A stretch of DNA of 64,000 nucleotides from a virus: the IMG/VR virus record IMGVR_UViG_3300025137_004926. One strand, written 5' to 3'. How positions within the stretch are numbered: the stretch's first letter is position 1; each line of letters begins with the position of its first letter. The notes beneath the pieces were generated by a model. It was not told the DNA's origin. It did no database searches and saw only the letters and a program-made list of their open reading frames with translations. Position numbers and translations under genes: made by a program. This document shows positions 1-64,000 of the stretch, in pieces.

Positions 1-372
1 AAAAAGGCTATTGCCAATATATTTGAGCCAAAAGAAGATGGCACCGCAGTAGTATATCATATGATGGATGATTTTCATGTATATGATTTTCGTATGAATA
101 GGGCAGTAACAGAAGCAGAAGCAGAAGTGGTGTTAAAGTTGTTACAAAACTGGACTGACAAAGACTTTACTATGGAAATTACTACTAGTGAACAGTTTGA
201 TATTCCAGAGGGTGAGACCGAAATAGATTTATCTTCAATACGACATAATAGATGGGTATCTAGTCGTGTTGATGATGGTTGGAGATATGGTCTGCAATTT
301 AATGAAACTGAGAAAACTGATCCCAGATTACGACCGTACCACGAACTAACTGAAAAGTTGAAAAATCTATGA
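1..372 (+). CDS. RyR-domain protein (5'-partial; frame open from base 1)
   Basis: C-terminal HNRW..RVDDGWRYG..TDPRLRPYHEL matches the RyR repeat pattern (HxxW...GWxYG...HPxLxPYxxL); no stop in frame 1 upstream of the ATG at 61. Confidence 0.7.
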   Translation, partial: KKAIANIFEPKEDGTAVVYHMMDDFHVYDFRMNRAVTEAEAEVVLKLLQNWTDKDFTMEITTSEQFDIPEGETEIDLSSIRHNRWVSSRVDDGWRYGLQFNETEKTDPRLRPYHELTEKLKNL

Positions 373-429
373 TTTTCGACTTGACTTTAGAGTGAAAATG
401 ATATATTATTAAAGAATAGGTATATAAAA

Positions 430-969
430 ATGTCTGGAATAAAAAGAATATATGGTCTTGAAGAAAAGAACTACTTTAAGTTCTTTGGTATTGATGAAAA
501 GCAAGGGATAAGTGGGCGTAGTCTTACGACACACTATAAAAAAATTCTAACTATCCTTAAGAAGGACACTTCATTCACAGGTCAAGACAGATTAGCATTT
601 GCAAATAGGGCTTTCGAAACCCTTGCAGATCCTATTGCCCGTGCAAGATATATACTTGGACTAAAAGGTCATGAGAATGATTTTAGAGACGGTGTTAGAC
701 CTGATGATATTCTTTTTATTAATCAACTAAAACATCAATTAGAAGAACAACTTACTGTAGAAGACATAACACAATACATTGATGAATTGAAGGACCAAAC
801 ACAGTTCATTAAAGACCAAATAGAACAAAGTATTGATACATATCAGAATTACAAAACTGCTAGTGGATTATTGAATAGATTTTATGAAATATCAGAAATT
901 CACCAAGAAGCAAAACAAAAACAAGAAAAGATTCAAGAGGGGATAACCTATGTTGTATTTAACAGATAA
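430..969 (+). CDS. hscB: HscB-like Fe-S co-chaperone (J-domain, HPD motif absent)
   Basis: NYFKFFG...ANRAFETLADPIARARYIL is the HscB N-terminal pattern; helical C-terminus; adjacent to IscA genes. Confidence 0.7.
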   Translation: MSGIKRIYGLEEKNYFKFFGIDEKQGISGRSLTTHYKKILTILKKDTSFTGQDRLAFANRAFETLADPIARARYILGLKGHENDFRDGVRPDDILFINQLKHQLEEQLTVEDITQYIDELKDQTQFIKDQIEQSIDTYQNYKTASGLLNRFYEISEIHQEAKQKQEKIQEGITYVVFNR

Positions 970-1279
970 CTCTACAGCAAGAATTAAACAATGGTTGTCT
1001 CAGAACCCAAAACAAAAAGTGAGATTAAGTATAGATGTTGCCGGTTGTACTGGCTTCATGTACGAAGTTAAACTTGATGACAAATTCAACATAGAAGATG
1101 ACTTTGCAATTAAGTATAGTGACTTTGACATTCTCGTAGAGCATAAATATTTTCACACTATTGACGGAGCAACATTAGATTATATCACTGATCCTAAGAG
1201 TATGAGTTCGCATTTCGAACTTCAAAATAATCCAAATGAAAAAGCACGTTGCGGATGTGGAGAGAGTTTTACGGTATGA
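950..1279 (+). CDS. iscA: IscA/HesB-family A-type Fe-S carrier
   Basis: GCTGFMY and C-terminal CGCGESF motifs. Confidence 0.9.
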   Translation: MLYLTDNSTARIKQWLSQNPKQKVRLSIDVAGCTGFMYEVKLDDKFNIEDDFAIKYSDFDILVEHKYFHTIDGATLDYITDPKSMSSHFELQNNPNEKARCGCGESFTV

Positions 1280-1998
1280 ATGAAAGAATGAAAAGTGAGA
1301 AACATGCGATAAATCAAGCACGTAGATGCCAAAGAAATTGGGACCTTTCTAAAGAAGTAGATGAGGATCACATAGACCATTGGATTTACCTAGCAACTAC
1401 ATCACCATCAAAACAAGATGAGAGTTTTTTTGATTTATACGTTGTTACTGACAGAACAAAATTAGATTATCTCTACAAGGAACATTCGTGGGGCTTCACA
1501 ATGTTACCTGGTATGAAAGATTGGGTCGGAAGAAACCCACAAATGGGAGCAAACTGTTTGTTTGTTTTCAATAGAAAGATGAACGAAGAAGAAATTCGTA
1601 ATAACGAAAAAGATGGAAGCGTAAGAGATCCAAATGCGGCAAGTAGATGGGATAATGCGTTTACATCAATTGGTATAGCAAGTGGCATTGTAGCCTTTAG
1701 TGCAAATATGATGGGCTATGTTACTGGCTATGGAAAGAATTTTGGTTACATTGAAGAACCAAAGCACAGTCAGGATGTTTGGGGTGAAGTTCTCGGCATT
1801 AAGAAAGAAGATAACAACTTGACATATAGTTTGGGAATTGGTTACCCAGATGAAAGCCTTCAATGGTATCAAAGTAAAGATAACAACGAATACCTAACAG
1901 GAGGTCCTGTTAATTATTCAATAGAGTCTACTGACACTGATTTAAAGTATTCAACATATTCTAAATTAGCCAGAGATATAAAGGTGTGGCGAGTATGA
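1276..1998 (+). CDS. nitroreductase-family protein
   Basis: [37 protein letters not shown]; ATG at 1276 overlaps the iscA stop (ATGA). Confidence 0.65.
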
Positions 1999-2318
1999 TT
2001 TTTACAGAAAAAGCGGCTACGAGAGTAGAAGAAATTATCATGGAACAAGGCGAAACCAACGATACAGCATTAAGAGTGTTTGTTGAAGGTGGCGGGTGCC
2101 ATGGTTTTAGTTACGGTTTTGGTTTTGAAAAAGACCTTAAGGATGATGATAGTGTCTATGAAACTAATGGCGTAAAGTTAGTAGTAGATAGTATGTCAAT
2201 TATGTATCTAGCAGATGCAAAAGTAGATTATATCTCTAGCCTACAAGGCGACAGATTTGTAATCGATAATCCGGAAGCACAAACTACATGTGGATGTGGT
2301 AGTAGTTTCTCAGTGTAA
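1995..2318 (+). CDS. erpA: ErpA/IscA-family Fe-S insertion protein
   Basis: [32 protein letters not shown]; ATGA overlap with the upstream stop. Confidence 0.85.
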
Positions 2319-2344
2319 TCAACCAGAGGACGAAAGAGAAGATA

Positions 2345-2584
2345 ATGGAAATAAAAGATAAAGTGTATGAAATAACTGCACGAAAAATGAAACGACAGGT
2401 CTCTGACTTGAATGATGATACCAATCTAAAGAAAGATTTGGGTGCTGATAGTATCGATACAGTTGAAATTGTATTTGAAGTAGAAGAATTTTATAAAATT
2501 GCTATTCCAGATGAATATGCAGAAAAGATACATACTATCGGTGATGCAGTCAAGTGCGTAGAGGACATGTTTAATAATCAATAG
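2345..2584 (+). CDS. acpP: acyl carrier protein
   Basis: DLGADSIDTVEIV phosphopantetheine-Ser motif, 79 aa, acidic. Confidence 0.9.
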   Translation: MEIKDKVYEITARKMKRQVSDLNDDTNLKKDLGADSIDTVEIVFEVEEFYKIAIPDEYAEKIHTIGDAVKCVEDMFNNQ

Positions 2585-2596
2585 GAAAAATAGATT

Positions 2597-3049
2597 ATGT
2601 CGAAAACTCTAAGGTGGTGGTTGTTCTTTTGTATATCACTAACAGTCATGGGAATAGGTTATTATTTCGGACTGTTTAATGAATTATATGAAAAGGATGT
2701 AACTAAGATTAGCTTTGGTATTATACTCTTGTATATATTTACAAGTTTATATATCGGTAAGTTAACGATGGATTATAAGGAAGGTGAAGATATCGAGGCA
2801 GGTTTGGGCGTCGGTTGGTTCATATCAGAAAGTATGTTGGCGTTAGGTATGATAGGTACTGTAGCAGGATTTATTCTGATGTTAGGTTCTAGTTTTGAAG
2901 GATTGGATGTAGAAGATACAGCAAGTCTTAAATCAACACTTACTGCAATGGCATTAGGTATGAGTACTGCGTTATACACGACACTTACCGGTCTTATATT
3001 CAGTCAGTTTACTAAGATACAGTTAGTCAACCTTGAGAGTCGTGACTAA
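2597..3049 (+). CDS. MotA/TolQ/ExbB proton-channel family membrane protein
   Basis: LGMIGTVAGFI...GMSTALYTTLTGL transmembrane signature. Confidence 0.8.
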   Translation: MSKTLRWWLFFCISLTVMGIGYYFGLFNELYEKDVTKISFGIILLYIFTSLYIGKLTMDYKEGEDIEAGLGVGWFISESMLALGMIGTVAGFILMLGSSFEGLDVEDTASLKSTLTAMALGMSTALYTTLTGLIFSQFTKIQLVNLESRD

Positions 3050-3684
3050 TGAACAGAGGCAAGTACAAAAGCACAGTAGGATTTACAGACTTATTATTCA
3101 ACTTATTAGTAGGGTTTGTATTTCTATTCATCATTGCTTTTATTTTAATCAATCCAATAACAAAGAAAGCAGATGTACCTAAAAAAGCAGAGTACATGAT
3201 TGTTATGGAATGGCCTACAGAAGTATCAGATGATATTGACTTATGGGTCAAAGATCCTGAAGGTAATACAGTTTCTTTTGTAAAGAAAGAAAACGGTTAT
3301 ATGAATCTTGAAAAAGATGATTTGGGGCACTCCAATGATATGACTGTAGATGAGTATGGTAATAAAAAGATTATCTATATCAATAGAGAGGTAATAACAT
3401 TACGTGGTACTTTAAAAGGACAATACCAAGTAGCGGCTCATGTATACGCAATGCGACCATGGCAAGCAAAAAAGAATATTGATGTAAAGGATTTGATAAT
3501 TAAGGTAAAAATTATTAAAATAAATCCTTATAGAGAAATGTACATAGGTGATACAAATTATTCATTAAAAGGACAAGAACTATCATTAGTTAACTTTTGG
3601 CTAGACAAAGATGGGAATTTTGTTAAATACAATACGTTAGATAATAATATTATAACGAGAAAAGCAAGAAACGGCGGGCTTTAA
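3049..3684 (+). CDS. single-TM partner of the MotA/ExbB-like protein (TM Asp) with a YfaP/DUF2135-like soluble domain
   Basis: FTDLLFNLLVGF (Asp at TM start as in MotB/ExbD); DIDLWVKDPEG..LEKDDLG..REVITL. Confidence 0.55.
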   Translation: MNRGKYKSTVGFTDLLFNLLVGFVFLFIIAFILINPITKKADVPKKAEYMIVMEWPTEVSDDIDLWVKDPEGNTVSFVKKENGYMNLEKDDLGHSNDMTVDEYGNKKIIYINREVITLRGTLKGQYQVAAHVYAMRPWQAKKNIDVKDLIIKVKIIKINPYREMYIGDTNYSLKGQELSLVNFWLDKDGNFVKYNTLDNNIITRKARNGGL

Positions 3685-3708
3685 TCCGCACATATATGGA
3701 GACGTTAA

Positions 3709-4395
3709 ATGTTGTATTCAGTAGAGTTAGCGCCATTATTCATTTCACTGTTCTTTTTAGCATGTGTTGTACTTTGGTTCGCAATAAAAAATCATAGAAA
3801 CGCATTACTATTAGGTTTAGTTATACCTTTAACACTGGCGACTGTAGTTATTAGTTATATGTCAGTAGACAGGATATTAGGTTATCCTATCAATGCAACA
3901 ATTAAAGCAGATTCAGTTTATATATCTCATATAGAGTCACTTGATGGCGAGAGTATATATGTATGGGTAGTAGAACCAGGAAGTGCTAAACCTCGTGCAG
4001 TAAGTATAGCAAATACAAAAAACAATAAAAAACAAATGCAAGATGCAAAAGATAAATCTAAAGAAGGTATTAAGCAACAAATGTCACCAGTATCTAAAAT
4101 TCTAAATAAAGAAGAAATGAAAGGTAGAGGTATGACAGCAGGTGGAGAGTATGCTACATATGATTTTAGAATAGGTGGCGGAAGTCTAAAAGATATTAAT
4201 CCTAGATTAGGTTTACCTTCAGAACAAGATCCTGATGAAGAACAATCTCCTCAAGCTAACCCACCTAGTATAAGCCATATGGACCTAGAGAATGCCGAAG
4301 ATGTTGTAATGACTCAAACAGTTGTTCCTTATGAAGAATTGCCTGATATGGAAGATGCGTCAAATCATACAGTGGATGAGAATACTGACTTTTAG
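3709..4395 (+). CDS. membrane protein (two N-terminal TMs), third gene of the MotA-like module
   Basis: two hydrophobic segments, then a soluble domain and acidic Pro-rich tail. Confidence 0.6.
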   Translation: MLYSVELAPLFISLFFLACVVLWFAIKNHRNALLLGLVIPLTLATVVISYMSVDRILGYPINATIKADSVYISHIESLDGESIYVWVVEPGSAKPRAVSIANTKNNKKQMQDAKDKSKEGIKQQMSPVSKILNKEEMKGRGMTAGGEYATYDFRIGGGSLKDINPRLGLPSEQDPDEEQSPQANPPSISHMDLENAEDVVMTQTVVPYEELPDMEDASNHTVDENTDF

Positions 4396-4397
4396 CA

Positions 4398-4426
4398 TTG
4401 ACACTATAACGAATCTGTGTTATTAT
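4398..4426 (+). promoter_or_regulatory. sigma70-type promoter with GAATC in the spacer
   Basis: TTGACA 4398-4403, GAATC 4411-4415, TGtTATTAT 4418-4426. Confidence 0.7.
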
Positions 4427-4435
4427 TATTAATCA

Positions 4436-4615
4436 ATGAGAAAACAAGGACGTATAGGCATGTATCAGACAAACTTAAAGGTACTCTCAGTAAAAGAGTT
4501 ACTAAAAGAATTCTACAGAATACGACATAAAGGTTCACCTTCACATGAAGATTTAATGAAGTGGATGGAAGTTTATTCTGAACTATCTTATCGAAAAATT
4601 CAAATAGATGAATAA
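4436..4615 (+). CDS. small hypothetical protein (not in ORF track; alternative start 4460)
   Basis: MRKQGRIGMYQTNLKVLSVKELLKEFYRIRHKG...IQIDE*; directly downstream of the promoter; AAGGA before ATG 4460. Confidence 0.55.
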   Translation: MRKQGRIGMYQTNLKVLSVKELLKEFYRIRHKGSPSHEDLMKWMEVYSELSYRKIQIDE

Positions 4616-4623
4616 ATATAGAT

Positions 4624-4812
4624 ATGTTATACGTCATACTATTCTTTTGTGTAATTTTATTGGGTATGGTTATTGGTGTAGTTTGGGTTCATGAACAATC
4701 ATACAAAGTACCTCACATACCACCTGATCCAATGGAACAAAGAGTAGCAGACATTAAAGAAAGAATCTTCATACAACAAAAGAAGATTAATTCATCAAAA
4801 AGCGTTTCTTGA
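4624..4812 (+). CDS. small membrane protein
   Basis: N-terminal TM helix; ATAAATA at 4612-4618 just upstream. Confidence 0.55.
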   Translation: MLYVILFFCVILLGMVIGVVWVHEQSYKVPHIPPDPMEQRVADIKERIFIQQKKINSSKSVS

Positions 4813-4925
4813 AATCTACGTTCAGTAATGAACATATAAGACAAGAGCGGGTTGTTACGAAATAAACACGCAAGGGATCATGGTTAATCCCTTAAGATAA
4901 ATATAGACGTAGTTAACAAAAGTCT

Positions 4926-5001
<76 letters not shown>

Positions 5002-5018
5002 TACAGAAAGGTAATAAA

Positions 5019-5234
5019 ATGAAGCCAGGCGAAGCAATTATGATAGCCGCAAGGAAACAAGCGGAGGGAGAAATAGCAATCCACCTAGCAAATATTCAGG
5101 TCTATCAAACAATGCCTGCAGGTATCGGAGAACACTCAGATGTTACCGAAGCAGTTATTGAAGAACTTAATAAGCTGGCGGCCGCACACGACCGTCTTGA
5201 AATGCTCAAAGAGTATTTCGAAAAAGCTGAATAA
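5019..5234 (+). CDS. phage hypothetical protein (AGIGEH motif)
   Basis: ATG at 5019 after the tRNA with AAAGG upstream; helical 71-aa protein. Confidence 0.7.
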   Translation: MKPGEAIMIAARKQAEGEIAIHLANIQVYQTMPAGIGEHSDVTEAVIEELNKLAAAHDRLEMLKEYFEKAE

Positions 5235-5243
5235 TAAAATTTA

Positions 5244-5328
5244 GCCCATGTGGTGAAATTGGTAGACACGCAGGTTTTAGGTACCTGTGCTTCACGGCGT
5301 GGGGGTTCAAGTCCCTCCATGGGCACCA
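5244..5328 (+). tRNA. tRNA-Leu(TAG)
   Basis: GCCCATG/CATGGGC stem, CAGGT-TT-TAG-GT-ACCTG anticodon arm, long variable arm, CCA. Confidence 0.95.
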
Positions 5329-5359
5329 TCTATTTAAACTTAATACAAGGAATAACAGA

Positions 5360-5791
5360 ATGAAATTAACGTATATCGTTACACTCGCTAGTAGCCTCTT
5401 AATTGGATCGTTTGCTTATGCAGAAGACATGACTATTGAAATGTTAAACAAACGTGACGATGGAGCAAAGATGGTTTATAGCGAAGACATTGCACGTATT
5501 GACGTGGGCGATACAATTACTTGGGTACCAACATCTAAAGGACATAATGTACATTTTATTGCAGGTCCAGATGGTTGGGATAAACCAAAGAAGTCAAAGA
5601 ACAACAAAGAGGTTGCTCTAACATTCGACACGCCAGGCATTTATTTGTATCAATGCACACCACATGCAAGTATGGGTATGATTGCACTTATAGTTGTAGG
5701 TGATGATACCTCTAACCTAGATGCATTAAAGAAAGCAAAAGTACGTGGTAAATCGAAAAAGAAACTTAAAGGTCTAATGCAGGATCTTTAA
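5360..5791 (+). CDS. pseudoazurin-type blue copper protein with signal peptide
   Basis: signal peptide; GHNV and YQCTPHASMGM type-1 Cu ligands (His, Cys, His, Met). Confidence 0.85.
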   Translation: MKLTYIVTLASSLLIGSFAYAEDMTIEMLNKRDDGAKMVYSEDIARIDVGDTITWVPTSKGHNVHFIAGPDGWDKPKKSKNNKEVALTFDTPGIYLYQCTPHASMGMIALIVVGDDTSNLDALKKAKVRGKSKKKLKGLMQDL

Positions 5792-6210
5792 TGAACTATT
5801 TTAAAAACATAAGCGAAAAACTACCGGACTTCTGTTTATCACATTGGTTGTACAGAATTCCTTTGGCCATTGTTTTTATTCAACAAGGACTAAGTAAGTT
5901 TCCAGTATCCGTAGAAGATGCTGAAAGTTTTGGTCTGCCATATTTGGTTTGGTGGGTTGTCTCTTATGGTGAACTAGGCGCAGGTTTAGGACTCATTGTA
6001 GGAGGCATATTCCACACACAAAAAATGCCACATTGGATAGGTGACATTTTTACACGTTTCTCTGGAATTACAATCTGTTGTATAATGACAGGTGTTATCT
6101 GGGTAGGCGAACCAGAAAGTCTATTAGACGTAATCTTATATGACAATCTACACGTATTTTTATGGGTAGGTGGTTTGTTTTTTGCATTACGAGGTAATAG
6201 GGCTAAATAA
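5791..6210 (+). CDS. DoxX-family membrane protein
   Basis: RIPLAIVFIQQGLSK..GELGAGLGLIVG..TRFSG pattern, several TMs. Confidence 0.7.
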   Translation: MNYFKNISEKLPDFCLSHWLYRIPLAIVFIQQGLSKFPVSVEDAESFGLPYLVWWVVSYGELGAGLGLIVGGIFHTQKMPHWIGDIFTRFSGITICCIMTGVIWVGEPESLLDVILYDNLHVFLWVGGLFFALRGNRAK

Positions 6211-6216
6211 GGATGT

Positions 6217-6507
6217 ATGGCAAGAGTTGGAAGAAAACGGGTCCTGCAATGGATCAAAGAAGATTACGCTACTAACCCTGTAAGATTTACTACAGAGGTT
6301 TGTGGGATGACCTTAAACTTAATGGCCGCAATAATACTAATGTGGTATAGCCCAAATCCTCCAATGTTTTGGGCTTACATTTTTTTCATACTAGCTAGTG
6401 GATTATTAATGGTGGCGGCTTTCAGCCGTAAATCATTTGGATTTACTTTTATGTATATCGTTTATTTGATGATAGATGGTATAGGTTTTTTGAAAACTTT
6501 ACTTTAA
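6217..6507 (+). CDS. small membrane protein (3 TMs)
   Basis: hydrophobic ORF with GGA SD. Confidence 0.65.
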   Translation: MARVGRKRVLQWIKEDYATNPVRFTTEVCGMTLNLMAAIILMWYSPNPPMFWAYIFFILASGLLMVAAFSRKSFGFTFMYIVYLMIDGIGFLKTLL

Positions 6508-6678
6508 TTACTTTTTCTTTGCGACTGAACCTTTATTTGGTCCTTTTTTTATTACGTAATCTTGTGTACCATTATTTCCAATATTTACTTCTTTTCGTAG
6601 GAAACGAGAAAGAAGTTTCTGTTTCGCTTCACGTAACATCTTAGTTGTATACCCGGTTAGCGATTTAGTGTCTCTCAT
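6508..6678 (-). CDS. small basic hypothetical protein (not in ORF track)
   Basis: MRDTKSLTGYTTKMLREAKQKLLSRFLRKEVNIGNNGTQDYVIKKGPNKGSVAKKK*; AAGGA SD; fills the gap exactly. Confidence 0.65.
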   Translation of the reverse strand: MRDTKSLTGYTTKMLREAKQKLLSRFLRKEVNIGNNGTQDYVIKKGPNKGSVAKKK

Positions 6679-6689
6679 ATAATCCTTAG

Positions 6690-6959
6690 TTATTCATCAT
6701 ATCTGGATACATCTGAACGATTATTACCGCTTGTGTCAGATTCATTGATATCAGACATTTCTTGTCTAAATGCATCACAATCTTCTGATGTTGTAAAAGC
6801 AATCTTAGTGTATTCACCAGCTAAACCCATAGTAATGATATCCATTTCTATAATTTTATTTTCAGCTACATAACGGTCATAAATTGCCTGTGCATCATCT
6901 GAGCATTGCTTACCGTCTTCGCCTGTACCTTCGTTTTTAAATCTTAATATATGTGGCAT
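6690..6959 (-). CDS. hypothetical acidic protein
   Basis: GGGAGA SD and minus-strand ATAAATA (6982-6988) upstream. Confidence 0.65.
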   Translation of the reverse strand: MPHILRFKNEGTGEDGKQCSDDAQAIYDRYVAENKIIEMDIITMGLAGEYTKIAFTTSEDCDAFRQEMSDINESDTSGNNRSDVSRYDE

Positions 6960-6993
6960 CGTTGTCTCCCTAATATACTACTATTTATCTATT

Positions 6994-7410
6994 TTAGCAC
7001 ACAGTGATAGCAAATCGCCAATCTGTGATATTTCTTACTGTATGATGCACGTTTACTGCTAATTTATGCCATTCTTCTTTGGGTATTATAACAGAATCTA
7101 TAGGTTCTTGTACAAATTCTTCATACCAACATGTCTCTGCATTTTGTCCACCAGTTTGTATAATATAATTAATTGCAAATTCTCTACCTCTATCTGTGTG
7201 TATTGGTATATCCTTTGTTAATGTCTGATATCTAAATTTAGTACAATCAGGGAATAACTCTTGCAAATATTCCTTAAGTTCTGGTTGGCATTCGTGTATT
7301 GTATAATTCTTACTTTTGCCTCCAAATATATTTTCAAGTTTCAATACTTCTTCTAGTGGAAGTATCAAATCTTTTGGTATTTTTGGTAAGTCTAATTTGG
7401 TGTAGTTCAT
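6994..7410 (-). CDS. cupin/2OG-Fe(II) oxygenase-like protein
   Basis: IHTD...HHTVRN..WRFAIT (HxD...H triad plus Arg). Confidence 0.55.
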   Translation of the reverse strand: MNYTKLDLPKIPKDLILPLEEVLKLENIFGGKSKNYTIHECQPELKEYLQELFPDCTKFRYQTLTKDIPIHTDRGREFAINYIIQTGGQNAETCWYEEFVQEPIDSVIIPKEEWHKLAVNVHHTVRNITDWRFAITVC

Positions 7411-8087
7411 AATAGTAACTCTTTCAATGTTGGCATACTATCAGTGCTTAATGAAATAAAAAATTGATATACATTATCACCGATAGCACTTGCATCATGT
7501 ATTACGTGTGTATCTGTTATATATAATCTACCTGCTTCTATATCTTTTTCTCTTACTAAATCATATGATAGATTACCCTCTGCCACTTCTCTTGGACTAG
7601 CCGTTTTTCTATCTTTATCAAATTGAAATATCATATTATCTGGATCATTTGTTCCCCATAGTCTAATAATATCACTAGGTATTTTAGTATCTGTATGAGG
7701 TTTAAAATGTCCAGTAGTATGCCACTTTAATATAGCACTTCTATACATAAAAGGTTTAATTGGTTCAAGAGGATCAAAGCATGATTCTGCCAACATTGGA
7801 GTAGGTGAAGTACATTTCGGGTCACGTACTTTATCTTCTTCTTTCTTTCCTTCATTCCATTGATTTAATGGATAACATATAGGTTCTGGATTGTTGAACA
7901 TATCTCCGTTTAAATTAACGAGAGGAGCTCCATATCTTGGATATTCAGTGTGTTTAGTACCCCAACGTCTAAATGCGTATCTGTATTCATGCATTTGTTC
8001 TTCAAACAAATTTACATCAATTTTCATATCAAGAGGTTGTAATACAGTTGGATGAAACTTATTATATTCTTCTAGTCCTAATGACAT
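7407..8087 (-). CDS. Asp/Asn beta-hydroxylase-like 2OG-Fe(II) oxygenase
   Basis: GHFKPHTD...GRLYITDTHVIHDA. Confidence 0.6.
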   Translation of the reverse strand: MSLGLEEYNKFHPTVLQPLDMKIDVNLFEEQMHEYRYAFRRWGTKHTEYPRYGAPLVNLNGDMFNNPEPICYPLNQWNEGKKEEDKVRDPKCTSPTPMLAESCFDPLEPIKPFMYRSAILKWHTTGHFKPHTDTKIPSDIIRLWGTNDPDNMIFQFDKDRKTASPREVAEGNLSYDLVREKDIEAGRLYITDTHVIHDASAIGDNVYQFFISLSTDSMPTLKELLL

Positions 8088-8102
8088 TTCGTGTCCTTTA
8101 CA

Positions 8103-8690
8103 TTAATAGTAACCGAAAGCCCAATACTTCTCTTTACACCACCAACATTCTTTACATGGTCTAGGCAAACTTTCGCTTTCACAACTGATAGTTAAATTTG
8201 CTAAATCTTGTAAATTATGCTCGTTATATAATTCTGCTATCGTTTGTTTAGTACTATTTATAAACGGACGATAGTGATATACCCCATGTGATGAGATTAC
8301 TCTAATTTCTCGCTTTTTATCTCGACTTTCATCACGTCCTTCTATCAATAATTCAGAGGGATTTAGTGTCATACCAGTTAATACACCTGATGCTTTATGT
8401 TTATCAATAAGTCTATCTCTAGTTTTGGTTCTATTGTTTCGTGCTTCATTTCTATCTTTATAGTAACCAATATAATGTTCTTCAATTCTGTTTGGAAATC
8501 TAGCATGTAACCAATTTGTAATTGCTATTACATTAAATAGATTATAGTAATTTAAAGATTGATGGCATACGCTACTTAAGACCAGCTTTGTATTTGGTAA
8601 CTCTTTTAGCACTAGATAAGAGAGCAACGCACTATCAAGTCCGCCACTCAGCATCATTACATATGTTCCAGAGTTAGGTACATCTTTCAT
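8103..8690 (-). CDS. QueC-like PP-loop ATP pyrophosphatase
   Basis: MLSGGLDS PP-loop; TISC...PCKECWWC Zn motif. Confidence 0.7.
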   Translation of the reverse strand: MKDVPNSGTYVMMLSGGLDSALLSYLVLKELPNTKLVLSSVCHQSLNYYNLFNVIAITNWLHARFPNRIEEHYIGYYKDRNEARNNRTKTRDRLIDKHKASGVLTGMTLNPSELLIEGRDESRDKKREIRVISSHGVYHYRPFINSTKQTIAELYNEHNLQDLANLTISCESESLPRPCKECWWCKEKYWAFGYY

Positions 8691-9391
8691 TATTTTATAC
8701 CAGTAAAACTACGATGTACTGTGTTATCTAAAACTTTTTTATAATCTTTATTCTTAGTTAAGTCTTTCAATTTAGAATCTTGTGAAATCAATTCTTCTTC
8801 ACTTCTAAATTCAGATGGCAGACCAAGTCTTTCAAACACTTCATATATTGATAGTTGTTCTAAATCAAAGAAGTTTTCTATGTTTGTATTTTCTATGTTA
8901 ATCTGTTTAATCATACGTGCATCATTCTCATACCAATCATAATGTGGATATGATATATCCCAACCACCTACTTTATTTCTCCACCAATCAAAACAAAAAT
9001 TAGATGGCATATATACAGCCATAATCTTTGCTTTTGGAAATAAGTCTTGTAGTAAAGGAAGATGATATGCAAACCAATGACTTTTTATTATCTTAACACC
9101 ATAGTTAAAATCTCTATATGGCTTCTTGAATTCTTTTATGATTTCATCTTTTGTCATATCTTGTAGATTATCAAATCGTTGACCTTGATTATGATATGGC
9201 CCCCAATAAGCACCTCGATGCCAACCATACTGTTTTGTTTTACCATCAGGCGTAACATAGTCTCTGGCGTATTCTAGTTCACTTCTTTCGTCACTAATAT
9301 TGATATTTGGATTAGTACTAATAGCACGTAAGGTGCCACTCCATCTACTCCCAGGAGCACCTGTTGCCAATATTAAATCTTGTCCGTCCAT
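8690..9391 (-). CDS. P-loop/sulfotransferase-like protein (TGAPGSRWS family)
   Basis: N-terminal TGAPGSRWS, IIKSH; paralog of 10461-11174. Confidence 0.5.
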   Translation of the reverse strand: MDGQDLILATGAPGSRWSGTLRAISTNPNINISDERSELEYARDYVTPDGKTKQYGWHRGAYWGPYHNQGQRFDNLQDMTKDEIIKEFKKPYRDFNYGVKIIKSHWFAYHLPLLQDLFPKAKIMAVYMPSNFCFDWWRNKVGGWDISYPHYDWYENDARMIKQINIENTNIENFFDLEQLSIYEVFERLGLPSEFRSEEELISQDSKLKDLTKNKDYKKVLDNTVHRSFTGIK

Positions 9392-10461
9392 AATTTCTCT
9401 CTGCTATTGTGTGATAGAACTTTTTTAAGTGCTAGTTTAGAACTTACACCATCAAATTGCAAATTGCAATGGTCGTTGCCATAGCATATCGTATCTTCTG
9501 GTAATCTCCATAAGAAATCTATTGCATTTTGATGACTTTGTTTACTTGTCTTTAGTAGGTTACTTGGTATTCTTTTTAATGCACCGTCCCACCATATCAT
9601 TCCTTGCCCATTAGTGTCAATAGAACTAATATCTTTTATATTCATTCTATGCCACTTATGATTTAAACTTTTATATTTGTTCCAGTGTTCTTGCCATTTG
9701 TCTCCGAAATGATTCTGTACATCTTCCCATACGACTTTCCATTTTCTATCTTCACTAGTAAATTTCTTTCTATTCCAAAGTGACATGCTAGGAAATTTAT
9801 TGTTAAGATGTTCTATCCATGATTCAAAATCATTTCCATCCCAATTTTCAATAGTATACTTGTGAACATGAAGACTTATCTTTGAGATATCGACATGATG
9901 TATTACAGACTTCTCATTAAACCCATGATGGTCTAATATACAGTTAATGAAAAATCCACTGCTTACTGTTATTGCCCAATCAACTGGTTTAGTTATATCT
10001 CCGTAGTTTGGTATTTCATTGTGCATTAGATATGTAATATTGCTATCATCAATTAAACTTGTTAAAATAGTATCATGGCTATTGTAGAATTCTTCTGCAC
10101 TATCTGTGTTTAACTTATGAATAAACTTTGCTTCTATGTGGGTTGTGCCGTCGCCCAATGGCTTATGAAACCAAACGTCATCACTAAAATGTATATACTC
10201 ATGCTTTGATGCTTCAATCATTTTTTTATAATGATGCTCGTATGCACCCCATAAGAATATAGTTCCAGCATTGACAACCATAACAATATCGTAATCATGC
10301 AAGTATGTGTAACTGTCCATTACATAATAATCAACTTGGTTTTCTGTTGGTAATCTATTGCATTCTTGATAGTCTAAACTTAATTGTGTATAATTTAGAG
10401 CAATCTTATCAAAATGGTCATCGCCACTTCTAAGTACAACGATTGCATATTTTAATAACAT
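9373..10461 (-). CDS. hypothetical protein
   Basis: 362-aa ORF translationally coupled within the cluster. Confidence 0.75.
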   Translation of the reverse strand: MLLKYAIVVLRSGDDHFDKIALNYTQLSLDYQECNRLPTENQVDYYVMDSYTYLHDYDIVMVVNAGTIFLWGAYEHHYKKMIEASKHEYIHFSDDVWFHKPLGDGTTHIEAKFIHKLNTDSAEEFYNSHDTILTSLIDDSNITYLMHNEIPNYGDITKPVDWAITVSSGFFINCILDHHGFNEKSVIHHVDISKISLHVHKYTIENWDGNDFESWIEHLNNKFPSMSLWNRKKFTSEDRKWKVVWEDVQNHFGDKWQEHWNKYKSLNHKWHRMNIKDISSIDTNGQGMIWWDGALKRIPSNLLKTSKQSHQNAIDFLWRLPEDTICYGNDHCNLQFDGVSSKLALKKVLSHNSREKLWTDKI

Positions 10462-11174
10462 TATAATCTTTCATCTATTTTATCAAAATTATAATAAGCA
10501 ATATGAGTGTCTAACGAAACATCTCTACTAGGATCTTTCTTTTCAAAGAAATAACCCTCTATACTTTTTATAAATCTATTTTGACTATCAGTTATATCCC
10601 AATAATCTTTCCAATGCTTACTGGTTGCAGTATGAATTGTTAAGTTTCTATTAAATATCCATTGTCTTGCATCTTTAGTTTCTTCTTTTATATATTCACG
10701 TGCAGTTTGTTCATCTTTATAGTAACCATGATACTTTGGATAAGTTATATCAAACCCACCTGCACCAAACCAACCTTTATAACAACTTTCTATAGGTCTG
10801 AACACTATTATAATCTTACTCTTAGGAAATGTCTCTGCAATAAAATCTAAGTTGTTTGATATCATATGTGATTTTACAATTCTGTAATCAGTTCTTTTTT
10901 CTTCTTTCCAGGCTTTATCTATTTCATTTAATATTTCTTGTTTTGAGAACTTATTAATCTCATGCCAACCTTCACCGAACTCCATGCCCGTGCCAAAGTA
11001 ACTTCCTAGATGTTGTGCTTTATTAAATTTAGTTGGATGTGTATATTCTCTATCTTCATTTCTATCAGTAGTATTGATGTCAATCTTTTTTGTCATAGAC
11101 AACACATTACTTACTGCACTCCATTTACTTCCAGGAGCACCTGTAAAAAATATAAGTTTACTTTCATCTATCAT
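10461..11174 (-). CDS. P-loop/sulfotransferase-like protein (TGAPGSKWS family)
   Basis: TGAPGSKWS, IVKSH, GGFDITYPKY shared with 8690-9391 (GGWDISYPHY). Confidence 0.5.
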   Translation of the reverse strand: MIDESKLIFFTGAPGSKWSAVSNVLSMTKKIDINTTDRNEDREYTHPTKFNKAQHLGSYFGTGMEFGEGWHEINKFSKQEILNEIDKAWKEEKRTDYRIVKSHMISNNLDFIAETFPKSKIIIVFRPIESCYKGWFGAGGFDITYPKYHGYYKDEQTAREYIKEETKDARQWIFNRNLTIHTATSKHWKDYWDITDSQNRFIKSIEGYFFEKKDPSRDVSLDTHIAYYNFDKIDERL

Positions 11175-11931
11175 TCAAGAACCTTTTTATACCTTTATAG
11201 TTTACATAGTTTTTATCTATTTCATATATGTTTGATGAATTTATATAACGTGAGGGTAGATAACGTCTTTTCCACATATTCATTCTTATAATGTCGTGTA
11301 TATGCATAGAGTACTCAATGTGATGTTTATCATTGAACTTCAATTTATATTTATCCCAAGACCAAATATCTCGTATTGTGAAATCAGAGCCTATCTCTTT
11401 GGCGATTGTTCTTAGCTTTTTCCCATATTCTGTATTTTCTCCACCTAGCCATTTCATTTTAAGAAATCCAGGAAACACCGCAGTTGTTCGCAAGTATCGT
11501 TCGCCTGTTGTATATTCATCATCTATCAAATTTAATACTTTTGCATTAGGAAATCTTTTTAGTAATTTCTCTGGCAATTCGTGTGTGCATATAATAATTC
11601 TATTCTTTTTGATTATCGCATGGCCACCCATCTTTTCGAAGCGTGGGTAAAAGAACCTAGTATAGTAATGTTCCTCATCTGGTATAAAATCTTTTACATA
11701 ATCATGTATTGGCGGCAAGGAACCATTAGGTACTAGTCTATCAAAATGATAGCGACTTATATGCCGTTGTCGTATATCTGAATTTTTAAAATAAACATTC
11801 CATGGGTTAGTACCGTTATCTTTATGACTATACCAATATACATCAGGTAAGCAAGACAATACTCTCCCTAATTTATGTCCACCACATCCCTGTTCAAATG
11901 ATATGAATATAATTCTACTTTCGTCCAACAT
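11164..11931 (-). CDS. hypothetical protein, possible sulfotransferase-like fold
   Basis: IIFISFEQGCGGHKLGRVL N-terminal Gly-rich loop; CTH..FPNAKVLN. Confidence 0.4.
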   Translation of the reverse strand: MLDESRIIFISFEQGCGGHKLGRVLSCLPDVYWYSHKDNGTNPWNVYFKNSDIRQRHISRYHFDRLVPNGSLPPIHDYVKDFIPDEEHYYTRFFYPRFEKMGGHAIIKKNRIIICTHELPEKLLKRFPNAKVLNLIDDEYTTGERYLRTTAVFPGFLKMKWLGGENTEYGKKLRTIAKEIGSDFTIRDIWSWDKYKLKFNDKHHIEYSMHIHDIIRMNMWKRRYLPSRYINSSNIYEIDKNYVNYKGIKRFLNDR

Positions 11932-12613
11932 AGTAGAACATACCTTCCTTGTTTTGTACTAAATCTCCAGTAGCAAACCAATCATCATAAACACATATGT
12001 CACCTTTTACATATAATTCACCAGCGACAATCTTTGTATCACAATAAGTTTTACTACCCATTATTGTTTCTGTTGTCTGTACTTTTATACCAGGTACAAA
12101 TGTTCTATTGATTGCAACTGGACCAACTTCTGTCATGCCCCAATTAACAATAAAGATTGCACCTCTATCAATAAAGTTTTGTATAATGCCACTTTGTACT
12201 CTGTCACTGCCACACATAATGATTTTATCTTCTAGGTTTAGACTATCGAAACTCTTTGTCTTCATTATCGCTCTTGCCATATCAGGTGTTAAGTGACTGT
12301 GCGTAAAATCTTTTATCTTTCTTACCCAAGAAAATGCATTAAACTTTTCTACTTCAATTTCTGCATTGACTTCATAACCTGGTAATGTTTGTGCCAGTAA
12401 TCCACCTGCATGTTTTAATGTACATACAGTTAATATCTTGCTGTCCTTATCTATGCCTTGTACTTCTCTAGCAATAGCATTTGCATATCTTAACTTTTCT
12501 GGTGGTTGAAATATATTCTTAGGAGTACCTGTTGAACCACTGCTTTGTAGTATACAGCCTTCCATAATCATTTCATCGAATTCGTTTTTAATTATATTGT
12601 CTTCTAATTTCAT
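11915..12613 (-). CDS. truncated ANL adenylation (AMP-binding) enzyme
   Basis: SSGSTGTPK, WGMTE, ATGD, YVGRK; lacks the C-terminal subdomain. Confidence 0.8.
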   Translation of the reverse strand: MKLEDNIIKNEFDEMIMEGCILQSSGSTGTPKNIFQPPEKLRYANAIAREVQGIDKDSKILTVCTLKHAGGLLAQTLPGYEVNAEIEVEKFNAFSWVRKIKDFTHSHLTPDMARAIMKTKSFDSLNLEDKIIMCGSDRVQSGIIQNFIDRGAIFIVNWGMTEVGPVAINRTFVPGIKVQTTETIMGSKTYCDTKIVAGELYVKGDICVYDDWFATGDLVQNKEGMFYYVGRK

Positions 12614-13127
12614 TATATTTTTCTACGTTTAATATCCATGTATTTTGTTTAACACTAAAAACTTCACTTACACCTAAGTTTTTAACTAGTTCTATCTTTT
12701 CTAAATGATAAAATGTTTTATCAATTCTATTCATCTTTCCACTTGCATCATGTTCAGTATTTGTTGTGATGTAAATGAATAGATTATTTAAATCTGTTTC
12801 TTTGCTTGATGCATAATCTATTTGATATGGTAACTGACTATGAAAACAATAACTTTGCATGTGGTATCTATTCAGACCTATCTTTTTACTTTCAGTCTGT
12901 GCACCTCTAAACAACGCTCTCCAACCATTAGCCCATGGATGTATTCCACTGACACTAACCATACGTTCATCTACATAGGTTGCATGCCACATGCCACCTT
13001 GTTCCAAACACCATTCAAACTTCATATCTTCTAACGTAGAATTGTTATTGAAGCCTTTTACTTCACATGCTTTTAGAAAGTTTTCAAGTTCGGGTGTTAC
13101 TGTATGTAGTTCCTTAGTAATAATCAT
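12588..13127 (-). CDS. GNAT-like acyltransferase candidate (paralog of 54107-54721)
   Basis: LENFLKAC..NNSTL..MKF, VSVSGIH, VKQNTW align by eye with the 54107 product; ATG at 13127. Confidence 0.45.
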   Translation of the reverse strand: MIITKELHTVTPELENFLKACEVKGFNNNSTLEDMKFEWCLEQGGMWHATYVDERMVSVSGIHPWANGWRALFRGAQTESKKIGLNRYHMQSYCFHSQLPYQIDYASSKETDLNNLFIYITTNTEHDASGKMNRIDKTFYHLEKIELVKNLGVSEVFSVKQNTWILNVEKYNEIRRQYN

Positions 13128-13153
13128 GCTTGACAATCTATTTATATACTCAT

Positions 13154-13182
13154 ATTATACATGATAAATAACATGAAGTCAA
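13154..13182 (-). promoter_or_regulatory. sigma70 promoter for the minus-strand cluster, followed by TATAAATA (13139-13146, minus strand)
   Basis: reverse complement reads TTGACT-17 bp-TATAAT. Confidence 0.7.
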
Positions 13183-13189
13183 TAGAAAA

Positions 13190-13264
13190 GCGGGCGTAAC
13201 TCAGTGGTAGAGTCCCTCGTTGCCAACGAGGTTGTCGTGAGTTCGAATCTCATCGCCCGCTCCA
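13190..13264 (+). tRNA. tRNA-Gly(GCC)
   Basis: GCGGGCG/CGCCCGC stem, CCTCG-TT-GCC-AA-CGAGG, CCA. Confidence 0.95.
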
Positions 13265-13271
13265 AATCTAT

Positions 13272-13347
13272 GGGGCATTAGCTCAGTTGGGAGAGCGCCT
13301 GATTTGCATTCAGGAGGTCGTGGGTTCGACTCCCTCATGCTCCACCA
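13272..13347 (+). tRNA. tRNA-Ala(TGC)
   Basis: GGGGCAT/ATGCTCC stem with G3:U70, CCTGA-TT-TGC-AT-TCAGG, CCA. Confidence 0.95.
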
Positions 13348-13367
13348 TAACATAAAGGAGAGGTAAT

Positions 13368-13562
13368 ATGGTATGGATCTTAATATGGTTGCAGTTGTCG
13401 GCAGGACAATCAATGCAATATTATCACGTAGACACATTTAGTACAGTAGATGAATGTATAGAAGAACTAAGGAAAGCAGTTGTTCTAAAAAACCACAAAA
13501 ATACAGCAATAGACTGTCTTCCTATACAAACAACAAGAGAAGTTAAAATAGATGTCAAATAA
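13368..13562 (+). CDS. small hypothetical protein
   Basis: strong AGGAGAGG SD; hydrophobic N-terminus, two Cys. Confidence 0.65.
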   Translation: MVWILIWLQLSAGQSMQYYHVDTFSTVDECIEELRKAVVLKNHKNTAIDCLPIQTTREVKIDVK

Positions 13563-13623
13563 GCATTGACTTCTATTACTAAAGTATGCTATAATAAAAG
13601 ATAGTAATCATATATGATTATTA

Positions 13624-13713
13624 GGAAGAGTGGCAGAGCGGTTGAATGCACTGGTCTTGAAAACCAGCAATGGGGAAACTCATTCGAGAGTTCGAATCTC
13701 TCCTCTTCCGCCA
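13624..13713 (+). tRNA. tRNA-Ser(TGA)
   Basis: GGAAGAG/CTCTTCC stem, CTGGT-CT-TGA-AA-ACCAG, long variable arm, CCA; TTGACT...TATAAT promoter upstream (~13566-13595). Confidence 0.95.
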
Positions 13714-13743
13714 AATAGAAGAAATGTCTAAGGAGGACAATTT

Positions 13744-15231
13744 ATGAACATAATATTAATGTTACTATTCGTAGTAGCAGTAGGATTAGTAGCCTACAAG
13801 TCTAAAGGGGATAATTACTTTCTGACAACATCAGATAGCAATATGAACCTTGGGCTTTCTTATGGAGCAACGTTAATTTCAACGTCCGCTATTATAGGAT
13901 TTGGAGGTCTAGCTGGTTGGATTGGATTTTCTATTCCACTCACAATGATTATTCCATTCGTGGGACTTATATATCTTGCAACCGTTTATATTGGTCCAAA
14001 AGTATACAAAGCTAACAAGAAAATTAAAGCCAAAACGTACATTGAAATGATTGGTAAACATTATAATACACCAATGATTTCTAAGTTACTAGCACTTATT
14101 ACTGTGGGGTTAATCCCATTTTATTGTGTGGCAGTTCTTATAGGTGTCGGTAAATTTATTACTGCATTTACAGGGATTGACTTTACTTTAGCAGTAGTTG
14201 GTTTTAGTATTCTAGTTTTTGGAACTATCGCATACGGTGGAATGAGTTCTGTACTTAAAAATGATATGGTACAAGGTATCATTGTTATTGCAGGGTCACT
14301 TGTCGTATTAGCAATTACAGTATTCGTGCATATGCAGGCTCCCGGTTTTTGGGATAACTTATCAGATGCATGGTTACTAGTACCAGAAGGTGATGGATTG
14401 CGTAAACTTAGTTTTACAGGATTTACTAGCTGGCCAGAGTTTTGGTCTAGAGGCTGGTTAATGATTACTACATTATTAGTATTCACTATTCCAGTAGGAC
14501 TTATCACTTTGCCTCAACTACAAACACGTTGGATGATGGCTAAAGATGAAAAGAGTTTTAAAACTATTGCAAATTGGGGTGTTATTATCCCAGGTCTAGC
14601 AATCATAACGTTTATGTTAGCGGCAATTTCTGCCAACTCATATACGTTTGCTACAGAAGGTATGACAGTTGCACAAGCGGCTGGAGGAACTGCTAGTATT
14701 ATTCCTTATTGGATTAAGACAGGGTTCCCAGCATGGGTTTCTAGTGCTTTATTCTTAACTATTTTGGCGGCGGCTTTCACAACTCTTAATAGTTTGATGC
14801 ATTTACTATCAACAACAATAGCCAATGATATTGTATCTACAAAGAAACCAAGTCTTAAAGTAGCATATGGTTCAATGATTGCAGTTATTTTACTAGCACT
14901 TTGGATGACAATTCAATTCAATGGGCAAATGGCAATTATTGCACGTGCAACTGCATTGTATTTTGGTATTATTGGTGCAAGTATGTTACCACTAGTTATT
15001 GGAATGGCAAGAGGACTATCTAATGGTCGTCATGCACTTGCAAGTTTTATTGGTGGTGCAGTAACAAGTATTGGTTGGGTACTATTCGTACACTTCAAAG
15101 AATCAAAGTTGTTTACTGGTATCACATATGATATTGGTGTATATAACTTTGTTGAACCAATAGTTCCTGGTTTAATTATATCTGGTGCAATCTTTATTGC
15201 ACTAACATATCTTAGACCAACAATTAAATAA
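13744..15231 (+). CDS. sodium:solute symporter (SSS family)
   Basis: ~13 TMs; ATLISTSAIIGFGG, YGGMSSVLKNDMVQG, LAAAFTTLNS motifs. Confidence 0.85.
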   Translation: MNIILMLLFVVAVGLVAYKSKGDNYFLTTSDSNMNLGLSYGATLISTSAIIGFGGLAGWIGFSIPLTMIIPFVGLIYLATVYIGPKVYKANKKIKAKTYIEMIGKHYNTPMISKLLALITVGLIPFYCVAVLIGVGKFITAFTGIDFTLAVVGFSILVFGTIAYGGMSSVLKNDMVQGIIVIAGSLVVLAITVFVHMQAPGFWDNLSDAWLLVPEGDGLRKLSFTGFTSWPEFWSRGWLMITTLLVFTIPVGLITLPQLQTRWMMAKDEKSFKTIANWGVIIPGLAIITFMLAAISANSYTFATEGMTVAQAAGGTASIIPYWIKTGFPAWVSSALFLTILAAAFTTLNSLMHLLSTTIANDIVSTKKPSLKVAYGSMIAVILLALWMTIQFNGQMAIIARATALYFGIIGASMLPLVIGMARGLSNGRHALASFIGGAVTSIGWVLFVHFKESKLFTGITYDIGVYNFVEPIVPGLIISGAIFIALTYLRPTIK

Positions 15232-15237
15232 AGAAAT

Positions 15238-15265
15238 AATGCTCTCCTAGAAATAGGGGAGCATT
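15238..15265 (+). terminator. hairpin terminator (GAAA loop)
   Basis: AATGCTCTCCTA-GAAA-TAGGGGAGCATT. Confidence 0.65.
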
Positions 15266-15269
15266 TCCA

Positions 15270-15277
15270 TATAAATA
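15270..15277 (+). promoter_or_regulatory. T4-type late promoter TATAAATA
   Basis: exact T4 late consensus upstream of iscU; the ATAAATA core recurs at many gene starts. Confidence 0.6.
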
Positions 15278-15304
15278 CTATTATATAATCACACAGGAAA
15301 TATT

Positions 15305-15712
15305 ATGGCTTATTCAGAAAAAGTGTTAGACCATTATAATAATCCACGTAACGTAGGTAAATTTGATCCAAAAGATCCTGACATTGGAACAGGCATGGTA
15401 GGTGCACCGGCATGTGGTGATGTTATGCGTTTACAAATAAAAGTAAACGATGAAGGAATTATAGAAGATGCAAAATTTAAAACATACGGATGCGGCAGTG
15501 CTATTGCTAGTTCAAGCATGGTAACAACAATGCTAAAAGGTATGACATTAAATGAAGCACAAGAAATTAAAAATACAACAATAGTTGAAGAACTAGCGTT
15601 ACCTCCAGTTAAGATTCACTGTAGCGTATTGGCAGAAGATGCCATTAAAGCCGCAGTTAGAGACTATGGTGGTAAGCAAGAAATAAACGCAAAGGCGGTT
15701 AGGATAAATTAA
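15305..15712 (+). CDS. iscU: Fe-S scaffold IscU
   Basis: YSEKVLDHYNNPRNVG, GAPACGD, GCGSAIAS, LPPVKIHCS. Confidence 0.97.
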   Translation: MAYSEKVLDHYNNPRNVGKFDPKDPDIGTGMVGAPACGDVMRLQIKVNDEGIIEDAKFKTYGCGSAIASSSMVTTMLKGMTLNEAQEIKNTTIVEELALPPVKIHCSVLAEDAIKAAVRDYGGKQEINAKAVRIN

Positions 15713-16288
15713 ATGGATATTCAGTACTATGAGCGCCCGTTCCCCTATGTAATTATTGATAACTTTTTACCTCAAGAGTTATATAATACAATTAAAGCAA
15801 ATATGAAGAACATGCATAGTGGATTACAGGCACTACCAGAAGCAGTAGAAGTTAGAAATGCATTTGGTAAAGAATTACAGAACATACGTAATAAATTACT
15901 TGAGCAGGTTCCTAATGCATCAGACCAAGAATTGACAGCCAATGACTATATAATATGGGCTAATAGACAAATACCATACAATAAGTATAAAGTTCATATT
16001 GATTCCCCATGGAAAAGATTGTCTACAGTATTATATGTTGGATCATTCAATCAAGGAACGATGTTTCATGAGAATGAAAACCCACACAGTAAAGTAGTAG
16101 GACAAGTAGAATGGAAGGAAAATCGTGCAATGTCATTTGTTCCATCAACTACTAGTTTTCATTCATATGCAAATACTAGAGAATATCATAGAGATACCGT
16201 ATTAATCAATATGGGTTCTATAAAAAATATCAATGAAGCTAAAAATAGTGACGCTTTTCGGCATATTTTTAACCCAAATAATAAGTAG
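15713..16288 (+). CDS. 2OG-Fe(II) oxygenase
   Basis: PFPYVIIDNFLP, HID, SFHSY, R. Confidence 0.75.
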   Translation: MDIQYYERPFPYVIIDNFLPQELYNTIKANMKNMHSGLQALPEAVEVRNAFGKELQNIRNKLLEQVPNASDQELTANDYIIWANRQIPYNKYKVHIDSPWKRLSTVLYVGSFNQGTMFHENENPHSKVVGQVEWKENRAMSFVPSTTSFHSYANTREYHRDTVLINMGSIKNINEAKNSDAFRHIFNPNNK

Positions 16289-16294
16289 AAAAAC

Positions 16295-16322
16295 TTGACA
16301 ATATAGCGAATCGTGTTATAGT
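16295..16322 (+). promoter_or_regulatory. early-type promoter with GAATC in the spacer
   Basis: TTGACA-7 bp-GAATC-gTGt-TATAGT. Confidence 0.8.
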
Positions 16323-16349
16323 ATATACATGATGAAGGAGAACGCTATT

Positions 16350-16820
16350 ATGAATAAGTTTGTTATTGAGACTTCTATTCGTGAAAACTATGCCGCCCAT
16401 AATGACGATTGGGACGGTGTTACGTCATATTGGAAGAATAAAGGTGGTAGCACCTATATTGTTGAAGCAAGTAGTTATGACGAGGCTACTTCTGTTATCG
16501 ATTTAGTTACATCTTCAAACGAAGCATACGAAGAAAACTTCTTTGATTGTTATCAAGTTGAAGATAACTTTGAATCAGAATACGTAAAATCACAAAAAGA
16601 GTATGACCCAAAAGGTTGGGATACCTTGTACCTTGATAATGTTGTTCGTAAGAATGACAAAGGTGATTGGTATATGAAACGAGGTTATATCGTTGGTGGA
16701 TTTCAGGAAGGAACTGACTATGAGCATCTTATTGGCAAGTTTGTTGGTAATGTCGATAACCTTAGTACAGGCGAATGTATCCTTAAAATTGAAGGCGATA
16801 CACGTACAAGTTTAGTTTAA
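16350..16820 (+). CDS. hypothetical (putative early) protein
   Basis: AAGGAG SD before ATG 16350; ENYAAH...YWKNKGGSTY. Confidence 0.7.
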   Translation: MNKFVIETSIRENYAAHNDDWDGVTSYWKNKGGSTYIVEASSYDEATSVIDLVTSSNEAYEENFFDCYQVEDNFESEYVKSQKEYDPKGWDTLYLDNVVRKNDKGDWYMKRGYIVGGFQEGTDYEHLIGKFVGNVDNLSTGECILKIEGDTRTSLV

Positions 16821-16833
16821 TAGGAGGGTAGTA

Positions 16834-17016
16834 ATGATTACATTTACATTTAACGCATATGGTAAGACATTTAAAGCAAAAGCAGAGAAAGGTCTTGATG
16901 TTATGGAGAAAGCAAATAAAGAATTGCTTTGGTCTAATCCTGTATCAAAAGACGGTGCATGGTTTGAAGAAGGTTCAACTGGTTTTAAATGGGTAGAGGG
17001 TAATTTCTTTGACTAA
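16834..17016 (+). CDS. small hypothetical protein
   Basis: AGGAGG SD. Confidence 0.65.
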   Translation: MITFTFNAYGKTFKAKAEKGLDVMEKANKELLWSNPVSKDGAWFEEGSTGFKWVEGNFFD

Positions 17017-17099
17017 GTTTATACAGTACCTTCCCAAAAAATTGCAATATCGTTTAGGATATATAGTAGGAACAATCGAAAGATTTATCGGCTAAAAAC

Positions 17100-17127
17100 T
17101 TGACAAATACACGAATCATGCTATATT
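17100..17127 (+). promoter_or_regulatory. early-type promoter with GAATC in the spacer
   Basis: TTGACA-7 bp-GAATC-aTGc-TATATT. Confidence 0.8.
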
Positions 17128-17158
17128 AGTTAAGTAATCACAAAAAAGGAGCATACAA

Positions 17159-17548
17159 ATGACACAATTTGACAAAACAAAGTTTAGTTATCACGGTGGA
17201 TATTTAATGTATAACGGCACATATGAAGGTCAGCCTACATATGAAGAAGTATATGGAAAGGATAAAATACATCCTTCACGTATTGGTATGCCAGTAGAAC
17301 TATTCATTGCTCGTTTCAAGTATGTGTTCTTTCAAGGTGCTTTTAAGAACTTTTTAGCTAAAAACTTCACAGTTGAAGAATATGCTGAAGGCTACAAAGC
17401 TGGTAAGTCACCTTTAGGTATGTTAGAAGAAAAAGGTTTTATGACACCACAAGCAAAGAAATTGTGTAAACAAAATGGTATGAAGCCTACACAAGAAAAT
17501 TATAAAATTTGTATTCATGCACTAGCAGAAGCAAGGATGGTAGCTTAA
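17159..17548 (+). CDS. hypothetical (putative early) protein
   Basis: AAGGAG SD; FDKTKFSYHGGYLMY..FIARFKY. Confidence 0.7.
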   Translation: MTQFDKTKFSYHGGYLMYNGTYEGQPTYEEVYGKDKIHPSRIGMPVELFIARFKYVFFQGAFKNFLAKNFTVEEYAEGYKAGKSPLGMLEEKGFMTPQAKKLCKQNGMKPTQENYKICIHALAEARMVA

Positions 17549-17739
17549 TGATACATATCTTCAACTCAGCATACCGGGATTCAGACGTAAGAAAGATTCC
17601 ATTGGACGAAGTAAATATTGTTACACAGAATATAAGTGTATATGGTAAACCTTATATATTGTTTGAACATAAGGATTACCCATTAGGTGCCTTACAAGCT
17701 ATATATAATGGCGAACATTGGTCCTGCGACTTAGATTAA
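17548..17739 (+). CDS. small hypothetical protein
   Basis: TAATG coupling to the upstream gene. Confidence 0.6.
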   Translation: MIHIFNSAYRDSDVRKIPLDEVNIVTQNISVYGKPYILFEHKDYPLGALQAIYNGEHWSCDLD

Positions 17740-17769
17740 TACATTATCCCTTAAATATTAATCACAACT

Positions 17770-17796
17770 GACCTACTTCCGAGTGGGTCTTTTTTT
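17770..17796 (+). terminator. intrinsic terminator
   Basis: GACCTACT-TCCG-AGTGGGTC followed by a T-run. Confidence 0.8.
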
Positions 17797-17842
17797 GATT
17801 TAAAGATAAATACACATAGCAGTTAATTATAGGTAGCAAAAT

Positions 17843-18952
17843 ATGAGACTATTCGACTTATTTGAGAACGAAAATACTAATCTTGTTGTGATTTATCCAG
17901 GAAGATTCCACCCATTTCATATAGGACATGGGAAAGTATTCAAGTATCTAAAACAAACGTACAAAGGTGCACAAGTATTTATAGCATCTTCTGATAAAAC
18001 AGACAACCATAAGTCACCTTTTACATTCCAAGAGAAGAAAAAAATGATGCAATTAGCTGGTGTAGACCCTAATTCTATCGTTCAATGTAAAGTTCCTTAT
18101 GTTGCTACAGAGATTACAGATAGATTTGATCCAGATAAAACAGTAATAGTTTATGCAGTATCAGAGAAAGATATGGCAGAAGACCCTAGATTTAACTTTC
18201 CAGACACTGGCATGGCTCTATTAACTAGAGGTGCTAAGAAAGGACAACCTGCTCACATGCAGAAATGGCCTGGTATTGAAAATGCAAAACCATTACGTGA
18301 CCATTCATATATAGCTACTGTTCCTACATTTAAGTTTTCACTTAGAGGAAAAGCAATCAATAGTGCTACACAAATTCGTGATATGATTTCAAAAGCAGAT
18401 GAGTCAACACTAGAACAGATTTTACAAGATTTATATGGTAATCCTAATATTCCAAATGATGTAATGCAGTTGTTTCAAAACAAATTACAAAAAGGTCTTA
18501 CAAATGAAAATTGGGAAGAGCCATCATTATACGAAGCGATAATAGAAGCCCAACTTACACATGATGTTGAAGAAAAGATTACTAAGAGAACACCTATGGG
18601 TGATGTAGTAACAGATTTTTATAAAAGCGATGCTCCTCAATTCAAGGGTAAAAGCAAAGCAAAAAGAAGACAAATGGCTGTAGCGGCCAAACTATCTAAG
18701 ATGGATGAAAAGGGCGATGAAGACTTATTAAAAGGCTTTGACCCAAAAACTGCAAGAGCATTGGTTCATTTAAAAACTAAGTATCCACAAGCTGACAATG
18801 TGTTATCAGCTTTACTGGCAGACGTAGGAAAGAATGAAAGAGACGGTGATAAGGCAGACTATAAACATGAACAAGAACTATCAAAACTAACAAAAGCAAT
18901 AGAAGTATTGCAAAAAGAAATACAAGTTTTGAAGACACAAAAGGGAAAATAA
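17843..18952 (+). CDS. HxGH nucleotidyltransferase (cytidylyltransferase/NMNAT-like) with C-terminal extra modules; putative head-packaged protein
   Basis: YPGRFHPFHIGH, SATQIR; N-terminus MRLFDLFE; ATAAATA at 17806-17812. Confidence 0.75.
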   Translation: MRLFDLFENENTNLVVIYPGRFHPFHIGHGKVFKYLKQTYKGAQVFIASSDKTDNHKSPFTFQEKKKMMQLAGVDPNSIVQCKVPYVATEITDRFDPDKTVIVYAVSEKDMAEDPRFNFPDTGMALLTRGAKKGQPAHMQKWPGIENAKPLRDHSYIATVPTFKFSLRGKAINSATQIRDMISKADESTLEQILQDLYGNPNIPNDVMQLFQNKLQKGLTNENWEEPSLYEAIIEAQLTHDVEEKITKRTPMGDVVTDFYKSDAPQFKGKSKAKRRQMAVAAKLSKMDEKGDEDLLKGFDPKTARALVHLKTKYPQADNVLSALLADVGKNERDGDKADYKHEQELSKLTKAIEVLQKEIQVLKTQKGK

Positions 18953-18953
18953 A

Positions 18954-20633
18954 ATGAGATTAGATGAAGTAGAACAACCGATAACTAATGCTCAGTTAAA
19001 TGCTTTAGAGAATGCACTAGATAAACTATTTGCTAGTCTTAAAATTGATGTAGAATTCACTAGGCATTTTATTGATAGAGCAAACGATGACCGTAATGGT
19101 AACCCAATCACGATGGCAGAGTTGGTAAAGATGTTTAAAAAAGAATATCAACGTTGGGGTAAACCTATTGCACAAATGGGACCTGATGCTGAGGCAGTAA
19201 TGAAAGACTTAGAAAGCGATATTAATATTCCTTTTGTATTGAAGTGGGACAGAGACAACGAAGAATTAGACTTAGTTGCTAAAACTGTTATGCGTAAAAA
19301 GAATTTCAAAACATCTAATAAAGAATTCCCGGTTGAAAGTGTTGTAGGTTCAGAACGTGATGAAGTTAAAGCAATACTAGATAAACATAATATCACAAGT
19401 TTAGATAATATTGAATATGGTACAGATGCATATGAAGAATTGTTTGTTTACTATATGGATTCAGGCGAAATGCCGTATGGTACACAAAAAGCAAGAGACG
19501 GTGATCCAGAAGAATGGATTGTTGATAGAATTTCTGATTTAGATTTACTAGTTGAGTCTAAGACATATAATACTATGTCAAATGTTGGTAAAGCAAAGTA
19601 TGTTGTAAACTTTCATGATGGAGAGAAAACACATAAAGATGGTTCTCGTTTCTATGACATGAGTACTTTTAAGAATGCAAAAGATTTAGAGAGTTTTGAG
19701 AAACAATTAAAATCAAAAGGGTATATAAAAGAAAGTGGCATACTATACAAAGCTGGTGTTAAAAAATACGGCAAAGCAGGCATGAAAGCAATACAAAGTG
19801 CCGCTGGTACAGGTGCTAGTGCAGAAGAAATTGGTGCAATCAAAGATAAGCACAATAAGAAAAAAGTAAAAGAAGACGAAACACCTAACCCAATGAGAAG
19901 AATTTCTGATGAAGAAAAACTTGCAATGTTTAATGACTTAAAAGCGGGTGACACTGTTTATCTATGGTACGATTCATCATTCAAACGTGGTGAGAAATAC
20001 AAACCATTTAAAATGGGCAGACGTACTAAATCAGAGAAGTATAATCTTTCAAAATTTTCAATGCAACAAATTAGTGCAGAAGGTATTCCAGCTGGTGTTA
20101 AATTTTTCTTATACAATAGAGAAGGCAAAGTATCACTAGCAATGGGAGATATGGCGGCAACTTTAGTTGATATGCAGACAGACTTAGGTGAATACAAAAT
20201 CAGTAGCAAGAAACCTCTATCTAGTTTAGGTGGGTATGGTGATAAAAAACTTGCTAAGAAACAACCATCAGTAGGTGACGGATTATCAGAAGATGATGAT
20301 TTTTACGTAATCGTAGAATATGAAAAAGGTAAGCCTGTTAAACAATCTGATCCTTTAAGAGTATTAGATAACTTAGCCTCACGTAATGACAATATGCCTT
20401 TCCCGATTAAGTTTAAGAATGGTGGAGATATTAAAGTTACACCTGAACTTGCAAAAAGATTCACAATGGCATATCATGATATAGCAAGACCAGAACAAAA
20501 AGAAATGATTAAACAATATCTAAGAACCAAAGAAGGCTTCATGAAAATTGTACAACAAATGCAATTAAAAAAGCCTAACTTCGGCAAAAATGTAGGCGCA
20601 AATATGGCCAGCTTAGATAGAAATGTCAAATAA
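18954..20633 (+). CDS. multi-module hypothetical protein, putative internal head polyprotein
   Basis: MRLDEVE start; modules separated by PVES, LVES, IKES, VKED, LGEY, LSED. Confidence 0.7.
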   Translation: MRLDEVEQPITNAQLNALENALDKLFASLKIDVEFTRHFIDRANDDRNGNPITMAELVKMFKKEYQRWGKPIAQMGPDAEAVMKDLESDINIPFVLKWDRDNEELDLVAKTVMRKKNFKTSNKEFPVESVVGSERDEVKAILDKHNITSLDNIEYGTDAYEELFVYYMDSGEMPYGTQKARDGDPEEWIVDRISDLDLLVESKTYNTMSNVGKAKYVVNFHDGEKTHKDGSRFYDMSTFKNAKDLESFEKQLKSKGYIKESGILYKAGVKKYGKAGMKAIQSAAGTGASAEEIGAIKDKHNKKKVKEDETPNPMRRISDEEKLAMFNDLKAGDTVYLWYDSSFKRGEKYKPFKMGRRTKSEKYNLSKFSMQQISAEGIPAGVKFFLYNREGKVSLAMGDMAATLVDMQTDLGEYKISSKKPLSSLGGYGDKKLAKKQPSVGDGLSEDDDFYVIVEYEKGKPVKQSDPLRVLDNLASRNDNMPFPIKFKNGGDIKVTPELAKRFTMAYHDIARPEQKEMIKQYLRTKEGFMKIVQQMQLKKPNFGKNVGANMASLDRNVK

Positions 20634-20648
20634 TTAGGATTGTTTTAA

Positions 20649-23600
20649 ATGAAATTGAGCGAATTTAAGATAGAGAAGCCAAAGCCAGAAGATACTATGG
20701 GTATTACTAGAGACAAAATGCCTCAAGTGAAATCTACAGACTATGACGCATACAAATCGTATCTTAAAAAGAATGGAGTATCGCTAACTCCACAGGTTGT
20801 AAGTGCAAAAGAACTAAAACCAATACAAAAAGAATTTTCAGACCAAGGTGTTGAACGACAACTAATCAAGAATAAAGAATTTGATGGAAATAATCCAAAG
20901 CCTCTATTAGCAAGTAGTGATAGTTGGATTATAGATGGCCATCATAGATGGTTGGCCGCATTGAACACAGGCAAAGACGTTAGTATTTTACGTGCAAACA
21001 TTGACGTTCATGAACTTTTATCCTTGACATTAAAATTTCCTAGTGTATACTTCAAAGATATATACACAGAAGAGGAAGAATCAATGGAAGTGATTCGAAA
21101 AGCAGAACAGTTTGCTCAAGAGGCCCATAAAGACCACAAGAGAAAATACACTGGACAACCATACTATGTGCATTTGGATGAAGTCAGGAATATTGTTAAG
21201 CAGGCCGGTGGGTCTGTCAATCAACAGTGTGCCGCTTTATTGCATGACACAGTAGAAGATACTTCTGTAACCTCTACTGATGTTACACGTGAGTTTGGTC
21301 CTGCTATTGCTAAACTAGTAATTGAACTTACTGATGTAAGTAAACCAGAAGACGGTAATAGAAAAGTACGCAAAGGTATCGATAGAGATAAACTATCAGG
21401 TGTTAGTGCAGATGCACAGACAGTTAAGTATGCAGACTTGATTAGCAATGGTAGAGATATCGGCAAGAACGATCCTAAGTTTGCTAAAGTATACCATGCA
21501 GAAAAGGCTGACTTGCTAAGAGTTATGACAAAGGGTAATCAGAATTTAAGAAAAGAAGCTATCTCTATGCTACCAGATGAATTAAAATCAGTAGTAGGTG
21601 AGGCGTTTGGTAGAGCAAACTTTAATAAGCAATTAAAAAGAAAAGGCCTCGATGTAGATAAGATGCATTCAGATAATGTTAAAGATGCTGAGGCATCTAA
21701 GAAAAGAAGTAAGGATGCAGAAGATGATTTAAAAGCATTCAGAAAAAAGCATGGGATAAAAGAAGAAACACCTTTTGGTTTAATTGCTCGTAAGGCAAAT
21801 CATTTAGTTCATAAAAAAGCATATGTTAAAATTGCAGATATGATGCATGATATACTTACAAGAAAATACAAAGAAACTAATGGTAAACTTAGACATTCAC
21901 TTGCCTATTATGCACAAATGTTAGCAATGCAGACAAACAACAAAATAAACTATCGTGAACTTGAGCAAGAATATCTCAATTCGTATGGTAATGCAATGTT
22001 TGAAAGTGAATTAGATGTATCATTATCAGCATTAAGGGAAGAAGCATTAAACGTAAAGCCTATCATTACACAAGCTATTCGTAAACTAGATAAAGTATTC
22101 AAAAAGAATGGTCATGAAGTTAGAATAGTAGGTGGGGCTGTACGAGATATTGCATTAGGTAAAGATCCAAAAGATATTGACTTCGCCACAGATGCTACTC
22201 CTGACGAAATGATTGCTATGCTTGATAAAGCAGGCATCAGACACATTCCTACAGGTATAGAACATGGTACAATAACCGCAGTTGTAGATGGAGAAGATTT
22301 TGAAATCACAACACTGAGAGCGGACTCAAATACAGACGGCAGACATGCTGATGTAGAGTTTGTGCGTTCATGGGAAGAAGATGCTAAACGTAGAGACTTA
22401 ACATACAATGCAATGTCAATGGATATTGACGGTACTGTACATGATTATAATGGTGGTATGGACGACTTACAAGATAAGGTAAGTAGGTTCGTAGGAGATG
22501 CAGAAGAAAGAATTAAAGAAGATTATTTGCGTATCTTAAGATACTTTAGATTTCAATCTAAGTTAGATAGTCCAAAGTGGGATGATGATACGTTAAAAGC
22601 AATTAAAGATAATGCAGACGGCATGTCAGGGTTATCTGTTGAAAGAATTTGGCAAGAAATAGGTAAATTGTTAATGGGGTCAAGTGCCAAAGAAGCACTT
22701 GAGTGGATGAACAAGACAGGCGTATCAAGTAAGATTGGACTTGAAGGTATCAATCCAGCTAAACTAGGTGAGCCTACAGGACCTATTATTGCACTTGCAA
22801 GAATGCTAGACAGTAGTGGTATTGCAAGAGATTGGAAGATGAGCAATTACGATAGAGAAATGTTTGACTTCTTAATCAAGCACAAAGGTGAAAACATAAA
22901 TTCAAAACAAGCACAAGATATGATTATCAAAGGTGCATCACAAGACCATTTACTTGCATGGGCAAACATGCATAGCAAGAAGGATGTATATAATACAGTC
23001 CAAGGATTTGAACAGCCAGACTTTCCAATTAATGGTAAAGACTTACTAGCAAGAGGTTATGTTGCTGGTCCTAATCTTGGTAAAATGATTGCTGATTTAA
23101 AAGATACATGGATGAAATCTAACTATAAACTAAGCAAGGAAGAATTACTAAGTAAAGTTCCAGTTAGAGAAAATACATTATTTGAAGCAGTTGCTAGATT
23201 TATGACAGGACATGGTATTACTTACAAGGGTAAGAAGTATGATACAATGGATGTAGAAGTAGTAGCAGTTGATAATGAAAAGAGACAATATCAAGTAATG
23301 ATATTTGAACCAAAAGAACTACTTGGTACAAATGTAATGATGAGTGCAAAATTTATGCACAGAGGTCCTTGGGTTAAAACTAAGATACCTGATTACATGG
23401 GAGCAATAGAAAAAGGTTTAGATAAAGAAAAGACAGATGAATGGATAGTTCCAGCCGCTCAAGCAGTAGCACATGGTGCCAGAATGGCGGGCCCACATGT
23501 AGCGAAGTTTCTGAGAAATGATCCTGCACCTAAGATAGCAGGCGCTCTTGCGACAACAGGAGGCGTTGCAAATTGGGCAAAAAGCAAGTATAATAGTTGG

Positions 23601-24323
23601 ATGAATAAGAAAAATAAGAAACCAACAACTATAGATGAAGACTTTAATAATCTATTTGAAGATAATACTCCTGATGTCTATGTAGATATGGACGGCGTGT
23701 TAGTTGATTTCTTTAATGAATGGGCTAGACTAGTAAACGTAAAATCATACAGAGATATACCAAAAAAAGATATAGGTAAAGCACTTAAGAAGATTGTTAA
23801 TACTCCAAACTTCTGGGAAGACTTGCCAGCATTAGCAGGCTATAAAGACTTGCTACAAACTATTAAAGCCACTAAAGGCAATTATAAAATATTAAGTTCC
23901 CCTCTAGCAAATGATCCTAATGTAGATCCTGGCAAAAGAGAGTGGGTGAGAAAAAATTTAAACTTCTTTAAACCAGAGCAAGTTATCATTGACCACAATA
24001 AATCAAAGTATGCAAAGAAACAAGACGGTACTCCGAACTTGTTAATTGATGATTTTGGTAAGAATGTCAATGCATGGCAATCAGCTGGTGGTATCGCAAT
24101 TAAGCATCATACATCAACTACTGCAAATACAGTACAAGCAATTAAAAAAGTATTCAGTAGAAAAGATGTAAAAGAAGCGGCGGGCGTAGGTAGAGTTATA
24201 CCTGGCATAAATACCACAGTTGACGTAGGACCCAACGAAATTACTAAACAAGCTAAAAAGTTTGGTAATGATGTAGACAAAGATGGGAAACCTAAAAAGC
24301 TACTGCGTACAAAGAAAAAATGA
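20649..24323 (+). CDS. 1224-aa multidomain protein: ParB-like + HD (Mesh1/SAH-like) + CCA-adding/poly(A) polymerase + HAD nucleotidase
   Basis: IIDGHHRW; AH..KRKYTGQPYYVH..ALLHDTVED..VKYAD; VGGAVRD, DIDFAT, RRDLTYNAM, EDYLRILRYFRF; YVDMDGVLVDF..LIDD. Confidence 0.9.
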   Translation: MKLSEFKIEKPKPEDTMGITRDKMPQVKSTDYDAYKSYLKKNGVSLTPQVVSAKELKPIQKEFSDQGVERQLIKNKEFDGNNPKPLLASSDSWIIDGHHRWLAALNTGKDVSILRANIDVHELLSLTLKFPSVYFKDIYTEEEESMEVIRKAEQFAQEAHKDHKRKYTGQPYYVHLDEVRNIVKQAGGSVNQQCAALLHDTVEDTSVTSTDVTREFGPAIAKLVIELTDVSKPEDGNRKVRKGIDRDKLSGVSADAQTVKYADLISNGRDIGKNDPKFAKVYHAEKADLLRVMTKGNQNLRKEAISMLPDELKSVVGEAFGRANFNKQLKRKGLDVDKMHSDNVKDAEASKKRSKDAEDDLKAFRKKHGIKEETPFGLIARKANHLVHKKAYVKIADMMHDILTRKYKETNGKLRHSLAYYAQMLAMQTNNKINYRELEQEYLNSYGNAMFESELDVSLSALREEALNVKPIITQAIRKLDKVFKKNGHEVRIVGGAVRDIALGKDPKDIDFATDATPDEMIAMLDKAGIRHIPTGIEHGTITAVVDGEDFEITTLRADSNTDGRHADVEFVRSWEEDAKRRDLTYNAMSMDIDGTVHDYNGGMDDLQDKVSRFVGDAEERIKEDYLRILRYFRFQSKLDSPKWDDDTLKAIKDNADGMSGLSVERIWQEIGKLLMGSSAKEALEWMNKTGVSSKIGLEGINPAKLGEPTGPIIALARMLDSSGIARDWKMSNYDREMFDFLIKHKGENINSKQAQDMIIKGASQDHLLAWANMHSKKDVYNTVQGFEQPDFPINGKDLLARGYVAGPNLGKMIADLKDTWMKSNYKLSKEELLSKVPVRENTLFEAVARFMTGHGITYKGKKYDTMDVEVVAVDNEKRQYQVMIFEPKELLGTNVMMSAKFMHRGPWVKTKIPDYMGAIEKGLDKEKTDEWIVPAAQAVAHGARMAGPHVAKFLRNDPAPKIAGALATTGGVANWAKSKYNSWMNKKNKKPTTIDEDFNNLFEDNTPDVYVDMDGVLVDFFNEWARLVNVKSYRDIPKKDIGKALKKIVNTPNFWEDLPALAGYKDLLQTIKATKGNYKILSSPLANDPNVDPGKREWVRKNLNFFKPEQVIIDHNKSKYAKKQDGTPNLLIDDFGKNVNAWQSAGGIAIKHHTSTTANTVQAIKKVFSRKDVKEAAGVGRVIPGINTTVDVGPNEITKQAKKFGNDVDKDGKPKKLLRTKKK

Positions 24324-25645
24324 ATGAACTAAATCCAAATCTTCATAATTTAAAAAATACAATGTGTTTCAAAAACTGGAACGACATTATTATATCCTTA
24401 CCTCAAAGAACAGTAAAGTGGTGTTGTAAAACACAACATACACCTGAGCAAATGAAAGAACTGACATTTGATATAGATACACTTACCGAAGATTTTTTAT
24501 TTAATCATCCTATACTACAAAAACGAAAGTATGAATTAAGTGGAGGCACTCGTAGTGCAGATTGTTCGGGTTGTTGGAGAACAGAAGATGCAGGCGGTGA
24601 GAGTGTCAGAACATCATATAATAGTAATTACGATTATCCATGGAGAATGCGTTTACAAAAAGCAGGTAATCATCCAAACATGGCTAAACAATTTCATAGA
24701 GATATGATGGAACGTGATAACTTCAAGTTTATTGAAATAGAATTAACAAATAAGTGCAACATGGCATGTGTGTATTGTTGGGCTGGTTCTAGTACTCGTT
24801 GGCAAAAAGAAGTAGGACAGCGTTTTCCAGATACAGATGATATGATGTTTGATAAAACACTGCATATTTTAAATGATTATTGGGATAAGAAATTAGTAGG
24901 GCAAGGACATGTTAACTTTAGTTTACTAGGCGGTGAGCCGTTCTTTACTGACCATATGTTTAAGTTTATTGAAGATTTTATGATAAACATTAATGATACT
25001 CACACTGAAGGTCAAATAGTAGTAATTACTGTTACAACAAATTTAAACTTCCCTAAAAAGAAATTCGATAAATTTATTGAACTAGTACATAGAACACCAA
25101 ATATACGTTATGAAATGCAACTATCAGGCGAAGCATTAGATAAGCAGAGTGAATTAATTAGGTGGGGATTAGATTTTAATAAATGGGATGAAAACTTAGA
25201 TTTATTTTTTGAGAAGTCAAAGGAAATCGATAACTTAATTATTGGGTTTGGTTGCGCCCATAATAGTTTAAGTCTTCCTTACTTCAAAGATTTTTTAGTG
25301 TATCTTAATGATAAAATAAATAAGTATGAATATGATAAGACAATATTAATGCATCAGAATTGGGTAGATAATCCAGTGCATTTAGCAGTAGATTCGTTAG
25401 AGCCACATCATGCAGATGCAATAGAAGAACAAATAGAATATTTTCAGAATATGTCTGGTAATTTCTATAAAAAACAAAGATATATTAGATTAATGAAGAC
25501 AATGAAATCACTAGTAGAAAGCGAAGTACCAGTAGAAACTAAGCTAATAGCACAAAAACAGTTTAAAATACTAGAAGATAGGCGCAAAATCTCATATTCA
25601 GAGTGCTTCCCTCACTTCAATGAACTAATAAATTCAATTAATTAA
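24320..25645 (+). CDS. radical SAM protein with an N-terminal Cys-rich (SPASM/twitch-like) region
   Basis: CNMACVYC, GGEP, TTN; N-terminal C..WCC..CSGCW. Confidence 0.85.
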   Translation: MNELNPNLHNLKNTMCFKNWNDIIISLPQRTVKWCCKTQHTPEQMKELTFDIDTLTEDFLFNHPILQKRKYELSGGTRSADCSGCWRTEDAGGESVRTSYNSNYDYPWRMRLQKAGNHPNMAKQFHRDMMERDNFKFIEIELTNKCNMACVYCWAGSSTRWQKEVGQRFPDTDDMMFDKTLHILNDYWDKKLVGQGHVNFSLLGGEPFFTDHMFKFIEDFMININDTHTEGQIVVITVTTNLNFPKKKFDKFIELVHRTPNIRYEMQLSGEALDKQSELIRWGLDFNKWDENLDLFFEKSKEIDNLIIGFGCAHNSLSLPYFKDFLVYLNDKINKYEYDKTILMHQNWVDNPVHLAVDSLEPHHADAIEEQIEYFQNMSGNFYKKQRYIRLMKTMKSLVESEVPVETKLIAQKQFKILEDRRKISYSECFPHFNELINSIN

Positions 25646-25665
25646 TTAATTTGATAAATAGTAAT

Positions 25666-25896
25666 ATGAAACTAACAGAATTATTAGGTGAAAATTTTAG
25701 TGGAGCGTTTGCAGGTGTGGCTATGCCAATGACACCTGGCACGAAAGCTAAAGATGCCAAAAAAGCAGTAGACCCGTTTGGGTATTTGACACCTGGTAAG
25801 AAACAAAAGAACTATAAGATGGGTTTTTCTGCCGATGTAGGTAACTTAGTTTATAATAAGCCTGTCAAGAGTCCAATGATTAAGAGAGCAAAATAA
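25666..25896 (+). CDS. small protein with MKLTELLGE N-terminus (putative head-packaged)
   Basis: ATG at 25666 just after ATAAATA (25654-25660). Confidence 0.65.
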   Translation: MKLTELLGENFSGAFAGVAMPMTPGTKAKDAKKAVDPFGYLTPGKKQKNYKMGFSADVGNLVYNKPVKSPMIKRAK

Positions 25897-27710
25897 TGAA
25901 ACTTACACAATTAACAGAGAGTTTTGTAATCAATAACGATGAGTTTGAAGATTACTTAAACCGTGGTACGGAACAACTCAAAACAGAATTAGAAGGTGGA
26001 AAGAATGCCCGTGATGCGGTTCATGATTTAGCCTTAACATTTTCACAACAACATAATAAATCATATGAGGCATATGAACGTATGTCAGACAGTCTAGCGG
26101 CTCGTATGCATACACTAGAATTAGGTAATGAACAAGCTCCAGCTATGGATATGCCTGGTGAGATCCCATCGATGGATCCAGAAGCACCAAGCGACATGGA
26201 CATTGCACCTGATATGGCTCCCGAAGAACCAGAAGATGGTGAAATGAGCGGTATGGATATGAATGTACCAGACGCAGAAGAAATGCCAGGTGAACAAGAC
26301 ATGGCAGATTATGATGCAGTGATGGCGAATAAGCCAGATGCTGATGCCGAAGAAGATACAACAGAAGAAAGTATCGAAGAATCTTCAACTGCTCTTTTAA
26401 ATAAAGAAGATTATATGGCAAAGCGTAAAGCACTAGCAGATATTCAGATGGACCCTGACACAGCAAATAACGAAGACCTCAAAAGAGAAGTAATGCGTAG
26501 AAAAGCAGAACTTGAAGACCAAGCACAAAAAATGGGTATCAAAGAAGGTACTATGATTGGTGGACTAATGAAATATGATGGTCAACCAGAAGAAGAATAT
26601 TCAGAGGCTGTTGCAAAATACAATGAATTTATGGCTACACCTCGTCCAGCAGGCGAAGATACAAGTGACATGGTTATGTCTTTTGTATTTGACGATGAAC
26701 TATTAGATGATATGTATGTTGCACAAGAAGAAGGCAACAAAGATGTTAGACCTATGGTTGCTAAGAGAATGGCAGAACTTGGTCATGCAAATGAATCAGT
26801 ATCAGAAGCAGATGAAAAACCATACATTTGTGTACATGCTCAAAAAGGCAAACATGAATGTCATGCGTCTACTTCATATGGAGCGGCTAAAAAAGCGGCT
26901 GAACATTGGGGTATGAAATCAACTGCTGGTATCGATGCACATTTGGCAGTAGATGAAAGCGAAGCAGTTGTTGAAGCAAACGCAATGGATACTATAAAGA
27001 AAATTGTAGCAGACAAACAAAATATGCCTGTTAAATTTGATGATGGGTCTATGAAAGTTGACTTATTCACTGCTAGTGCAGTTTCACAAGTTTATGATAA
27101 AGTAAATGACGCAAACAGAGAAAAAATTGACAATATGCTTAAAACAAAAGCTGGTATGTTAAAGATTGCAGACTTCGCCATGGGTTCTATGAAAGAAGGC
27201 AAACTAGATACTGCTATGAACATAGCAAAGAAAGTAGGAAAAGTAGCTGGTGCAGTCAAAACAGGTGCAGAGAAAGTTGGTAAAGGTGTTAAAGTTGCAA
27301 AAGCAGTAGGTAATAGCACAGTCGGAAAAGCAGTAGGCGGCACACTTGGTAACTTAGCCAAAGCAGTTGGTGTTGGTATGCAGAATAAAGCATCAGATTT
27401 AACTGGTGGGCAAATTAAGAAATCTAAAGTAAAAGTATTCAATGCAGATGATGTAGCAGACAGAATTGTTAATAATTCGGCTAGAATTGCAATGTCAGAG
27501 TACAACGAATTCTACAAAGAACTAGACAAAGCGGCCAAACAAGGCAAAAAAGCTGGTGACAGTATTTCAGTTGGTGGCAAGAACATCAAATTAAAATCTA
27601 ATCCAAAGAAAATGTCAGACCTAACTGACTCAGATTTTACAAAGATTGACATAGTAGCACAGAAGCTAATGGACGCTTGTGGCGGATCAATGAAAAAATA
27701 CAAAAAATAA
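25896..27710 (+). CDS. acidic multi-module protein, putative prohead core/internal polyprotein
   Basis: MKLTQLTE start; Met/Pro/Asp-rich linker; IEES, IKEG, VSEA, VVEA, MKEG, MSEY sites. Confidence 0.7.
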   Translation: MKLTQLTESFVINNDEFEDYLNRGTEQLKTELEGGKNARDAVHDLALTFSQQHNKSYEAYERMSDSLAARMHTLELGNEQAPAMDMPGEIPSMDPEAPSDMDIAPDMAPEEPEDGEMSGMDMNVPDAEEMPGEQDMADYDAVMANKPDADAEEDTTEESIEESSTALLNKEDYMAKRKALADIQMDPDTANNEDLKREVMRRKAELEDQAQKMGIKEGTMIGGLMKYDGQPEEEYSEAVAKYNEFMATPRPAGEDTSDMVMSFVFDDELLDDMYVAQEEGNKDVRPMVAKRMAELGHANESVSEADEKPYICVHAQKGKHECHASTSYGAAKKAAEHWGMKSTAGIDAHLAVDESEAVVEANAMDTIKKIVADKQNMPVKFDDGSMKVDLFTASAVSQVYDKVNDANREKIDNMLKTKAGMLKIADFAMGSMKEGKLDTAMNIAKKVGKVAGAVKTGAEKVGKGVKVAKAVGNSTVGKAVGGTLGNLAKAVGVGMQNKASDLTGGQIKKSKVKVFNADDVADRIVNNSARIAMSEYNEFYKELDKAAKQGKKAGDSISVGGKNIKLKSNPKKMSDLTDSDFTKIDIVAQKLMDACGGSMKKYKK

Positions 27711-27713
27711 GTA

Positions 27714-27776
27714 TTGACTTAGAAAATTACTTATGTTATTATAAAGAGTGTCCTAGAAATAGGGCGCTCTTTTTTA
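27714..27776 (+). promoter_or_regulatory. sigma70 promoter overlapping a terminator hairpin
   Basis: TTGACT-17 bp-TATTAT (27714-27742), then AAGAGTGTCCTA-GAAA-TAGGGCGCTCTT plus T-run. Confidence 0.65.
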
Positions 27777-27793
27777 ACCTAAGGAGGAACTAT

Positions 27794-28054
27794 ATGTCAA
27801 TCGATACATTAAGTACAGAAGACAAAGCTAAATTAAAGCAATTAGTAGACGAGGGATGCTCAGTACTACAGGAAGTTGACGACCTAAAAGGTGGTCTACG
27901 TGATACAGTTAAAGCAATCGCAGATGAATTTGATATCAAACCAGGTGTTTTAAACAAAGCGATTAGCCTAGCACATAAGGCAAAATTAACAGAAGCAAAA
28001 CAAGATTTTGCTGATGTTGAAGAAGTGTTAGAGACTGTAGGACGTACCCTATAA
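27794..28054 (+). CDS. T4 DsbA/GapR-like dsDNA-binding protein
   Basis: AAGGAGG SD; AKLKQLVDEG..EVDDLKGGLRDTVKAIADEFDIKPGVLNKAI helical pattern. Confidence 0.55.
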   Translation: MSIDTLSTEDKAKLKQLVDEGCSVLQEVDDLKGGLRDTVKAIADEFDIKPGVLNKAISLAHKAKLTEAKQDFADVEEVLETVGRTL

Positions 28055-30844
28055 ATGAGTTATGTGGACGCTTATTACAACCGAGATAAAGACATTGTTC
28101 AAGTAATAGAACGTGTCGATGGAAAACGTGTCTATAATGATTTCCCTGCATGGCGTACATTTTATGTCAAAGATCCTAGAGGACAACATTCTAGTATTCA
28201 TGGCGACAAAGTACGTGAAATTAAGTGTAAGCGACTAAAAGATTTACACAAAGAACGAAGAATAAACTCAGGTAAATCTCTATACGAAAGTGATATCAAA
28301 CCAGAAGTAAGATGTCTAAGTGAGAACTACAACGGCGTAGATTCTCCTAAACTACATGTTGCATTCTTTGATATCGAGGTAGACTTTGATGCAGATAAGG
28401 GATTTGCTCCTCCAGAGGATCCCTTTATGCCTATCACTGCAATTACTGTATATCTACAGTGGTTAGATAAACTAGTCACGTTTGCTCTTCCTCCTAAACA
28501 TATGCAAGAGGGAGAAGGGCTAGAGGAAGCAGAACGTATCTGTAAACAATTTGATGATACATTTTTATATCTTGATGAAGTAGATATGTTAAATGACTTT
28601 ATTGCAGTGATTGATGATGCTGATGTTTTATCTGGTTGGAACTCAGAAGGTTTTGATATTCCATATACAGTTAGACGTATTACTCGTATGATGAGTAAAT
28701 CACATACACGTAAACTTTGTTTGTGGGACTTATTGCCTCATGAAAGAAAAGTAGTTAAGTATGGTAGGGATCAAATTACATATGACTTATCAGGTCGTAT
28801 TCACTTAGACTATCTTGAACTTTATCGTAAGTATACGTATCACGAAATGCATTCATATTCACTTAATGCTATTGGTGAGTACGAACTTGGTGATAAGAAA
28901 ATTGAGTATGAAGGTACACTAGACCAACTATACAACAGAGACTTCTATAAGTTTATTGAATACAATAGACAAGACGTTGCACTACTTGGTGAAATGGATA
29001 AGAAGCTACAGTTTATTGACTTAGCAAATGAAATTGCACATGATAACACAGTTAATATCAAAACAACTATGGGTGCTGTTGCAGTTACAGAACAAGCAAT
29101 TATTAACGAAGCACATCGTAGAAATATGGTTGTGCCTGATAGAAAAGCCAAAGATTGGGGAGAAGATGATATCGAACCAACTGATGCAGAATTAGAAGAA
29201 GCAGAAAAACAAAAAGCCGCAGGTGCATTTGTGGCAAATCCAAAGACTGGAATCCAACGTTGGGTATCAGGTATTGATATCAACTCACTTTATCCTTCAA
29301 TTATTCGTGCATTGAATATGTCTCCAGAAACTATTGTTGCACAACTTGAACCAACACTAACAGAGAAGATGATTGGTGATAGAATTGCACATGGTAGACG
29401 AAATGGTAGTAAGGGTTTCGGTGCGGCACAGGCGTGGGAAGATACATTTAGTGCAGAAGAATTTAGACTAGTCAATGAGAAAGATAAGACAGAAAAGATT
29501 AATCTTAGATTAGAGTCAGGCGAAGTAGCAGACATGACTGGTGCAGAGATACATAACTTGGTATTCAATAGCGACCTACAATGGGCTATTACTGCCAATG
29601 GTACTGTTCTTAAGCAAGATGTACAAGGTATTATTCCTAGTCTATTAGAACGTTGGTATGCTGAACGTAAAATATTACAAGCGAACAAGAAGAAAGCTAT
29701 CGAAGAAGGCGATAAAGAAAAGATTGCATTCTGGGATAAGAGACAACTTGTTAAAAAGATTAACTTGAATAGTTTATATGGTGCGATTCTAAATCCTGGT
29801 TGTCGCTTCTATGATAAACGTATAGGTCAGAGTACAACATTGTCCGGTCGTTGTATCACAAGACATATGGGTGCTAAGACTAATGAAGTAATCGCTGGTG
29901 ATTATGACTACAAAGGTGAGTCCATCATCTATGGTGATACAGATAGTATCTATTATTCTATGTATCCTGTTTATAAGGAAGACATTGACGCAGGCAAAAT
30001 TGAGTGGAGTAAAGAAAAAGTTATTGAACTATATGATGAGATTGCAAATCAAGTCAATTTAAGTTTTCCAGACTTTATGAAAGACTTCTTTAATTCTCCA
30101 CGTAAACAAGGTGAGATTATTGCCGCAGGTCGTGAGAACTGTGCAAGTATGGGTATCTTCATTAAGAAGAAACGCTATGCAATGCTTATCTTTGATGATG
30201 AAGGTGTAAGGAAAGACGTAGATGGCAAACCTGGTAAAGTAAAAGCTATGGGTCTTGACTTGAAACGTAGTGACACTCCAGACTATATGCAGAACTTTTT
30301 GAGTGATGTTCTTGTTAAAATTCTAACAGACTGTACAGAACAAGACGTTATCGATATGGTTAAAATATTCAAGAAAGAGTTTAGAGCGAAGCCTGGTTGG
30401 GAAAAAGGAACTCCTAAACGTGTTAACAATCTTACTATGTACAGAAAGAAAGTACAGAAGATTGCAAAAGCACATGGTAGAGAATTTAAACTAACAGGTG
30501 CCGAAGACAAAAGAGATAAAGTACATCTTCCGGGTCATGTTAGTGCGGCTTTAAATTGGAATACTCTACGTGAATTACATGGAGACAAATATTCTATTGA
30601 GATTACAGATGGTATGAAAACTATTGTATGTAAACTAAAACCTAATGCGTTAAAAATGACAAGTATAGGTTATCCAATCGATGAAAAACGAATTCCAGAA
30701 TGGTTTCAAGAACTTCCGTTTGACGATGAGTTAATGGAAGCAACAATCATTGATAAGAAACTAGATAATCTTATTGGTGTTCTTAAGTGGGACTTAAGTG
30801 ATGCTGATGCATCTGAACAATTTACAAATTTATTTGATTTTTAA
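28055..30844 (+). CDS. family B DNA polymerase (gp43-like)
   Basis: FFDIEV exonuclease motif, DINSLYPS, KINLNSLYG, YGDTDS, KKRY. Confidence 0.97.
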   Translation: MSYVDAYYNRDKDIVQVIERVDGKRVYNDFPAWRTFYVKDPRGQHSSIHGDKVREIKCKRLKDLHKERRINSGKSLYESDIKPEVRCLSENYNGVDSPKLHVAFFDIEVDFDADKGFAPPEDPFMPITAITVYLQWLDKLVTFALPPKHMQEGEGLEEAERICKQFDDTFLYLDEVDMLNDFIAVIDDADVLSGWNSEGFDIPYTVRRITRMMSKSHTRKLCLWDLLPHERKVVKYGRDQITYDLSGRIHLDYLELYRKYTYHEMHSYSLNAIGEYELGDKKIEYEGTLDQLYNRDFYKFIEYNRQDVALLGEMDKKLQFIDLANEIAHDNTVNIKTTMGAVAVTEQAIINEAHRRNMVVPDRKAKDWGEDDIEPTDAELEEAEKQKAAGAFVANPKTGIQRWVSGIDINSLYPSIIRALNMSPETIVAQLEPTLTEKMIGDRIAHGRRNGSKGFGAAQAWEDTFSAEEFRLVNEKDKTEKINLRLESGEVADMTGAEIHNLVFNSDLQWAITANGTVLKQDVQGIIPSLLERWYAERKILQANKKKAIEEGDKEKIAFWDKRQLVKKINLNSLYGAILNPGCRFYDKRIGQSTTLSGRCITRHMGAKTNEVIAGDYDYKGESIIYGDTDSIYYSMYPVYKEDIDAGKIEWSKEKVIELYDEIANQVNLSFPDFMKDFFNSPRKQGEIIAAGRENCASMGIFIKKKRYAMLIFDDEGVRKDVDGKPGKVKAMGLDLKRSDTPDYMQNFLSDVLVKILTDCTEQDVIDMVKIFKKEFRAKPGWEKGTPKRVNNLTMYRKKVQKIAKAHGREFKLTGAEDKRDKVHLPGHVSAALNWNTLRELHGDKYSIEITDGMKTIVCKLKPNALKMTSIGYPIDEKRIPEWFQELPFDDELMEATIIDKKLDNLIGVLKWDLSDADASEQFTNLFDF

Positions 30845-31411
30845 ATGTATACTGATACAATAAATTCTGTAGAGTTTAAGATTATTGGTAATAATTTGAA
30901 AGAGTTTTTACAAGGACTGATTACTAATAATATAAACAATATAGATAATGGACCAGTAGAAACATTTATACTTACTCCTCAAGGTAAGATAAAACATCAA
31001 GTAACAATAACAGATAAAGGCGACAGCTTTAATATATTATGCACTAATGACCAAGGAGATTTGTTTAAGTTTTTAAATATGTATGCAATGCTTAAAAGAA
31101 TAGTTGTAGAAAAAGTAGATGTACAAAATGTATATGATAAGAAATACTTCTTAAAACTTTTAGAAAAGGGCAAACTAGATACTAATTTCTTAACACAGCC
31201 TTCTTTATATCCTGCTGAGGTAGATGATAGTTTAGTTGATTATAATAAAGGTTGTTACATAGGTCAAGAGGTTGTTGCAAGAATGCATTATAAACAGAAG
31301 AATAAGAAACAAATACTAATAAGAAACAAATTAGACATAATGTATTCAACTGCAAAAGTATTACTAGAGATAGAAAATTGGATTATTGTTAAGGTACCAG
31401 TAAATGTGTAA
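30845..31411 (+). CDS. ygfZ: compact YgfZ/GcvT-like folate-binding Fe-S maturation protein
   Basis: FLQGLITNNI, LTPQGK, KGCYIGQEVVARM signature. Confidence 0.8.
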   Translation: MYTDTINSVEFKIIGNNLKEFLQGLITNNINNIDNGPVETFILTPQGKIKHQVTITDKGDSFNILCTNDQGDLFKFLNMYAMLKRIVVEKVDVQNVYDKKYFLKLLEKGKLDTNFLTQPSLYPAEVDDSLVDYNKGCYIGQEVVARMHYKQKNKKQILIRNKLDIMYSTAKVLLEIENWIIVKVPVNV

Positions 31412-32186
31412 AGTAGGAATAGTAGGGTCTAGCTATAGTGTAGGTATGCATCATAACAAAGAGACTGGTGAAAATAATTTAGCATTACCATTTGAGACAT
31501 GGTTAGAGAAACATACAACAAACATGAGGTTTTTTAACTCAGCATGTTCTAGTAAAGGTACTGAACTTTACCTAAATAAGATTGTGTACTTAAAAGAAAA
31601 GCATAATATTGATGTTTTATTAATGGAGTTAGTAAACAATAGGTCAGAGTTAAACTTTAAATGTCTTGCAGAACCTTATCTAAAGATAAAGCATGTAACT
31701 GATATGTCTATTATAGAAGATGATGTATACAAAAATTCTGCATCCATATATGAATTCATGAGAGCATTAACCCAAGACATGGAAGAAGAATGGTTTGCGA
31801 AAACTAGAAAGACTTTTCAACATTGGAAAGAAACACAAGAACAAATGGCGGCAAATCATATGTCACCAGAGTTTTGGGGCATGTTAGATGTATATCAAGC
31901 AATTAAGCTATGTAAACTATTAGATATAAAAGTTGTAGCATGGCAGAAGTCATGGGACTTCTACAACTATCCTGGATTTAAATCAATGCTACAGAAATCA
32001 ATATATGTAGACTTTGATGGCACAAATGCACATGAATATTATATAAAGAAATATCCTGATAAAAATATCACATGTGATGAAACACATTTTAATGATGAAA
32101 CAAATGAAGAAATGATTAAAGATTTCATTGCACCCAAATTAGAACAAGCAAAACACTTGCTGAATATTAGTAGGATGTCAAAGTAA
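31404..32186 (+). CDS. SGNH-hydrolase-like hypothetical protein
   Basis: VGIVGSSYS near the N-terminus and CDETH near the C-terminus. Confidence 0.45.
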   Translation: MCKVGIVGSSYSVGMHHNKETGENNLALPFETWLEKHTTNMRFFNSACSSKGTELYLNKIVYLKEKHNIDVLLMELVNNRSELNFKCLAEPYLKIKHVTDMSIIEDDVYKNSASIYEFMRALTQDMEEEWFAKTRKTFQHWKETQEQMAANHMSPEFWGMLDVYQAIKLCKLLDIKVVAWQKSWDFYNYPGFKSMLQKSIYVDFDGTNAHEYYIKKYPDKNITCDETHFNDETNEEMIKDFIAPKLEQAKHLLNISRMSK

Positions 32187-32737
32187 TGACAAATACATAT
32201 ACTAAACTAATAAATCGTAGAGCAACCAATGAGGCTTCTGACGAATGTTATACGCCAGAGGACCAAGTTATACCTCTACTAAAATACTTAGATAAGGATA
32301 AAACATACTATGAAGCAACTAGCGGAAAAAGTTCAAGCATTCTTTCAGGATTTACCAAACACGGCTATAATATGGTTGGGTCTGATACTAGGGATTTTTT
32401 TGATTGTGAACAGTCTGATATCTTTGATGGTGTTATAACTAATCCGCCATATAGCAAGAAAGACCAATTCTTAGAACATTGCTATGCATTAGATAAACCC
32501 TTTGCTTTATTACTTCCTGTTACAAGTTTTCAGGGAGCAAGACGAGGAAAGATGTTTATGGACAAGGGAATGTCTGCACTTGTGTATAACTATAGGATAG
32601 ATTTTACTGGAAAAGGTGCACCTACTTTTGGAAATGCTTGGTTTATATGGGGTTTTATGCCGCCAAATCAAATACATTGGGTAGATAATCCAGTAGCAGG
32701 AAAAACTAAAAAGGGTATTGACATTGATAGCAAATAG
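32186..32737 (+). CDS. small amino-DNA methyltransferase-like protein (NPPY)
   Basis: SDECYTP, VITNPPYS, FALLLP. Confidence 0.65.
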   Translation: MTNTYTKLINRRATNEASDECYTPEDQVIPLLKYLDKDKTYYEATSGKSSSILSGFTKHGYNMVGSDTRDFFDCEQSDIFDGVITNPPYSKKDQFLEHCYALDKPFALLLPVTSFQGARRGKMFMDKGMSALVYNYRIDFTGKGAPTFGNAWFIWGFMPPNQIHWVDNPVAGKTKKGIDIDSK

Positions 32738-32778
32738 TGTTAATATAGTATTAATAAACCATAAGGAGAACAAATAAC

Positions 32779-33534
32779 ATGCAAGATATTTTAAAAGATA
32801 TTGTTAAGCATACTCATTCGTTAGGTATCATTCAAGCGGCTAAAGTCACTACAGATGATGAAGGAACAACGATTGATGCTATGGATGACGATAGAACTGT
32901 GGTATTAAGGGGTAAATTACATACACCAGTCAATGAGTTTAAAGGTAAGTTTGGTCTTGGTAGACTAGGCGTACTCAGTGGTTATCTTAACTATGAGGGA
33001 GAAGATAGAGAAGGTAAAACTGTAAAAGCTGGAGTAGAAGTAGGACATGAAGAACGTAATGGTGAAATGGTTCCTACTCAATTATCATTTTCAATTCCAG
33101 GTGCAATGCAATCAACTTATCGTGTAATCGTAAGTGAACTAGTAGATGCACAAATCAAAACTGCAAACTTCAAAGGTGCCAAATGGGACGTTGAAGTTAT
33201 GCCAACACAAAAAGCAATCAAGGACTTACAATACTTCGCAGGTATTCTAGGAGCATTTGATCCACTCTTTACTGTTAAGACAGTAGACGGCGTACTGAAA
33301 TTTTTTATCGGTGACCGTTCAACTGATAGAGTAGAACTTCCATTCGCACAGAATGTAAACGGTGAACTAAACACTGGTTGGAGTTTCCCTCTATCAACTG
33401 TATTAACAATCTTGAAACTTGGTGATACTAGCACAATGAGTGTTAAGATTTCAGACCAAGGTGCAATGATGATACAAGTAGATAGTGGTATTGGACTCTA
33501 CGAATACATCTTACCAGCTAAATCAGGTAACTAG
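32779..33534 (+). CDS. DNA sliding clamp (gp45/PCNA-like)
   Basis: ~250 aa two-domain pattern, ends GLYEYILPA; near the polymerase; TTGACA promoter at ~32719. Confidence 0.65.
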   Translation: MQDILKDIVKHTHSLGIIQAAKVTTDDEGTTIDAMDDDRTVVLRGKLHTPVNEFKGKFGLGRLGVLSGYLNYEGEDREGKTVKAGVEVGHEERNGEMVPTQLSFSIPGAMQSTYRVIVSELVDAQIKTANFKGAKWDVEVMPTQKAIKDLQYFAGILGAFDPLFTVKTVDGVLKFFIGDRSTDRVELPFAQNVNGELNTGWSFPLSTVLTILKLGDTSTMSVKISDQGAMMIQVDSGIGLYEYILPAKSGN

Positions 33535-33537
33535 CAA

Positions 33538-35079
33538 GTGATTGACTTAGGTAAAAACAATCTAAGTTCCGGTTATGCAATTTTCTTGCCGGCTATTTCA
33601 AATTTCTATGTTCGTAAAATCTCTCAACATTATGCGGACAAGACAGATATGTTCCCACCAGAACGTATTCCAAAAGGATTTGAACACGGCTTAGACGGAT
33701 TGAATATTCTGGATAAGGACAAGGGCTATGTGCATTATTCACATGGTCTATATTCCGCAGGTCACGCCAATCTCGATTTAGAAGGTTCTAAAATCGATGA
33801 TGGAATGGTTGTCAATCGTAACAGAGAAAACACAGTACTAGTAGGTGATTCAGGAGGCTATCAGATTGGTAGTGGTGCTTGGAAACTTGACTGGTCTCAG
33901 TTTGAAAATGGTGCAGATTGGCAAAAGACAAGGTGTGGTATTATGACATGGTTAGAAGAATACTGTGATTATAGTATGACACTTGATATTCCCATGTGGG
34001 GATATCTTCCACAGTATCGTGACAAGACAGGTTTAAAATCGGCTGATGAGTGTTTAGAAAAAACAATATTTAATCATAAATTCTTTATCAATAACCGTAT
34101 TCCTGGCAAAACTAAGTTTCTCAATACACTACATGGTGCTAATTGGGATACTAGTGAGAAATGGTATCAAGCAGTCAAACAATTCAATGACCCTAAAGTC
34201 TATGGCAATAGAGCATTTGAAGGTTGGGCTATGGCTGGTGACCATGCCGGTGATGCAGAACTTCTGCTAAGGCGATTAATCACAATGCGTGATGATGGCA
34301 TGTTAGCAGGTGACGATGTTTGGATACACGTTCTAGGCATTAGTGTTCTCCCATGGGGTTGTTTCTTAACAGCCATACAAAGACAACTAAGAGAACATGT
34401 TAATCCAAATATCACAATATCTTTCGATGCGGCCTCTCCCTATATAACTGCATCTAAAGGATTAGCATACGATTATCCTGACTTGAATGCAAATGCTTGG
34501 TCTTATAAAACTAAAAAGTTGAACTGGAGACAAGATATTTCTAATCCGGATCAACCTTGGATGTATGAAGGTGCTATTGGTTCACGACTTAATATGCGTG
34601 ATATCAACTACATGCAACCAGGTATGTTGAATAGGAACAAGAAAGAAGCAAAATCAAGTTGGGATAGTCTATCCTATATATTAATCCAAGCACACAACAC
34701 GGAGTATCATATTCGAGGAATGCAAGATGCATTACGTAGATTCGACCACGAATATGAAATGTTGCATGACAAGATTGATATTCATAACATGAATTTAAGC
34801 AAAACAAATGTGCTTAGTGATGTTGTGCCTGATACAGTATTGTACTTTGCAAAGTTTGTAGAAGAACTTTTTGTATCAGATAGACCAATGGACATGTTAA
34901 GTGACTTTAAAGCATTTTTACGTAAATGTGAAGGATCACGTGTTCAAAACATTTCGACAACTCCAGACTTTATGGAGTTTGAAGAAGCAAACGTAAAAAC
35001 TGAGGAGTTTGTAGATGCAGTAAAAGGTAAACGTAAAGAATACGAAACACCTGATACTGTAGCAGACTTATTCGGTTAG
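33538..35079 (+). CDS. TGT/DpdA-like guanine transglycosylase
   Basis: GDSGGYQ, SMTLDIP, IHVLG, SFDAAS, AHN motifs; clustered with queD/folE/queE. Confidence 0.75.
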   Translation: MIDLGKNNLSSGYAIFLPAISNFYVRKISQHYADKTDMFPPERIPKGFEHGLDGLNILDKDKGYVHYSHGLYSAGHANLDLEGSKIDDGMVVNRNRENTVLVGDSGGYQIGSGAWKLDWSQFENGADWQKTRCGIMTWLEEYCDYSMTLDIPMWGYLPQYRDKTGLKSADECLEKTIFNHKFFINNRIPGKTKFLNTLHGANWDTSEKWYQAVKQFNDPKVYGNRAFEGWAMAGDHAGDAELLLRRLITMRDDGMLAGDDVWIHVLGISVLPWGCFLTAIQRQLREHVNPNITISFDAASPYITASKGLAYDYPDLNANAWSYKTKKLNWRQDISNPDQPWMYEGAIGSRLNMRDINYMQPGMLNRNKKEAKSSWDSLSYILIQAHNTEYHIRGMQDALRRFDHEYEMLHDKIDIHNMNLSKTNVLSDVVPDTVLYFAKFVEELFVSDRPMDMLSDFKAFLRKCEGSRVQNISTTPDFMEFEEANVKTEEFVDAVKGKRKEYETPDTVADLFG

Positions 35080-35099
35080 CGAATAAAGGAGGAAATAAT

Positions 35100-36392
35100 A
35101 TGTTAGAAAAACTTTTTGGATTATCTAAGAAGAAAACGACGGTTAAAACGGAAGTTATGGCCGGACTTGCGACATTCCTTACTATGGCATATATCACAGT
35201 AGTAAACCCTGCGATATTGTCAACTGAAGGTACTGGAATGGAGTTTGGTGCTGTTTTTACTGCCACAATTATTGCGGCAGTGATTGGTACACTAATCATG
35301 GGACTGTGGGCTAATTGGCCCGTAGCACTTGCACCTGGAATGGGACTAAATGCCTTCTTTGCATTTGGTGTTATTTTTGGTATGGGATATACTTATCAAC
35401 AAGCACTGGCGGCTGTATTTATTGCAGGTATAGTGTTTCTTGGATTAAGTTTGACACCAGCAAGAAAGTACATTATCAATAGTATACCGAAAGGTATGAA
35501 ACTAGGTATAGGAGCAGGTATAGGTCTGTTCTTAGCTATTATCGGTTTGAAGAATGCAGGTGTTGTGGTTGATAATCCAGCTACATTGGTAGGACTAGGA
35601 GATATTTCTAGTTGGCCAGTATTACTTGCAGGTCTAGGTTTTGCTTTAATGGCAGTCTTAGATAAACGAGGTATTCCAGGTTCAATTATTATTGGTATTT
35701 TATCAGTAAGTGTAATTGCTTGGATAACAGGTATTAGTGATTTAAATGGTGTTGTGGGGTCGATTCCGAGTCCAGTACATGCATTTACATTGGACTTTAG
35801 TTTGATTGCGACTGCCGGATTTATTGGTGTTGCTTTTGCGTTCTTATTTGTAGACTTTTTTGATACGGCAGGTACACTTACAAGTGTTGCCAACCTTACA
35901 GGGAAAGTGAATAAGAAGGGAGAAGTAGAAGGCATTGATAGAGCCTTAATGGCGGACTCAACTGCAACTACAGTCGGTGCGTTAATGGGTACTTCTAATA
36001 CTACATCATACATTGAGTCTGGTGCAGGTATTAAAGAAGGAGGCAAATCAGGATTAACTGCGGTTACCGTAGCAATCTTATTTGCAGTGTGTTTGGTCTT
36101 AGCACCATTGGCACAAAGCATTCCAGCATTTGCAACGGCTCCAGCATTAGTCTTTATTGCTACGTATTTCTTACGTAATCTTAAAGATATTGATTGGGAC
36201 GATGTAAGTGAATATGCACCAGCGGTATTGGCGGCAATTATTATGCCACTAACATTTAATATCGCTTATGGTATTGCTTTAGGTTTTATTGCTCATGTAG
36301 TAATTAAAGCGGCAAGTGGTAGACATTCAGAACTTAATGCAGGTTCTTTAGCTATTGCGGCAGTATCAGTACTATATTTTGTAGTACAATAG
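35100..36392 (+). CDS. NCS2/AzgA-family purine permease
   Basis: EVMAGLATFLTMAYI, APGMGLNAFF, DFFDTAGTL, YIESGAG. Confidence 0.92.
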   Translation: MLEKLFGLSKKKTTVKTEVMAGLATFLTMAYITVVNPAILSTEGTGMEFGAVFTATIIAAVIGTLIMGLWANWPVALAPGMGLNAFFAFGVIFGMGYTYQQALAAVFIAGIVFLGLSLTPARKYIINSIPKGMKLGIGAGIGLFLAIIGLKNAGVVVDNPATLVGLGDISSWPVLLAGLGFALMAVLDKRGIPGSIIIGILSVSVIAWITGISDLNGVVGSIPSPVHAFTLDFSLIATAGFIGVAFAFLFVDFFDTAGTLTSVANLTGKVNKKGEVEGIDRALMADSTATTVGALMGTSNTTSYIESGAGIKEGGKSGLTAVTVAILFAVCLVLAPLAQSIPAFATAPALVFIATYFLRNLKDIDWDDVSEYAPAVLAAIIMPLTFNIAYGIALGFIAHVVIKAASGRHSELNAGSLAIAAVSVLYFVVQ

Positions 36393-36403
36393 ATAAGTAA
36401 GTT

Positions 36404-36426
36404 TTGTAGGGGCTTGTCCCCTACAA
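36404..36426 (+). terminator. hairpin terminator
   Basis: TTGTAGGGG-CTTGT-CCCCTACAA. Confidence 0.65.
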
Positions 36427-36453
36427 TACATTTTTAACTGAAAGGAGGACAAA

Positions 36454-36657
36454 ATGGCATCAGGACAAAGAGCATTCGCTAAAAAGAAAGCACACAGACT
36501 TGAAAAACTCAGAGCGGTCCATAGGGCACTTGACAAACAAATCAAAACAGATTATAATAAGTATCAAGACGTTCAAGGCAAGAAGGTTGAAAAAATGAAA
36601 TTAAAAGAAGAAATTGTATCCCTAGAAAATCAAATAGGGGAACAACCAAATGGGTAG
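36454..36657 (+). CDS. DUF465/YdcH-like coiled-coil protein
   Basis: HRALDKQI...KMKLKEEI pattern; AGGAGG SD. Confidence 0.55.
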   Translation: MASGQRAFAKKKAHRLEKLRAVHRALDKQIKTDYNKYQDVQGKKVEKMKLKEEIVSLENQIGEQPNG

Positions 36658-37102
36658 TTATTATAACTACATGCTAGACGAAAGTAGAAAGGCAAATATG
36701 GCAGACGATATTAAAAAACAAAAACAAAATGCAACAAGATGGATTTGGGTTACATTTCAAAAAGAAGGTATTCACAAATATCCAGCGGCACTTGATGACC
36801 CTGCGTTAGCAACTGGCGATGAGTACGATGTTAGTTTTCTAGGTTATCCTCACAGACATATCTTTCATTTTCGTGTGGCGATTACAGTGACACATAACGA
36901 CAGAGACATAGAGTTTATACAATTTAAACGTTGGCTAGAGAAACTTTATGCAGAACAAACACTCGTATTAGATTATAAGTCATGTGAAATGATGAGTGAT
37001 GATTTGTTTGATAAGATTTCAGAGAAATTTCCAGGTCGTAGTGTTAAGATTGAAGTATCCGAAGATGGCGAGAATGGGGCTTTGATTGAATATGGAACTT
37101 GA
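36650..37102 (+). CDS. queD: QueD-like 6-carboxytetrahydropterin synthase (T-fold)
   Basis: GIH, HRHIFH, SCEM, VSEDGENGA; genomic context. Confidence 0.65.
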   Translation: MGSYYNYMLDESRKANMADDIKKQKQNATRWIWVTFQKEGIHKYPAALDDPALATGDEYDVSFLGYPHRHIFHFRVAITVTHNDRDIEFIQFKRWLEKLYAEQTLVLDYKSCEMMSDDLFDKISEKFPGRSVKIEVSEDGENGALIEYGT

Positions 37103-37652
37103 TTATAAAAATTCTCTAGCAGAAGATATACAAGGAATGATTCGGGTAGTACCGGATCATCCTAAACCTGGCATCATGTATCAAGACATGGCAAGTGTAT
37201 TTAATCACCAAGATGGATTATCTAAATGCATGACACTTATAAAAGATTGGATGTATGCTACTCAAGTAGCTTATAATTACACTCGAATCGTAGGATTAGA
37301 AGCACGTGGGTTTCCTTTAGCAGGATACTTAAGTGCAGATATGAATAGACCATTTGCTATGGCTAGAAAAAAAGGCAAGTTACCAGGACCAACAATTTTT
37401 ACAGAATACGAACTTGAATACGGTACGGACGAACTACACCTACAATCTGATTCAGTGTTAGAAGGCGACCGTGTTTTAGTACTTGATGATGTTATTGCAA
37501 CCGGTGGAACACTGGAAGCAGTAACGTCATTGATTACTCGTATGGGTGCAGAAACAATAGGGATAGCAAGTATAATGGACTTGACTTTCTTAGGTGGTTC
37601 TGATAAACTAAAATCTAAGGGATACAATGTTTATAGTATCTTAAAGGAGTAG
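37092..37652 (+). CDS. apt: adenine phosphoribosyltransferase-like
   Basis: PDHPKPGIMYQD, GLEARGF, RKKGKLP, YELEYG, VLDDVIATGGT. Confidence 0.9.
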   Translation: MELDYKNSLAEDIQGMIRVVPDHPKPGIMYQDMASVFNHQDGLSKCMTLIKDWMYATQVAYNYTRIVGLEARGFPLAGYLSADMNRPFAMARKKGKLPGPTIFTEYELEYGTDELHLQSDSVLEGDRVLVLDDVIATGGTLEAVTSLITRMGAETIGIASIMDLTFLGGSDKLKSKGYNVYSILKE

Positions 37653-37653
37653 T

Positions 37654-38085
37654 ATGTTAATTAATATTTTATGGGCTTCAATGACTGGTAATGCAGAAGA
37701 CGTTGCAGATAATTTTGAAGTGATTGCTAAGAAAAGAAATCATGAGGTCAACTTAGTTGAACTCAACGATGTAACTGCTGATAAACTACAAGAAATGAAA
37801 CTTGCAGTTGTGGTTACATCAACTACAGGTGATGGTGATTTGCCTCATAATGGTGACGAGTTTTGGGATTGGTTAGAGAATTCAACTAGTCAATTTAAAA
37901 ATCTTGCATATTCTGTTTGTGCATTAGGTGATAGTTCACATCAGACTTTTTGTGGAGCAGGTAATAAAATAAACAGTAAACTAGATGAACTAGGTGCAAC
38001 ACGTATTAAAAATATTATAGAATGTGATTGTGGCACTGAAGGTTCAGAAGAATGGTTTAAAGAACTACTAAAGGAAATTGAATGA
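37654..38085 (+). CDS. flavodoxin
   Basis: SMTGNAE, STTGDGD, LGDSS..FCGAG. Confidence 0.9.
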   Translation: MLINILWASMTGNAEDVADNFEVIAKKRNHEVNLVELNDVTADKLQEMKLAVVVTSTTGDGDLPHNGDEFWDWLENSTSQFKNLAYSVCALGDSSHQTFCGAGNKINSKLDELGATRIKNIIECDCGTEGSEEWFKELLKEIE

Positions 38086-39152
38086 TATATCTTGTAGATT
38101 TGGAAAGTGTTGAATCCCGCTACACTAAGCAATGGAAGACACATTTCCCAAAAGTTCTTGGAAGCAACGGTTTGAATGTGACGGTGATAGACGGCCCTAG
38201 GGCAGGCATTCCCGAAGCCACTACACCCGGTGCTTTTTTGAATTTTGGTGGTACTAACATCTACAAGGCGGCACAGATAACAAAGATATCCCAACTGTTT
38301 TGCGAAGGCAAGATTAAAGATGGTGATTACTTTTTGTATACTGATGCTTGGAACCCCACAGTAATACAGTTAAAATATATGGCTGAACTACTTGGGGTGA
38401 AAATCCGTATTGGGGGTATGTGGCATGCAGGTTCGTATGACCCTCAAGACTTTCTAGGAAGATTGATAGGGAACCAACCATGGGTCCGAAATGCTGAAAT
38501 GTCAATGTATGAATGTTTTGATGATAACTATTTTGCAACAAAATTCCATATTGACCTTTTTACCCAGACATTTTTTGAGGACGATAGGGATATCGACCGG
38601 CAACTACTTCACTCAATACGACAAGTTGGTTGGCCTATGGAATATATAGAAAGCGATTTAGCAGACTATAAAGGTATGGCAAAAGAGGATATGATATTAT
38701 TTCCTCACAGGTTAGCGCCTGAAAAGCAACCAGAAGTTTTTGACTATCTAGCAGAGCAAATGCCTGAGTATAATTGGGTAAAATGTCAAGAACTTAATCT
38801 ATCTAAGGAAGAATACCACACTATGCTTGGTAAAGCAAAAATGGTGTTTAGTGCCAACTTACAAGAGACTTTAGGTATATCTGTATTTGAAGGACTTGTA
38901 GTTGGTGCTATTCCACTAGTGCCAGACAGACTATCGTACACAGAAATGTGGTCAGATACATTTAAATACCCTAGTGAATGGACAACTAGTTTAGATGCAG
39001 TTAAAGAGAACATAGAACAGATTAAGACACATATACATATATTAATGAATAAGAACTCAGATATGAGCGAATCTATGAATAAAGAGATTGAAAGTGTACG
39101 TAGCTTTTACTCAGTAGACAATTTAGTTAAGGAATTGCATAAATACAGTTGA
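38082..39152 (+). CDS. GT-B (GT4-like) glycosyltransferase
   Basis: FPHRLAPEKQ, QETLGISVFEG (EX7E), AIPLVPDRLSY. Confidence 0.8.
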   Translation: MIYLVDLESVESRYTKQWKTHFPKVLGSNGLNVTVIDGPRAGIPEATTPGAFLNFGGTNIYKAAQITKISQLFCEGKIKDGDYFLYTDAWNPTVIQLKYMAELLGVKIRIGGMWHAGSYDPQDFLGRLIGNQPWVRNAEMSMYECFDDNYFATKFHIDLFTQTFFEDDRDIDRQLLHSIRQVGWPMEYIESDLADYKGMAKEDMILFPHRLAPEKQPEVFDYLAEQMPEYNWVKCQELNLSKEEYHTMLGKAKMVFSANLQETLGISVFEGLVVGAIPLVPDRLSYTEMWSDTFKYPSEWTTSLDAVKENIEQIKTHIHILMNKNSDMSESMNKEIESVRSFYSVDNLVKELHKYS

Positions 39153-39195
39153 TAGTGGGTCTCCCACTCGCTATCACTTTATGGGAGAATAAATC

Positions 39196-39495
39196 ATGGC
39201 AAGATATAGAACATTGATTATGAATAACGCTGGGCTTGGTCCAAAGGTTAAAGTAAGACGTTCAATCGATATGCGTGAAATGGCAGACTTTGGTAATATT
39301 GCGGACGCTCCGCAAGACTTACCAACGAAAGGCGCTACGCATAGAGGTGCTTTAGGCTCGACATCAGCCACCAAAGGTTATGTTAATCTATCGACAGTTA
39401 ATGACTTGGTTGTAGTTGATACACAAGACATGGGTTCTGTTGCTGAAACGGCTAGAACTGGTCTTGGTTATAATGACGAACCATATCAATACTAA
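39196..39495 (+). CDS. hypothetical protein under a late-type promoter
   Basis: GGGAGA SD; ATAAATA at 39139-39145. Confidence 0.65.
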   Translation: MARYRTLIMNNAGLGPKVKVRRSIDMREMADFGNIADAPQDLPTKGATHRGALGSTSATKGYVNLSTVNDLVVVDTQDMGSVAETARTGLGYNDEPYQY

Positions 39496-39513
39496 TTTAA
39501 TTTAAATTAACTA

Positions 39514-39542
39514 TTGACATTACAGACCCACTCGTATATAAT
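39514..39542 (+). promoter_or_regulatory. consensus sigma70 promoter for folE-queE-metK
   Basis: TTGACA-17 bp-TATAAT exact. Confidence 0.85.
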
Positions 39543-39607
39543 AGTATTGTATATGGGTGGGTTTTCCACCATACAGACTAAGACTAAAATAAAGGAACAT
39601 AGTATAA

Positions 39608-40309
39608 ATGAAAAAGACTTCCGAAATATTAAAAGCAAGACTAGAGGCCAACGGCGCTCGTTATTGGGCTGGAGATAATATAGCAGAGATTATCTACGAA
39701 GGCGATAAAGAAAATCTTATAGACGAACTCACTGAAAAGTTTGAAGGTGTGTTAGACAGTTTAGTAATAGATACGAATACAGATCCAAATTCAATGGATA
39801 CAGGTAGACGTTTAGCTAAAATGTATGTCAATGAACTCATGGCAGGTAGGTATGAATTACCCCCTCCTGCAACTGCATTTCCAAATGAACCAGATAATGT
39901 TACAAATGAAAAATATGAAGGTTTACTTGTTGTTCGTTCAGAACTAAAAAGTTTATGTTCACATCATCATCAGCCAGTGGCAGGTGTTGCATACATCGGT
40001 TTGATTGCGGCAGACAAACTTATAGGACTATCTAAGTATACACGTATTGCACAGTGGTGTGCTAGACGTGGAACATTACAAGAAGAACTTGCGATGGAAA
40101 TTAATAGACAGATTCGTAAAGCAACAGGCTCAAATGATGTAGGTGTTTATATTCAAGCAACACATGGTTGTTGTGAGAATAGAGGCATAATGGCTCATAG
40201 TTCTCTTACACAAACAACTGTACTCAAAGGTTCATTCTTTGATAATGAACATGTGAAGAAAGAATTTATGGATAACATTAAACTACAACAAGAATTTGCA
40301 CCAAGATGA
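39608..40309 (+). CDS. folE: GTP cyclohydrolase I
   Basis: SLCSHHH, IGLSKYTR, LQEEL, HGCCENRG. Confidence 0.95.
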   Translation: MKKTSEILKARLEANGARYWAGDNIAEIIYEGDKENLIDELTEKFEGVLDSLVIDTNTDPNSMDTGRRLAKMYVNELMAGRYELPPPATAFPNEPDNVTNEKYEGLLVVRSELKSLCSHHHQPVAGVAYIGLIAADKLIGLSKYTRIAQWCARRGTLQEELAMEINRQIRKATGSNDVGVYIQATHGCCENRGIMAHSSLTQTTVLKGSFFDNEHVKKEFMDNIKLQQEFAPR

Positions 40310-41202
40310 AGTTAAGATATTCAGAAGCATTCTATTCTGTACAAGGCGAAGGCAAATATGTAGGAGTACCTAGTGTATTTTTACGTACTTTCGGTTGTAA
40401 CTTTCGATGCATGAACTTTGGTTTAGATAGAAGTGAACCAATGCGTGATGAAAAACAGAAAATGGGCAATCGTTACAATGACGAAGTAAAAGATTTAATT
40501 GACAAGGGAGTACACGAAACTACAAAAGAATTTACAGATTTACCAATCATACACACAGGCTGTGATACATATGCAAGTATATATCCTGAATTTAAGAAAT
40601 TCAATATGCAGAAAAGTGTTGATGAAGTTGTTGAACATTTATTAAGTTTAACACCTAATGGTAAGTGGGTTCAAGATAACGGGCAAGACGTTCATTTAAT
40701 TATGACAGGCGGTGAGCCACTGTTAGCATGGCAACGTTTATACATAGATTTATTCGAACATGAAAGGATGCAAGATTTAAAAAATGTTACATTTGAAACA
40801 AATACTACACAAAGTTTATATCCAGAGTTTAAAGAATATCTCTCAACTAGGGCAAAATTTAAAACAACATTTAGTTGTTCTCCGAAACTCCCAGTTTCGG
40901 GAGAACCTTGGGACACTGCTATCAAACCTGCTATCGCTAGTGATTACAGTGACGTGGTTGGGTCTAGTTTGTACTTTAAGTTTGTTGTTTCTGATAGTGC
41001 AGATGTTGACGATGCTGATAGGGCCGTTAACGAATATCGTGCAGTGGGTATTGAATGTCCTGTCTATCTTATGCCATTGGGTGGTAGAAGTGAAGAATAC
41101 AATCTTACAATCAAAGATGTTGCAGAATTATGTATGGCGAAAGGATGGCGTTTCACACCAAGACTACACATCACCTTATTCGGAAACGCATGGGGCACGT
41201 GA
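40306..41202 (+). CDS. queE: 7-carboxy-7-deazaguanine synthase (radical SAM)
   Basis: EAFYSVQGEG, FLRTFGCNFRC..GCDT, TGGEP, FETN, SCSPK, RLH. Confidence 0.9.
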   Translation: MKLRYSEAFYSVQGEGKYVGVPSVFLRTFGCNFRCMNFGLDRSEPMRDEKQKMGNRYNDEVKDLIDKGVHETTKEFTDLPIIHTGCDTYASIYPEFKKFNMQKSVDEVVEHLLSLTPNGKWVQDNGQDVHLIMTGGEPLLAWQRLYIDLFEHERMQDLKNVTFETNTTQSLYPEFKEYLSTRAKFKTTFSCSPKLPVSGEPWDTAIKPAIASDYSDVVGSSLYFKFVVSDSADVDDADRAVNEYRAVGIECPVYLMPLGGRSEEYNLTIKDVAELCMAKGWRFTPRLHITLFGNAWGT

Positions 41203-41307
41203 TGATGGTACTGCATCTAGGTATGACGATTTAGGCAATGACGTTACAGTTTCTAAAAATCTTGAACAAAGAATTAGGGAAGCTGGACATTAGGAAAGGA
41301 AAAGAAA

Positions 41308-42456
41308 ATGAATAATTATATTTTTACAAGCGAGAGTGTTAGCGAAGGTCATCCGGACAAAGTAGCAGACCAAATTAGTGATGCATTAGTTGATGCAGGA
41401 CTAAAGAATGGTGATGAAACAACACGTGTAGCGATTGAAACACTTGTAACCACTAACCACGTAACGTTAGCGGGCGAAGTAAAAAACTTTAACGTGAGCA
41501 ATGATGAGATAAAAGAAATTGTTCGAAACAAAGTTAAAGATATTGGATATGAACAAGAAGGATTTCATTGGGATAAACTAAAAATCTATAATGAAATTCA
41601 TGCACAGAGTGGTGATATTGGTTTAGGTACAGATAATTTTGGTGCTGGTGACCAAGGGTTGATGTTTGGATATGCATGTAACCATACAGATAGTATGATG
41701 CCTGCACCGATACATTATGCACATGAACTACTAAAAGCATTGAAACGTTTAAGAGTAGACGAAGGATACGAATACATACAACCTGACTCAAAATCACAAG
41801 TAAGTCTACAGTATGAAGGTGGCAAGGTAAAACGTGTAGACCAAGTGGTGGTCTCGTCACAACATATTCCTCAATACGAACATTCTATCAGAATGCCTCT
41901 ATCGAACATTGTACACGAAGTATTAGGAGATTTAGTTGACAATGATACAGTCAAACATTACAATCCTACAGGAAAATTTGAAATTGGTGGGCCTGACGGT
42001 GATACAGGACTTACAGGAAGAAAAATTATTGTGGATACCTATGGTGGTTTTGCTCCTCACGGTGGGGGTGCTTTTAGTGGAAAAGATCCTACCAAAGTAG
42101 ATAGAAGTGCGGCATATATGGCACGTTGGATAGCAAAAAACGTTGTAGCAGATAATATGGCTGATTGGTGTAATATTCAATTAAGTTATGCTATTGGTAT
42201 TAAAGAACCAACAAGTATCTACATTGATTCAAACGGACACAATCGTAGTATTGAGAAGTTTATTAAAGAAAATATTGACTTGACACCTAAGGGTATTATT
42301 GATAGATTTGATTTATTTAATTTTTATAAGTATAGTGAGAATTGTGTTTATGGTCACTTTGGTGATAAGAAAGTTCCTTGGGAACACATAGGGTGGAACG
42401 GTGTACAGAACGAAGATGCTGATGCACTGGAAGCCGAAATAAATGAAGGATGTTAG
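41308..42456 (+). CDS. metK: S-adenosylmethionine synthetase
   Basis: FTSESVSEGHPDK, GAGDQG, GLTGRKIIVDTYGG, GGGAFSGKDPTKVDRS. Confidence 0.97.
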   Translation: MNNYIFTSESVSEGHPDKVADQISDALVDAGLKNGDETTRVAIETLVTTNHVTLAGEVKNFNVSNDEIKEIVRNKVKDIGYEQEGFHWDKLKIYNEIHAQSGDIGLGTDNFGAGDQGLMFGYACNHTDSMMPAPIHYAHELLKALKRLRVDEGYEYIQPDSKSQVSLQYEGGKVKRVDQVVVSSQHIPQYEHSIRMPLSNIVHEVLGDLVDNDTVKHYNPTGKFEIGGPDGDTGLTGRKIIVDTYGGFAPHGGGAFSGKDPTKVDRSAAYMARWIAKNVVADNMADWCNIQLSYAIGIKEPTSIYIDSNGHNRSIEKFIKENIDLTPKGIIDRFDLFNFYKYSENCVYGHFGDKKVPWEHIGWNGVQNEDADALEAEINEGC

Positions 42457-42459
42457 CAG

Positions 42460-42798
42460 ATGTTTTATAAAACAAATGATGATACATTAGGTATTACAGT
42501 TAAAGAATTCGTTGATGAATGGTATGAGAAACAAGATTATATTCTTGTCGATATCAGAGATACAGAGGAACGTAAAAGTGCAGGTGCTGTTAAACAAACG
42601 TTTAACATTTCAATGTATGAGATACCTGACCAAATTGAAATGGCACCCACACATATTGTGTGTTTGATGTTATGTCAGGATAGCACTAAAGCAGAACAAG
42701 TTACGAAGTATCTCAAAAATAATGGATATAATAATATGATTTATATTGAGGGAGGGATTGACGAATTAATACAGGCAGTGCCTGAATTGAAAGGATAA
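42460..42798 (+). CDS. rhodanese-like domain protein
   Basis: ILVDIRD.EE, C in the active-site loop, YIEGGI. Confidence 0.7.
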   Translation: MFYKTNDDTLGITVKEFVDEWYEKQDYILVDIRDTEERKSAGAVKQTFNISMYEIPDQIEMAPTHIVCLMLCQDSTKAEQVTKYLKNNGYNNMIYIEGGIDELIQAVPELKG

Positions 42799-42802
42799 TA
42801 TT

Positions 42803-43267
42803 ATGGATATAATGAAACCAAAGACTTGGTTCAAGTCAGAAGAAGAAGCTGATAGAGACCAAGCTAGATTAATAACAGATGAAAAGAAACGTGACATTGC
42901 GTTAGCTGGTATTGATTTAAAATTCGGTCATATTACAAATAATGACCATGATAAAAAAGTTGCTACATTAACAGGAGAACCTTGGGTTAAAGTATTAAAG
43001 ATGGAACTTGAAAAGGATAAACCCGGATCAGGCTTCTTTGAAATTGACTTTAATGAAGACTTTGTAGAATATCTTGCAAACAATGGGTATGAAGGCAAAG
43101 ACAACGATGCTATTGTAGATGGTTGGTTCAATGACTTATGCAAGAACATTGTTATGGAAGGTCTTGAAGACGAAGATGGTACAACTAAAAGTGCAGATGT
43201 TAAAAGTAAAGATGGTGTAATCATTCAAAGAGTAAAAAGTGAAGATGGCACTGCCGAATACTCTTGA
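42803..43267 (+). CDS. hypothetical protein
   Basis: ATLTGEPWV..GFFEIDFN..WFNDLC. Confidence 0.7.
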   Translation: MDIMKPKTWFKSEEEADRDQARLITDEKKRDIALAGIDLKFGHITNNDHDKKVATLTGEPWVKVLKMELEKDKPGSGFFEIDFNEDFVEYLANNGYEGKDNDAIVDGWFNDLCKNIVMEGLEDEDGTTKSADVKSKDGVIIQRVKSEDGTAEYS

Positions 43268-43324
43268 CAAATGGCACAACCTGTGCTATTCTAGTATTGT
43301 ATATAAAACAAAGAGGATCAATTA

Positions 43325-44326
43325 ATGGCTACATTTATTCTTGTTGATAGTTTCAACATGTATCATAGAGCAAAGCACGTAGCAATGCGTGGTGCGAATG
43401 TCGATATGAAAATCGGTATGGCTTTTCACATTATGATGAGTAGTGTCAAAATGTGTTATAACAAATTCAATGCCGACCATGCAGTATTTTGTTTAGAAGG
43501 ACGCAGTTGGCGTAAAGACTTCTATGAACCTTACAAAGCAAATCGTAAAATTGCACGTGAGGCTTTATCAGTACGTGAACAAGAAGAAAATCAAATCATG
43601 TTTGATGCATATGATAGTATGGTTGGGTTCTTAAATGAAAAGACTAATTGCACTATGTTGCATAACAAACAAGCAGAAGCAGATGATATGATTGCTTTGT
43701 TTATCGAATCACATCCAGATGATGAACATATTATCGTATCAAGTGATAGTGACTATATGCAACTAATCACAGATAATGTAAGAATTTACGATGGTGTACA
43801 AAATCGTATCATTACTAAAGAAGGCTTCTTTAAAGATGATAAGAACATGACACCAATGAAAGACAAAAAGACTAAGGAACTTATGCCTGCTCCAGACCCT
43901 GAGTGGTTACTGTTTGAGAAATGTATTCGTGGCGATACAAGTGATAATATCTTTAGTGCATATCCAGGTGTGCGTAAGAAAGGATCTCGTAACAAAACAG
44001 GAATGCTTGAAGCATATGAAGATAAAGCATCAGGTGGATTCAATTGGAATAACTTTATGTTACAGAAATGGACAGACCATAATGGTGTTGAACATACAGT
44101 ACGTGAAGATTATGAACGTAACGAGAAACTTATCAATTTAACTGCACAACCTACAGAATTAAAAGTAGATTTCGTTCAGACTATTGCAGATGCAAGTCAA
44201 CCTAAGAAAGTAGCCGGTGTAGGTATTAACTTTCTAAAATGGTGCGGTGAATGGGATTTACAAAATCTATCAAAGGCGCCTGATGAAATGGCGGCTATCT
44301 TAAACAAAGCATATCCACATCAATGA
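43325..44326 (+). CDS. rnh: T4-type RNase H / 5'-3' exonuclease
   Basis: LVDSFN, SWRKDFYEPYKANR, EADD, SSDSDYMQL, RGDTSDNI; TTGACA promoter at ~43264. Confidence 0.9.
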   Translation: MATFILVDSFNMYHRAKHVAMRGANVDMKIGMAFHIMMSSVKMCYNKFNADHAVFCLEGRSWRKDFYEPYKANRKIAREALSVREQEENQIMFDAYDSMVGFLNEKTNCTMLHNKQAEADDMIALFIESHPDDEHIIVSSDSDYMQLITDNVRIYDGVQNRIITKEGFFKDDKNMTPMKDKKTKELMPAPDPEWLLFEKCIRGDTSDNIFSAYPGVRKKGSRNKTGMLEAYEDKASGGFNWNNFMLQKWTDHNGVEHTVREDYERNEKLINLTAQPTELKVDFVQTIADASQPKKVAGVGINFLKWCGEWDLQNLSKAPDEMAAILNKAYPHQ

Positions 44327-45033
44327 AACATTACATATTTGATGTAGATGGGACACTTACACCAAGCAGAGGTAAAATAGACCATGGCTTCTTAAACTTC
44401 TTCAATGAGTTTGTGGAAGAAAACAATGTCTATCTTGCGACAGGTAGTGATGCACCTAAGACTATTGAACAGATAGGACAACAATTATTTAATTCAGTTA
44501 TCAAAGTTTATAACTGTAGTGGTAACTCAGTTTGGGAAAAAGGTAATAACATTTATAATAACGATTGGACTCTGCCTACTATTCCAAAAATATTTCTACA
44601 AAAACAACTTACAGAGAGTAATTTTCCATTAAGAACTGGTACACATTTTGATACGAGACCAGGCTTATTAAACTTTAGTATAATTGGTAGAGGTGCTGAT
44701 ACAAAACAAAGGGAAGAATACGTTAAGTATGATAACGAAACAAGAGAACGATGGATTATAGCAAAAGAATTCAATGAAAATTTTAGAAGTGAGAATGTCG
44801 TAGCCCAGGTTGCTGGTGAAACTGGTTTAGACATTATGCCAATTGGTAAGGGAAAACAACAAATCATTAATAATTTTGATGAGTTGGATACAATCATCTT
44901 TATAGGTGATAAGACTATGAAAGGCGGTAACGATTATGACATTTCAGAAGCAGTGAAGCAAATGAAAAATGGTCAGAGTTACCAAGTGGATGACTATTCA
45001 GATACATGGGACTTATTGTGTCGTATAGGCTAA
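44323..45033 (+). CDS. HAD-IIB phosphomannomutase-like enzyme
   Basis: FDVDGTLT, TGSD, NFSIIGR, FIGDKTMKGGNDY. Confidence 0.8.
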   Translation: MKHYIFDVDGTLTPSRGKIDHGFLNFFNEFVEENNVYLATGSDAPKTIEQIGQQLFNSVIKVYNCSGNSVWEKGNNIYNNDWTLPTIPKIFLQKQLTESNFPLRTGTHFDTRPGLLNFSIIGRGADTKQREEYVKYDNETRERWIIAKEFNENFRSENVVAQVAGETGLDIMPIGKGKQQIINNFDELDTIIFIGDKTMKGGNDYDISEAVKQMKNGQSYQVDDYSDTWDLLCRIG

Positions 45034-45049
45034 TAAAAGAGGATTAAAA

Positions 45050-46024
45050 ATGTTTAGATTTTTTACACAGAAAGAATGGGCCTTATGGTCCTGGTTAGGG
45101 TCAGCATTGATTCTATCATCACTCTGGATACAAGTTGAGATTGATGTTAAGATTAACGAATGGTTTGGTCAGTTTTACGACATGATTCAAAAAGCCTTAG
45201 CAGAACCCAATGCTATCACTATTGGTGAGTATTGGAGTAGTTTAGGAACGTTTATCTATCTAGCAATGATATACGTTGCTATTGCGGTTGCAGTAAGTTT
45301 CTTTACTGCACACTATTTGTTTAGATGGCGTACATCAATGGTAAATTGGTATCATTCAGTATATGATAAAGCAAGAACTATTGAGGGTGCCGCACAAAGG
45401 GTACAAGAGGATACGATTAAATTTTCACGTATCATGGAAGGATTAGGTACAAGTTTCATTGAATCAATTATGATTCTAGTACAGTTTGTTCCTATTCTAT
45501 TTGGTTTATCAGTAGGTATTCCTATCTTCTTCTTTGGAGATTGGCAGTACGGATTGATTACAGGTGCTATTGTTTGGTCAGTAGGTGGTACACTATTCTT
45601 AATTGGGATAGGTTGGTTGCTACGTTTAGTAGGAGTTGAGTATGACTTACAAAAGAAAGAAGCCGCATATCGAAAGATATTGGTTATTGCAGAAGATGAT
45701 AAAACAGTAAGACCAAAGACAATTAATGAACTGTTCGAAGGCGTTCGTTCAATTCACTTCAAATCTTATTTGCGTTATTTGTATTTTAATGTAGGACGTA
45801 TTACATACTTACAAGCAAACGTATTAAGTGCTTATGTGTTCCTAGCACCGGCCATTGTAGCAGGCGTAGTAACACTAGGTGTGATGCAACAGATTATTCG
45901 TGCATTCGGTAGAGTAGAAGGCTCACTTCAATATCTATTTAAAGCATGGCCTACACTTATTGAGTTAATGAGTGTGTTCAAACGTTTACGTGAATTTGAG
46001 CGTCAAATAATTGAAAAACAATAG
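45050..46024 (+). CDS. SbmA/BacA-family peptide transporter
   Basis: MFRFF, FRWRTSM, IEGAAQRVQEDT, QKKEAAYRK, ELMSVFKRL. Confidence 0.88.
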   Translation: MFRFFTQKEWALWSWLGSALILSSLWIQVEIDVKINEWFGQFYDMIQKALAEPNAITIGEYWSSLGTFIYLAMIYVAIAVAVSFFTAHYLFRWRTSMVNWYHSVYDKARTIEGAAQRVQEDTIKFSRIMEGLGTSFIESIMILVQFVPILFGLSVGIPIFFFGDWQYGLITGAIVWSVGGTLFLIGIGWLLRLVGVEYDLQKKEAAYRKILVIAEDDKTVRPKTINELFEGVRSIHFKSYLRYLYFNVGRITYLQANVLSAYVFLAPAIVAGVVTLGVMQQIIRAFGRVEGSLQYLFKAWPTLIELMSVFKRLREFERQIIEKQ

Positions 46025-46135
46025 TGTCAAATAAACCTTACGTAATTTTTATTGACACAGAAAAAATGACTGACTAGAAAGGATAAATACATTTGTACGA
46101 AGTTAATTCGTGCAAATGGTTTCAATAGGTATTAA

Positions 46136-46630
46136 ATGTATACAACAGAAATTATAAAAGACAAGTTTTGGATACTGGAAGATGCTGGAGTTAAACTCGG
46201 CACTATCAGAAAAGAAGATGGTGATTCCAACTTTGAAGTAATCACGAGGAGTAAAGGTATTGATTACCTAGACCTCGATGCTCTAACTACAAAGTACGGT
46301 AAGGCTATCTTAATACCAAAACTTGTTAATAAGATAGACAGTGTAGAATACGGAAAGGCACTTGACGAAGTTAATGGTTATCCGTGCAAACATAAGGCTT
46401 GTAACTCAGGTATGGAAGAAAAGTCGGGGAGACACATACCTGTATATACAAAAAGTGATACAAGCAAAACGTATTATGCCGCAGGCTATTATGGTTTACA
46501 TTTTAGTGGTGTTTGGCGTAATACGTATTGTGTCAAATTAGAAACATTGGATAATTATGAATTCGTCGGTCCATTCAAGACTAAGACAGAACTTGAGGCA
46601 GAGGTACTAAAGGCTAGTAAACAAGATTAA
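46136..46630 (+). CDS. hypothetical protein
   Basis: ATAAATA at 46083-46089; IIKDKFWIL..YYAAGYY..GPFKT. Confidence 0.7.
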   Translation: MYTTEIIKDKFWILEDAGVKLGTIRKEDGDSNFEVITRSKGIDYLDLDALTTKYGKAILIPKLVNKIDSVEYGKALDEVNGYPCKHKACNSGMEEKSGRHIPVYTKSDTSKTYYAAGYYGLHFSGVWRNTYCVKLETLDNYEFVGPFKTKTELEAEVLKASKQD

Positions 46631-46818
46631 TGTATAAAAACTTAAAAGAATTAATCGCCATCATAAATCGAGCAAATTTAAGAGGCGAGACAAGTATCCG
46701 TTTGTCAATAGACATTGCAAACGGCGTTGAGAATGAACTAGTTAAATTATTACTTGAACTAAAAGAAAGTAGTAAAGACAGTGACCAGGTACTAGACGGA
46801 GGCAAATTCCAATCATAA
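46630..46818 (+). CDS. small hypothetical protein
   Basis: coupled TAATG; ends LDGGKF. Confidence 0.6.
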   Translation: MYKNLKELIAIINRANLRGETSIRLSIDIANGVENELVKLLLELKESSKDSDQVLDGGKFQS

Positions 46819-46840
46819 AGATTAAGTAAGGAGAATCAGT

Positions 46841-48112
46841 ATGATTCGTATGATTAAGAATGGGTTGAAGTGGTCAGGAATATTATTAGTTGCAGTGATT
46901 TTTTCATTTGTAGCTAACTCTTATGTGAGAGACATACAAGAAAAGATACATGAAGGTATCGGTTGGACATACAAAGTTATCGGTGAAGATACCGGTGAAT
47001 TCCTATATGACCTTAATGGTTGGGTATTCAATGGTAAAGGATTTGATAGTGAACGTGATATTAAACACGTTATCCACGAAAGCTATAAGAGTATCGTACA
47101 AGTAAAATCTAAACCAAGTGATGATGCATTTGTTAATAATTTAGGTGGCACAGGTACAGGTTTCTTTGCTAAAGTTACAGACACCCATGCTTATATCGTA
47201 ACGAATTTTCACGTTGTAGAAAGATATGTTGCTCTGCCAATCAATCTTAAGTTAGAAATTACCACAGCAACAGAATGGTGGCCTTATGAAGGTGAAATCA
47301 TTGGCTATGATCCAGTAGCCGATATTGCAGTTGTCAGAATAGAAAAGAAAGACAACGAAGACTGGAAAGCATTAGAGTTTGTTGAAAGTTCAAGAAAAGA
47401 TATAACTGAAGGTGATCCAGTAGTAGTTATTGGACATGGAATGTCACTGCCTTATACTGCGACAGTAGGTAGCATTAGTTATACTAATAGATTTGGTACA
47501 GGCCCATATACATTACATCTACAGATAGATGCAGTTGTTAATCAGGGTAACAGTGGTGGTCCAGTAATGACTATGGACGGAAAAGTAGCTGGTGTTATAC
47601 TTAGTATTCTATCTCCGGGAAGACAAACTCCTGGATGGGATGGAGTAGGATTAGCAGTACAATCAGAAATTTCACAAAGGGCTGTTGATTACATATTAGA
47701 GAATTATGTAGATGGAGAACCTGTTGCTTGGGTCCCTTATTCTGAATTACCATTTACATTTAAAATATGGACATACGATGAACTAAAAGAAAGAGAAATT
47801 TTAGAGTTACCTCGTAAAGATAGAAAGATGGTATATGTTGATTTAACAGACCTACCGAATAGTGCGGCCGCAGAAGCTGGCTTACAACAAGGTGATATCT
47901 TTTTAGAGATAAATGGTAAAGAATTCTACGGACCTATGAACATTATTGAAGCAGGATTACATGCGTTTCCTGGTGACACAATGACGCTTAAAGTAAAAAG
48001 AGGAGATGAGTTTACAGGGTATGAAGAATTTGAATTTAGTTTCATACTCAAAGAAAAAGATCCTGCTGTTTTACAATCCTGGCTTGACCAAAGAAAATCA
48101 AATACAAGATAA
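46841..48112 (+). CDS. HtrA/DegP-like serine protease with PDZ domain
   Basis: N-terminal TM; GTGF, TNFHVV, DIAV, GNSGGP triad; SAAAEAGLQQGD. Confidence 0.9.
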   Translation: MIRMIKNGLKWSGILLVAVIFSFVANSYVRDIQEKIHEGIGWTYKVIGEDTGEFLYDLNGWVFNGKGFDSERDIKHVIHESYKSIVQVKSKPSDDAFVNNLGGTGTGFFAKVTDTHAYIVTNFHVVERYVALPINLKLEITTATEWWPYEGEIIGYDPVADIAVVRIEKKDNEDWKALEFVESSRKDITEGDPVVVIGHGMSLPYTATVGSISYTNRFGTGPYTLHLQIDAVVNQGNSGGPVMTMDGKVAGVILSILSPGRQTPGWDGVGLAVQSEISQRAVDYILENYVDGEPVAWVPYSELPFTFKIWTYDELKEREILELPRKDRKMVYVDLTDLPNSAAAEAGLQQGDIFLEINGKEFYGPMNIIEAGLHAFPGDTMTLKVKRGDEFTGYEEFEFSFILKEKDPAVLQSWLDQRKSNTR

Positions 48113-48183
48113 ATATAAGTTAACTACGAATATTTTTCATAAAAATAGATAAATACATGTAGTAAATTTAACAAGGAATTCAT

Positions 48184-48474
48184 ATGGCAAGACCTAAACC
48201 AACTATTCTACTTGAGCATACAGATAATAAAACTTATCGAAGTGAACAAGTCTTAAAAGCAGACGCCGTGTATGCGGTATTCCATAAAGGAGTAGCCATA
48301 AACCTTCGTAGTTTAAATTCATTAGTCAACTTCCCAGGACCAAAATATAAGAAAGTATCGTTCTCTAATCCAGGACATGCTATTAATTTGGCACAGAGAT
48401 TAAATAATCTATTTCGTTGTGAAGACTTTGAAGTTTACATTTTGACCAAGGGCGAGAAACTAGAGTTAGACTAG
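48184..48474 (+). CDS. hypothetical protein
   Basis: ATAAATA 48149-48155; AAGGA SD. Confidence 0.7.
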   Translation: MARPKPTILLEHTDNKTYRSEQVLKADAVYAVFHKGVAINLRSLNSLVNFPGPKYKKVSFSNPGHAINLAQRLNNLFRCEDFEVYILTKGEKLELD

Positions 48475-48863
48475 TGTTAAAAAATGAACTAATCCAGTAT
48501 CTAAATGTGCATACAAAGGGTCGAAAGGCGGGCCGCAAAGAGTTTCGCACAAACGATATTTTCATTAGTTCTTCTGAAAACAATAAAAACTTTAGATTAA
48601 CATCATTCGGTGCTAAAATACTCAAATCTCATTTCAAAGAGTACGTAATCAAAAATACCAATAATGTTGGAGTACATCTTAAGATTGACCACACAGGTAA
48701 GATGATTCTTGTACTTGATAGATATCTAAATAGTCCATATATATTGACGAATCAGCGACTAAGAGTGTATGAAGAAGCTATTGCGGCTGAAATATCACTA
48801 CTTGGATTAGAGGATTGGGTCGAACAAAAGCACATTTTATCAGAAATACACCAAAATAACTAA
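48474..48863 (+). CDS. hypothetical protein
   Basis: coupled GTG start; FRLTSFG..LDRYLNSPY. Confidence 0.6.
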   Translation: MLKNELIQYLNVHTKGRKAGRKEFRTNDIFISSSENNKNFRLTSFGAKILKSHFKEYVIKNTNNVGVHLKIDHTGKMILVLDRYLNSPYILTNQRLRVYEEAIAAEISLLGLEDWVEQKHILSEIHQNN

Positions 48864-48892
48864 AAAAACTTGATTTAATTTAGGTCAAAAAC

Positions 48893-48920
48893 TTGACAGA
48901 TTAGAGAATCGTGTTATAGT
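48893..48920 (+). promoter_or_regulatory. early-type promoter with GAATC in the spacer
   Basis: TTGACA-7 bp-GAATC-gTGt-TATAGT. Confidence 0.8.
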
Positions 48921-48953
48921 GTATACATAATGAATAACAAAGGAAGTGAAAAT

Positions 48954-50081
48954 ATGTCTGCAAAAGTTTCAACACATGATATGGATGTTCGAATTGTACG
49001 TCCTTCTGATATAAAAGCTGAAATCAATTATGCTTTTAATCGTCAACGACCCGTCTTTATTTGGGGTCCCCCCGGAGTAGGTAAATCTGAGATAGTAGAT
49101 ACTATCACACAAGAAAGGTCAGGTTATATGATTGACCTTAGACTTGCTCTTATGGAACCTACTGATTTACGAGGTATCCCATACTATAATGAGAAAACAA
49201 ACACTATGGATTGGGCAACACCTTCTGACTTACCTAGTCAAGAACTTGCTGACCAGTTTGAAAACATTGTATTGTTTTTAGATGAAATGAACCAAGCACC
49301 GCAATCAGTACAAGCGGCGGCTTATCAACTTATTCTTAATAGGCGTTTAGGTAATTATACTCTACCTGATAATGTTCTTATTGTTGCCGCTGGTAACAGA
49401 GAATCAGATAGAGGTGTTGCTTATAGAATGCCTTCTCCACTTGCTAACAGATTTGTACACTTAGAAATGGGTGTTGACTTTGAAGATTGGCAGACTTGGG
49501 CATTAGAAAATAAAATCCATGCTGATGTTGTAGGTTACTTAACATCTAATAAAATGGACTTGTTTAACTTTGACCCTAGAACTGCTTCAAGGGCTTTCGC
49601 AACTCCTAGGTCTTGGACATTTACATCACAGTTGATGCCGATGGAAGGTGAAACTATTGATGATAGTAAACTACATGACTTGATTGCAGGTACTGTCGGT
49701 GATGGTGTTGCTACTAAGTTTATGGCTCACCGAGCGATTTCAGGTAAACTCCCTAATCCAACTGATATCTTAAAAGGTAAGGTCAAAACGGTATCTAGGG
49801 AAGCTAAGGAAATCTCAGCTATGTTCTCTCTAACTGCTTCACTATGTTATGAGTTAAAAGAACATGCCGAGAAAAACAAAGGTAAGATGGATGAGTTATA
49901 CAAAATGGCTGACAACTTTTTCAGGTTCATGATGGATAACTTTGAAACTGAAATGATTGTTCTAGGTGGTAGAACTGCACTAAAAGTTTACAAACTTCCA
50001 CTAGAGCCTAGGAAGGTTCCTTGTATCGAGGAGTTCTTTAAGAAATACGGTAAGTTGATTATCGAGGCTCATAACGCATAA
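48954..50081 (+). CDS. MoxR-like AAA+ ATPase
   Basis: WGPPGVGKS, LFLDEMN, AAGNR, LANRF, TPRSW. Confidence 0.9.
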   Translation: MSAKVSTHDMDVRIVRPSDIKAEINYAFNRQRPVFIWGPPGVGKSEIVDTITQERSGYMIDLRLALMEPTDLRGIPYYNEKTNTMDWATPSDLPSQELADQFENIVLFLDEMNQAPQSVQAAAYQLILNRRLGNYTLPDNVLIVAAGNRESDRGVAYRMPSPLANRFVHLEMGVDFEDWQTWALENKIHADVVGYLTSNKMDLFNFDPRTASRAFATPRSWTFTSQLMPMEGETIDDSKLHDLIAGTVGDGVATKFMAHRAISGKLPNPTDILKGKVKTVSREAKEISAMFSLTASLCYELKEHAEKNKGKMDELYKMADNFFRFMMDNFETEMIVLGGRTALKVYKLPLEPRKVPCIEEFFKKYGKLIIEAHNA

Positions 50082-50104
50082 GAGCAGACACTTTAATGCG
50101 TTTA

Positions 50105-50148
50105 AGAGGGAGAGAGGTCTTGACTTCTCTCCTTTTTTTTGTTATAAT
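50105..50148 (+). terminator. terminator hairpin with an embedded sigma70 promoter
   Basis: GGGAGAGAGGTC-TT-GACTTCTCTCC plus T8; TTGACT (50120-50125)-17 bp-TATAAT (50143-50148). Confidence 0.7.
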
Positions 50149-50153
50149 TAGAT

Positions 50154-51524
50154 ATGATTTGGGAAACAATTAAAGCACAGGCAAAGATCCACGGCAGTAA
50201 AACTGCCTTGATATGCCATGATAAAAGTTATACATATAGAGAATTAGTTGAGAGTGTAGAAAAACTATCGGCTACATTATCTACAGCCATCAGACCTGGT
50301 GAGCGAGTATTATTTGCAAGTGAAAAAGAATATCATTATGTAAGAATGGTTCTGGCATGTGATGCCTTAGGTGTAACATTTATGCCAACGTTTCCCAATT
50401 TATCAGATGAAATAGTTGAACGTATAAAGAATGCAAGTCACCCAAATCATATAATTCTAAGTGAAGACGATGCACTAAAACTAAAGCCACACAATAAAGG
50501 CTTAATGTTTGCCAAAGGTGCAGACGATTTGTATACTGTTATATTTACTAGCGGTACTACAGGAGAGCCTAAGGCGGTCCCACATACTAGAATGGCTTGC
50601 ATTCAAGGTTCAATACAAAACATCTTAATACAAACTTTAACATCCGATGATGTAATACTTTCACAACTTCCTCCTTGGACTATTGGTGGACTGTATCTAT
50701 ATACACTTCCAGGTCTAATGAAAGGTTCTACAGTAATTTGTGAAATGTTTAATCCAAGACGTTATATACAAATATGTAAAGAATATAAACCTACTATAGG
50801 TATTATTGTTCCTGCTATGATGTTGGCACTATCTAAAATCAGAGGCTGGAAAGAAGCAGACTTATCTCACTGGCGTGAGTTAGGGTTCGGTAGTACAGTT
50901 TGTCCTAAAGAAATGTTACAAGAACTATTTGACAAGGGAGCACCTGCATTAAGAAACTTATATGGTTGTACAGAAACACATGTACCGATGTTTACACATT
51001 TGGCAACTCCAGATGATCCACATCCTTTGCAAATTCATATCACTGATAACTATGATTTCAAATTAGATAGATATGGTGTTGCTTGGATTAAAGGTGATTG
51101 TGTTACAAAAGGATATCTAAATCAAGAGACACCTATAGATGATGATGGTTATTGGAGTACTGGTGATGTACTAGAAACTCAGCATAATCTTTTATTTTAT
51201 AAATCACGTAAAACTGATTTAATAAAAGTCAATAGTTATAATGTATCTCCTGTTAGGATCGAGAATATGTTTCTACCACATACTGATGTTAATGAAGTTT
51301 GCGTAACATACCGTGATAGAGAACTAGGAGAGAAAGAAATTGTTGCAGTAGTCAGTGTGGATAGCAAGATAAATAGTGATGAGTTAATGAAATTTGTTAA
51401 AGATAAGCTATTTCAGTACGAATTGCCCAAAGAGATTATTATTACAACAGATCCATTACCAAGAAACCCTATGGGAAAAGTTCAGAGACATGTTGTCAGG
51501 GAAAAGTTTGTGGAGACAGAATGA
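50154..51524 (+). CDS. acyl-CoA synthetase / fatty acyl-AMP ligase (ANL family)
   Basis: FTSGTTGEPK, YGCTE, STGD, PRNPMGKV. Confidence 0.9.
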   Translation: MIWETIKAQAKIHGSKTALICHDKSYTYRELVESVEKLSATLSTAIRPGERVLFASEKEYHYVRMVLACDALGVTFMPTFPNLSDEIVERIKNASHPNHIILSEDDALKLKPHNKGLMFAKGADDLYTVIFTSGTTGEPKAVPHTRMACIQGSIQNILIQTLTSDDVILSQLPPWTIGGLYLYTLPGLMKGSTVICEMFNPRRYIQICKEYKPTIGIIVPAMMLALSKIRGWKEADLSHWRELGFGSTVCPKEMLQELFDKGAPALRNLYGCTETHVPMFTHLATPDDPHPLQIHITDNYDFKLDRYGVAWIKGDCVTKGYLNQETPIDDDGYWSTGDVLETQHNLLFYKSRKTDLIKVNSYNVSPVRIENMFLPHTDVNEVCVTYRDRELGEKEIVAVVSVDSKINSDELMKFVKDKLFQYELPKEIIITTDPLPRNPMGKVQRHVVREKFVETE

Positions 51525-53215
51525 AGAATAAAGTAAATAAAATTGTCATTCTAGGTGGCGGTGCGGCAGGTTGGTTCACTGCTGGATATTTAAAATACAA
51601 AAATCCTAATATTGATATAACATTAATTGAAAGTAAAAAGATAGGCATCGTTGGTGTAGGCGAAAGTACTATACCTCAACTTGGTGACTTCTTTAAAGAA
51701 ATGGGCATTGAAGAACGTGACTGGATGAGCCATACAAATTCAATATACAAACTAGGTAATAAGTTTGTTGGTTGGAATAAAGAAGGCAACAGAGACCATG
51801 TCACTAATCACTGGAACTGTTCTAAATTTGAAGAACAGTATTTTTCATTCTCATTTGCTTTACCTGAAAAACATTTAACAACAAGTTTCTATCATCAATT
51901 ACAAACAAAAGATTTCTTTACTAACTCAAAAGGTGATCCTGGTGTAGATGATAAATGGAATGATTACTGGTTGCAATTATGCCGTGATGGCAGAAAGAAC
52001 TGGTGGGAAATGTCTGAGGATATGCAAGAGCAAACATATTTAATGGACATGAACAAAGCACCATTTGATATGGATGATAATATTCTCATTGGTAACTGGC
52101 AGGCAAAAACATATCATGTAGATGCAGAAAGATTTCCAGAAGTAGTTAGAGATAGAGTTGCATTGCCTAGTGGTGTAAAGCATGTTTGGGGTCACGTAAA
52201 AGATATTGTAAAAGATAATGAAGGTTACGTAGAAAAATTAGTATTAGAAGATGGATCAGAATTTGAAGCAGATTTATTCTGTGATGCAACAGGCTTCAAT
52301 CGTTTACTAACAGGAACAATGAATAATGGTTGGCATGATTATGACCATATCTTTACACGTGATGCGATTGTAGGTCCAGTAGAATACAAAGATGTGTATT
52401 CAGAGTTTAGACCTTACACACAATCATATGCAGGCGATGAAGGTTGGACATTTATTATCTCACTATTCAATCGTATGGGTTCAGGATATATCTTTGATAA
52501 AACTGAGATAAGCCCAGAAGAAGCTAAAGAAAAGTTTATGAAGTATTGGGATGGGTATAAGTTTATTAAAGAACCAAGACATATTACATGGGAGTCAGGT
52601 CGTATGAAAACTCCTTGGAATAAAAATGTAGTTGGTATCGGAATGGCTGGTGCGTTTGTAGAACCAATGGAAGCTAATTCGTTGTATGTCGCACAGGCAT
52701 CTATTCAGTTAGTACATAGAATTATCAATCGTGCTAAAGATGAAGATGCAGTAATCAATCCTTCGCAACTTTATGCATACAATAGAAACATGTGCCAATT
52801 AGAAGATGGTATTGCAGACTTTGTTGCTTATCACTTTACTCTATCAGATAGAGAAGACACACCTTTCTGGCGTAAGCAAAAGCAGTTAGGTATAGAAAGA
52901 AATCATAAAGAAGCATGTTGGAATGAATATAATAGACCTACAAACCACATAGGTAATGGTGTGTATCCAGACTACATGTGGGCTATGTTAGCCGTGTATT
53001 TGAACAAGTTTGATGATAGTGTCAAACTAAATACTAGAAAAGAATTAATGGAAAAAGCCAATATCATGTTTGAATACTGTAATAAAATGAGTAAAGAAAA
53101 CGGCAAGTATGCACCACATGCCTACGATTGGCACCGTAAGTTTTTATTTGAAGGAAAAGATTACAAACAAGTATTGGAAGAAGCACTAGCAAAAGTATCT
53201 AGGAATATTGCATAA
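51521..53215 (+). CDS. tryptophan-halogenase-family flavoprotein
   Basis: GGGAAG, VGVGEST, YKLG, DATGF, FVEPMEA; WxWxIP replaced by WTFIIS. Confidence 0.85.
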   Translation: MKNKVNKIVILGGGAAGWFTAGYLKYKNPNIDITLIESKKIGIVGVGESTIPQLGDFFKEMGIEERDWMSHTNSIYKLGNKFVGWNKEGNRDHVTNHWNCSKFEEQYFSFSFALPEKHLTTSFYHQLQTKDFFTNSKGDPGVDDKWNDYWLQLCRDGRKNWWEMSEDMQEQTYLMDMNKAPFDMDDNILIGNWQAKTYHVDAERFPEVVRDRVALPSGVKHVWGHVKDIVKDNEGYVEKLVLEDGSEFEADLFCDATGFNRLLTGTMNNGWHDYDHIFTRDAIVGPVEYKDVYSEFRPYTQSYAGDEGWTFIISLFNRMGSGYIFDKTEISPEEAKEKFMKYWDGYKFIKEPRHITWESGRMKTPWNKNVVGIGMAGAFVEPMEANSLYVAQASIQLVHRIINRAKDEDAVINPSQLYAYNRNMCQLEDGIADFVAYHFTLSDREDTPFWRKQKQLGIERNHKEACWNEYNRPTNHIGNGVYPDYMWAMLAVYLNKFDDSVKLNTRKELMEKANIMFEYCNKMSKENGKYAPHAYDWHRKFLFEGKDYKQVLEEALAKVSRNIA

Positions 53216-53940
53216 TGACATACCAAAATAAAGTAACATTGAAAGTATTTTTTATGTTAGCAGTAGCCGTGATTGGAATACCTGCTTACTTCTATATGGG
53301 CGGTTCATGGCAACTTGCTCTTGCTTTTACTTTATATGGTTGTGTTACTAATGCATTATCACAAATTGCATATCATAGATGGTTGTGTCACGACCAGTTT
53401 GTTCCACATATACTAGGACGTTTAGCAATGCTATATGGTATTGTTATGAGTGCTAATGGTAGTCCTATACAATATGTTTACTCACATTTAAATCATCATA
53501 AGAATTCAGATAAAGAAAAAGATACACACAATCCAGCAGAGTTAGGATTGTTTAAAATGTGGTTAGGTCAGTATAAGACACCAGAAGATTTTATTAGTTT
53601 GCGTTTTTTATTAAGAAAACGTGATGTAGTTTTTGTTGATAGACATTACTGGAAACTATATGTATTGTTCACATTAATACATTTCATCATAACACCTTGG
53701 TTAGTTGTATGGCAAGCATTTAATTTTACTCATATGTGGGTAGCATTAACTTGGTTAAACTATGCGGCTCACAAAGATGGTGGACCTAGTAAACTAACTG
53801 GCTTTGCAAACGTATGGATGATGGGTGAAGGGTGCCATGATATACATCATAATTATGCTAATAGATTAGATATGTCACATGATGATTTAACAGATTGGGC
53901 TGGCAGATATTATATACCAGCATTGTTGGCTAAAAGATGA
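53215..53940 (+). CDS. membrane fatty acid desaturase
   Basis: His boxes HRWLCH, HLNHH, HDIHH. Confidence 0.88.
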   Translation: MTYQNKVTLKVFFMLAVAVIGIPAYFYMGGSWQLALAFTLYGCVTNALSQIAYHRWLCHDQFVPHILGRLAMLYGIVMSANGSPIQYVYSHLNHHKNSDKEKDTHNPAELGLFKMWLGQYKTPEDFISLRFLLRKRDVVFVDRHYWKLYVLFTLIHFIITPWLVVWQAFNFTHMWVALTWLNYAAHKDGGPSKLTGFANVWMMGEGCHDIHHNYANRLDMSHDDLTDWAGRYYIPALLAKR

Positions 53941-54107
53941 GAAGTTTATTAAAAATATGGCAGTATGCCTTAGGGTCTTACTCAGATGATAAGACAAAAC
54001 CTTATGACACACAAATGTTAATCATAAGAACTTTTTGGGTACTACTACACATTACTACATGTGTAATGATTATACTAGGTAACGGTCATTTAATGGGTTG
54101 GTGGTAA
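53937..54107 (+). CDS. small membrane protein (not in ORF track)
   Basis: MRSLLKIWQYALGSYSDDKTKPYD...GNGHLMGWW*; ATGA and TAATG coupling on both sides. Confidence 0.7.
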   Translation: MRSLLKIWQYALGSYSDDKTKPYDTQMLIIRTFWVLLHITTCVMIILGNGHLMGWW

Positions 54108-54721
54108 TGAAAGTATTAGAAACATTTACTGGTGCACAAAATTATGAATTTAAAGTTGTAGAATACGACAGTAGTATGAAAGCAGACCTAGAAGAATTTT
54201 GTCAGAAATGTGACAAGGCAGGCATACTAAATAATGCTAGTCTCAAAGCATTAAAGTTTGGCAAATGGGGTTCACAAGAGAACTGGTGGTTTGTTTATCA
54301 TGAGGATAAAATAATATCAATGGCAGGAGCACATTACTTGCCACATGTACATGATACATGTTATATGATAAATTATAGATTAGCAACATTACCTGAGTGG
54401 CGTAATATGGCAGATGATAGACAGAATACTAGAAGAATGTATCATGAGTTTGGATTTGCAAGATTAGTTCCTTTTATGGCTGATTGGGCTGTTGAACAAG
54501 GTGCAACTGATTGTGTAGTGACTACCGCATCAGAAGACCACAGTGACGATAGAAGTGGTACGATGCACAAGATATGGAGATTTGCTTACGTGGCTTGGCC
54601 ACATGAAGATAAGTTATCTCTATTGCATAAGGATTTCCCATTGTATGGGATTAAGCAAGATGTATGGAGATTTAATTGGAGAAACTTTCGTACAGGTGAA
54701 AGGATAGAATATGCTAGATAA
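54107..54721 (+). CDS. GNAT-like acyltransferase candidate
   Basis: IISMAGAH, YRLATLPEWR (GNAT motif-A-like), WAVEQGA. Confidence 0.5.
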   Translation: MKVLETFTGAQNYEFKVVEYDSSMKADLEEFCQKCDKAGILNNASLKALKFGKWGSQENWWFVYHEDKIISMAGAHYLPHVHDTCYMINYRLATLPEWRNMADDRQNTRRMYHEFGFARLVPFMADWAVEQGATDCVVTTASEDHSDDRSGTMHKIWRFAYVAWPHEDKLSLLHKDFPLYGIKQDVWRFNWRNFRTGERIEYAR

Positions 54722-55487
54722 AATAACATATGGTTGGAAAATGAGAATACTATGGATTGTATTGCATATTGTATTAATTTACAGTATTATATCAGCGCCA
54801 GAGTATTTTTGGTATTCATTTGTATGGGGTTGCATAACAACTATGGTAGGTGGCTTTGCTGGTTGGCATAGATATTGGGCTCATAGAAGTTATCAGACAG
54901 GAAGGAAAAGACAAGTACTTCTTCTTTGGTGGGGTGCATTGGGCTTTCCAGGTAAACCACTTCCTACTCTAGGTGGACATAGATTACATCACAAATATGC
55001 AGATGTAGAAGGTATGGATATTCATTCACCAAGAGAAAAATCATGGTGGGAAAACTTGATGGGTTTTTATGAAGACTTCCCTCCTGAACGTAGAATTTTT
55101 AAAGACTTGTATTTGGATCCACAAGTAAGATTTATGCAACGATATTATTTTCAAATTATAACAGTTGCAATGATTGTATTATTCTTAATCGATCCAATCT
55201 TACCCGGTTACGTATTGGGTATCACAGGTGTATATCAATTTTGGGTAGGTACATTCGGTATAGTACACTTACTACATATATTTGGTAAATCAGACCATGA
55301 CACAGGAGACGATAGTAAAAATAGTTGGTTACTTGCAGTGTTTACATTCGGAGAAGGTTGGCATAACAATCATCATAACAATAGTTTAAGTTATACCACA
55401 CAAGAAAAATGGTATCAGTTTGACCCGACCGGGTTAGTAATTAAATATTTTATAGCAACGGATTTAACACATGACCGTATATATTAA
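54711..55487 (+). CDS. delta-9-like acyl-lipid/acyl-CoA desaturase
   Basis: HRYWAHRSY, HRLHH, DIHSP, GEGWHNNHH, QFDPTG. Confidence 0.92.
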   Translation: MLDKITYGWKMRILWIVLHIVLIYSIISAPEYFWYSFVWGCITTMVGGFAGWHRYWAHRSYQTGRKRQVLLLWWGALGFPGKPLPTLGGHRLHHKYADVEGMDIHSPREKSWWENLMGFYEDFPPERRIFKDLYLDPQVRFMQRYYFQIITVAMIVLFLIDPILPGYVLGITGVYQFWVGTFGIVHLLHIFGKSDHDTGDDSKNSWLLAVFTFGEGWHNNHHNNSLSYTTQEKWYQFDPTGLVIKYFIATDLTHDRIY

Positions 55488-56619
55488 TGACCTGTCTTGC
55501 TTTACACCTTTCGGTGATTTAGAGCAAACATGGAAGGGCGTAACAGAAAACAAAGTAGCATATGGACCTATTACTAAGTTTGATCCAAATGAAAGTAGAT
55601 ACACACGAAGCAAAGTAGCAGGTGAGTTTCATTTTAATGCAGAAGATTATCCTATCATAACAGAATCAGAACGTGATAGACTTCCAGAATCTAATCAATG
55701 GGCGTTAGCATTAGCAAGTAAAATAGATTTAGATACAATAGATAAAAGTAGAACAGGTGTTATTGTTTCACCAGGCTTTTCAATGTACTTAGAAATACTA
55801 AAAGCAAATAAGGATAATGCAGATAACATTTATCATTACTGTCCTGATATGATTGCACACAATATAAACATGAAATATGGTTTAACTGGTGCTAGTGCAA
55901 TAACATTAACTGCCTGTAGTACAGGTATCTACAGTGTTATATGGGCTTCTATGATGATTGAAATGGGAATGATAGACCATGCTTTAGCAGGCTCAGTAGA
56001 TGTAACAATACAACCAGACGCATTCAAACAGATGGGTAAACTAAGAGCCTTATCAACCAAATATAATGATACACCAAAGAAAGCATCAAGACCATATGAT
56101 ATCGGACGTGATGGATTAGTATTAAGTGAAGGTGGCGCAATATTCTTATTAAGTAAAGATAAGACAAATAAAACAATTTGTCAAATAGATGGGTATGCAG
56201 TAAACAACGATGCATATCAAACTGTGGCACCACATCCTAACGGAAAAGAAGTACAAAAATGCATGTCAGATGCGTTGAAAGGTTCAACACCTAGTCTTAT
56301 TAATGTTCACGGAACATCAACACCAATGGGTGACTATGCAGAACTAGATGCTATCAATAGATTAGGATTACAAGATGTACCGATAGTTGCTAACAAATCG
56401 CAGTTAGGACACTGTATGGGAGCCGCAGGCTCTGTAGAGTTAGCTATGTCTATTATGTCTCTAAAACACGCTATTATACCGCCTACGGTCAACGTAGAAG
56501 CGTTTGAAGAAGGATATAGTCCAAAGATATACAATACGTCAACTAGTGCAGAAATAACGTCTGTATTGTGTAATTCTTTCGGTTTTGGCGGTACGAATGC
56601 TAGTATTTTAATTAGCTAA
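55471..56619 (+). CDS. beta-ketoacyl-ACP synthase II (FabF-like)
   Basis: TACSTG, SRPYDIGRDG, HGTST, KSQLGH, NSFGFGGTN (Cys-His-His intact). Confidence 0.92.
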   Translation: MTVYINDLSCFTPFGDLEQTWKGVTENKVAYGPITKFDPNESRYTRSKVAGEFHFNAEDYPIITESERDRLPESNQWALALASKIDLDTIDKSRTGVIVSPGFSMYLEILKANKDNADNIYHYCPDMIAHNINMKYGLTGASAITLTACSTGIYSVIWASMMIEMGMIDHALAGSVDVTIQPDAFKQMGKLRALSTKYNDTPKKASRPYDIGRDGLVLSEGGAIFLLSKDKTNKTICQIDGYAVNNDAYQTVAPHPNGKEVQKCMSDALKGSTPSLINVHGTSTPMGDYAELDAINRLGLQDVPIVANKSQLGHCMGAAGSVELAMSIMSLKHAIIPPTVNVEAFEEGYSPKIYNTSTSAEITSVLCNSFGFGGTNASILIS

Positions 56620-56623
56620 AAAC

Positions 56624-56651
56624 TTGACAATATCACGAATCGTGTTATTAT
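56624..56651 (+). promoter_or_regulatory. early-type promoter with GAATC in the spacer
   Basis: TTGACA-7 bp-GAATC-gTGt-TATTAT. Confidence 0.8.
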
Positions 56652-56684
56652 GTATACATAATGAAAGAAAAAGGTGACTCAAAT

Positions 56685-58004
56685 ATGCAAGTAGAAAAAG
56701 CACAATCAGTAGACGATATTGTTGATAATGCATTAAAAGGTGCAGGCATCGAAATTGATGAAAATTCAAGCGAACCTGTAGTATTCGACTATACTGATAA
56801 AGAAGTCAAAGAAATGATTGTCGCTGGTAGAGTAAGAATGCTTATCAAACATCCATTCTTTGGTACACTTGCTACAAGATTAAAATTAGTTGAGGCAGAA
56901 TGGTGTCCAACAGCCGCAGTTGACGGCAAACATTTTTATTATAACTGTGATTTTTTCAGAACTCTAACATCGGAAGAGATTGACTTTGTAGTAGGTCATG
57001 AGGTTCTTCACTGTGTTTATGACCATTGTGGTGAAGGTGGTCGTCTATTTGATTTTGATGAAAAGAATCGTGATGCTCAACTTTGGAACGTAGCCGCTGA
57101 CTATAAAGTTAATCAAGGCTGTGTTGAAAGTAGAATTGGTGTCATGCCAAAATCTGCATTATTTGATACAAAATATCATGGTAAGTACACTGAGGAAATT
57201 TATCAACATCTGAAACAAACAGGTCAAGGTCAAGACAAAAAAACACTTGACCAACATATCATGGGTAATGGTAATGATTCAACAGGTGGTACTGGTGAAA
57301 CTGATCCTACAGGACGTAAAGCACCAATCAAAATTTCTAAGGAAGAAGCAAAACAACTTAAAGACCAAATGAAACAGGCTGTTATTCAAGCGGCTCAAAC
57401 TGCTGGTGCTGGTAATATGCCTGGTGATATCAAAAGACTTGTTAAGTCTATGACAGAACCTAAGATGGATTGGCGACAGTTACTTAATACATCTATTCTA
57501 AGTTTACTTAAATCAGATTTCACATGGATGAAACAATCAAGAAAATCTAGGTCAATGGGTGTTTATCTTCCTGGTCAAGATAACGATACTATGATTGATT
57601 TAGGTATCGGTCTTGATGTTTCAGGTTCTATTGATAATCAAATGTTGGCTGACTTCATGGGTGAAGTTGGAGGCATCATGCAACAGTTTCAGGACTTTAG
57701 ACTTAGAGTTTGGACTTTCGATACTGAGGTTAATGAATTTTCATTCAAAGAATTTACTCCGATGAATGCAGATGAAATTAAAGACTATGAGATTAAAGGC
57801 GGTGGTGGTACTGACTTTGATTGTAACTTTAGTTTCATGGAACAAAACGATATCAATCCTGATAAGTTTGTAATGTTTACTGATGGGTATCCATTTGGTA
57901 GTTGGGGCAATCCAAACTACTGTGATACACTATTTGTTATTCATGGAAGTGAATCAATCATCCCACCATTTGGCGAACACGCCTACTATCAAAAAGCCGC
58001 ATAA
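56685..58004 (+). CDS. DUF2201-type metallopeptidase + VWA protein (MoxR partner)
   Basis: PFFG, TAAVDG, HEVLH, DVSGS MIDAS, GGGGTDF, FTDG. Confidence 0.85.
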   Translation: MQVEKAQSVDDIVDNALKGAGIEIDENSSEPVVFDYTDKEVKEMIVAGRVRMLIKHPFFGTLATRLKLVEAEWCPTAAVDGKHFYYNCDFFRTLTSEEIDFVVGHEVLHCVYDHCGEGGRLFDFDEKNRDAQLWNVAADYKVNQGCVESRIGVMPKSALFDTKYHGKYTEEIYQHLKQTGQGQDKKTLDQHIMGNGNDSTGGTGETDPTGRKAPIKISKEEAKQLKDQMKQAVIQAAQTAGAGNMPGDIKRLVKSMTEPKMDWRQLLNTSILSLLKSDFTWMKQSRKSRSMGVYLPGQDNDTMIDLGIGLDVSGSIDNQMLADFMGEVGGIMQQFQDFRLRVWTFDTEVNEFSFKEFTPMNADEIKDYEIKGGGGTDFDCNFSFMEQNDINPDKFVMFTDGYPFGSWGNPNYCDTLFVIHGSESIIPPFGEHAYYQKAA

Positions 58005-58009
58005 ATAGT

Positions 58010-58030
58010 AGGGAGTAAAAAACTCCCTTT
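58010..58030 (+). terminator. short hairpin terminator
   Basis: AGGGAGT-AAAAA-ACTCCCT-TT. Confidence 0.5.
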
Positions 58031-58052
58031 CATAAGAGACTAAATATTATTA

Positions 58053-58595
58053 ATGAGCGATACATTACTATTGAATGCGGACTACAAACCTCTCGGACTT
58101 TCACCTCTTTCTACATTAACATGGCAAGAAAGCATTAAACTTATCTGGCTTGATAAGATTAACGTAGTCGAATGGCATGACGATTGGGAAGTACATAGTC
58201 CTAGTCACACCATGCGTGTCCCTAGTGTCATTGCAGTACGTGAATATGTGTCTCAGAATAAAGAAGGTATAAATTTCTCACGTAAAAATGTATTCATACG
58301 TGACCATTATACTTGTCAATATTGTTTAGATGCATTCCCTTCAAAAGAACTTACACTGGATCATGTTATACCTAGGTCAAAAGGTGGCAAGTCTGGTTGG
58401 GATAATATGGTATCTGCATGTAAAAAATGTAATCTAGCAAAGGGTTCAAGAACTGATATAAGTCCTGTAAGAGTACCAACTAAACCAAATTTTTACAATC
58501 TAATGTCTCAAAAGAACTTCACAGTAAGGATAAAACACCGTATTTGGTTAAATTACCTTGATTGGCCTGAGAAATATGTTGATTTAGTAGCATAA
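58053..58595 (+). CDS. HNH endonuclease
   Basis: LLLNADY, RDHYTCQYC, LTLDHVIPRSKGG..WDNMVSACKKCN. Confidence 0.92.
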   Translation: MSDTLLLNADYKPLGLSPLSTLTWQESIKLIWLDKINVVEWHDDWEVHSPSHTMRVPSVIAVREYVSQNKEGINFSRKNVFIRDHYTCQYCLDAFPSKELTLDHVIPRSKGGKSGWDNMVSACKKCNLAKGSRTDISPVRVPTKPNFYNLMSQKNFTVRIKHRIWLNYLDWPEKYVDLVA

Positions 58596-58707
58596 TTATT
58601 AAATAAAGGCTTGACTTCGTTACCCCAATTTGTTATAATAGTAGTTGAATAATTAAGTTATTCTATTATATATAATAATTAAACTAATGTCAAAGGAGTA
58701 TACAACA

Positions 58708-58992
58708 ATGACAGAAGAAAATAAACAATCGGAAGCGCCAGCTAGTGCACCAGCACCAAGCGAGGCACCAACGGTTACAGTAAATGACTTGGTCAATATT
58801 TACAATATTATTGACTTAGCATCAAAACGTGGGGCTTTTCAAGCCGCAGAGTTATCATCAGTAGGAGCAATCGCTAATAAAGTAAAGGCATTCGTTGACC
58901 ATGTCCAAGCACAACAAAAAGCGGCGGCAGATGCGGCTGGTGAAAAAGCTGGTGAACAGCCTGCTGAAACTACAGAAGGTACAGATAGTTAA
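58708..58992 (+). CDS. hypothetical protein
   Basis: AAGGAG SD; IIDLASKRGAFQAAE; TTGACT-17 bp-TATAAT at ~58611-58639. Confidence 0.7.
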   Translation: MTEENKQSEAPASAPAPSEAPTVTVNDLVNIYNIIDLASKRGAFQAAELSSVGAIANKVKAFVDHVQAQQKAAADAAGEKAGEQPAETTEGTDS

Positions 58993-58994
58993 TT

Positions 58995-59633
58995 ATGGCA
59001 ATTACTAAACACATTGGTAGACATAAAGGCACAGGTCAACGCCTAAGTGTAGTCTTTATGCAAATACCAGAAGACAAGGAACATGCTCTAGTAGTTTACT
59101 CAGACATGTTACAAGATAAATTCCATGATGATTTCATGGCGGCTATCGTATCGCCGGAAGGCCAATCTGCAAATAATTTGCATGAGGCACTTCAACGTAA
59201 AACGTTTTGGAATGGGGAAACAATGTTAGAATCACTACATACCAGAGGTCACTTGAAAAAGGTACCAGTGGATGCAGTGATAATGCAACCAACGCCACAA
59301 CAACAAATCCCACTAGCAGATATTCTTAAAGAAATGAAGAACATCAGTGAGGGAGCAGTTGCGCCGGATCCTGAATTTGGTGAAATGCCAGGTCAGAGAA
59401 TTGACGAGCAAGTAGCATTAAACAGGGATCAAGATAATAAAGCAATCGCACAAAATCTTTTACAACAGGCTGTCCTATTAGAGGATGAAGCTGAAAAGAA
59501 AAGAGCGGAAGCAGTTAGGTTTGATCCAACTCTAGCACAAAAGGCGGCAGAAGCCCCTAAACGTGGAAGAGGTAGACCAAAAGGTACTACTAAAGATGCT
59601 ATGGCGGCAAAAACAACCTCAGCAGAGGTATAA
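58995..59633 (+). CDS. hypothetical protein with a C-terminal AT-hook
   Basis: PKRGRGRPKG. Confidence 0.7.
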   Translation: MAITKHIGRHKGTGQRLSVVFMQIPEDKEHALVVYSDMLQDKFHDDFMAAIVSPEGQSANNLHEALQRKTFWNGETMLESLHTRGHLKKVPVDAVIMQPTPQQQIPLADILKEMKNISEGAVAPDPEFGEMPGQRIDEQVALNRDQDNKAIAQNLLQQAVLLEDEAEKKRAEAVRFDPTLAQKAAEAPKRGRGRPKGTTKDAMAAKTTSAEV

Positions 59634-59637
59634 AACT

Positions 59638-59907
59638 ATGAGTAAGCGTAGTGAAATATTAAATGCAATTACACATGAACGTGAAAAGCATACTGATATG
59701 CCTGGTTCAGAATTAGATATTAAGAACACACCCAACGATTGGGTTGCAATAGCTTCTTACTATCTTGTACAGAATACAAGGAGAGCCACTATGCTTACTC
59801 CACCATCAGCAGAAGATTATAAAGATAACCTGATTAAAGCAGGTGCAGTAATCTTAGCCGCAATCGAACATATTGATTCGATGAAAGATAAGGATGAATT
59901 ATCATAA
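59638..59907 (+). CDS. small helical protein, possibly MazG-like fold
   Basis: ITHEREKH..NDW..LIKAGAVILAAIE. Confidence 0.4.
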   Translation: MSKRSEILNAITHEREKHTDMPGSELDIKNTPNDWVAIASYYLVQNTRRATMLTPPSAEDYKDNLIKAGAVILAAIEHIDSMKDKDELS

Positions 59908-60251
59908 TGGAATTCGATAGAGACGGAGAATTCGATAGGGTAATGGAAGAAATATTTCCCGTAAGTATTCCTTCAGCATTCGTTAAAAGTATCAGTGTTA
60001 AATTGGCAAACGGACAACAAGTTGTTTTAAAAGGCGATGAGTTATTAAATCCTTTACCTGTTGCAAATGATTTTAGTTGGGATAAACTTGTAGAGCAATT
60101 CGATGCTATAGAAGATATCCAAGTGTTTATTGATATGCCTGCCATTAGGCAGAATGTAGTAATGAACGTTAAAAAAATACTAAATAATCATTTTAAAGAC
60201 TACTTAGATAAAGAGTCTAAGAAGAAGCAGGAGAAGGACAATGGCGATTAG
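59907..60251 (+). CDS. hypothetical protein
   Basis: coupled TAATG. Confidence 0.65.
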   Translation: MEFDRDGEFDRVMEEIFPVSIPSAFVKSISVKLANGQQVVLKGDELLNPLPVANDFSWDKLVEQFDAIEDIQVFIDMPAIRQNVVMNVKKILNNHFKDYLDKESKKKQEKDNGD

Positions 60252-60759
60252 CATGATTTTAGCCGCTGATGAATACGGTGGCATAGGATACAAAAACGAT
60301 TTACCTTGGTCGAAAATAAAATTAGATTTAAAATGGTTTGCAGACCACACAACTGATAATGTAGTTGTAATGGGTTCTAATACTTGGAAGAGTTTAGGAA
60401 AAATAGCCCCACTAAAAAATAGAATCAACTACGTAATAACTTCTAAGAGCATGCCTGAATTCCCAGGTGCTCATGATTGTTATGATTATACTCAATATTC
60501 ATTAGAAAGTATTGTTACTGCAATTCAATCAAGACACCCTACTAAACAAATATACATCATAGGTGGTAAACACCTTTACGATGATGCCTATAAATTTTGT
60601 AATAAGATATTACTAACTAGAATTGACGGCACCCATTCAGTAGATACTACAGTAGATATTGTAGAGTATCTAAAAGACTTCAAAAAAACTAACTCATCAG
60701 GATATGTAAACCCACACCCAGAACCTCATTGTACATTTGAGACATGGGATAGAAAATAG
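60241..60759 (+). CDS. folA: dihydrofolate reductase
   Basis: GIGYKNDLPW, DLKWF, VVMGSNTW, NRINYV, IIGG. Confidence 0.93.
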   Translation: MAISMILAADEYGGIGYKNDLPWSKIKLDLKWFADHTTDNVVVMGSNTWKSLGKIAPLKNRINYVITSKSMPEFPGAHDCYDYTQYSLESIVTAIQSRHPTKQIYIIGGKHLYDDAYKFCNKILLTRIDGTHSVDTTVDIVEYLKDFKKTNSSGYVNPHPEPHCTFETWDRK

Positions 60760-60767
60760 GATTGTAA

Positions 60768-61649
60768 ATGGCTAATTGGGAAGAAGAGGAGTACCTTTCT
60801 TTATTACAACATGTAATGGATACTGGAGAAAAACGAGACCAAGAACGAACAGGTACGGGTACTCGTAGTGTATTCTATGCACATTTAAACTTTCAACTTG
60901 AAGCTGGTCTACCTTTATTAACAACTAAAAAAGTAAACTTTAAAGCAGTACTAAGTGAACTACTTTGGTTCTTAGAAGGTTCTAGTGATGAACGTAGACT
61001 AGCAGAAATTCATTATGGTAAACCCAGAGAAGAACTCATAGGTCAAAATACTATCTGGACTGATAATGCTGACAAACAAGGCAAAGACTTAGGCTTTACT
61101 AACACTGACATAGAAAAGAACTTAGGACCCGTATATGGCGTCCAATGGCGCTCATACAACGGTGCTAGACGTAAAGTTGACCAGATAGCTGAACTAATAA
61201 AAGGTATCAAAGAGAACCCACAATCTCGTAGACATATTCTTAATGCATGGAACCCAAGTGATATAGATATGATGGCGTTACCTCCGTGTCATACTATGTC
61301 GCAATTTTATGTATCTAATGATAACAAATTACATTGTAATATGTATCAACGTAGTGCAGATTTATTTTTAGGAGTTCCTTTTAACATTGCATCATATTCA
61401 TTATTAACTTATATGGTTGCACATGTTTGTAAGTTAGGTGTTGGTGAATTTAATCATATCTTTGGCGACTGTCATGTATATGAGAATCACTTTGATGCAG
61501 TAAAAGAACAACTTAAAAGAAAAGCAGAACATTTTCCAAAACTAAGAATTAATAGAACTGTAGAGTCTATGAATGATTTTAAAATAGAAGATTTTGAATT
61601 GATTAATTATGACCCTCAGCCTTTTATTAAAGCATCGATGTCAGTTTAG
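60768..61649 (+). CDS. thyA: thymidylate synthase
   Basis: RTGTGT, PLLTTKK, ELLWF, GPVYGVQWR, ALPPCH, YQRSAD, GVPFN. Confidence 0.97.
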   Translation: MANWEEEEYLSLLQHVMDTGEKRDQERTGTGTRSVFYAHLNFQLEAGLPLLTTKKVNFKAVLSELLWFLEGSSDERRLAEIHYGKPREELIGQNTIWTDNADKQGKDLGFTNTDIEKNLGPVYGVQWRSYNGARRKVDQIAELIKGIKENPQSRRHILNAWNPSDIDMMALPPCHTMSQFYVSNDNKLHCNMYQRSADLFLGVPFNIASYSLLTYMVAHVCKLGVGEFNHIFGDCHVYENHFDAVKEQLKRKAEHFPKLRINRTVESMNDFKIEDFELINYDPQPFIKASMSV

Positions 61650-62085
61650 CAATTCTATCTTTATGTCTACCGCCTTCGAATTCAGTAGTTAAGAACTTAT
61701 CAACAATTTTTAATGCAACTCTTTTAGAAGTAAAGTCTGCACCTAAACATAATACGTTTGCATCATTATGAAGTCTTGCCATTTCTGCTTCTTTAGGAGT
61801 GCGAACTGTTACTGCACGAATATGTGGGTATCTATTGGCCGCTATTGCTACACCAAAACCAGAACCACATACTAAAATGCCTCTAGTAAATACACCTTTC
61901 ATTTCAAGTGCTAGGCTTTTTACTACATCTGGATAATCTACTTTTGCGTTTGGATCATAACAACCACAATCTAAATATGTTGTTATATCTTTTTCTATAT
62001 CTTTGTCAATAGGAACAAGATATTTCTCTATTGCACATTTTAATTCATACCCTCTATGGTCTGAACCTGTAATCAAATCAGTCAT
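61627..62085 (-). CDS. rpiB: ribose-5-phosphate isomerase B
   Basis: GSDHRG, DYPD, CGSGFG, ANR, RLHNDANVL, FEGGRH. Confidence 0.93.
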   Translation of the reverse strand: MTDLITGSDHRGYELKCAIEKYLVPIDKDIEKDITTYLDCGCYDPNAKVDYPDVVKSLALEMKGVFTRGILVCGSGFGVAIAANRYPHIRAVTVRTPKEAEMARLHNDANVLCLGADFTSKRVALKIVDKFLTTEFEGGRHKDRIAKLTSML

Positions 62086-62695
62086 TTGTTTTTTCCCATG
62101 GTAAAGGTTTTGATTTATCTATTTTTGGTTTAGGAAAACAAAATACTAAATGTGTTCTTAGTATCTTACTTGCATTTATGGCTGTGTGAGTTTTTGTTGT
62201 GTCAACTCTATATACTCCACCATATGGTATTCTGCATACTTTATCATCAATGACCATAAAACAATTATCATCAGTGACTATAGGAATATGTAATCTAGGT
62301 GTTTTGTCCTTATGATAAGTCAAGCATGATTTCATACCTAACATCATAAATCTACCTCTTAGGACTCCATATTCTTCATTTAAAGCGTTTACTATTTCCC
62401 CTATATATGTACCCTTCCATACATCACAAAGTAGATTAAACTCATCTTCTTGTAATATTACATCACGTATTTTAGGTCCAGAGTTTTCATAATCTTTCTC
62501 AGGAAAATAATCATCCCAATCATACATCAAACTACCACAACTGTCTAGTAGTTGTTTCTCTCCCTTAATACCTTCTCTACATTGAACTGCAATTTGTTTC
62601 TCATTATCAATAAGTTTCTGTTCAATGCCAAGTCCTTTGAACTCTCCTACAAGTCTCTTGTAATCGAATTCTATGTCTAATTTTTCTACACTCAT
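62078..62695 (-). CDS. Asp/Asn beta-hydroxylase-like 2OG-Fe(II) oxygenase
   Basis: RGRFM..CLTYHKD..RLHIPIVT..DTTKTHTAIN..RTHLV. Confidence 0.75.
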   Translation of the reverse strand: MSVEKLDIEFDYKRLVGEFKGLGIEQKLIDNEKQIAVQCREGIKGEKQLLDSCGSLMYDWDDYFPEKDYENSGPKIRDVILQEDEFNLLCDVWKGTYIGEIVNALNEEYGVLRGRFMMLGMKSCLTYHKDKTPRLHIPIVTDDNCFMVIDDKVCRIPYGGVYRVDTTKTHTAINASKILRTHLVFCFPKPKIDKSKPLPWEKTND

Positions 62696-63612
62696 TCAAA
62701 GTCCTCGTAATGTTTATCGTGTTCTTGCAAAGCATAAGACAAACATAATCTATTAATATATCCGTCTCTTTCAAAATGATTGTCTTTATCTTTTGTACTA
62801 ATGCCAAAGATAACACTATCACTTGGTTCTATTTCTAGTTCTTTTGCTAACTCGATTTGTTTCTGTCTATATTTATTACACATATAATCAGGACTGAACT
62901 CTTTCATTAATTCTGAATGTATTTTCATTCCCGCCATCTGTGTGTAAAAGTGTTCGTTTTGTAGTTGTAATGCAGTACGTTCAGTATTTCTTTTGTATAA
63001 CATACCGGTACGTAATCCTCCAGTAGCAAATGTCTTACTGAAACTAAATGCTACATGAGTTATACAATCATGATTTAGATTTAATCTGGGTACTTCTGCT
63101 ACTCCAAACAAACAACAATCTATGAATACATCTACATTTCTTTTCTTACATGTAGCCATTATTCTATCCCAGTCAAAGTGTACGTTCCCAGTAGCACTAA
63201 AAGGATAACTTATAATCAAAGATCCACTGTTTGGTATATCTTCATACGTATCTAATACAGGGATCCCTAGGTCCCTATGATACGTGTACTCACCTCTGAG
63301 TACGTTTAAATCTATTGTAGTCTCATAGAAGTCTGTGAATGCATCAGTTATACCGTTAGTAACTAATCTATTCTTAAACTTATCAAGCCCTTCTATCTTA
63401 AACTTTTTACTAGAATGTATCCACTTATCATATTGTTCTATGAATGCAATTTGGTCATGTAATATTGAAAAGTCATAAGAGTCATTAAAGATATCAACTG
63501 AACTTCCTACTTCAATAACATCTTCGTCTACAATAGCTTTTGCTTTACGAATAGCCTGTTGTCTATTCTCACAATGTCTTGTAAATAAATCTATCTTATC
63601 TAACTTTTTCAT
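62692..63612 (-). CDS. PLP-dependent (fold-type I) enzyme
   Basis: SYPFSATG, FIDCC, FSFSK (Schiff-base Lys), RTG. Confidence 0.65.
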   Translation of the reverse strand: MKKLDKIDLFTRHCENRQQAIRKAKAIVDEDVIEVGSSVDIFNDSYDFSILHDQIAFIEQYDKWIHSSKKFKIEGLDKFKNRLVTNGITDAFTDFYETTIDLNVLRGEYTYHRDLGIPVLDTYEDIPNSGSLIISYPFSATGNVHFDWDRIMATCKKRNVDVFIDCCLFGVAEVPRLNLNHDCITHVAFSFSKTFATGGLRTGMLYKRNTERTALQLQNEHFYTQMAGMKIHSELMKEFSPDYMCNKYRQKQIELAKELEIEPSDSVIFGISTKDKDNHFERDGYINRLCLSYALQEHDKHYEDFE

Positions 63613-64000
63613 TTGGATATATTCTTACTAGGGTTCCTGGTGCTCTTTTTGGTATCTTACTATCTGCACTTGAAACACAACTTTCACTAATACATGGCTT
63701 AGGACTATCAAATAGTTTAAACCCACTTTCGATATATCCTAGTGGTTCATCTGCACAACTGTAAGAACGTTTAATACTTCCGTCTGGTTCTCTTATGATA
63801 ACACCTTTGAAGCCACTAGTACAATCCCAACCTTTGAACTTATTAAAGTTGAAAGCATTAAATCTTTCTGCTTGGTCTATGTACCACTTCTTGCCTTTGC
63901 TATCTTCAAACTCTACTTGCATGATTGGTGGGACACCTTTATCATCACCATTCATTACATCTTGATTCCACATAGTCTTTGCTGGCTTAGGTCTTATAAT
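63596..64000 (-). CDS. C-terminal part of a probable radical SAM/SPASM protein (5'-partial)
   Basis: frame open to the window edge; FKGWDCTSG..RSYSC..PCISESCVSSAD Cys pattern. Confidence 0.55.
   Translation of the reverse strand: MIRPKPAKTMWNQDVMNGDDKGVPPIMQVEFEDSKGKKWYIDQAERFNAFNFNKFKGWDCTSGFKGVIIREPDGSIKRSYSCADEPLGYIESGFKLFDSPKPCISESCVSSADSKIPKRAPGTLVRIYPNEKVR

Follow-up and report, generated by a model that had tools for sequence, protein, structure and literature searches.

Starter cassettes of JamA, JamB and JamC with JamD, like the bacterial polyyne clusters, bring together a ligase, membrane desaturase(s), an ACP and a flavin halogenase. Another logic, acid activation followed by N-acyl transfer, is shared by SbzL/SbzG/SbzI (altemicidin), FeeM (N-acyl amino acid synthase) and GdvG (goadvionin), which provide precedents for passing an acid from a ligase, via a carrier protein and a GNAT, to an amine (PMC11685415). 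The type II FAS-like aryl-polyene clusters for xanthomonadin and arcuflavin unite an AMP-ligase, an ACP, a KS, a halogenase and acyltransferases (PMC3949708). Among phages, VirX1 and other "tryptophan halogenase" genes are known from T4-like cyanophages and pelagiphages (PMC8407142), and the cyanophage vFADs are DesC-like delta9 lipid desaturases (Roitman et al. 2017, PMC5776448).

We analyzed a window of 64,000 nt from IMG/VR virus record IMGVR_UViG_3300025137_004926, in which seven overlapping genes (50154-56619) encode, in order, a ligase (LIG), a halogenase (HAL), a desaturase (DES1), a 56-aa membrane protein (s56), a GNAT-fold protein (X207), a second desaturase (DES2) and a ketosynthase (KS). 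Three types of part are shared with the Sbz, FeeM and GdvG systems (ANL ligase, ACP plus PPTase, GNAT-fold transferase), and by analogy the same logic is predicted for X207; however, X207 has no detectable sequence similarity to those GNATs, and its carrier dependence is putative. Unlike them, the phage cassette is virus-encoded, has non-adjacent ACPs and also contains a flavin halogenase and a FabF-like KS. The phage also has all four parts of the jamaicamide and polyyne systems, but its KS and GNAT are core genes. HAL resembles the VirX1 group in being a flavin-dependent halogenase (PF04820) carried by a phage, in having the Lys79 and Glu equivalents and in matching the cyanophage halogenase genes at 26-30% identity; it differs in an insert of its own of about 100 residues, in a degenerate WxWxIP and in lying inside a ligase-GNAT-KS operon, whereas the cyanophage and pelagiphage halogenases stand alone or beside 2OG oxygenases. 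Like vFAD, DES1 and DES2 belong to the delta9 His-box family of membrane desaturases and are encoded by a phage, but at 241-258 aa they are short, share only about 35% identity with cellular enzymes and come in 0-2 accessory copies within a larger operon, and their phage is a non-cyanophage-like jumbo myovirus. A search for a cellular cluster with the same architecture, to serve as a model, found none.

Layout, promoter and insertion site

The features of the locus are as follows.

2345..2584, + strand: acyl carrier protein, candidate carrier (DSID serine motif; TIGR00517 71.3 vs 70.45-bit cut-off)
48930..50081, + strand: MoxR-type AAA ATPase (phrog_1297), left border of the insertion site
50104..50137, + strand: terminator-like hairpin of the upstream AAA gene (15-pair stem, then a T-run)
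50120..50148, + strand: sigma70 promoter with consensus boxes, TTGACT (50120), 17 nt, TG-extended TATAAT (50148)
50154..51524, + strand: LIG, 456-aa adenylate-forming (ANL) acyl/aryl-CoA-ligase-like enzyme (AMP-binding 2.2e-49, plus AMP-binding_C)
51400..53100, + strand: recombinant segment spanning the halogenase (switch in nt identity between L009 and L002)
51521..53215, + strand: HAL, two-component flavin-dependent halogenase, tryptophan-halogenase type (Trp_halogenase 2.4e-90)
53215..53940, + strand: DES1, 241-aa membrane di-iron desaturase, divergent delta9 type, accessory (His boxes HRWLCH, HLNHH, HDIHH)
53937..54107, + strand: s56, 56-aa hydrophobic protein (phrog_1679), some lineages only
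54107..54721, + strand: X207, 204-aa GNAT-fold acyltransferase, core gene (fold prediction and structure search)
54711..55487, + strand: DES2, 258-aa delta9 acyl-CoA/acyl-lipid-type desaturase, accessory (FA_desaturase 6.5e-10, above cut-off)
55471..56619, + strand: KS, 382-aa FabF-like beta-ketoacyl-ACP synthase, core gene (ketoacyl-synt N and C domains; FabF-like 8e-75)
56661..58004, + strand: DUF2201 metallopeptidase/VWA protein (phrog_1314), right border of the insertion site

All six gene junctions overlap, by 4, 1, 4, 1, 11 and 17 nt in cassette order. The -10 box ends 5 nt before the LIG ATG and a Shine-Dalgarno sequence is absent, suggesting the transcript is probably leaderless; it is probably also early. 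The -35 and -10 boxes were invariant in an alignment of six lineages, with 5-9 nt between the -10 box and the ATG, and the whole promoter pattern occurred twice within the window, against 0.06 occurrences expected by chance. The -35 box sits in the loop and 3′ arm of the hairpin of the upstream AAA gene, the stem of which co-varies between lineages in the promoter-region alignment. The VWA gene has its own promoter at 56624-56651.

In 41 viral loci the cassette occupied the same site, flanked by the MoxR ATPase gene and that of its partner, the VWA protein, and kept the same order; one of the genomes bearing it is complete (342,607 bp, DTR [terminal repeats]). This setting indicates the cassette is genuine phage DNA and not a misassembly. 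In the more distant, cassette-less relatives L023/L024, the MoxR and VWA genes are directly adjacent. The constant core, in fixed order, is ligase-halogenase-GNAT-ketosynthase, to which 0, 1 or 2 desaturase copies are added, the commonest form having none. The four core genes were always together, in overlapping frames behind one promoter, with LIG diverging down to about 58%. Every cassette gene is under purifying selection (dN/dS 0.06-0.24, similar to the core flanking genes), and the catalytic motifs of all the enzymes are intact and conserved in all lineages. Reduced or decayed forms exist (L081, L085-L087), showing the cassette to be dispensable.

These results bear out most of what an earlier note on this DNA had claimed for the locus, namely, seven translationally coupled genes, a sigma70 promoter of their own with its -10 box 5 nt from the first ATG, and a phage-borne BGC-like operon. 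The note had also allowed that the segment might be misassembled host DNA or that the gene set might not be conserved together; the 41 viral loci and the complete 342.6-kb genome speak against the first, and the same loci, the purifying selection and the single conserved promoter against the second.

Cassette enzymes and carrier proteins

All six lineages retain the LIG P-loop (TSGTTGEPK), and a match to the A10 lysine (PRNPMGK) was obtained in five. LIG and its relatives make up a separate clade of about 70 clusters, beyond which identity to cellular ligases is at most 28%. Its best PDB relatives, at only about 1e-31, are feruloyl-, coumaroyl-, malonyl-, OSB- and fatty-acyl-CoA ligases; the substrate may be fatty or aryl. 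No FAAL was present among its structural-database matches at E≤1e-20. A FAAL/JamA-type acyl-AMP ligase is not supported as an identity for LIG, which is a compact ANL enzyme nearest to acyl/aryl-CoA ligases; in that sense the "acyl-AMP ligase" of the earlier enzyme list needs correcting, and its halogenase, two desaturases, GNAT-like protein and ketosynthase stood.

HAL carries the motifs GGGAAGW, Lys77 and EPME, a degenerate WxWxIP (W-T-F-I-I-S) and a specific insert at about residues 92-195. Nearest to it are free-substrate Trp halogenases including cyanophage VirX1 (match 9e-54), which makes VirX1, already cited as a precedent, an apt one. The segment at 51400..53100 is 93-96% identical in nucleotides to L009 and 67-77% to L002, whereas both its flanks are 90-96% identical to L002, and the protein identities agree. 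These identities indicate that phage lineages have swapped the halogenase allele as one unit. Halogenases and desaturases also occur singly in other marine phages.

DES1 had no match in Pfam but is homologous to DES2 and the delta9 family (hhalign 99.4%, E 4e-21), and the His boxes of DES2 are HRYWAH, HRLHH and HNNHH. Many other phage contigs carry isolated tandem pairs of desaturases. The small s56 gene was found in the window, L002/L003 and L057, was absent from L004, L009, L010 and L012, and is missing in most cassettes.

X207, modeled as a 207-aa ORF, gave a GNAT fold (AF2 pLDDT 76.8, pTM 0.78). Foldseek returned 216 PDB matches at E≤1e-3, and among the matches listed all were GNAT acyltransferases. 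Structural comparison with VIA gave a Z of 12.3, and the nearest neighbors include protein N-terminal and lysine acetyltransferases (PAT, Naa10, RimI/J/L). The true start is probably the ATG at 54107, since relatives align only from residue 4 of the 207-aa ORF. Its P-loop-like (N/H)xFGx(G/A) is neither clearly canonical nor clearly altered, and the protein was seen only within this phage cassette.

KS retains its active-site set (Cys149/His280/Lys309/His314) and aligns with FabF end to end, but scores 246 bits against the FabF equivalog model, well below the 494-bit cut-off. An intact KS triad and intact desaturase His boxes, and an ACP encoded at 2345, had been noted before and hold up, the ACP being a true one by its TIGR00517 score. 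It lies 48 kb upstream of the cassette. ACPs were located 26-48 kb from the cassette; in five records checked they were present in the cassette-bearing ones only, and G001 has three, together with a PPTase (AcpS-type), outside the cassette. In the complete phage genome, which does encode ACPs and a PPTase, FabD, FabG (adh_short_C2), FabA/FabZ and flavin reductase all went undetected, suggesting the pathway would depend on the host.

Predicted product and alternative readings

We give a probability of about 0.45 to the cassette being a joint operon for a halogenated acyl amide, e.g., an N-acyl halo-tryptophan-like lipoamino acid, and a halogenated acyl amide is the likeliest product. The conserved order and site, overlaps, single promoter, purifying selection and conserved motifs argue for a joint function. 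Against the reading stand the degenerate WxWxIP of HAL, the 26-48 kb between ACPs and cassette, the lack of a cellular model cluster among those searched and the existence of reduced or decayed forms. Host sigma70 RNA polymerase would transcribe the operon early, giving a leaderless polycistronic transcript. LIG would convert a carboxylic acid, either fatty or aryl, to its acyl-AMP and pass the acyl group to CoA or a phage ACP; KS would add C2 units to the thioester from host malonyl-ACP, and host FabG/Z/I may process the product. Desaturases, in the cassettes having them, would insert double bonds, and the GNAT would move the acyl group onto an amine, i.e., an amino acid, amine or peptide. 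HAL, with FADH2 from a host reductase, would halogenate an electron-rich aromatic ring (Trp/indole-like) on the acceptor or the starter, so that the halogenated acyl amide would be made inside the infected cell. The earlier note's inference of an unsaturated, possibly halogenated acyl product transferred to an amine is still the best in its generic form, but its JamABC/polyyne analogy is not supported.

Instead of a discrete natural product, the genes could serve membrane-lipid remodeling, adjusting host membrane fluidity or phosphorus economy in infection, with LIG recycling free fatty acids as an acyl-CoA/ACP synthetase, KS as a FabF-type elongase, the desaturases raising unsaturation and the GNAT performing OlsB-like aminolipid N-acylation. 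The family of DES2, the DesC-like delta9 desaturases that are proven cyanophage AMGs (PMC5776448), the desaturase pairs found alone and the dependence on host FAS are all consistent with this, as are the end-to-end FabF alignment and Cys-His-His triad of KS. However, the halogenase, a constant core gene, would have no role, the desaturases are optional, X207 has no sequence link to aminolipid synthases, and both LIG and KS are far from their cellular counterparts (≤28% identity to any acyl-CoA ligase; 246 vs 494 bits), making this reading unlikely.

Somewhat less likely still is a macromolecular acceptor: the GNAT would N-acylate a ribosomal peptide, giving a goadvionin/GdvG-like lipopeptide, or a protein of host or phage, and HAL would halogenate a Trp residue of this target. 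Peptide-acylating, carrier-protein-dependent GNATs exist (GdvG, cited in PMC11685415), PAT, Naa10 and RimI/J/L are among the neighbors of X207, and some lineages have the small s56 ORF inside the cassette; but most cassettes lack s56, no conserved precursor-like peptide gene was seen, likeness to generic GNATs is uninformative on the acceptor, and the early expression inferred from the conserved promoter argues against virion modification.

We also doubt, a shade more strongly, an aryl-primed type II PKS/FAS-like route, as for xanthomonadin, arcuflavin and aryl polyenes, in which LIG would put a hydroxybenzoate- or cinnamate-like acid on the ACP, HAL would halogenate the ring, KS would extend it with a host reductase and dehydratase, and an acyltransferase would form a lipid ester or amide. 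Feruloyl-CoA and 4-coumarate-CoA ligases are among the best solved relatives of LIG, and the gene content of the arcuflavin and xanthomonadin clusters is similar. Those clusters, however, also require a chain-length-factor (CLF)-like KS, KR and DH (PMC3949708), whereas no CLF-like second KS or chorismatase was identified in the cassette and no FabG-type KR or FabA/FabZ-type DH in the complete phage genome, and the halogenases closest to HAL act on free Trp.

It is improbable that these AMGs are neighbors with separate functions and no common pathway: single halogenases and desaturases occur in other marine phages and the halogenase allele was swapped independently of its neighbors, but the four core genes are always together, in one order and overlapping behind one promoter over the whole range of LIG divergence, and X207 is found nowhere else. 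Least probable of all is a JamABC(D)- or polyyne-like route, in which the ligase would load the ACP, desaturase/acetylenases would form alkynes and the halogenase an alkynyl halide, since the superficial match in gene content and the alkynyl halogenase JamD, a single-component FDH (PMC11725856), are set against a two-component Trp-type HAL, short delta9-type desaturases numbering 0 to 2 and absent from the commonest cassette, a non-FAAL ligase nearest to CoA ligases, an ACP at a distance of 48 kb and a cassette in which no thioesterase was identified.

By its genomic context, the cassette is an accessory operon (moron) in a clade of marine jumbo myoviruses, and it has the appearance of a short route, encoded by a virus, to a halogenated acyl compound.

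Operon layout, phage origin and promoter

The cassette (50154 to 56619) comprises seven same-strand ORFs, and all six of the junctions between them overlap, by 1 to 17 nt. It was found in 41 viral loci, in every case directly after the gene for a MoxR-type AAA ATPase (AAA) and, in the loci where the downstream flank is covered, ahead of the gene for a DUF2201/VWA protein (VWA).

Features of the cassette and of the separate acyl carrier protein gene, in window coordinates
2345-2584, + strand: ACP, acyl carrier protein gene; TIGR00517 71.3 bits vs. cut-off 70.45; DSID serine motif in the translation
50154-51524, + strand: LIG, ANL ligase, 456 aa; AMP-binding 2.2e-49, AMP-binding_C 6.5e-08
51521-53215, + strand: HAL, flavin halogenase, 564 aa; PF04820 2.4e-90, phrog_2928 1.5e-91
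53215-53940, + strand: DES1, desaturase; hhalign to the DES2/delta9 family, 99.4%, E 4e-21
53937-54107, + strand: s56, hydrophobic ORF of 56 aa; phrog_1679
+ strand, true start probably the ATG at 54107: X207, the GNAT gene, called as an ORF of 207 aa
54711-55487, + strand: DES2, desaturase; FA_desaturase (PF00487) 39.6 bits vs. cut-off 29.7
55471-56619, + strand: KS, ketosynthase; both ketoacyl-synthase domains

The window belongs to a 103-kb IMG/VR virus record with a tail protein, five tRNAs, and a T4-type DNA polymerase that is 42 to 48% identical to jumbo myovirus polymerases (Phosso, Atu_ph07, GAP32); these relatives, together with the GAATC promoters described below, only suggest an alphaproteobacterial host. 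Another carrier of the cassette (G001) is a genome of 342,607 bp, bounded by direct terminal repeats and rated 100% complete. Misassembled host DNA, a concern raised in the earlier note, could be ruled out, since the GC content is uniform (~0.35), all 41 loci share one insertion site, and a complete genome is among the carriers. The same note had asked whether the genes are conserved together, and they are: each has a dN/dS of 0.06 to 0.24, a range also seen for the core genes on either side, and the catalytic residues are kept. Two more distant loci (L023 and L024, AAA 57% identical) have AAA directly next to VWA with no cassette between them, which marks the cassette as an insertion. A blastn search of the cassette against cultured phages returned nothing.

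VWA is closely followed by an HNH endonuclease gene (58053-58595; PF14279, PF01844). The VWA protein itself (56661-58004) matches phrog_1314, labelled "HNH endonuclease", a label that looks wrong because its Pfam domains are DUF2201_N and a VWA-like domain.

Consistent with the sigma70-type promoter proposed earlier, a TTGACT box (50120) is followed, after 17 nt, by a TG-extended TATAAT (50148), with the LIG ATG 5 nt further on. Both boxes are invariant in six lineages with diverged flanking DNA, at 5 to 9 nt from the ATG, and the window contains two copies of the full pattern vs. 0.06 expected by chance. None of the six lineages has a Shine-Dalgarno sequence before this ATG. Because of the invariant boxes, the short spacing, and this missing Shine-Dalgarno sequence, a leaderless and early transcript is plausible. 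The LIG Met1-Ile2 start is invariant across 14 diverse homologues, and the -35 box sits inside a terminator-like hairpin of the upstream gene.

The AAA and VWA promoters resemble each other and not that of the cassette, which has no GAATC. Their promoter and 5′ regions of ~80 nt (48873-48956 and 56608-56687) share AAAAACTTGACA, a GAATC in the spacer, and a TG-extended -10 box, followed by ATG...AAAGG...AAATATG, which gives in-frame starts at codons 1 and 9, with an SD-like AAGG ahead of the second. Leaderless expression of AAA and VWA was also considered and dropped as unproven, both genes having this codon-9 ATG with its AAGG-type SD.

Enzymes encoded by the cassette

LIG is a compact ligase with both the N and C domains of the ANL family (PF00501, 168.7 bits; PF13193, 33.8 bits). 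Its P-loop (A3), TSGTTGEPK, is kept in all six lineages, and the A10 lysine motif PRNPMGK was matched in five of them. The closest solved structures (8weu, 4e-31) are acyl/aryl-CoA ligases, among them a fatty-acyl/feruloyl-CoA synthetase, 4-coumarate-CoA ligases (4CL), malonyl-CoA synthetase, MenE, and FadD13, with no FAAL among the solved relatives at E≤1e-20. In a large protein database, identity is at least 52% within the phage clade and then falls directly to 28% or less; in the LIG tree, this clade is monophyletic (100/100) and distant from cellular ligases.

The "halogenase-like" gene of the earlier note, HAL, passes the gathering score of the tryptophan-halogenase family PF04820 with 304 bits vs. 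a cut-off of 21. A GxGxxG FAD motif (GGGAAG/GGGING) was found in all lineages. In the alignment with 9luq, K77 (in YKLGNKF) pairs with the IKLG lysine and EPME with EPLE; these equivalents of PrnA K79 and E346 are invariant in six lineages. The canonical WxWxIP is replaced by a degenerate W-(T/N/A)-F-(I/V)-I-(S/T/P); WxWxIP is missing from some active FDHs (motif definitions from PMC8407142). The nearest proteins are the free-substrate ("variant A") Trp halogenases RebH, ThaL, PrnA, and PyrH and the cyanophage halogenase VirX1, and HAL has an insertion of its own at about residues 92 to 195.

Both desaturases keep the three His boxes (HxxxxH, HxxHH, HxxHH) in all lineages, intact as described before. 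DES1 had no Pfam match; its hhalign alignment with the DES2/delta9 family spans all three boxes. The nearest cellular relatives of DES2 are ~35% identical and are named stearoyl-CoA or acyl-CoA delta9 desaturases. By homology, the two would be members of the delta9 acyl-CoA/acyl-lipid (DesC/SCD) family, with a putative delta9 regiospecificity and, as candidate substrates, acyl chains on lipid, CoA, or ACP. Short delta9-type desaturases (28 to 35% identity to DES2) also occur as tandem pairs in many viral contigs that are unrelated and have no further cassette genes (L023, L029, L033, L035, L037, L038, and L040; genes near position 10000), with three copies in L029.

X207 gave no significant family match, Pfam GNAT models being sub-threshold only (Acetyltransf_1, E 0.048; Acetyltransf_7, best 0.0042), and a PDB profile search returned nothing. 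Only seven homologous clusters were found among 5.8 billion proteins. An AF2 model built from ten homologues (pLDDT 76.8, pTM 0.78) had 216 Foldseek matches in the PDB at E≤1e-3, those listed all being GNAT acyltransferases, and VIA, which is independent of Foldseek, gave a Z of 12.3 to 2r7h (150 residues aligned, rmsd 3.2) and 187 chains at Z≥8. The predicted fold is thus clearly that of a GNAT. As to subtype, Foldseek, VIA, VIA-wide, the ESM atlas, and PDB/Pfam profiles returned only generic GNAT acetyltransferases, with FeeM, LuxI-type, CurA-type, and SbzI proteins absent among the top matches listed. A candidate CoA loop, placed from the model only, reads (N/H)-x-F-G-x-(G/A), with NEFHHG in L010 and NCFGNT in L012; the canonical GNAT CoA P-loop, Q/R-x-x-G-x-G/A, is altered in carrier-protein-dependent GNATs (PMC11685415).

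KS aligns end to end with the FabF structure 4jga (1.7e-53) and keeps its catalytic set, TAC(149)STG, H280GTST, and K309SQLGH314, in all lineages, so the triad is as intact as first read. It scores far under the cut-off of the FabF equivalog TIGR03150 (246.4 vs. 493.75 bits) and so counts as FabF-like rather than as an orthologous FabF.

The ACP gene, also recognized in the earlier note, encodes a genuine acyl carrier protein. No PP-binding gene lies within 50154-56619; the closest ACP genes lie 48 kb upstream and ~28 kb downstream. ACPs were found in the cassette-bearing records G000, G001, and G005 and in neither of two cassette-less ones (one 95% complete); these records are few, though they agree. 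The complete genome G001 encodes three ACPs and an AcpS-type PPTase (G001:316007); FabD, adh_short_C2 (FabG-type), FabA/FabZ, and flavin reductase were not detected in it, and the host would therefore have to provide the pathway with malonyl-ACP, FADH2, and any reduction cycle. Further ACP genes lie at G001:243598-248110 (L045), G001:113541-116702 (L043), and G000:102133-102294. One adjoins the gene of a radical SAM enzyme as well as a third, weak FA_desaturase-like ORF (G001:247562-248110), and another adjoins cupin and DUF6071 proteins; such scattered genes suggest additional carrier-protein chemistry in these phages.

Core and accessory genes

Architectures in the 41 loci, from the mapping of every cassette protein
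Two desaturases: LIG-HAL-DES1-(s56)-GNAT-DES2-KS; window, L002, L004, L009, L012
One desaturase: LIG-HAL-DES-GNAT-KS; L010, L058, L064, L079
One desaturase after KS: LIG-HAL-GNAT-KS-DES; L077
No desaturase (commonest): LIG-HAL-GNAT-KS plus unknown ORFs; L060, L065-L076, L083, L088
Reduced: truncated LIG plus distant GNAT-like gene; L081, L085-L087

The invariant core consists of the ligase, halogenase, GNAT, and KS genes, with zero, one, or two desaturases as plug-in modules. The distribution of the desaturase-bearing types on the LIG tree requires several gains or losses. The halogenase gene has also been exchanged between lineages as one unit: from 51.4 to 53.1 kb (51400-53100), the window is 93 to 96% identical in nucleotide sequence to L009 vs. 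67 to 77% to L002, and both flanks are 90 to 96% identical to L002. Two halogenase alleles with ~64% protein identity circulate within otherwise near-identical cassettes.

Other parts of the cassette also vary. The small ORF s56, which separates DES1 from the GNAT gene, is confined to the window, L002/L003, and L057; elsewhere, DES1 directly abuts the GNAT gene. The reduced forms (positions 10001-13400), also at the AAA-VWA site, have a LIG N-domain of 341 to 357 aa, a 186-aa distant GNAT-like ORF (23 to 31% identity), a DUF6356 ORF, and a second AMP-binding fragment, without HAL or KS, and may be decaying or rearranged cassettes. Extra ORFs of variable content occupy the interval between KS and VWA (L060:14939-16172, L009:11207-11662, L010:11149-12275, and L012:11134-13002), which looks like a gene-gain hotspot. 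No informative Pfam matches were found for these ORFs or for the reduced forms L085 and L087.

A predicted acyl pathway and its possible product

The best-supported reading of the cassette is a host-dependent acyl pathway. LIG would activate an acid and attach it either to CoA or to a phage ACP, KS would then extend the acyl chain, the desaturases, where present, would unsaturate it, and the GNAT would move the acyl group from CoA or ACP onto an amine, with HAL halogenating an electron-rich aromatic moiety. The order ligase, carrier protein, GNAT, amine has precedents in SbzL/SbzG/SbzI, FeeM, and GdvG (PMC11685415), and parts of the set have been described in phages, namely vFAD desaturases (PMC5776448) and VirX1 (PMC8407142). 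From the likeness of HAL to Trp halogenases, one concrete guess at the product might be an N-acyl halo-tryptophan-like compound.

Several rivals to this pathway were weighed. One is bulk lipid remodelling; against it, desaturases are missing from the commonest cassette form. The earlier note cited JamABC-type alkyne formation as a precedent, and here the analogy fails at three points: a JamABC(D)-type cassette would need a desaturase/acetylenase in its core, whereas the L060-type phage cassette has none; it would carry a dedicated ACP of its own, in contrast to the phage cassette; and PMC11725856 places JamD among the single-component FDHs, whereas HAL is of the PF04820 Trp type. Aryl-polyene-like chemistry (cf. 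PMC3949708) is a further rival, as is peptide or protein acylation, in which the amine receiving the acyl group would belong to a peptide or protein. The genes could also be unrelated AMGs, a reading to be set beside their shared site and overlapping junctions.

Scanning GTDB genomes for the pattern of the HAL alignment gave no match. The nearest outside halogenases, P0249 from a cyanobacterial MAG and P0251 from a viral contig, have neighbors unrelated to the cassette (FMN dehydrogenase, thioesterase, TauE, and polyprenyl synthase, or a radical SAM enzyme and an aminotransferase). No cellular cluster of the cassette architecture emerged from that scan or these neighborhoods, and full-text literature searches found no published description of the operon. 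We rate the cassette as a predicted phage auxiliary or biosynthetic operon that was assembled from known enzyme families and has a putative product.

Returning to the host-dependent acyl pathway, its fullest form is that a marine jumbo-phage clade makes its own halogenated lipoamino-acid-like or acyl-amide molecule early in infection, on a virus-encoded ligase-ACP-KS-GNAT-halogenase line whose product is diversified by halogenase swaps and desaturase gain and loss. We give this tentative proposal a probability of about 0.3. If it is true, the product might serve in signalling, act as an antibiotic on competitors or grazers, or help in taking over the host, and the pathway would be a virus-encoded route to a halogenated natural product without a cellular prototype in the searches run. 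The cassette is small (~6.5 kb plus ACP and PPTase), modular (zero to two desaturases and an exchangeable halogenase), abundant in marine metagenomes, and potentially useful for biocatalytic halogenation. It would also supply the first pathway context for the widespread, functionally orphan "tryptophan halogenases" (VirX1-like) of marine phages. As a rule, a phage auxiliary gene contributes one enzyme that tunes host metabolism; a conserved multi-enzyme operon with its own promoter, combining carrier-protein chemistry, chain extension, halogenation, and acyl transfer, would mean viruses synthesizing specialized metabolites of their own.
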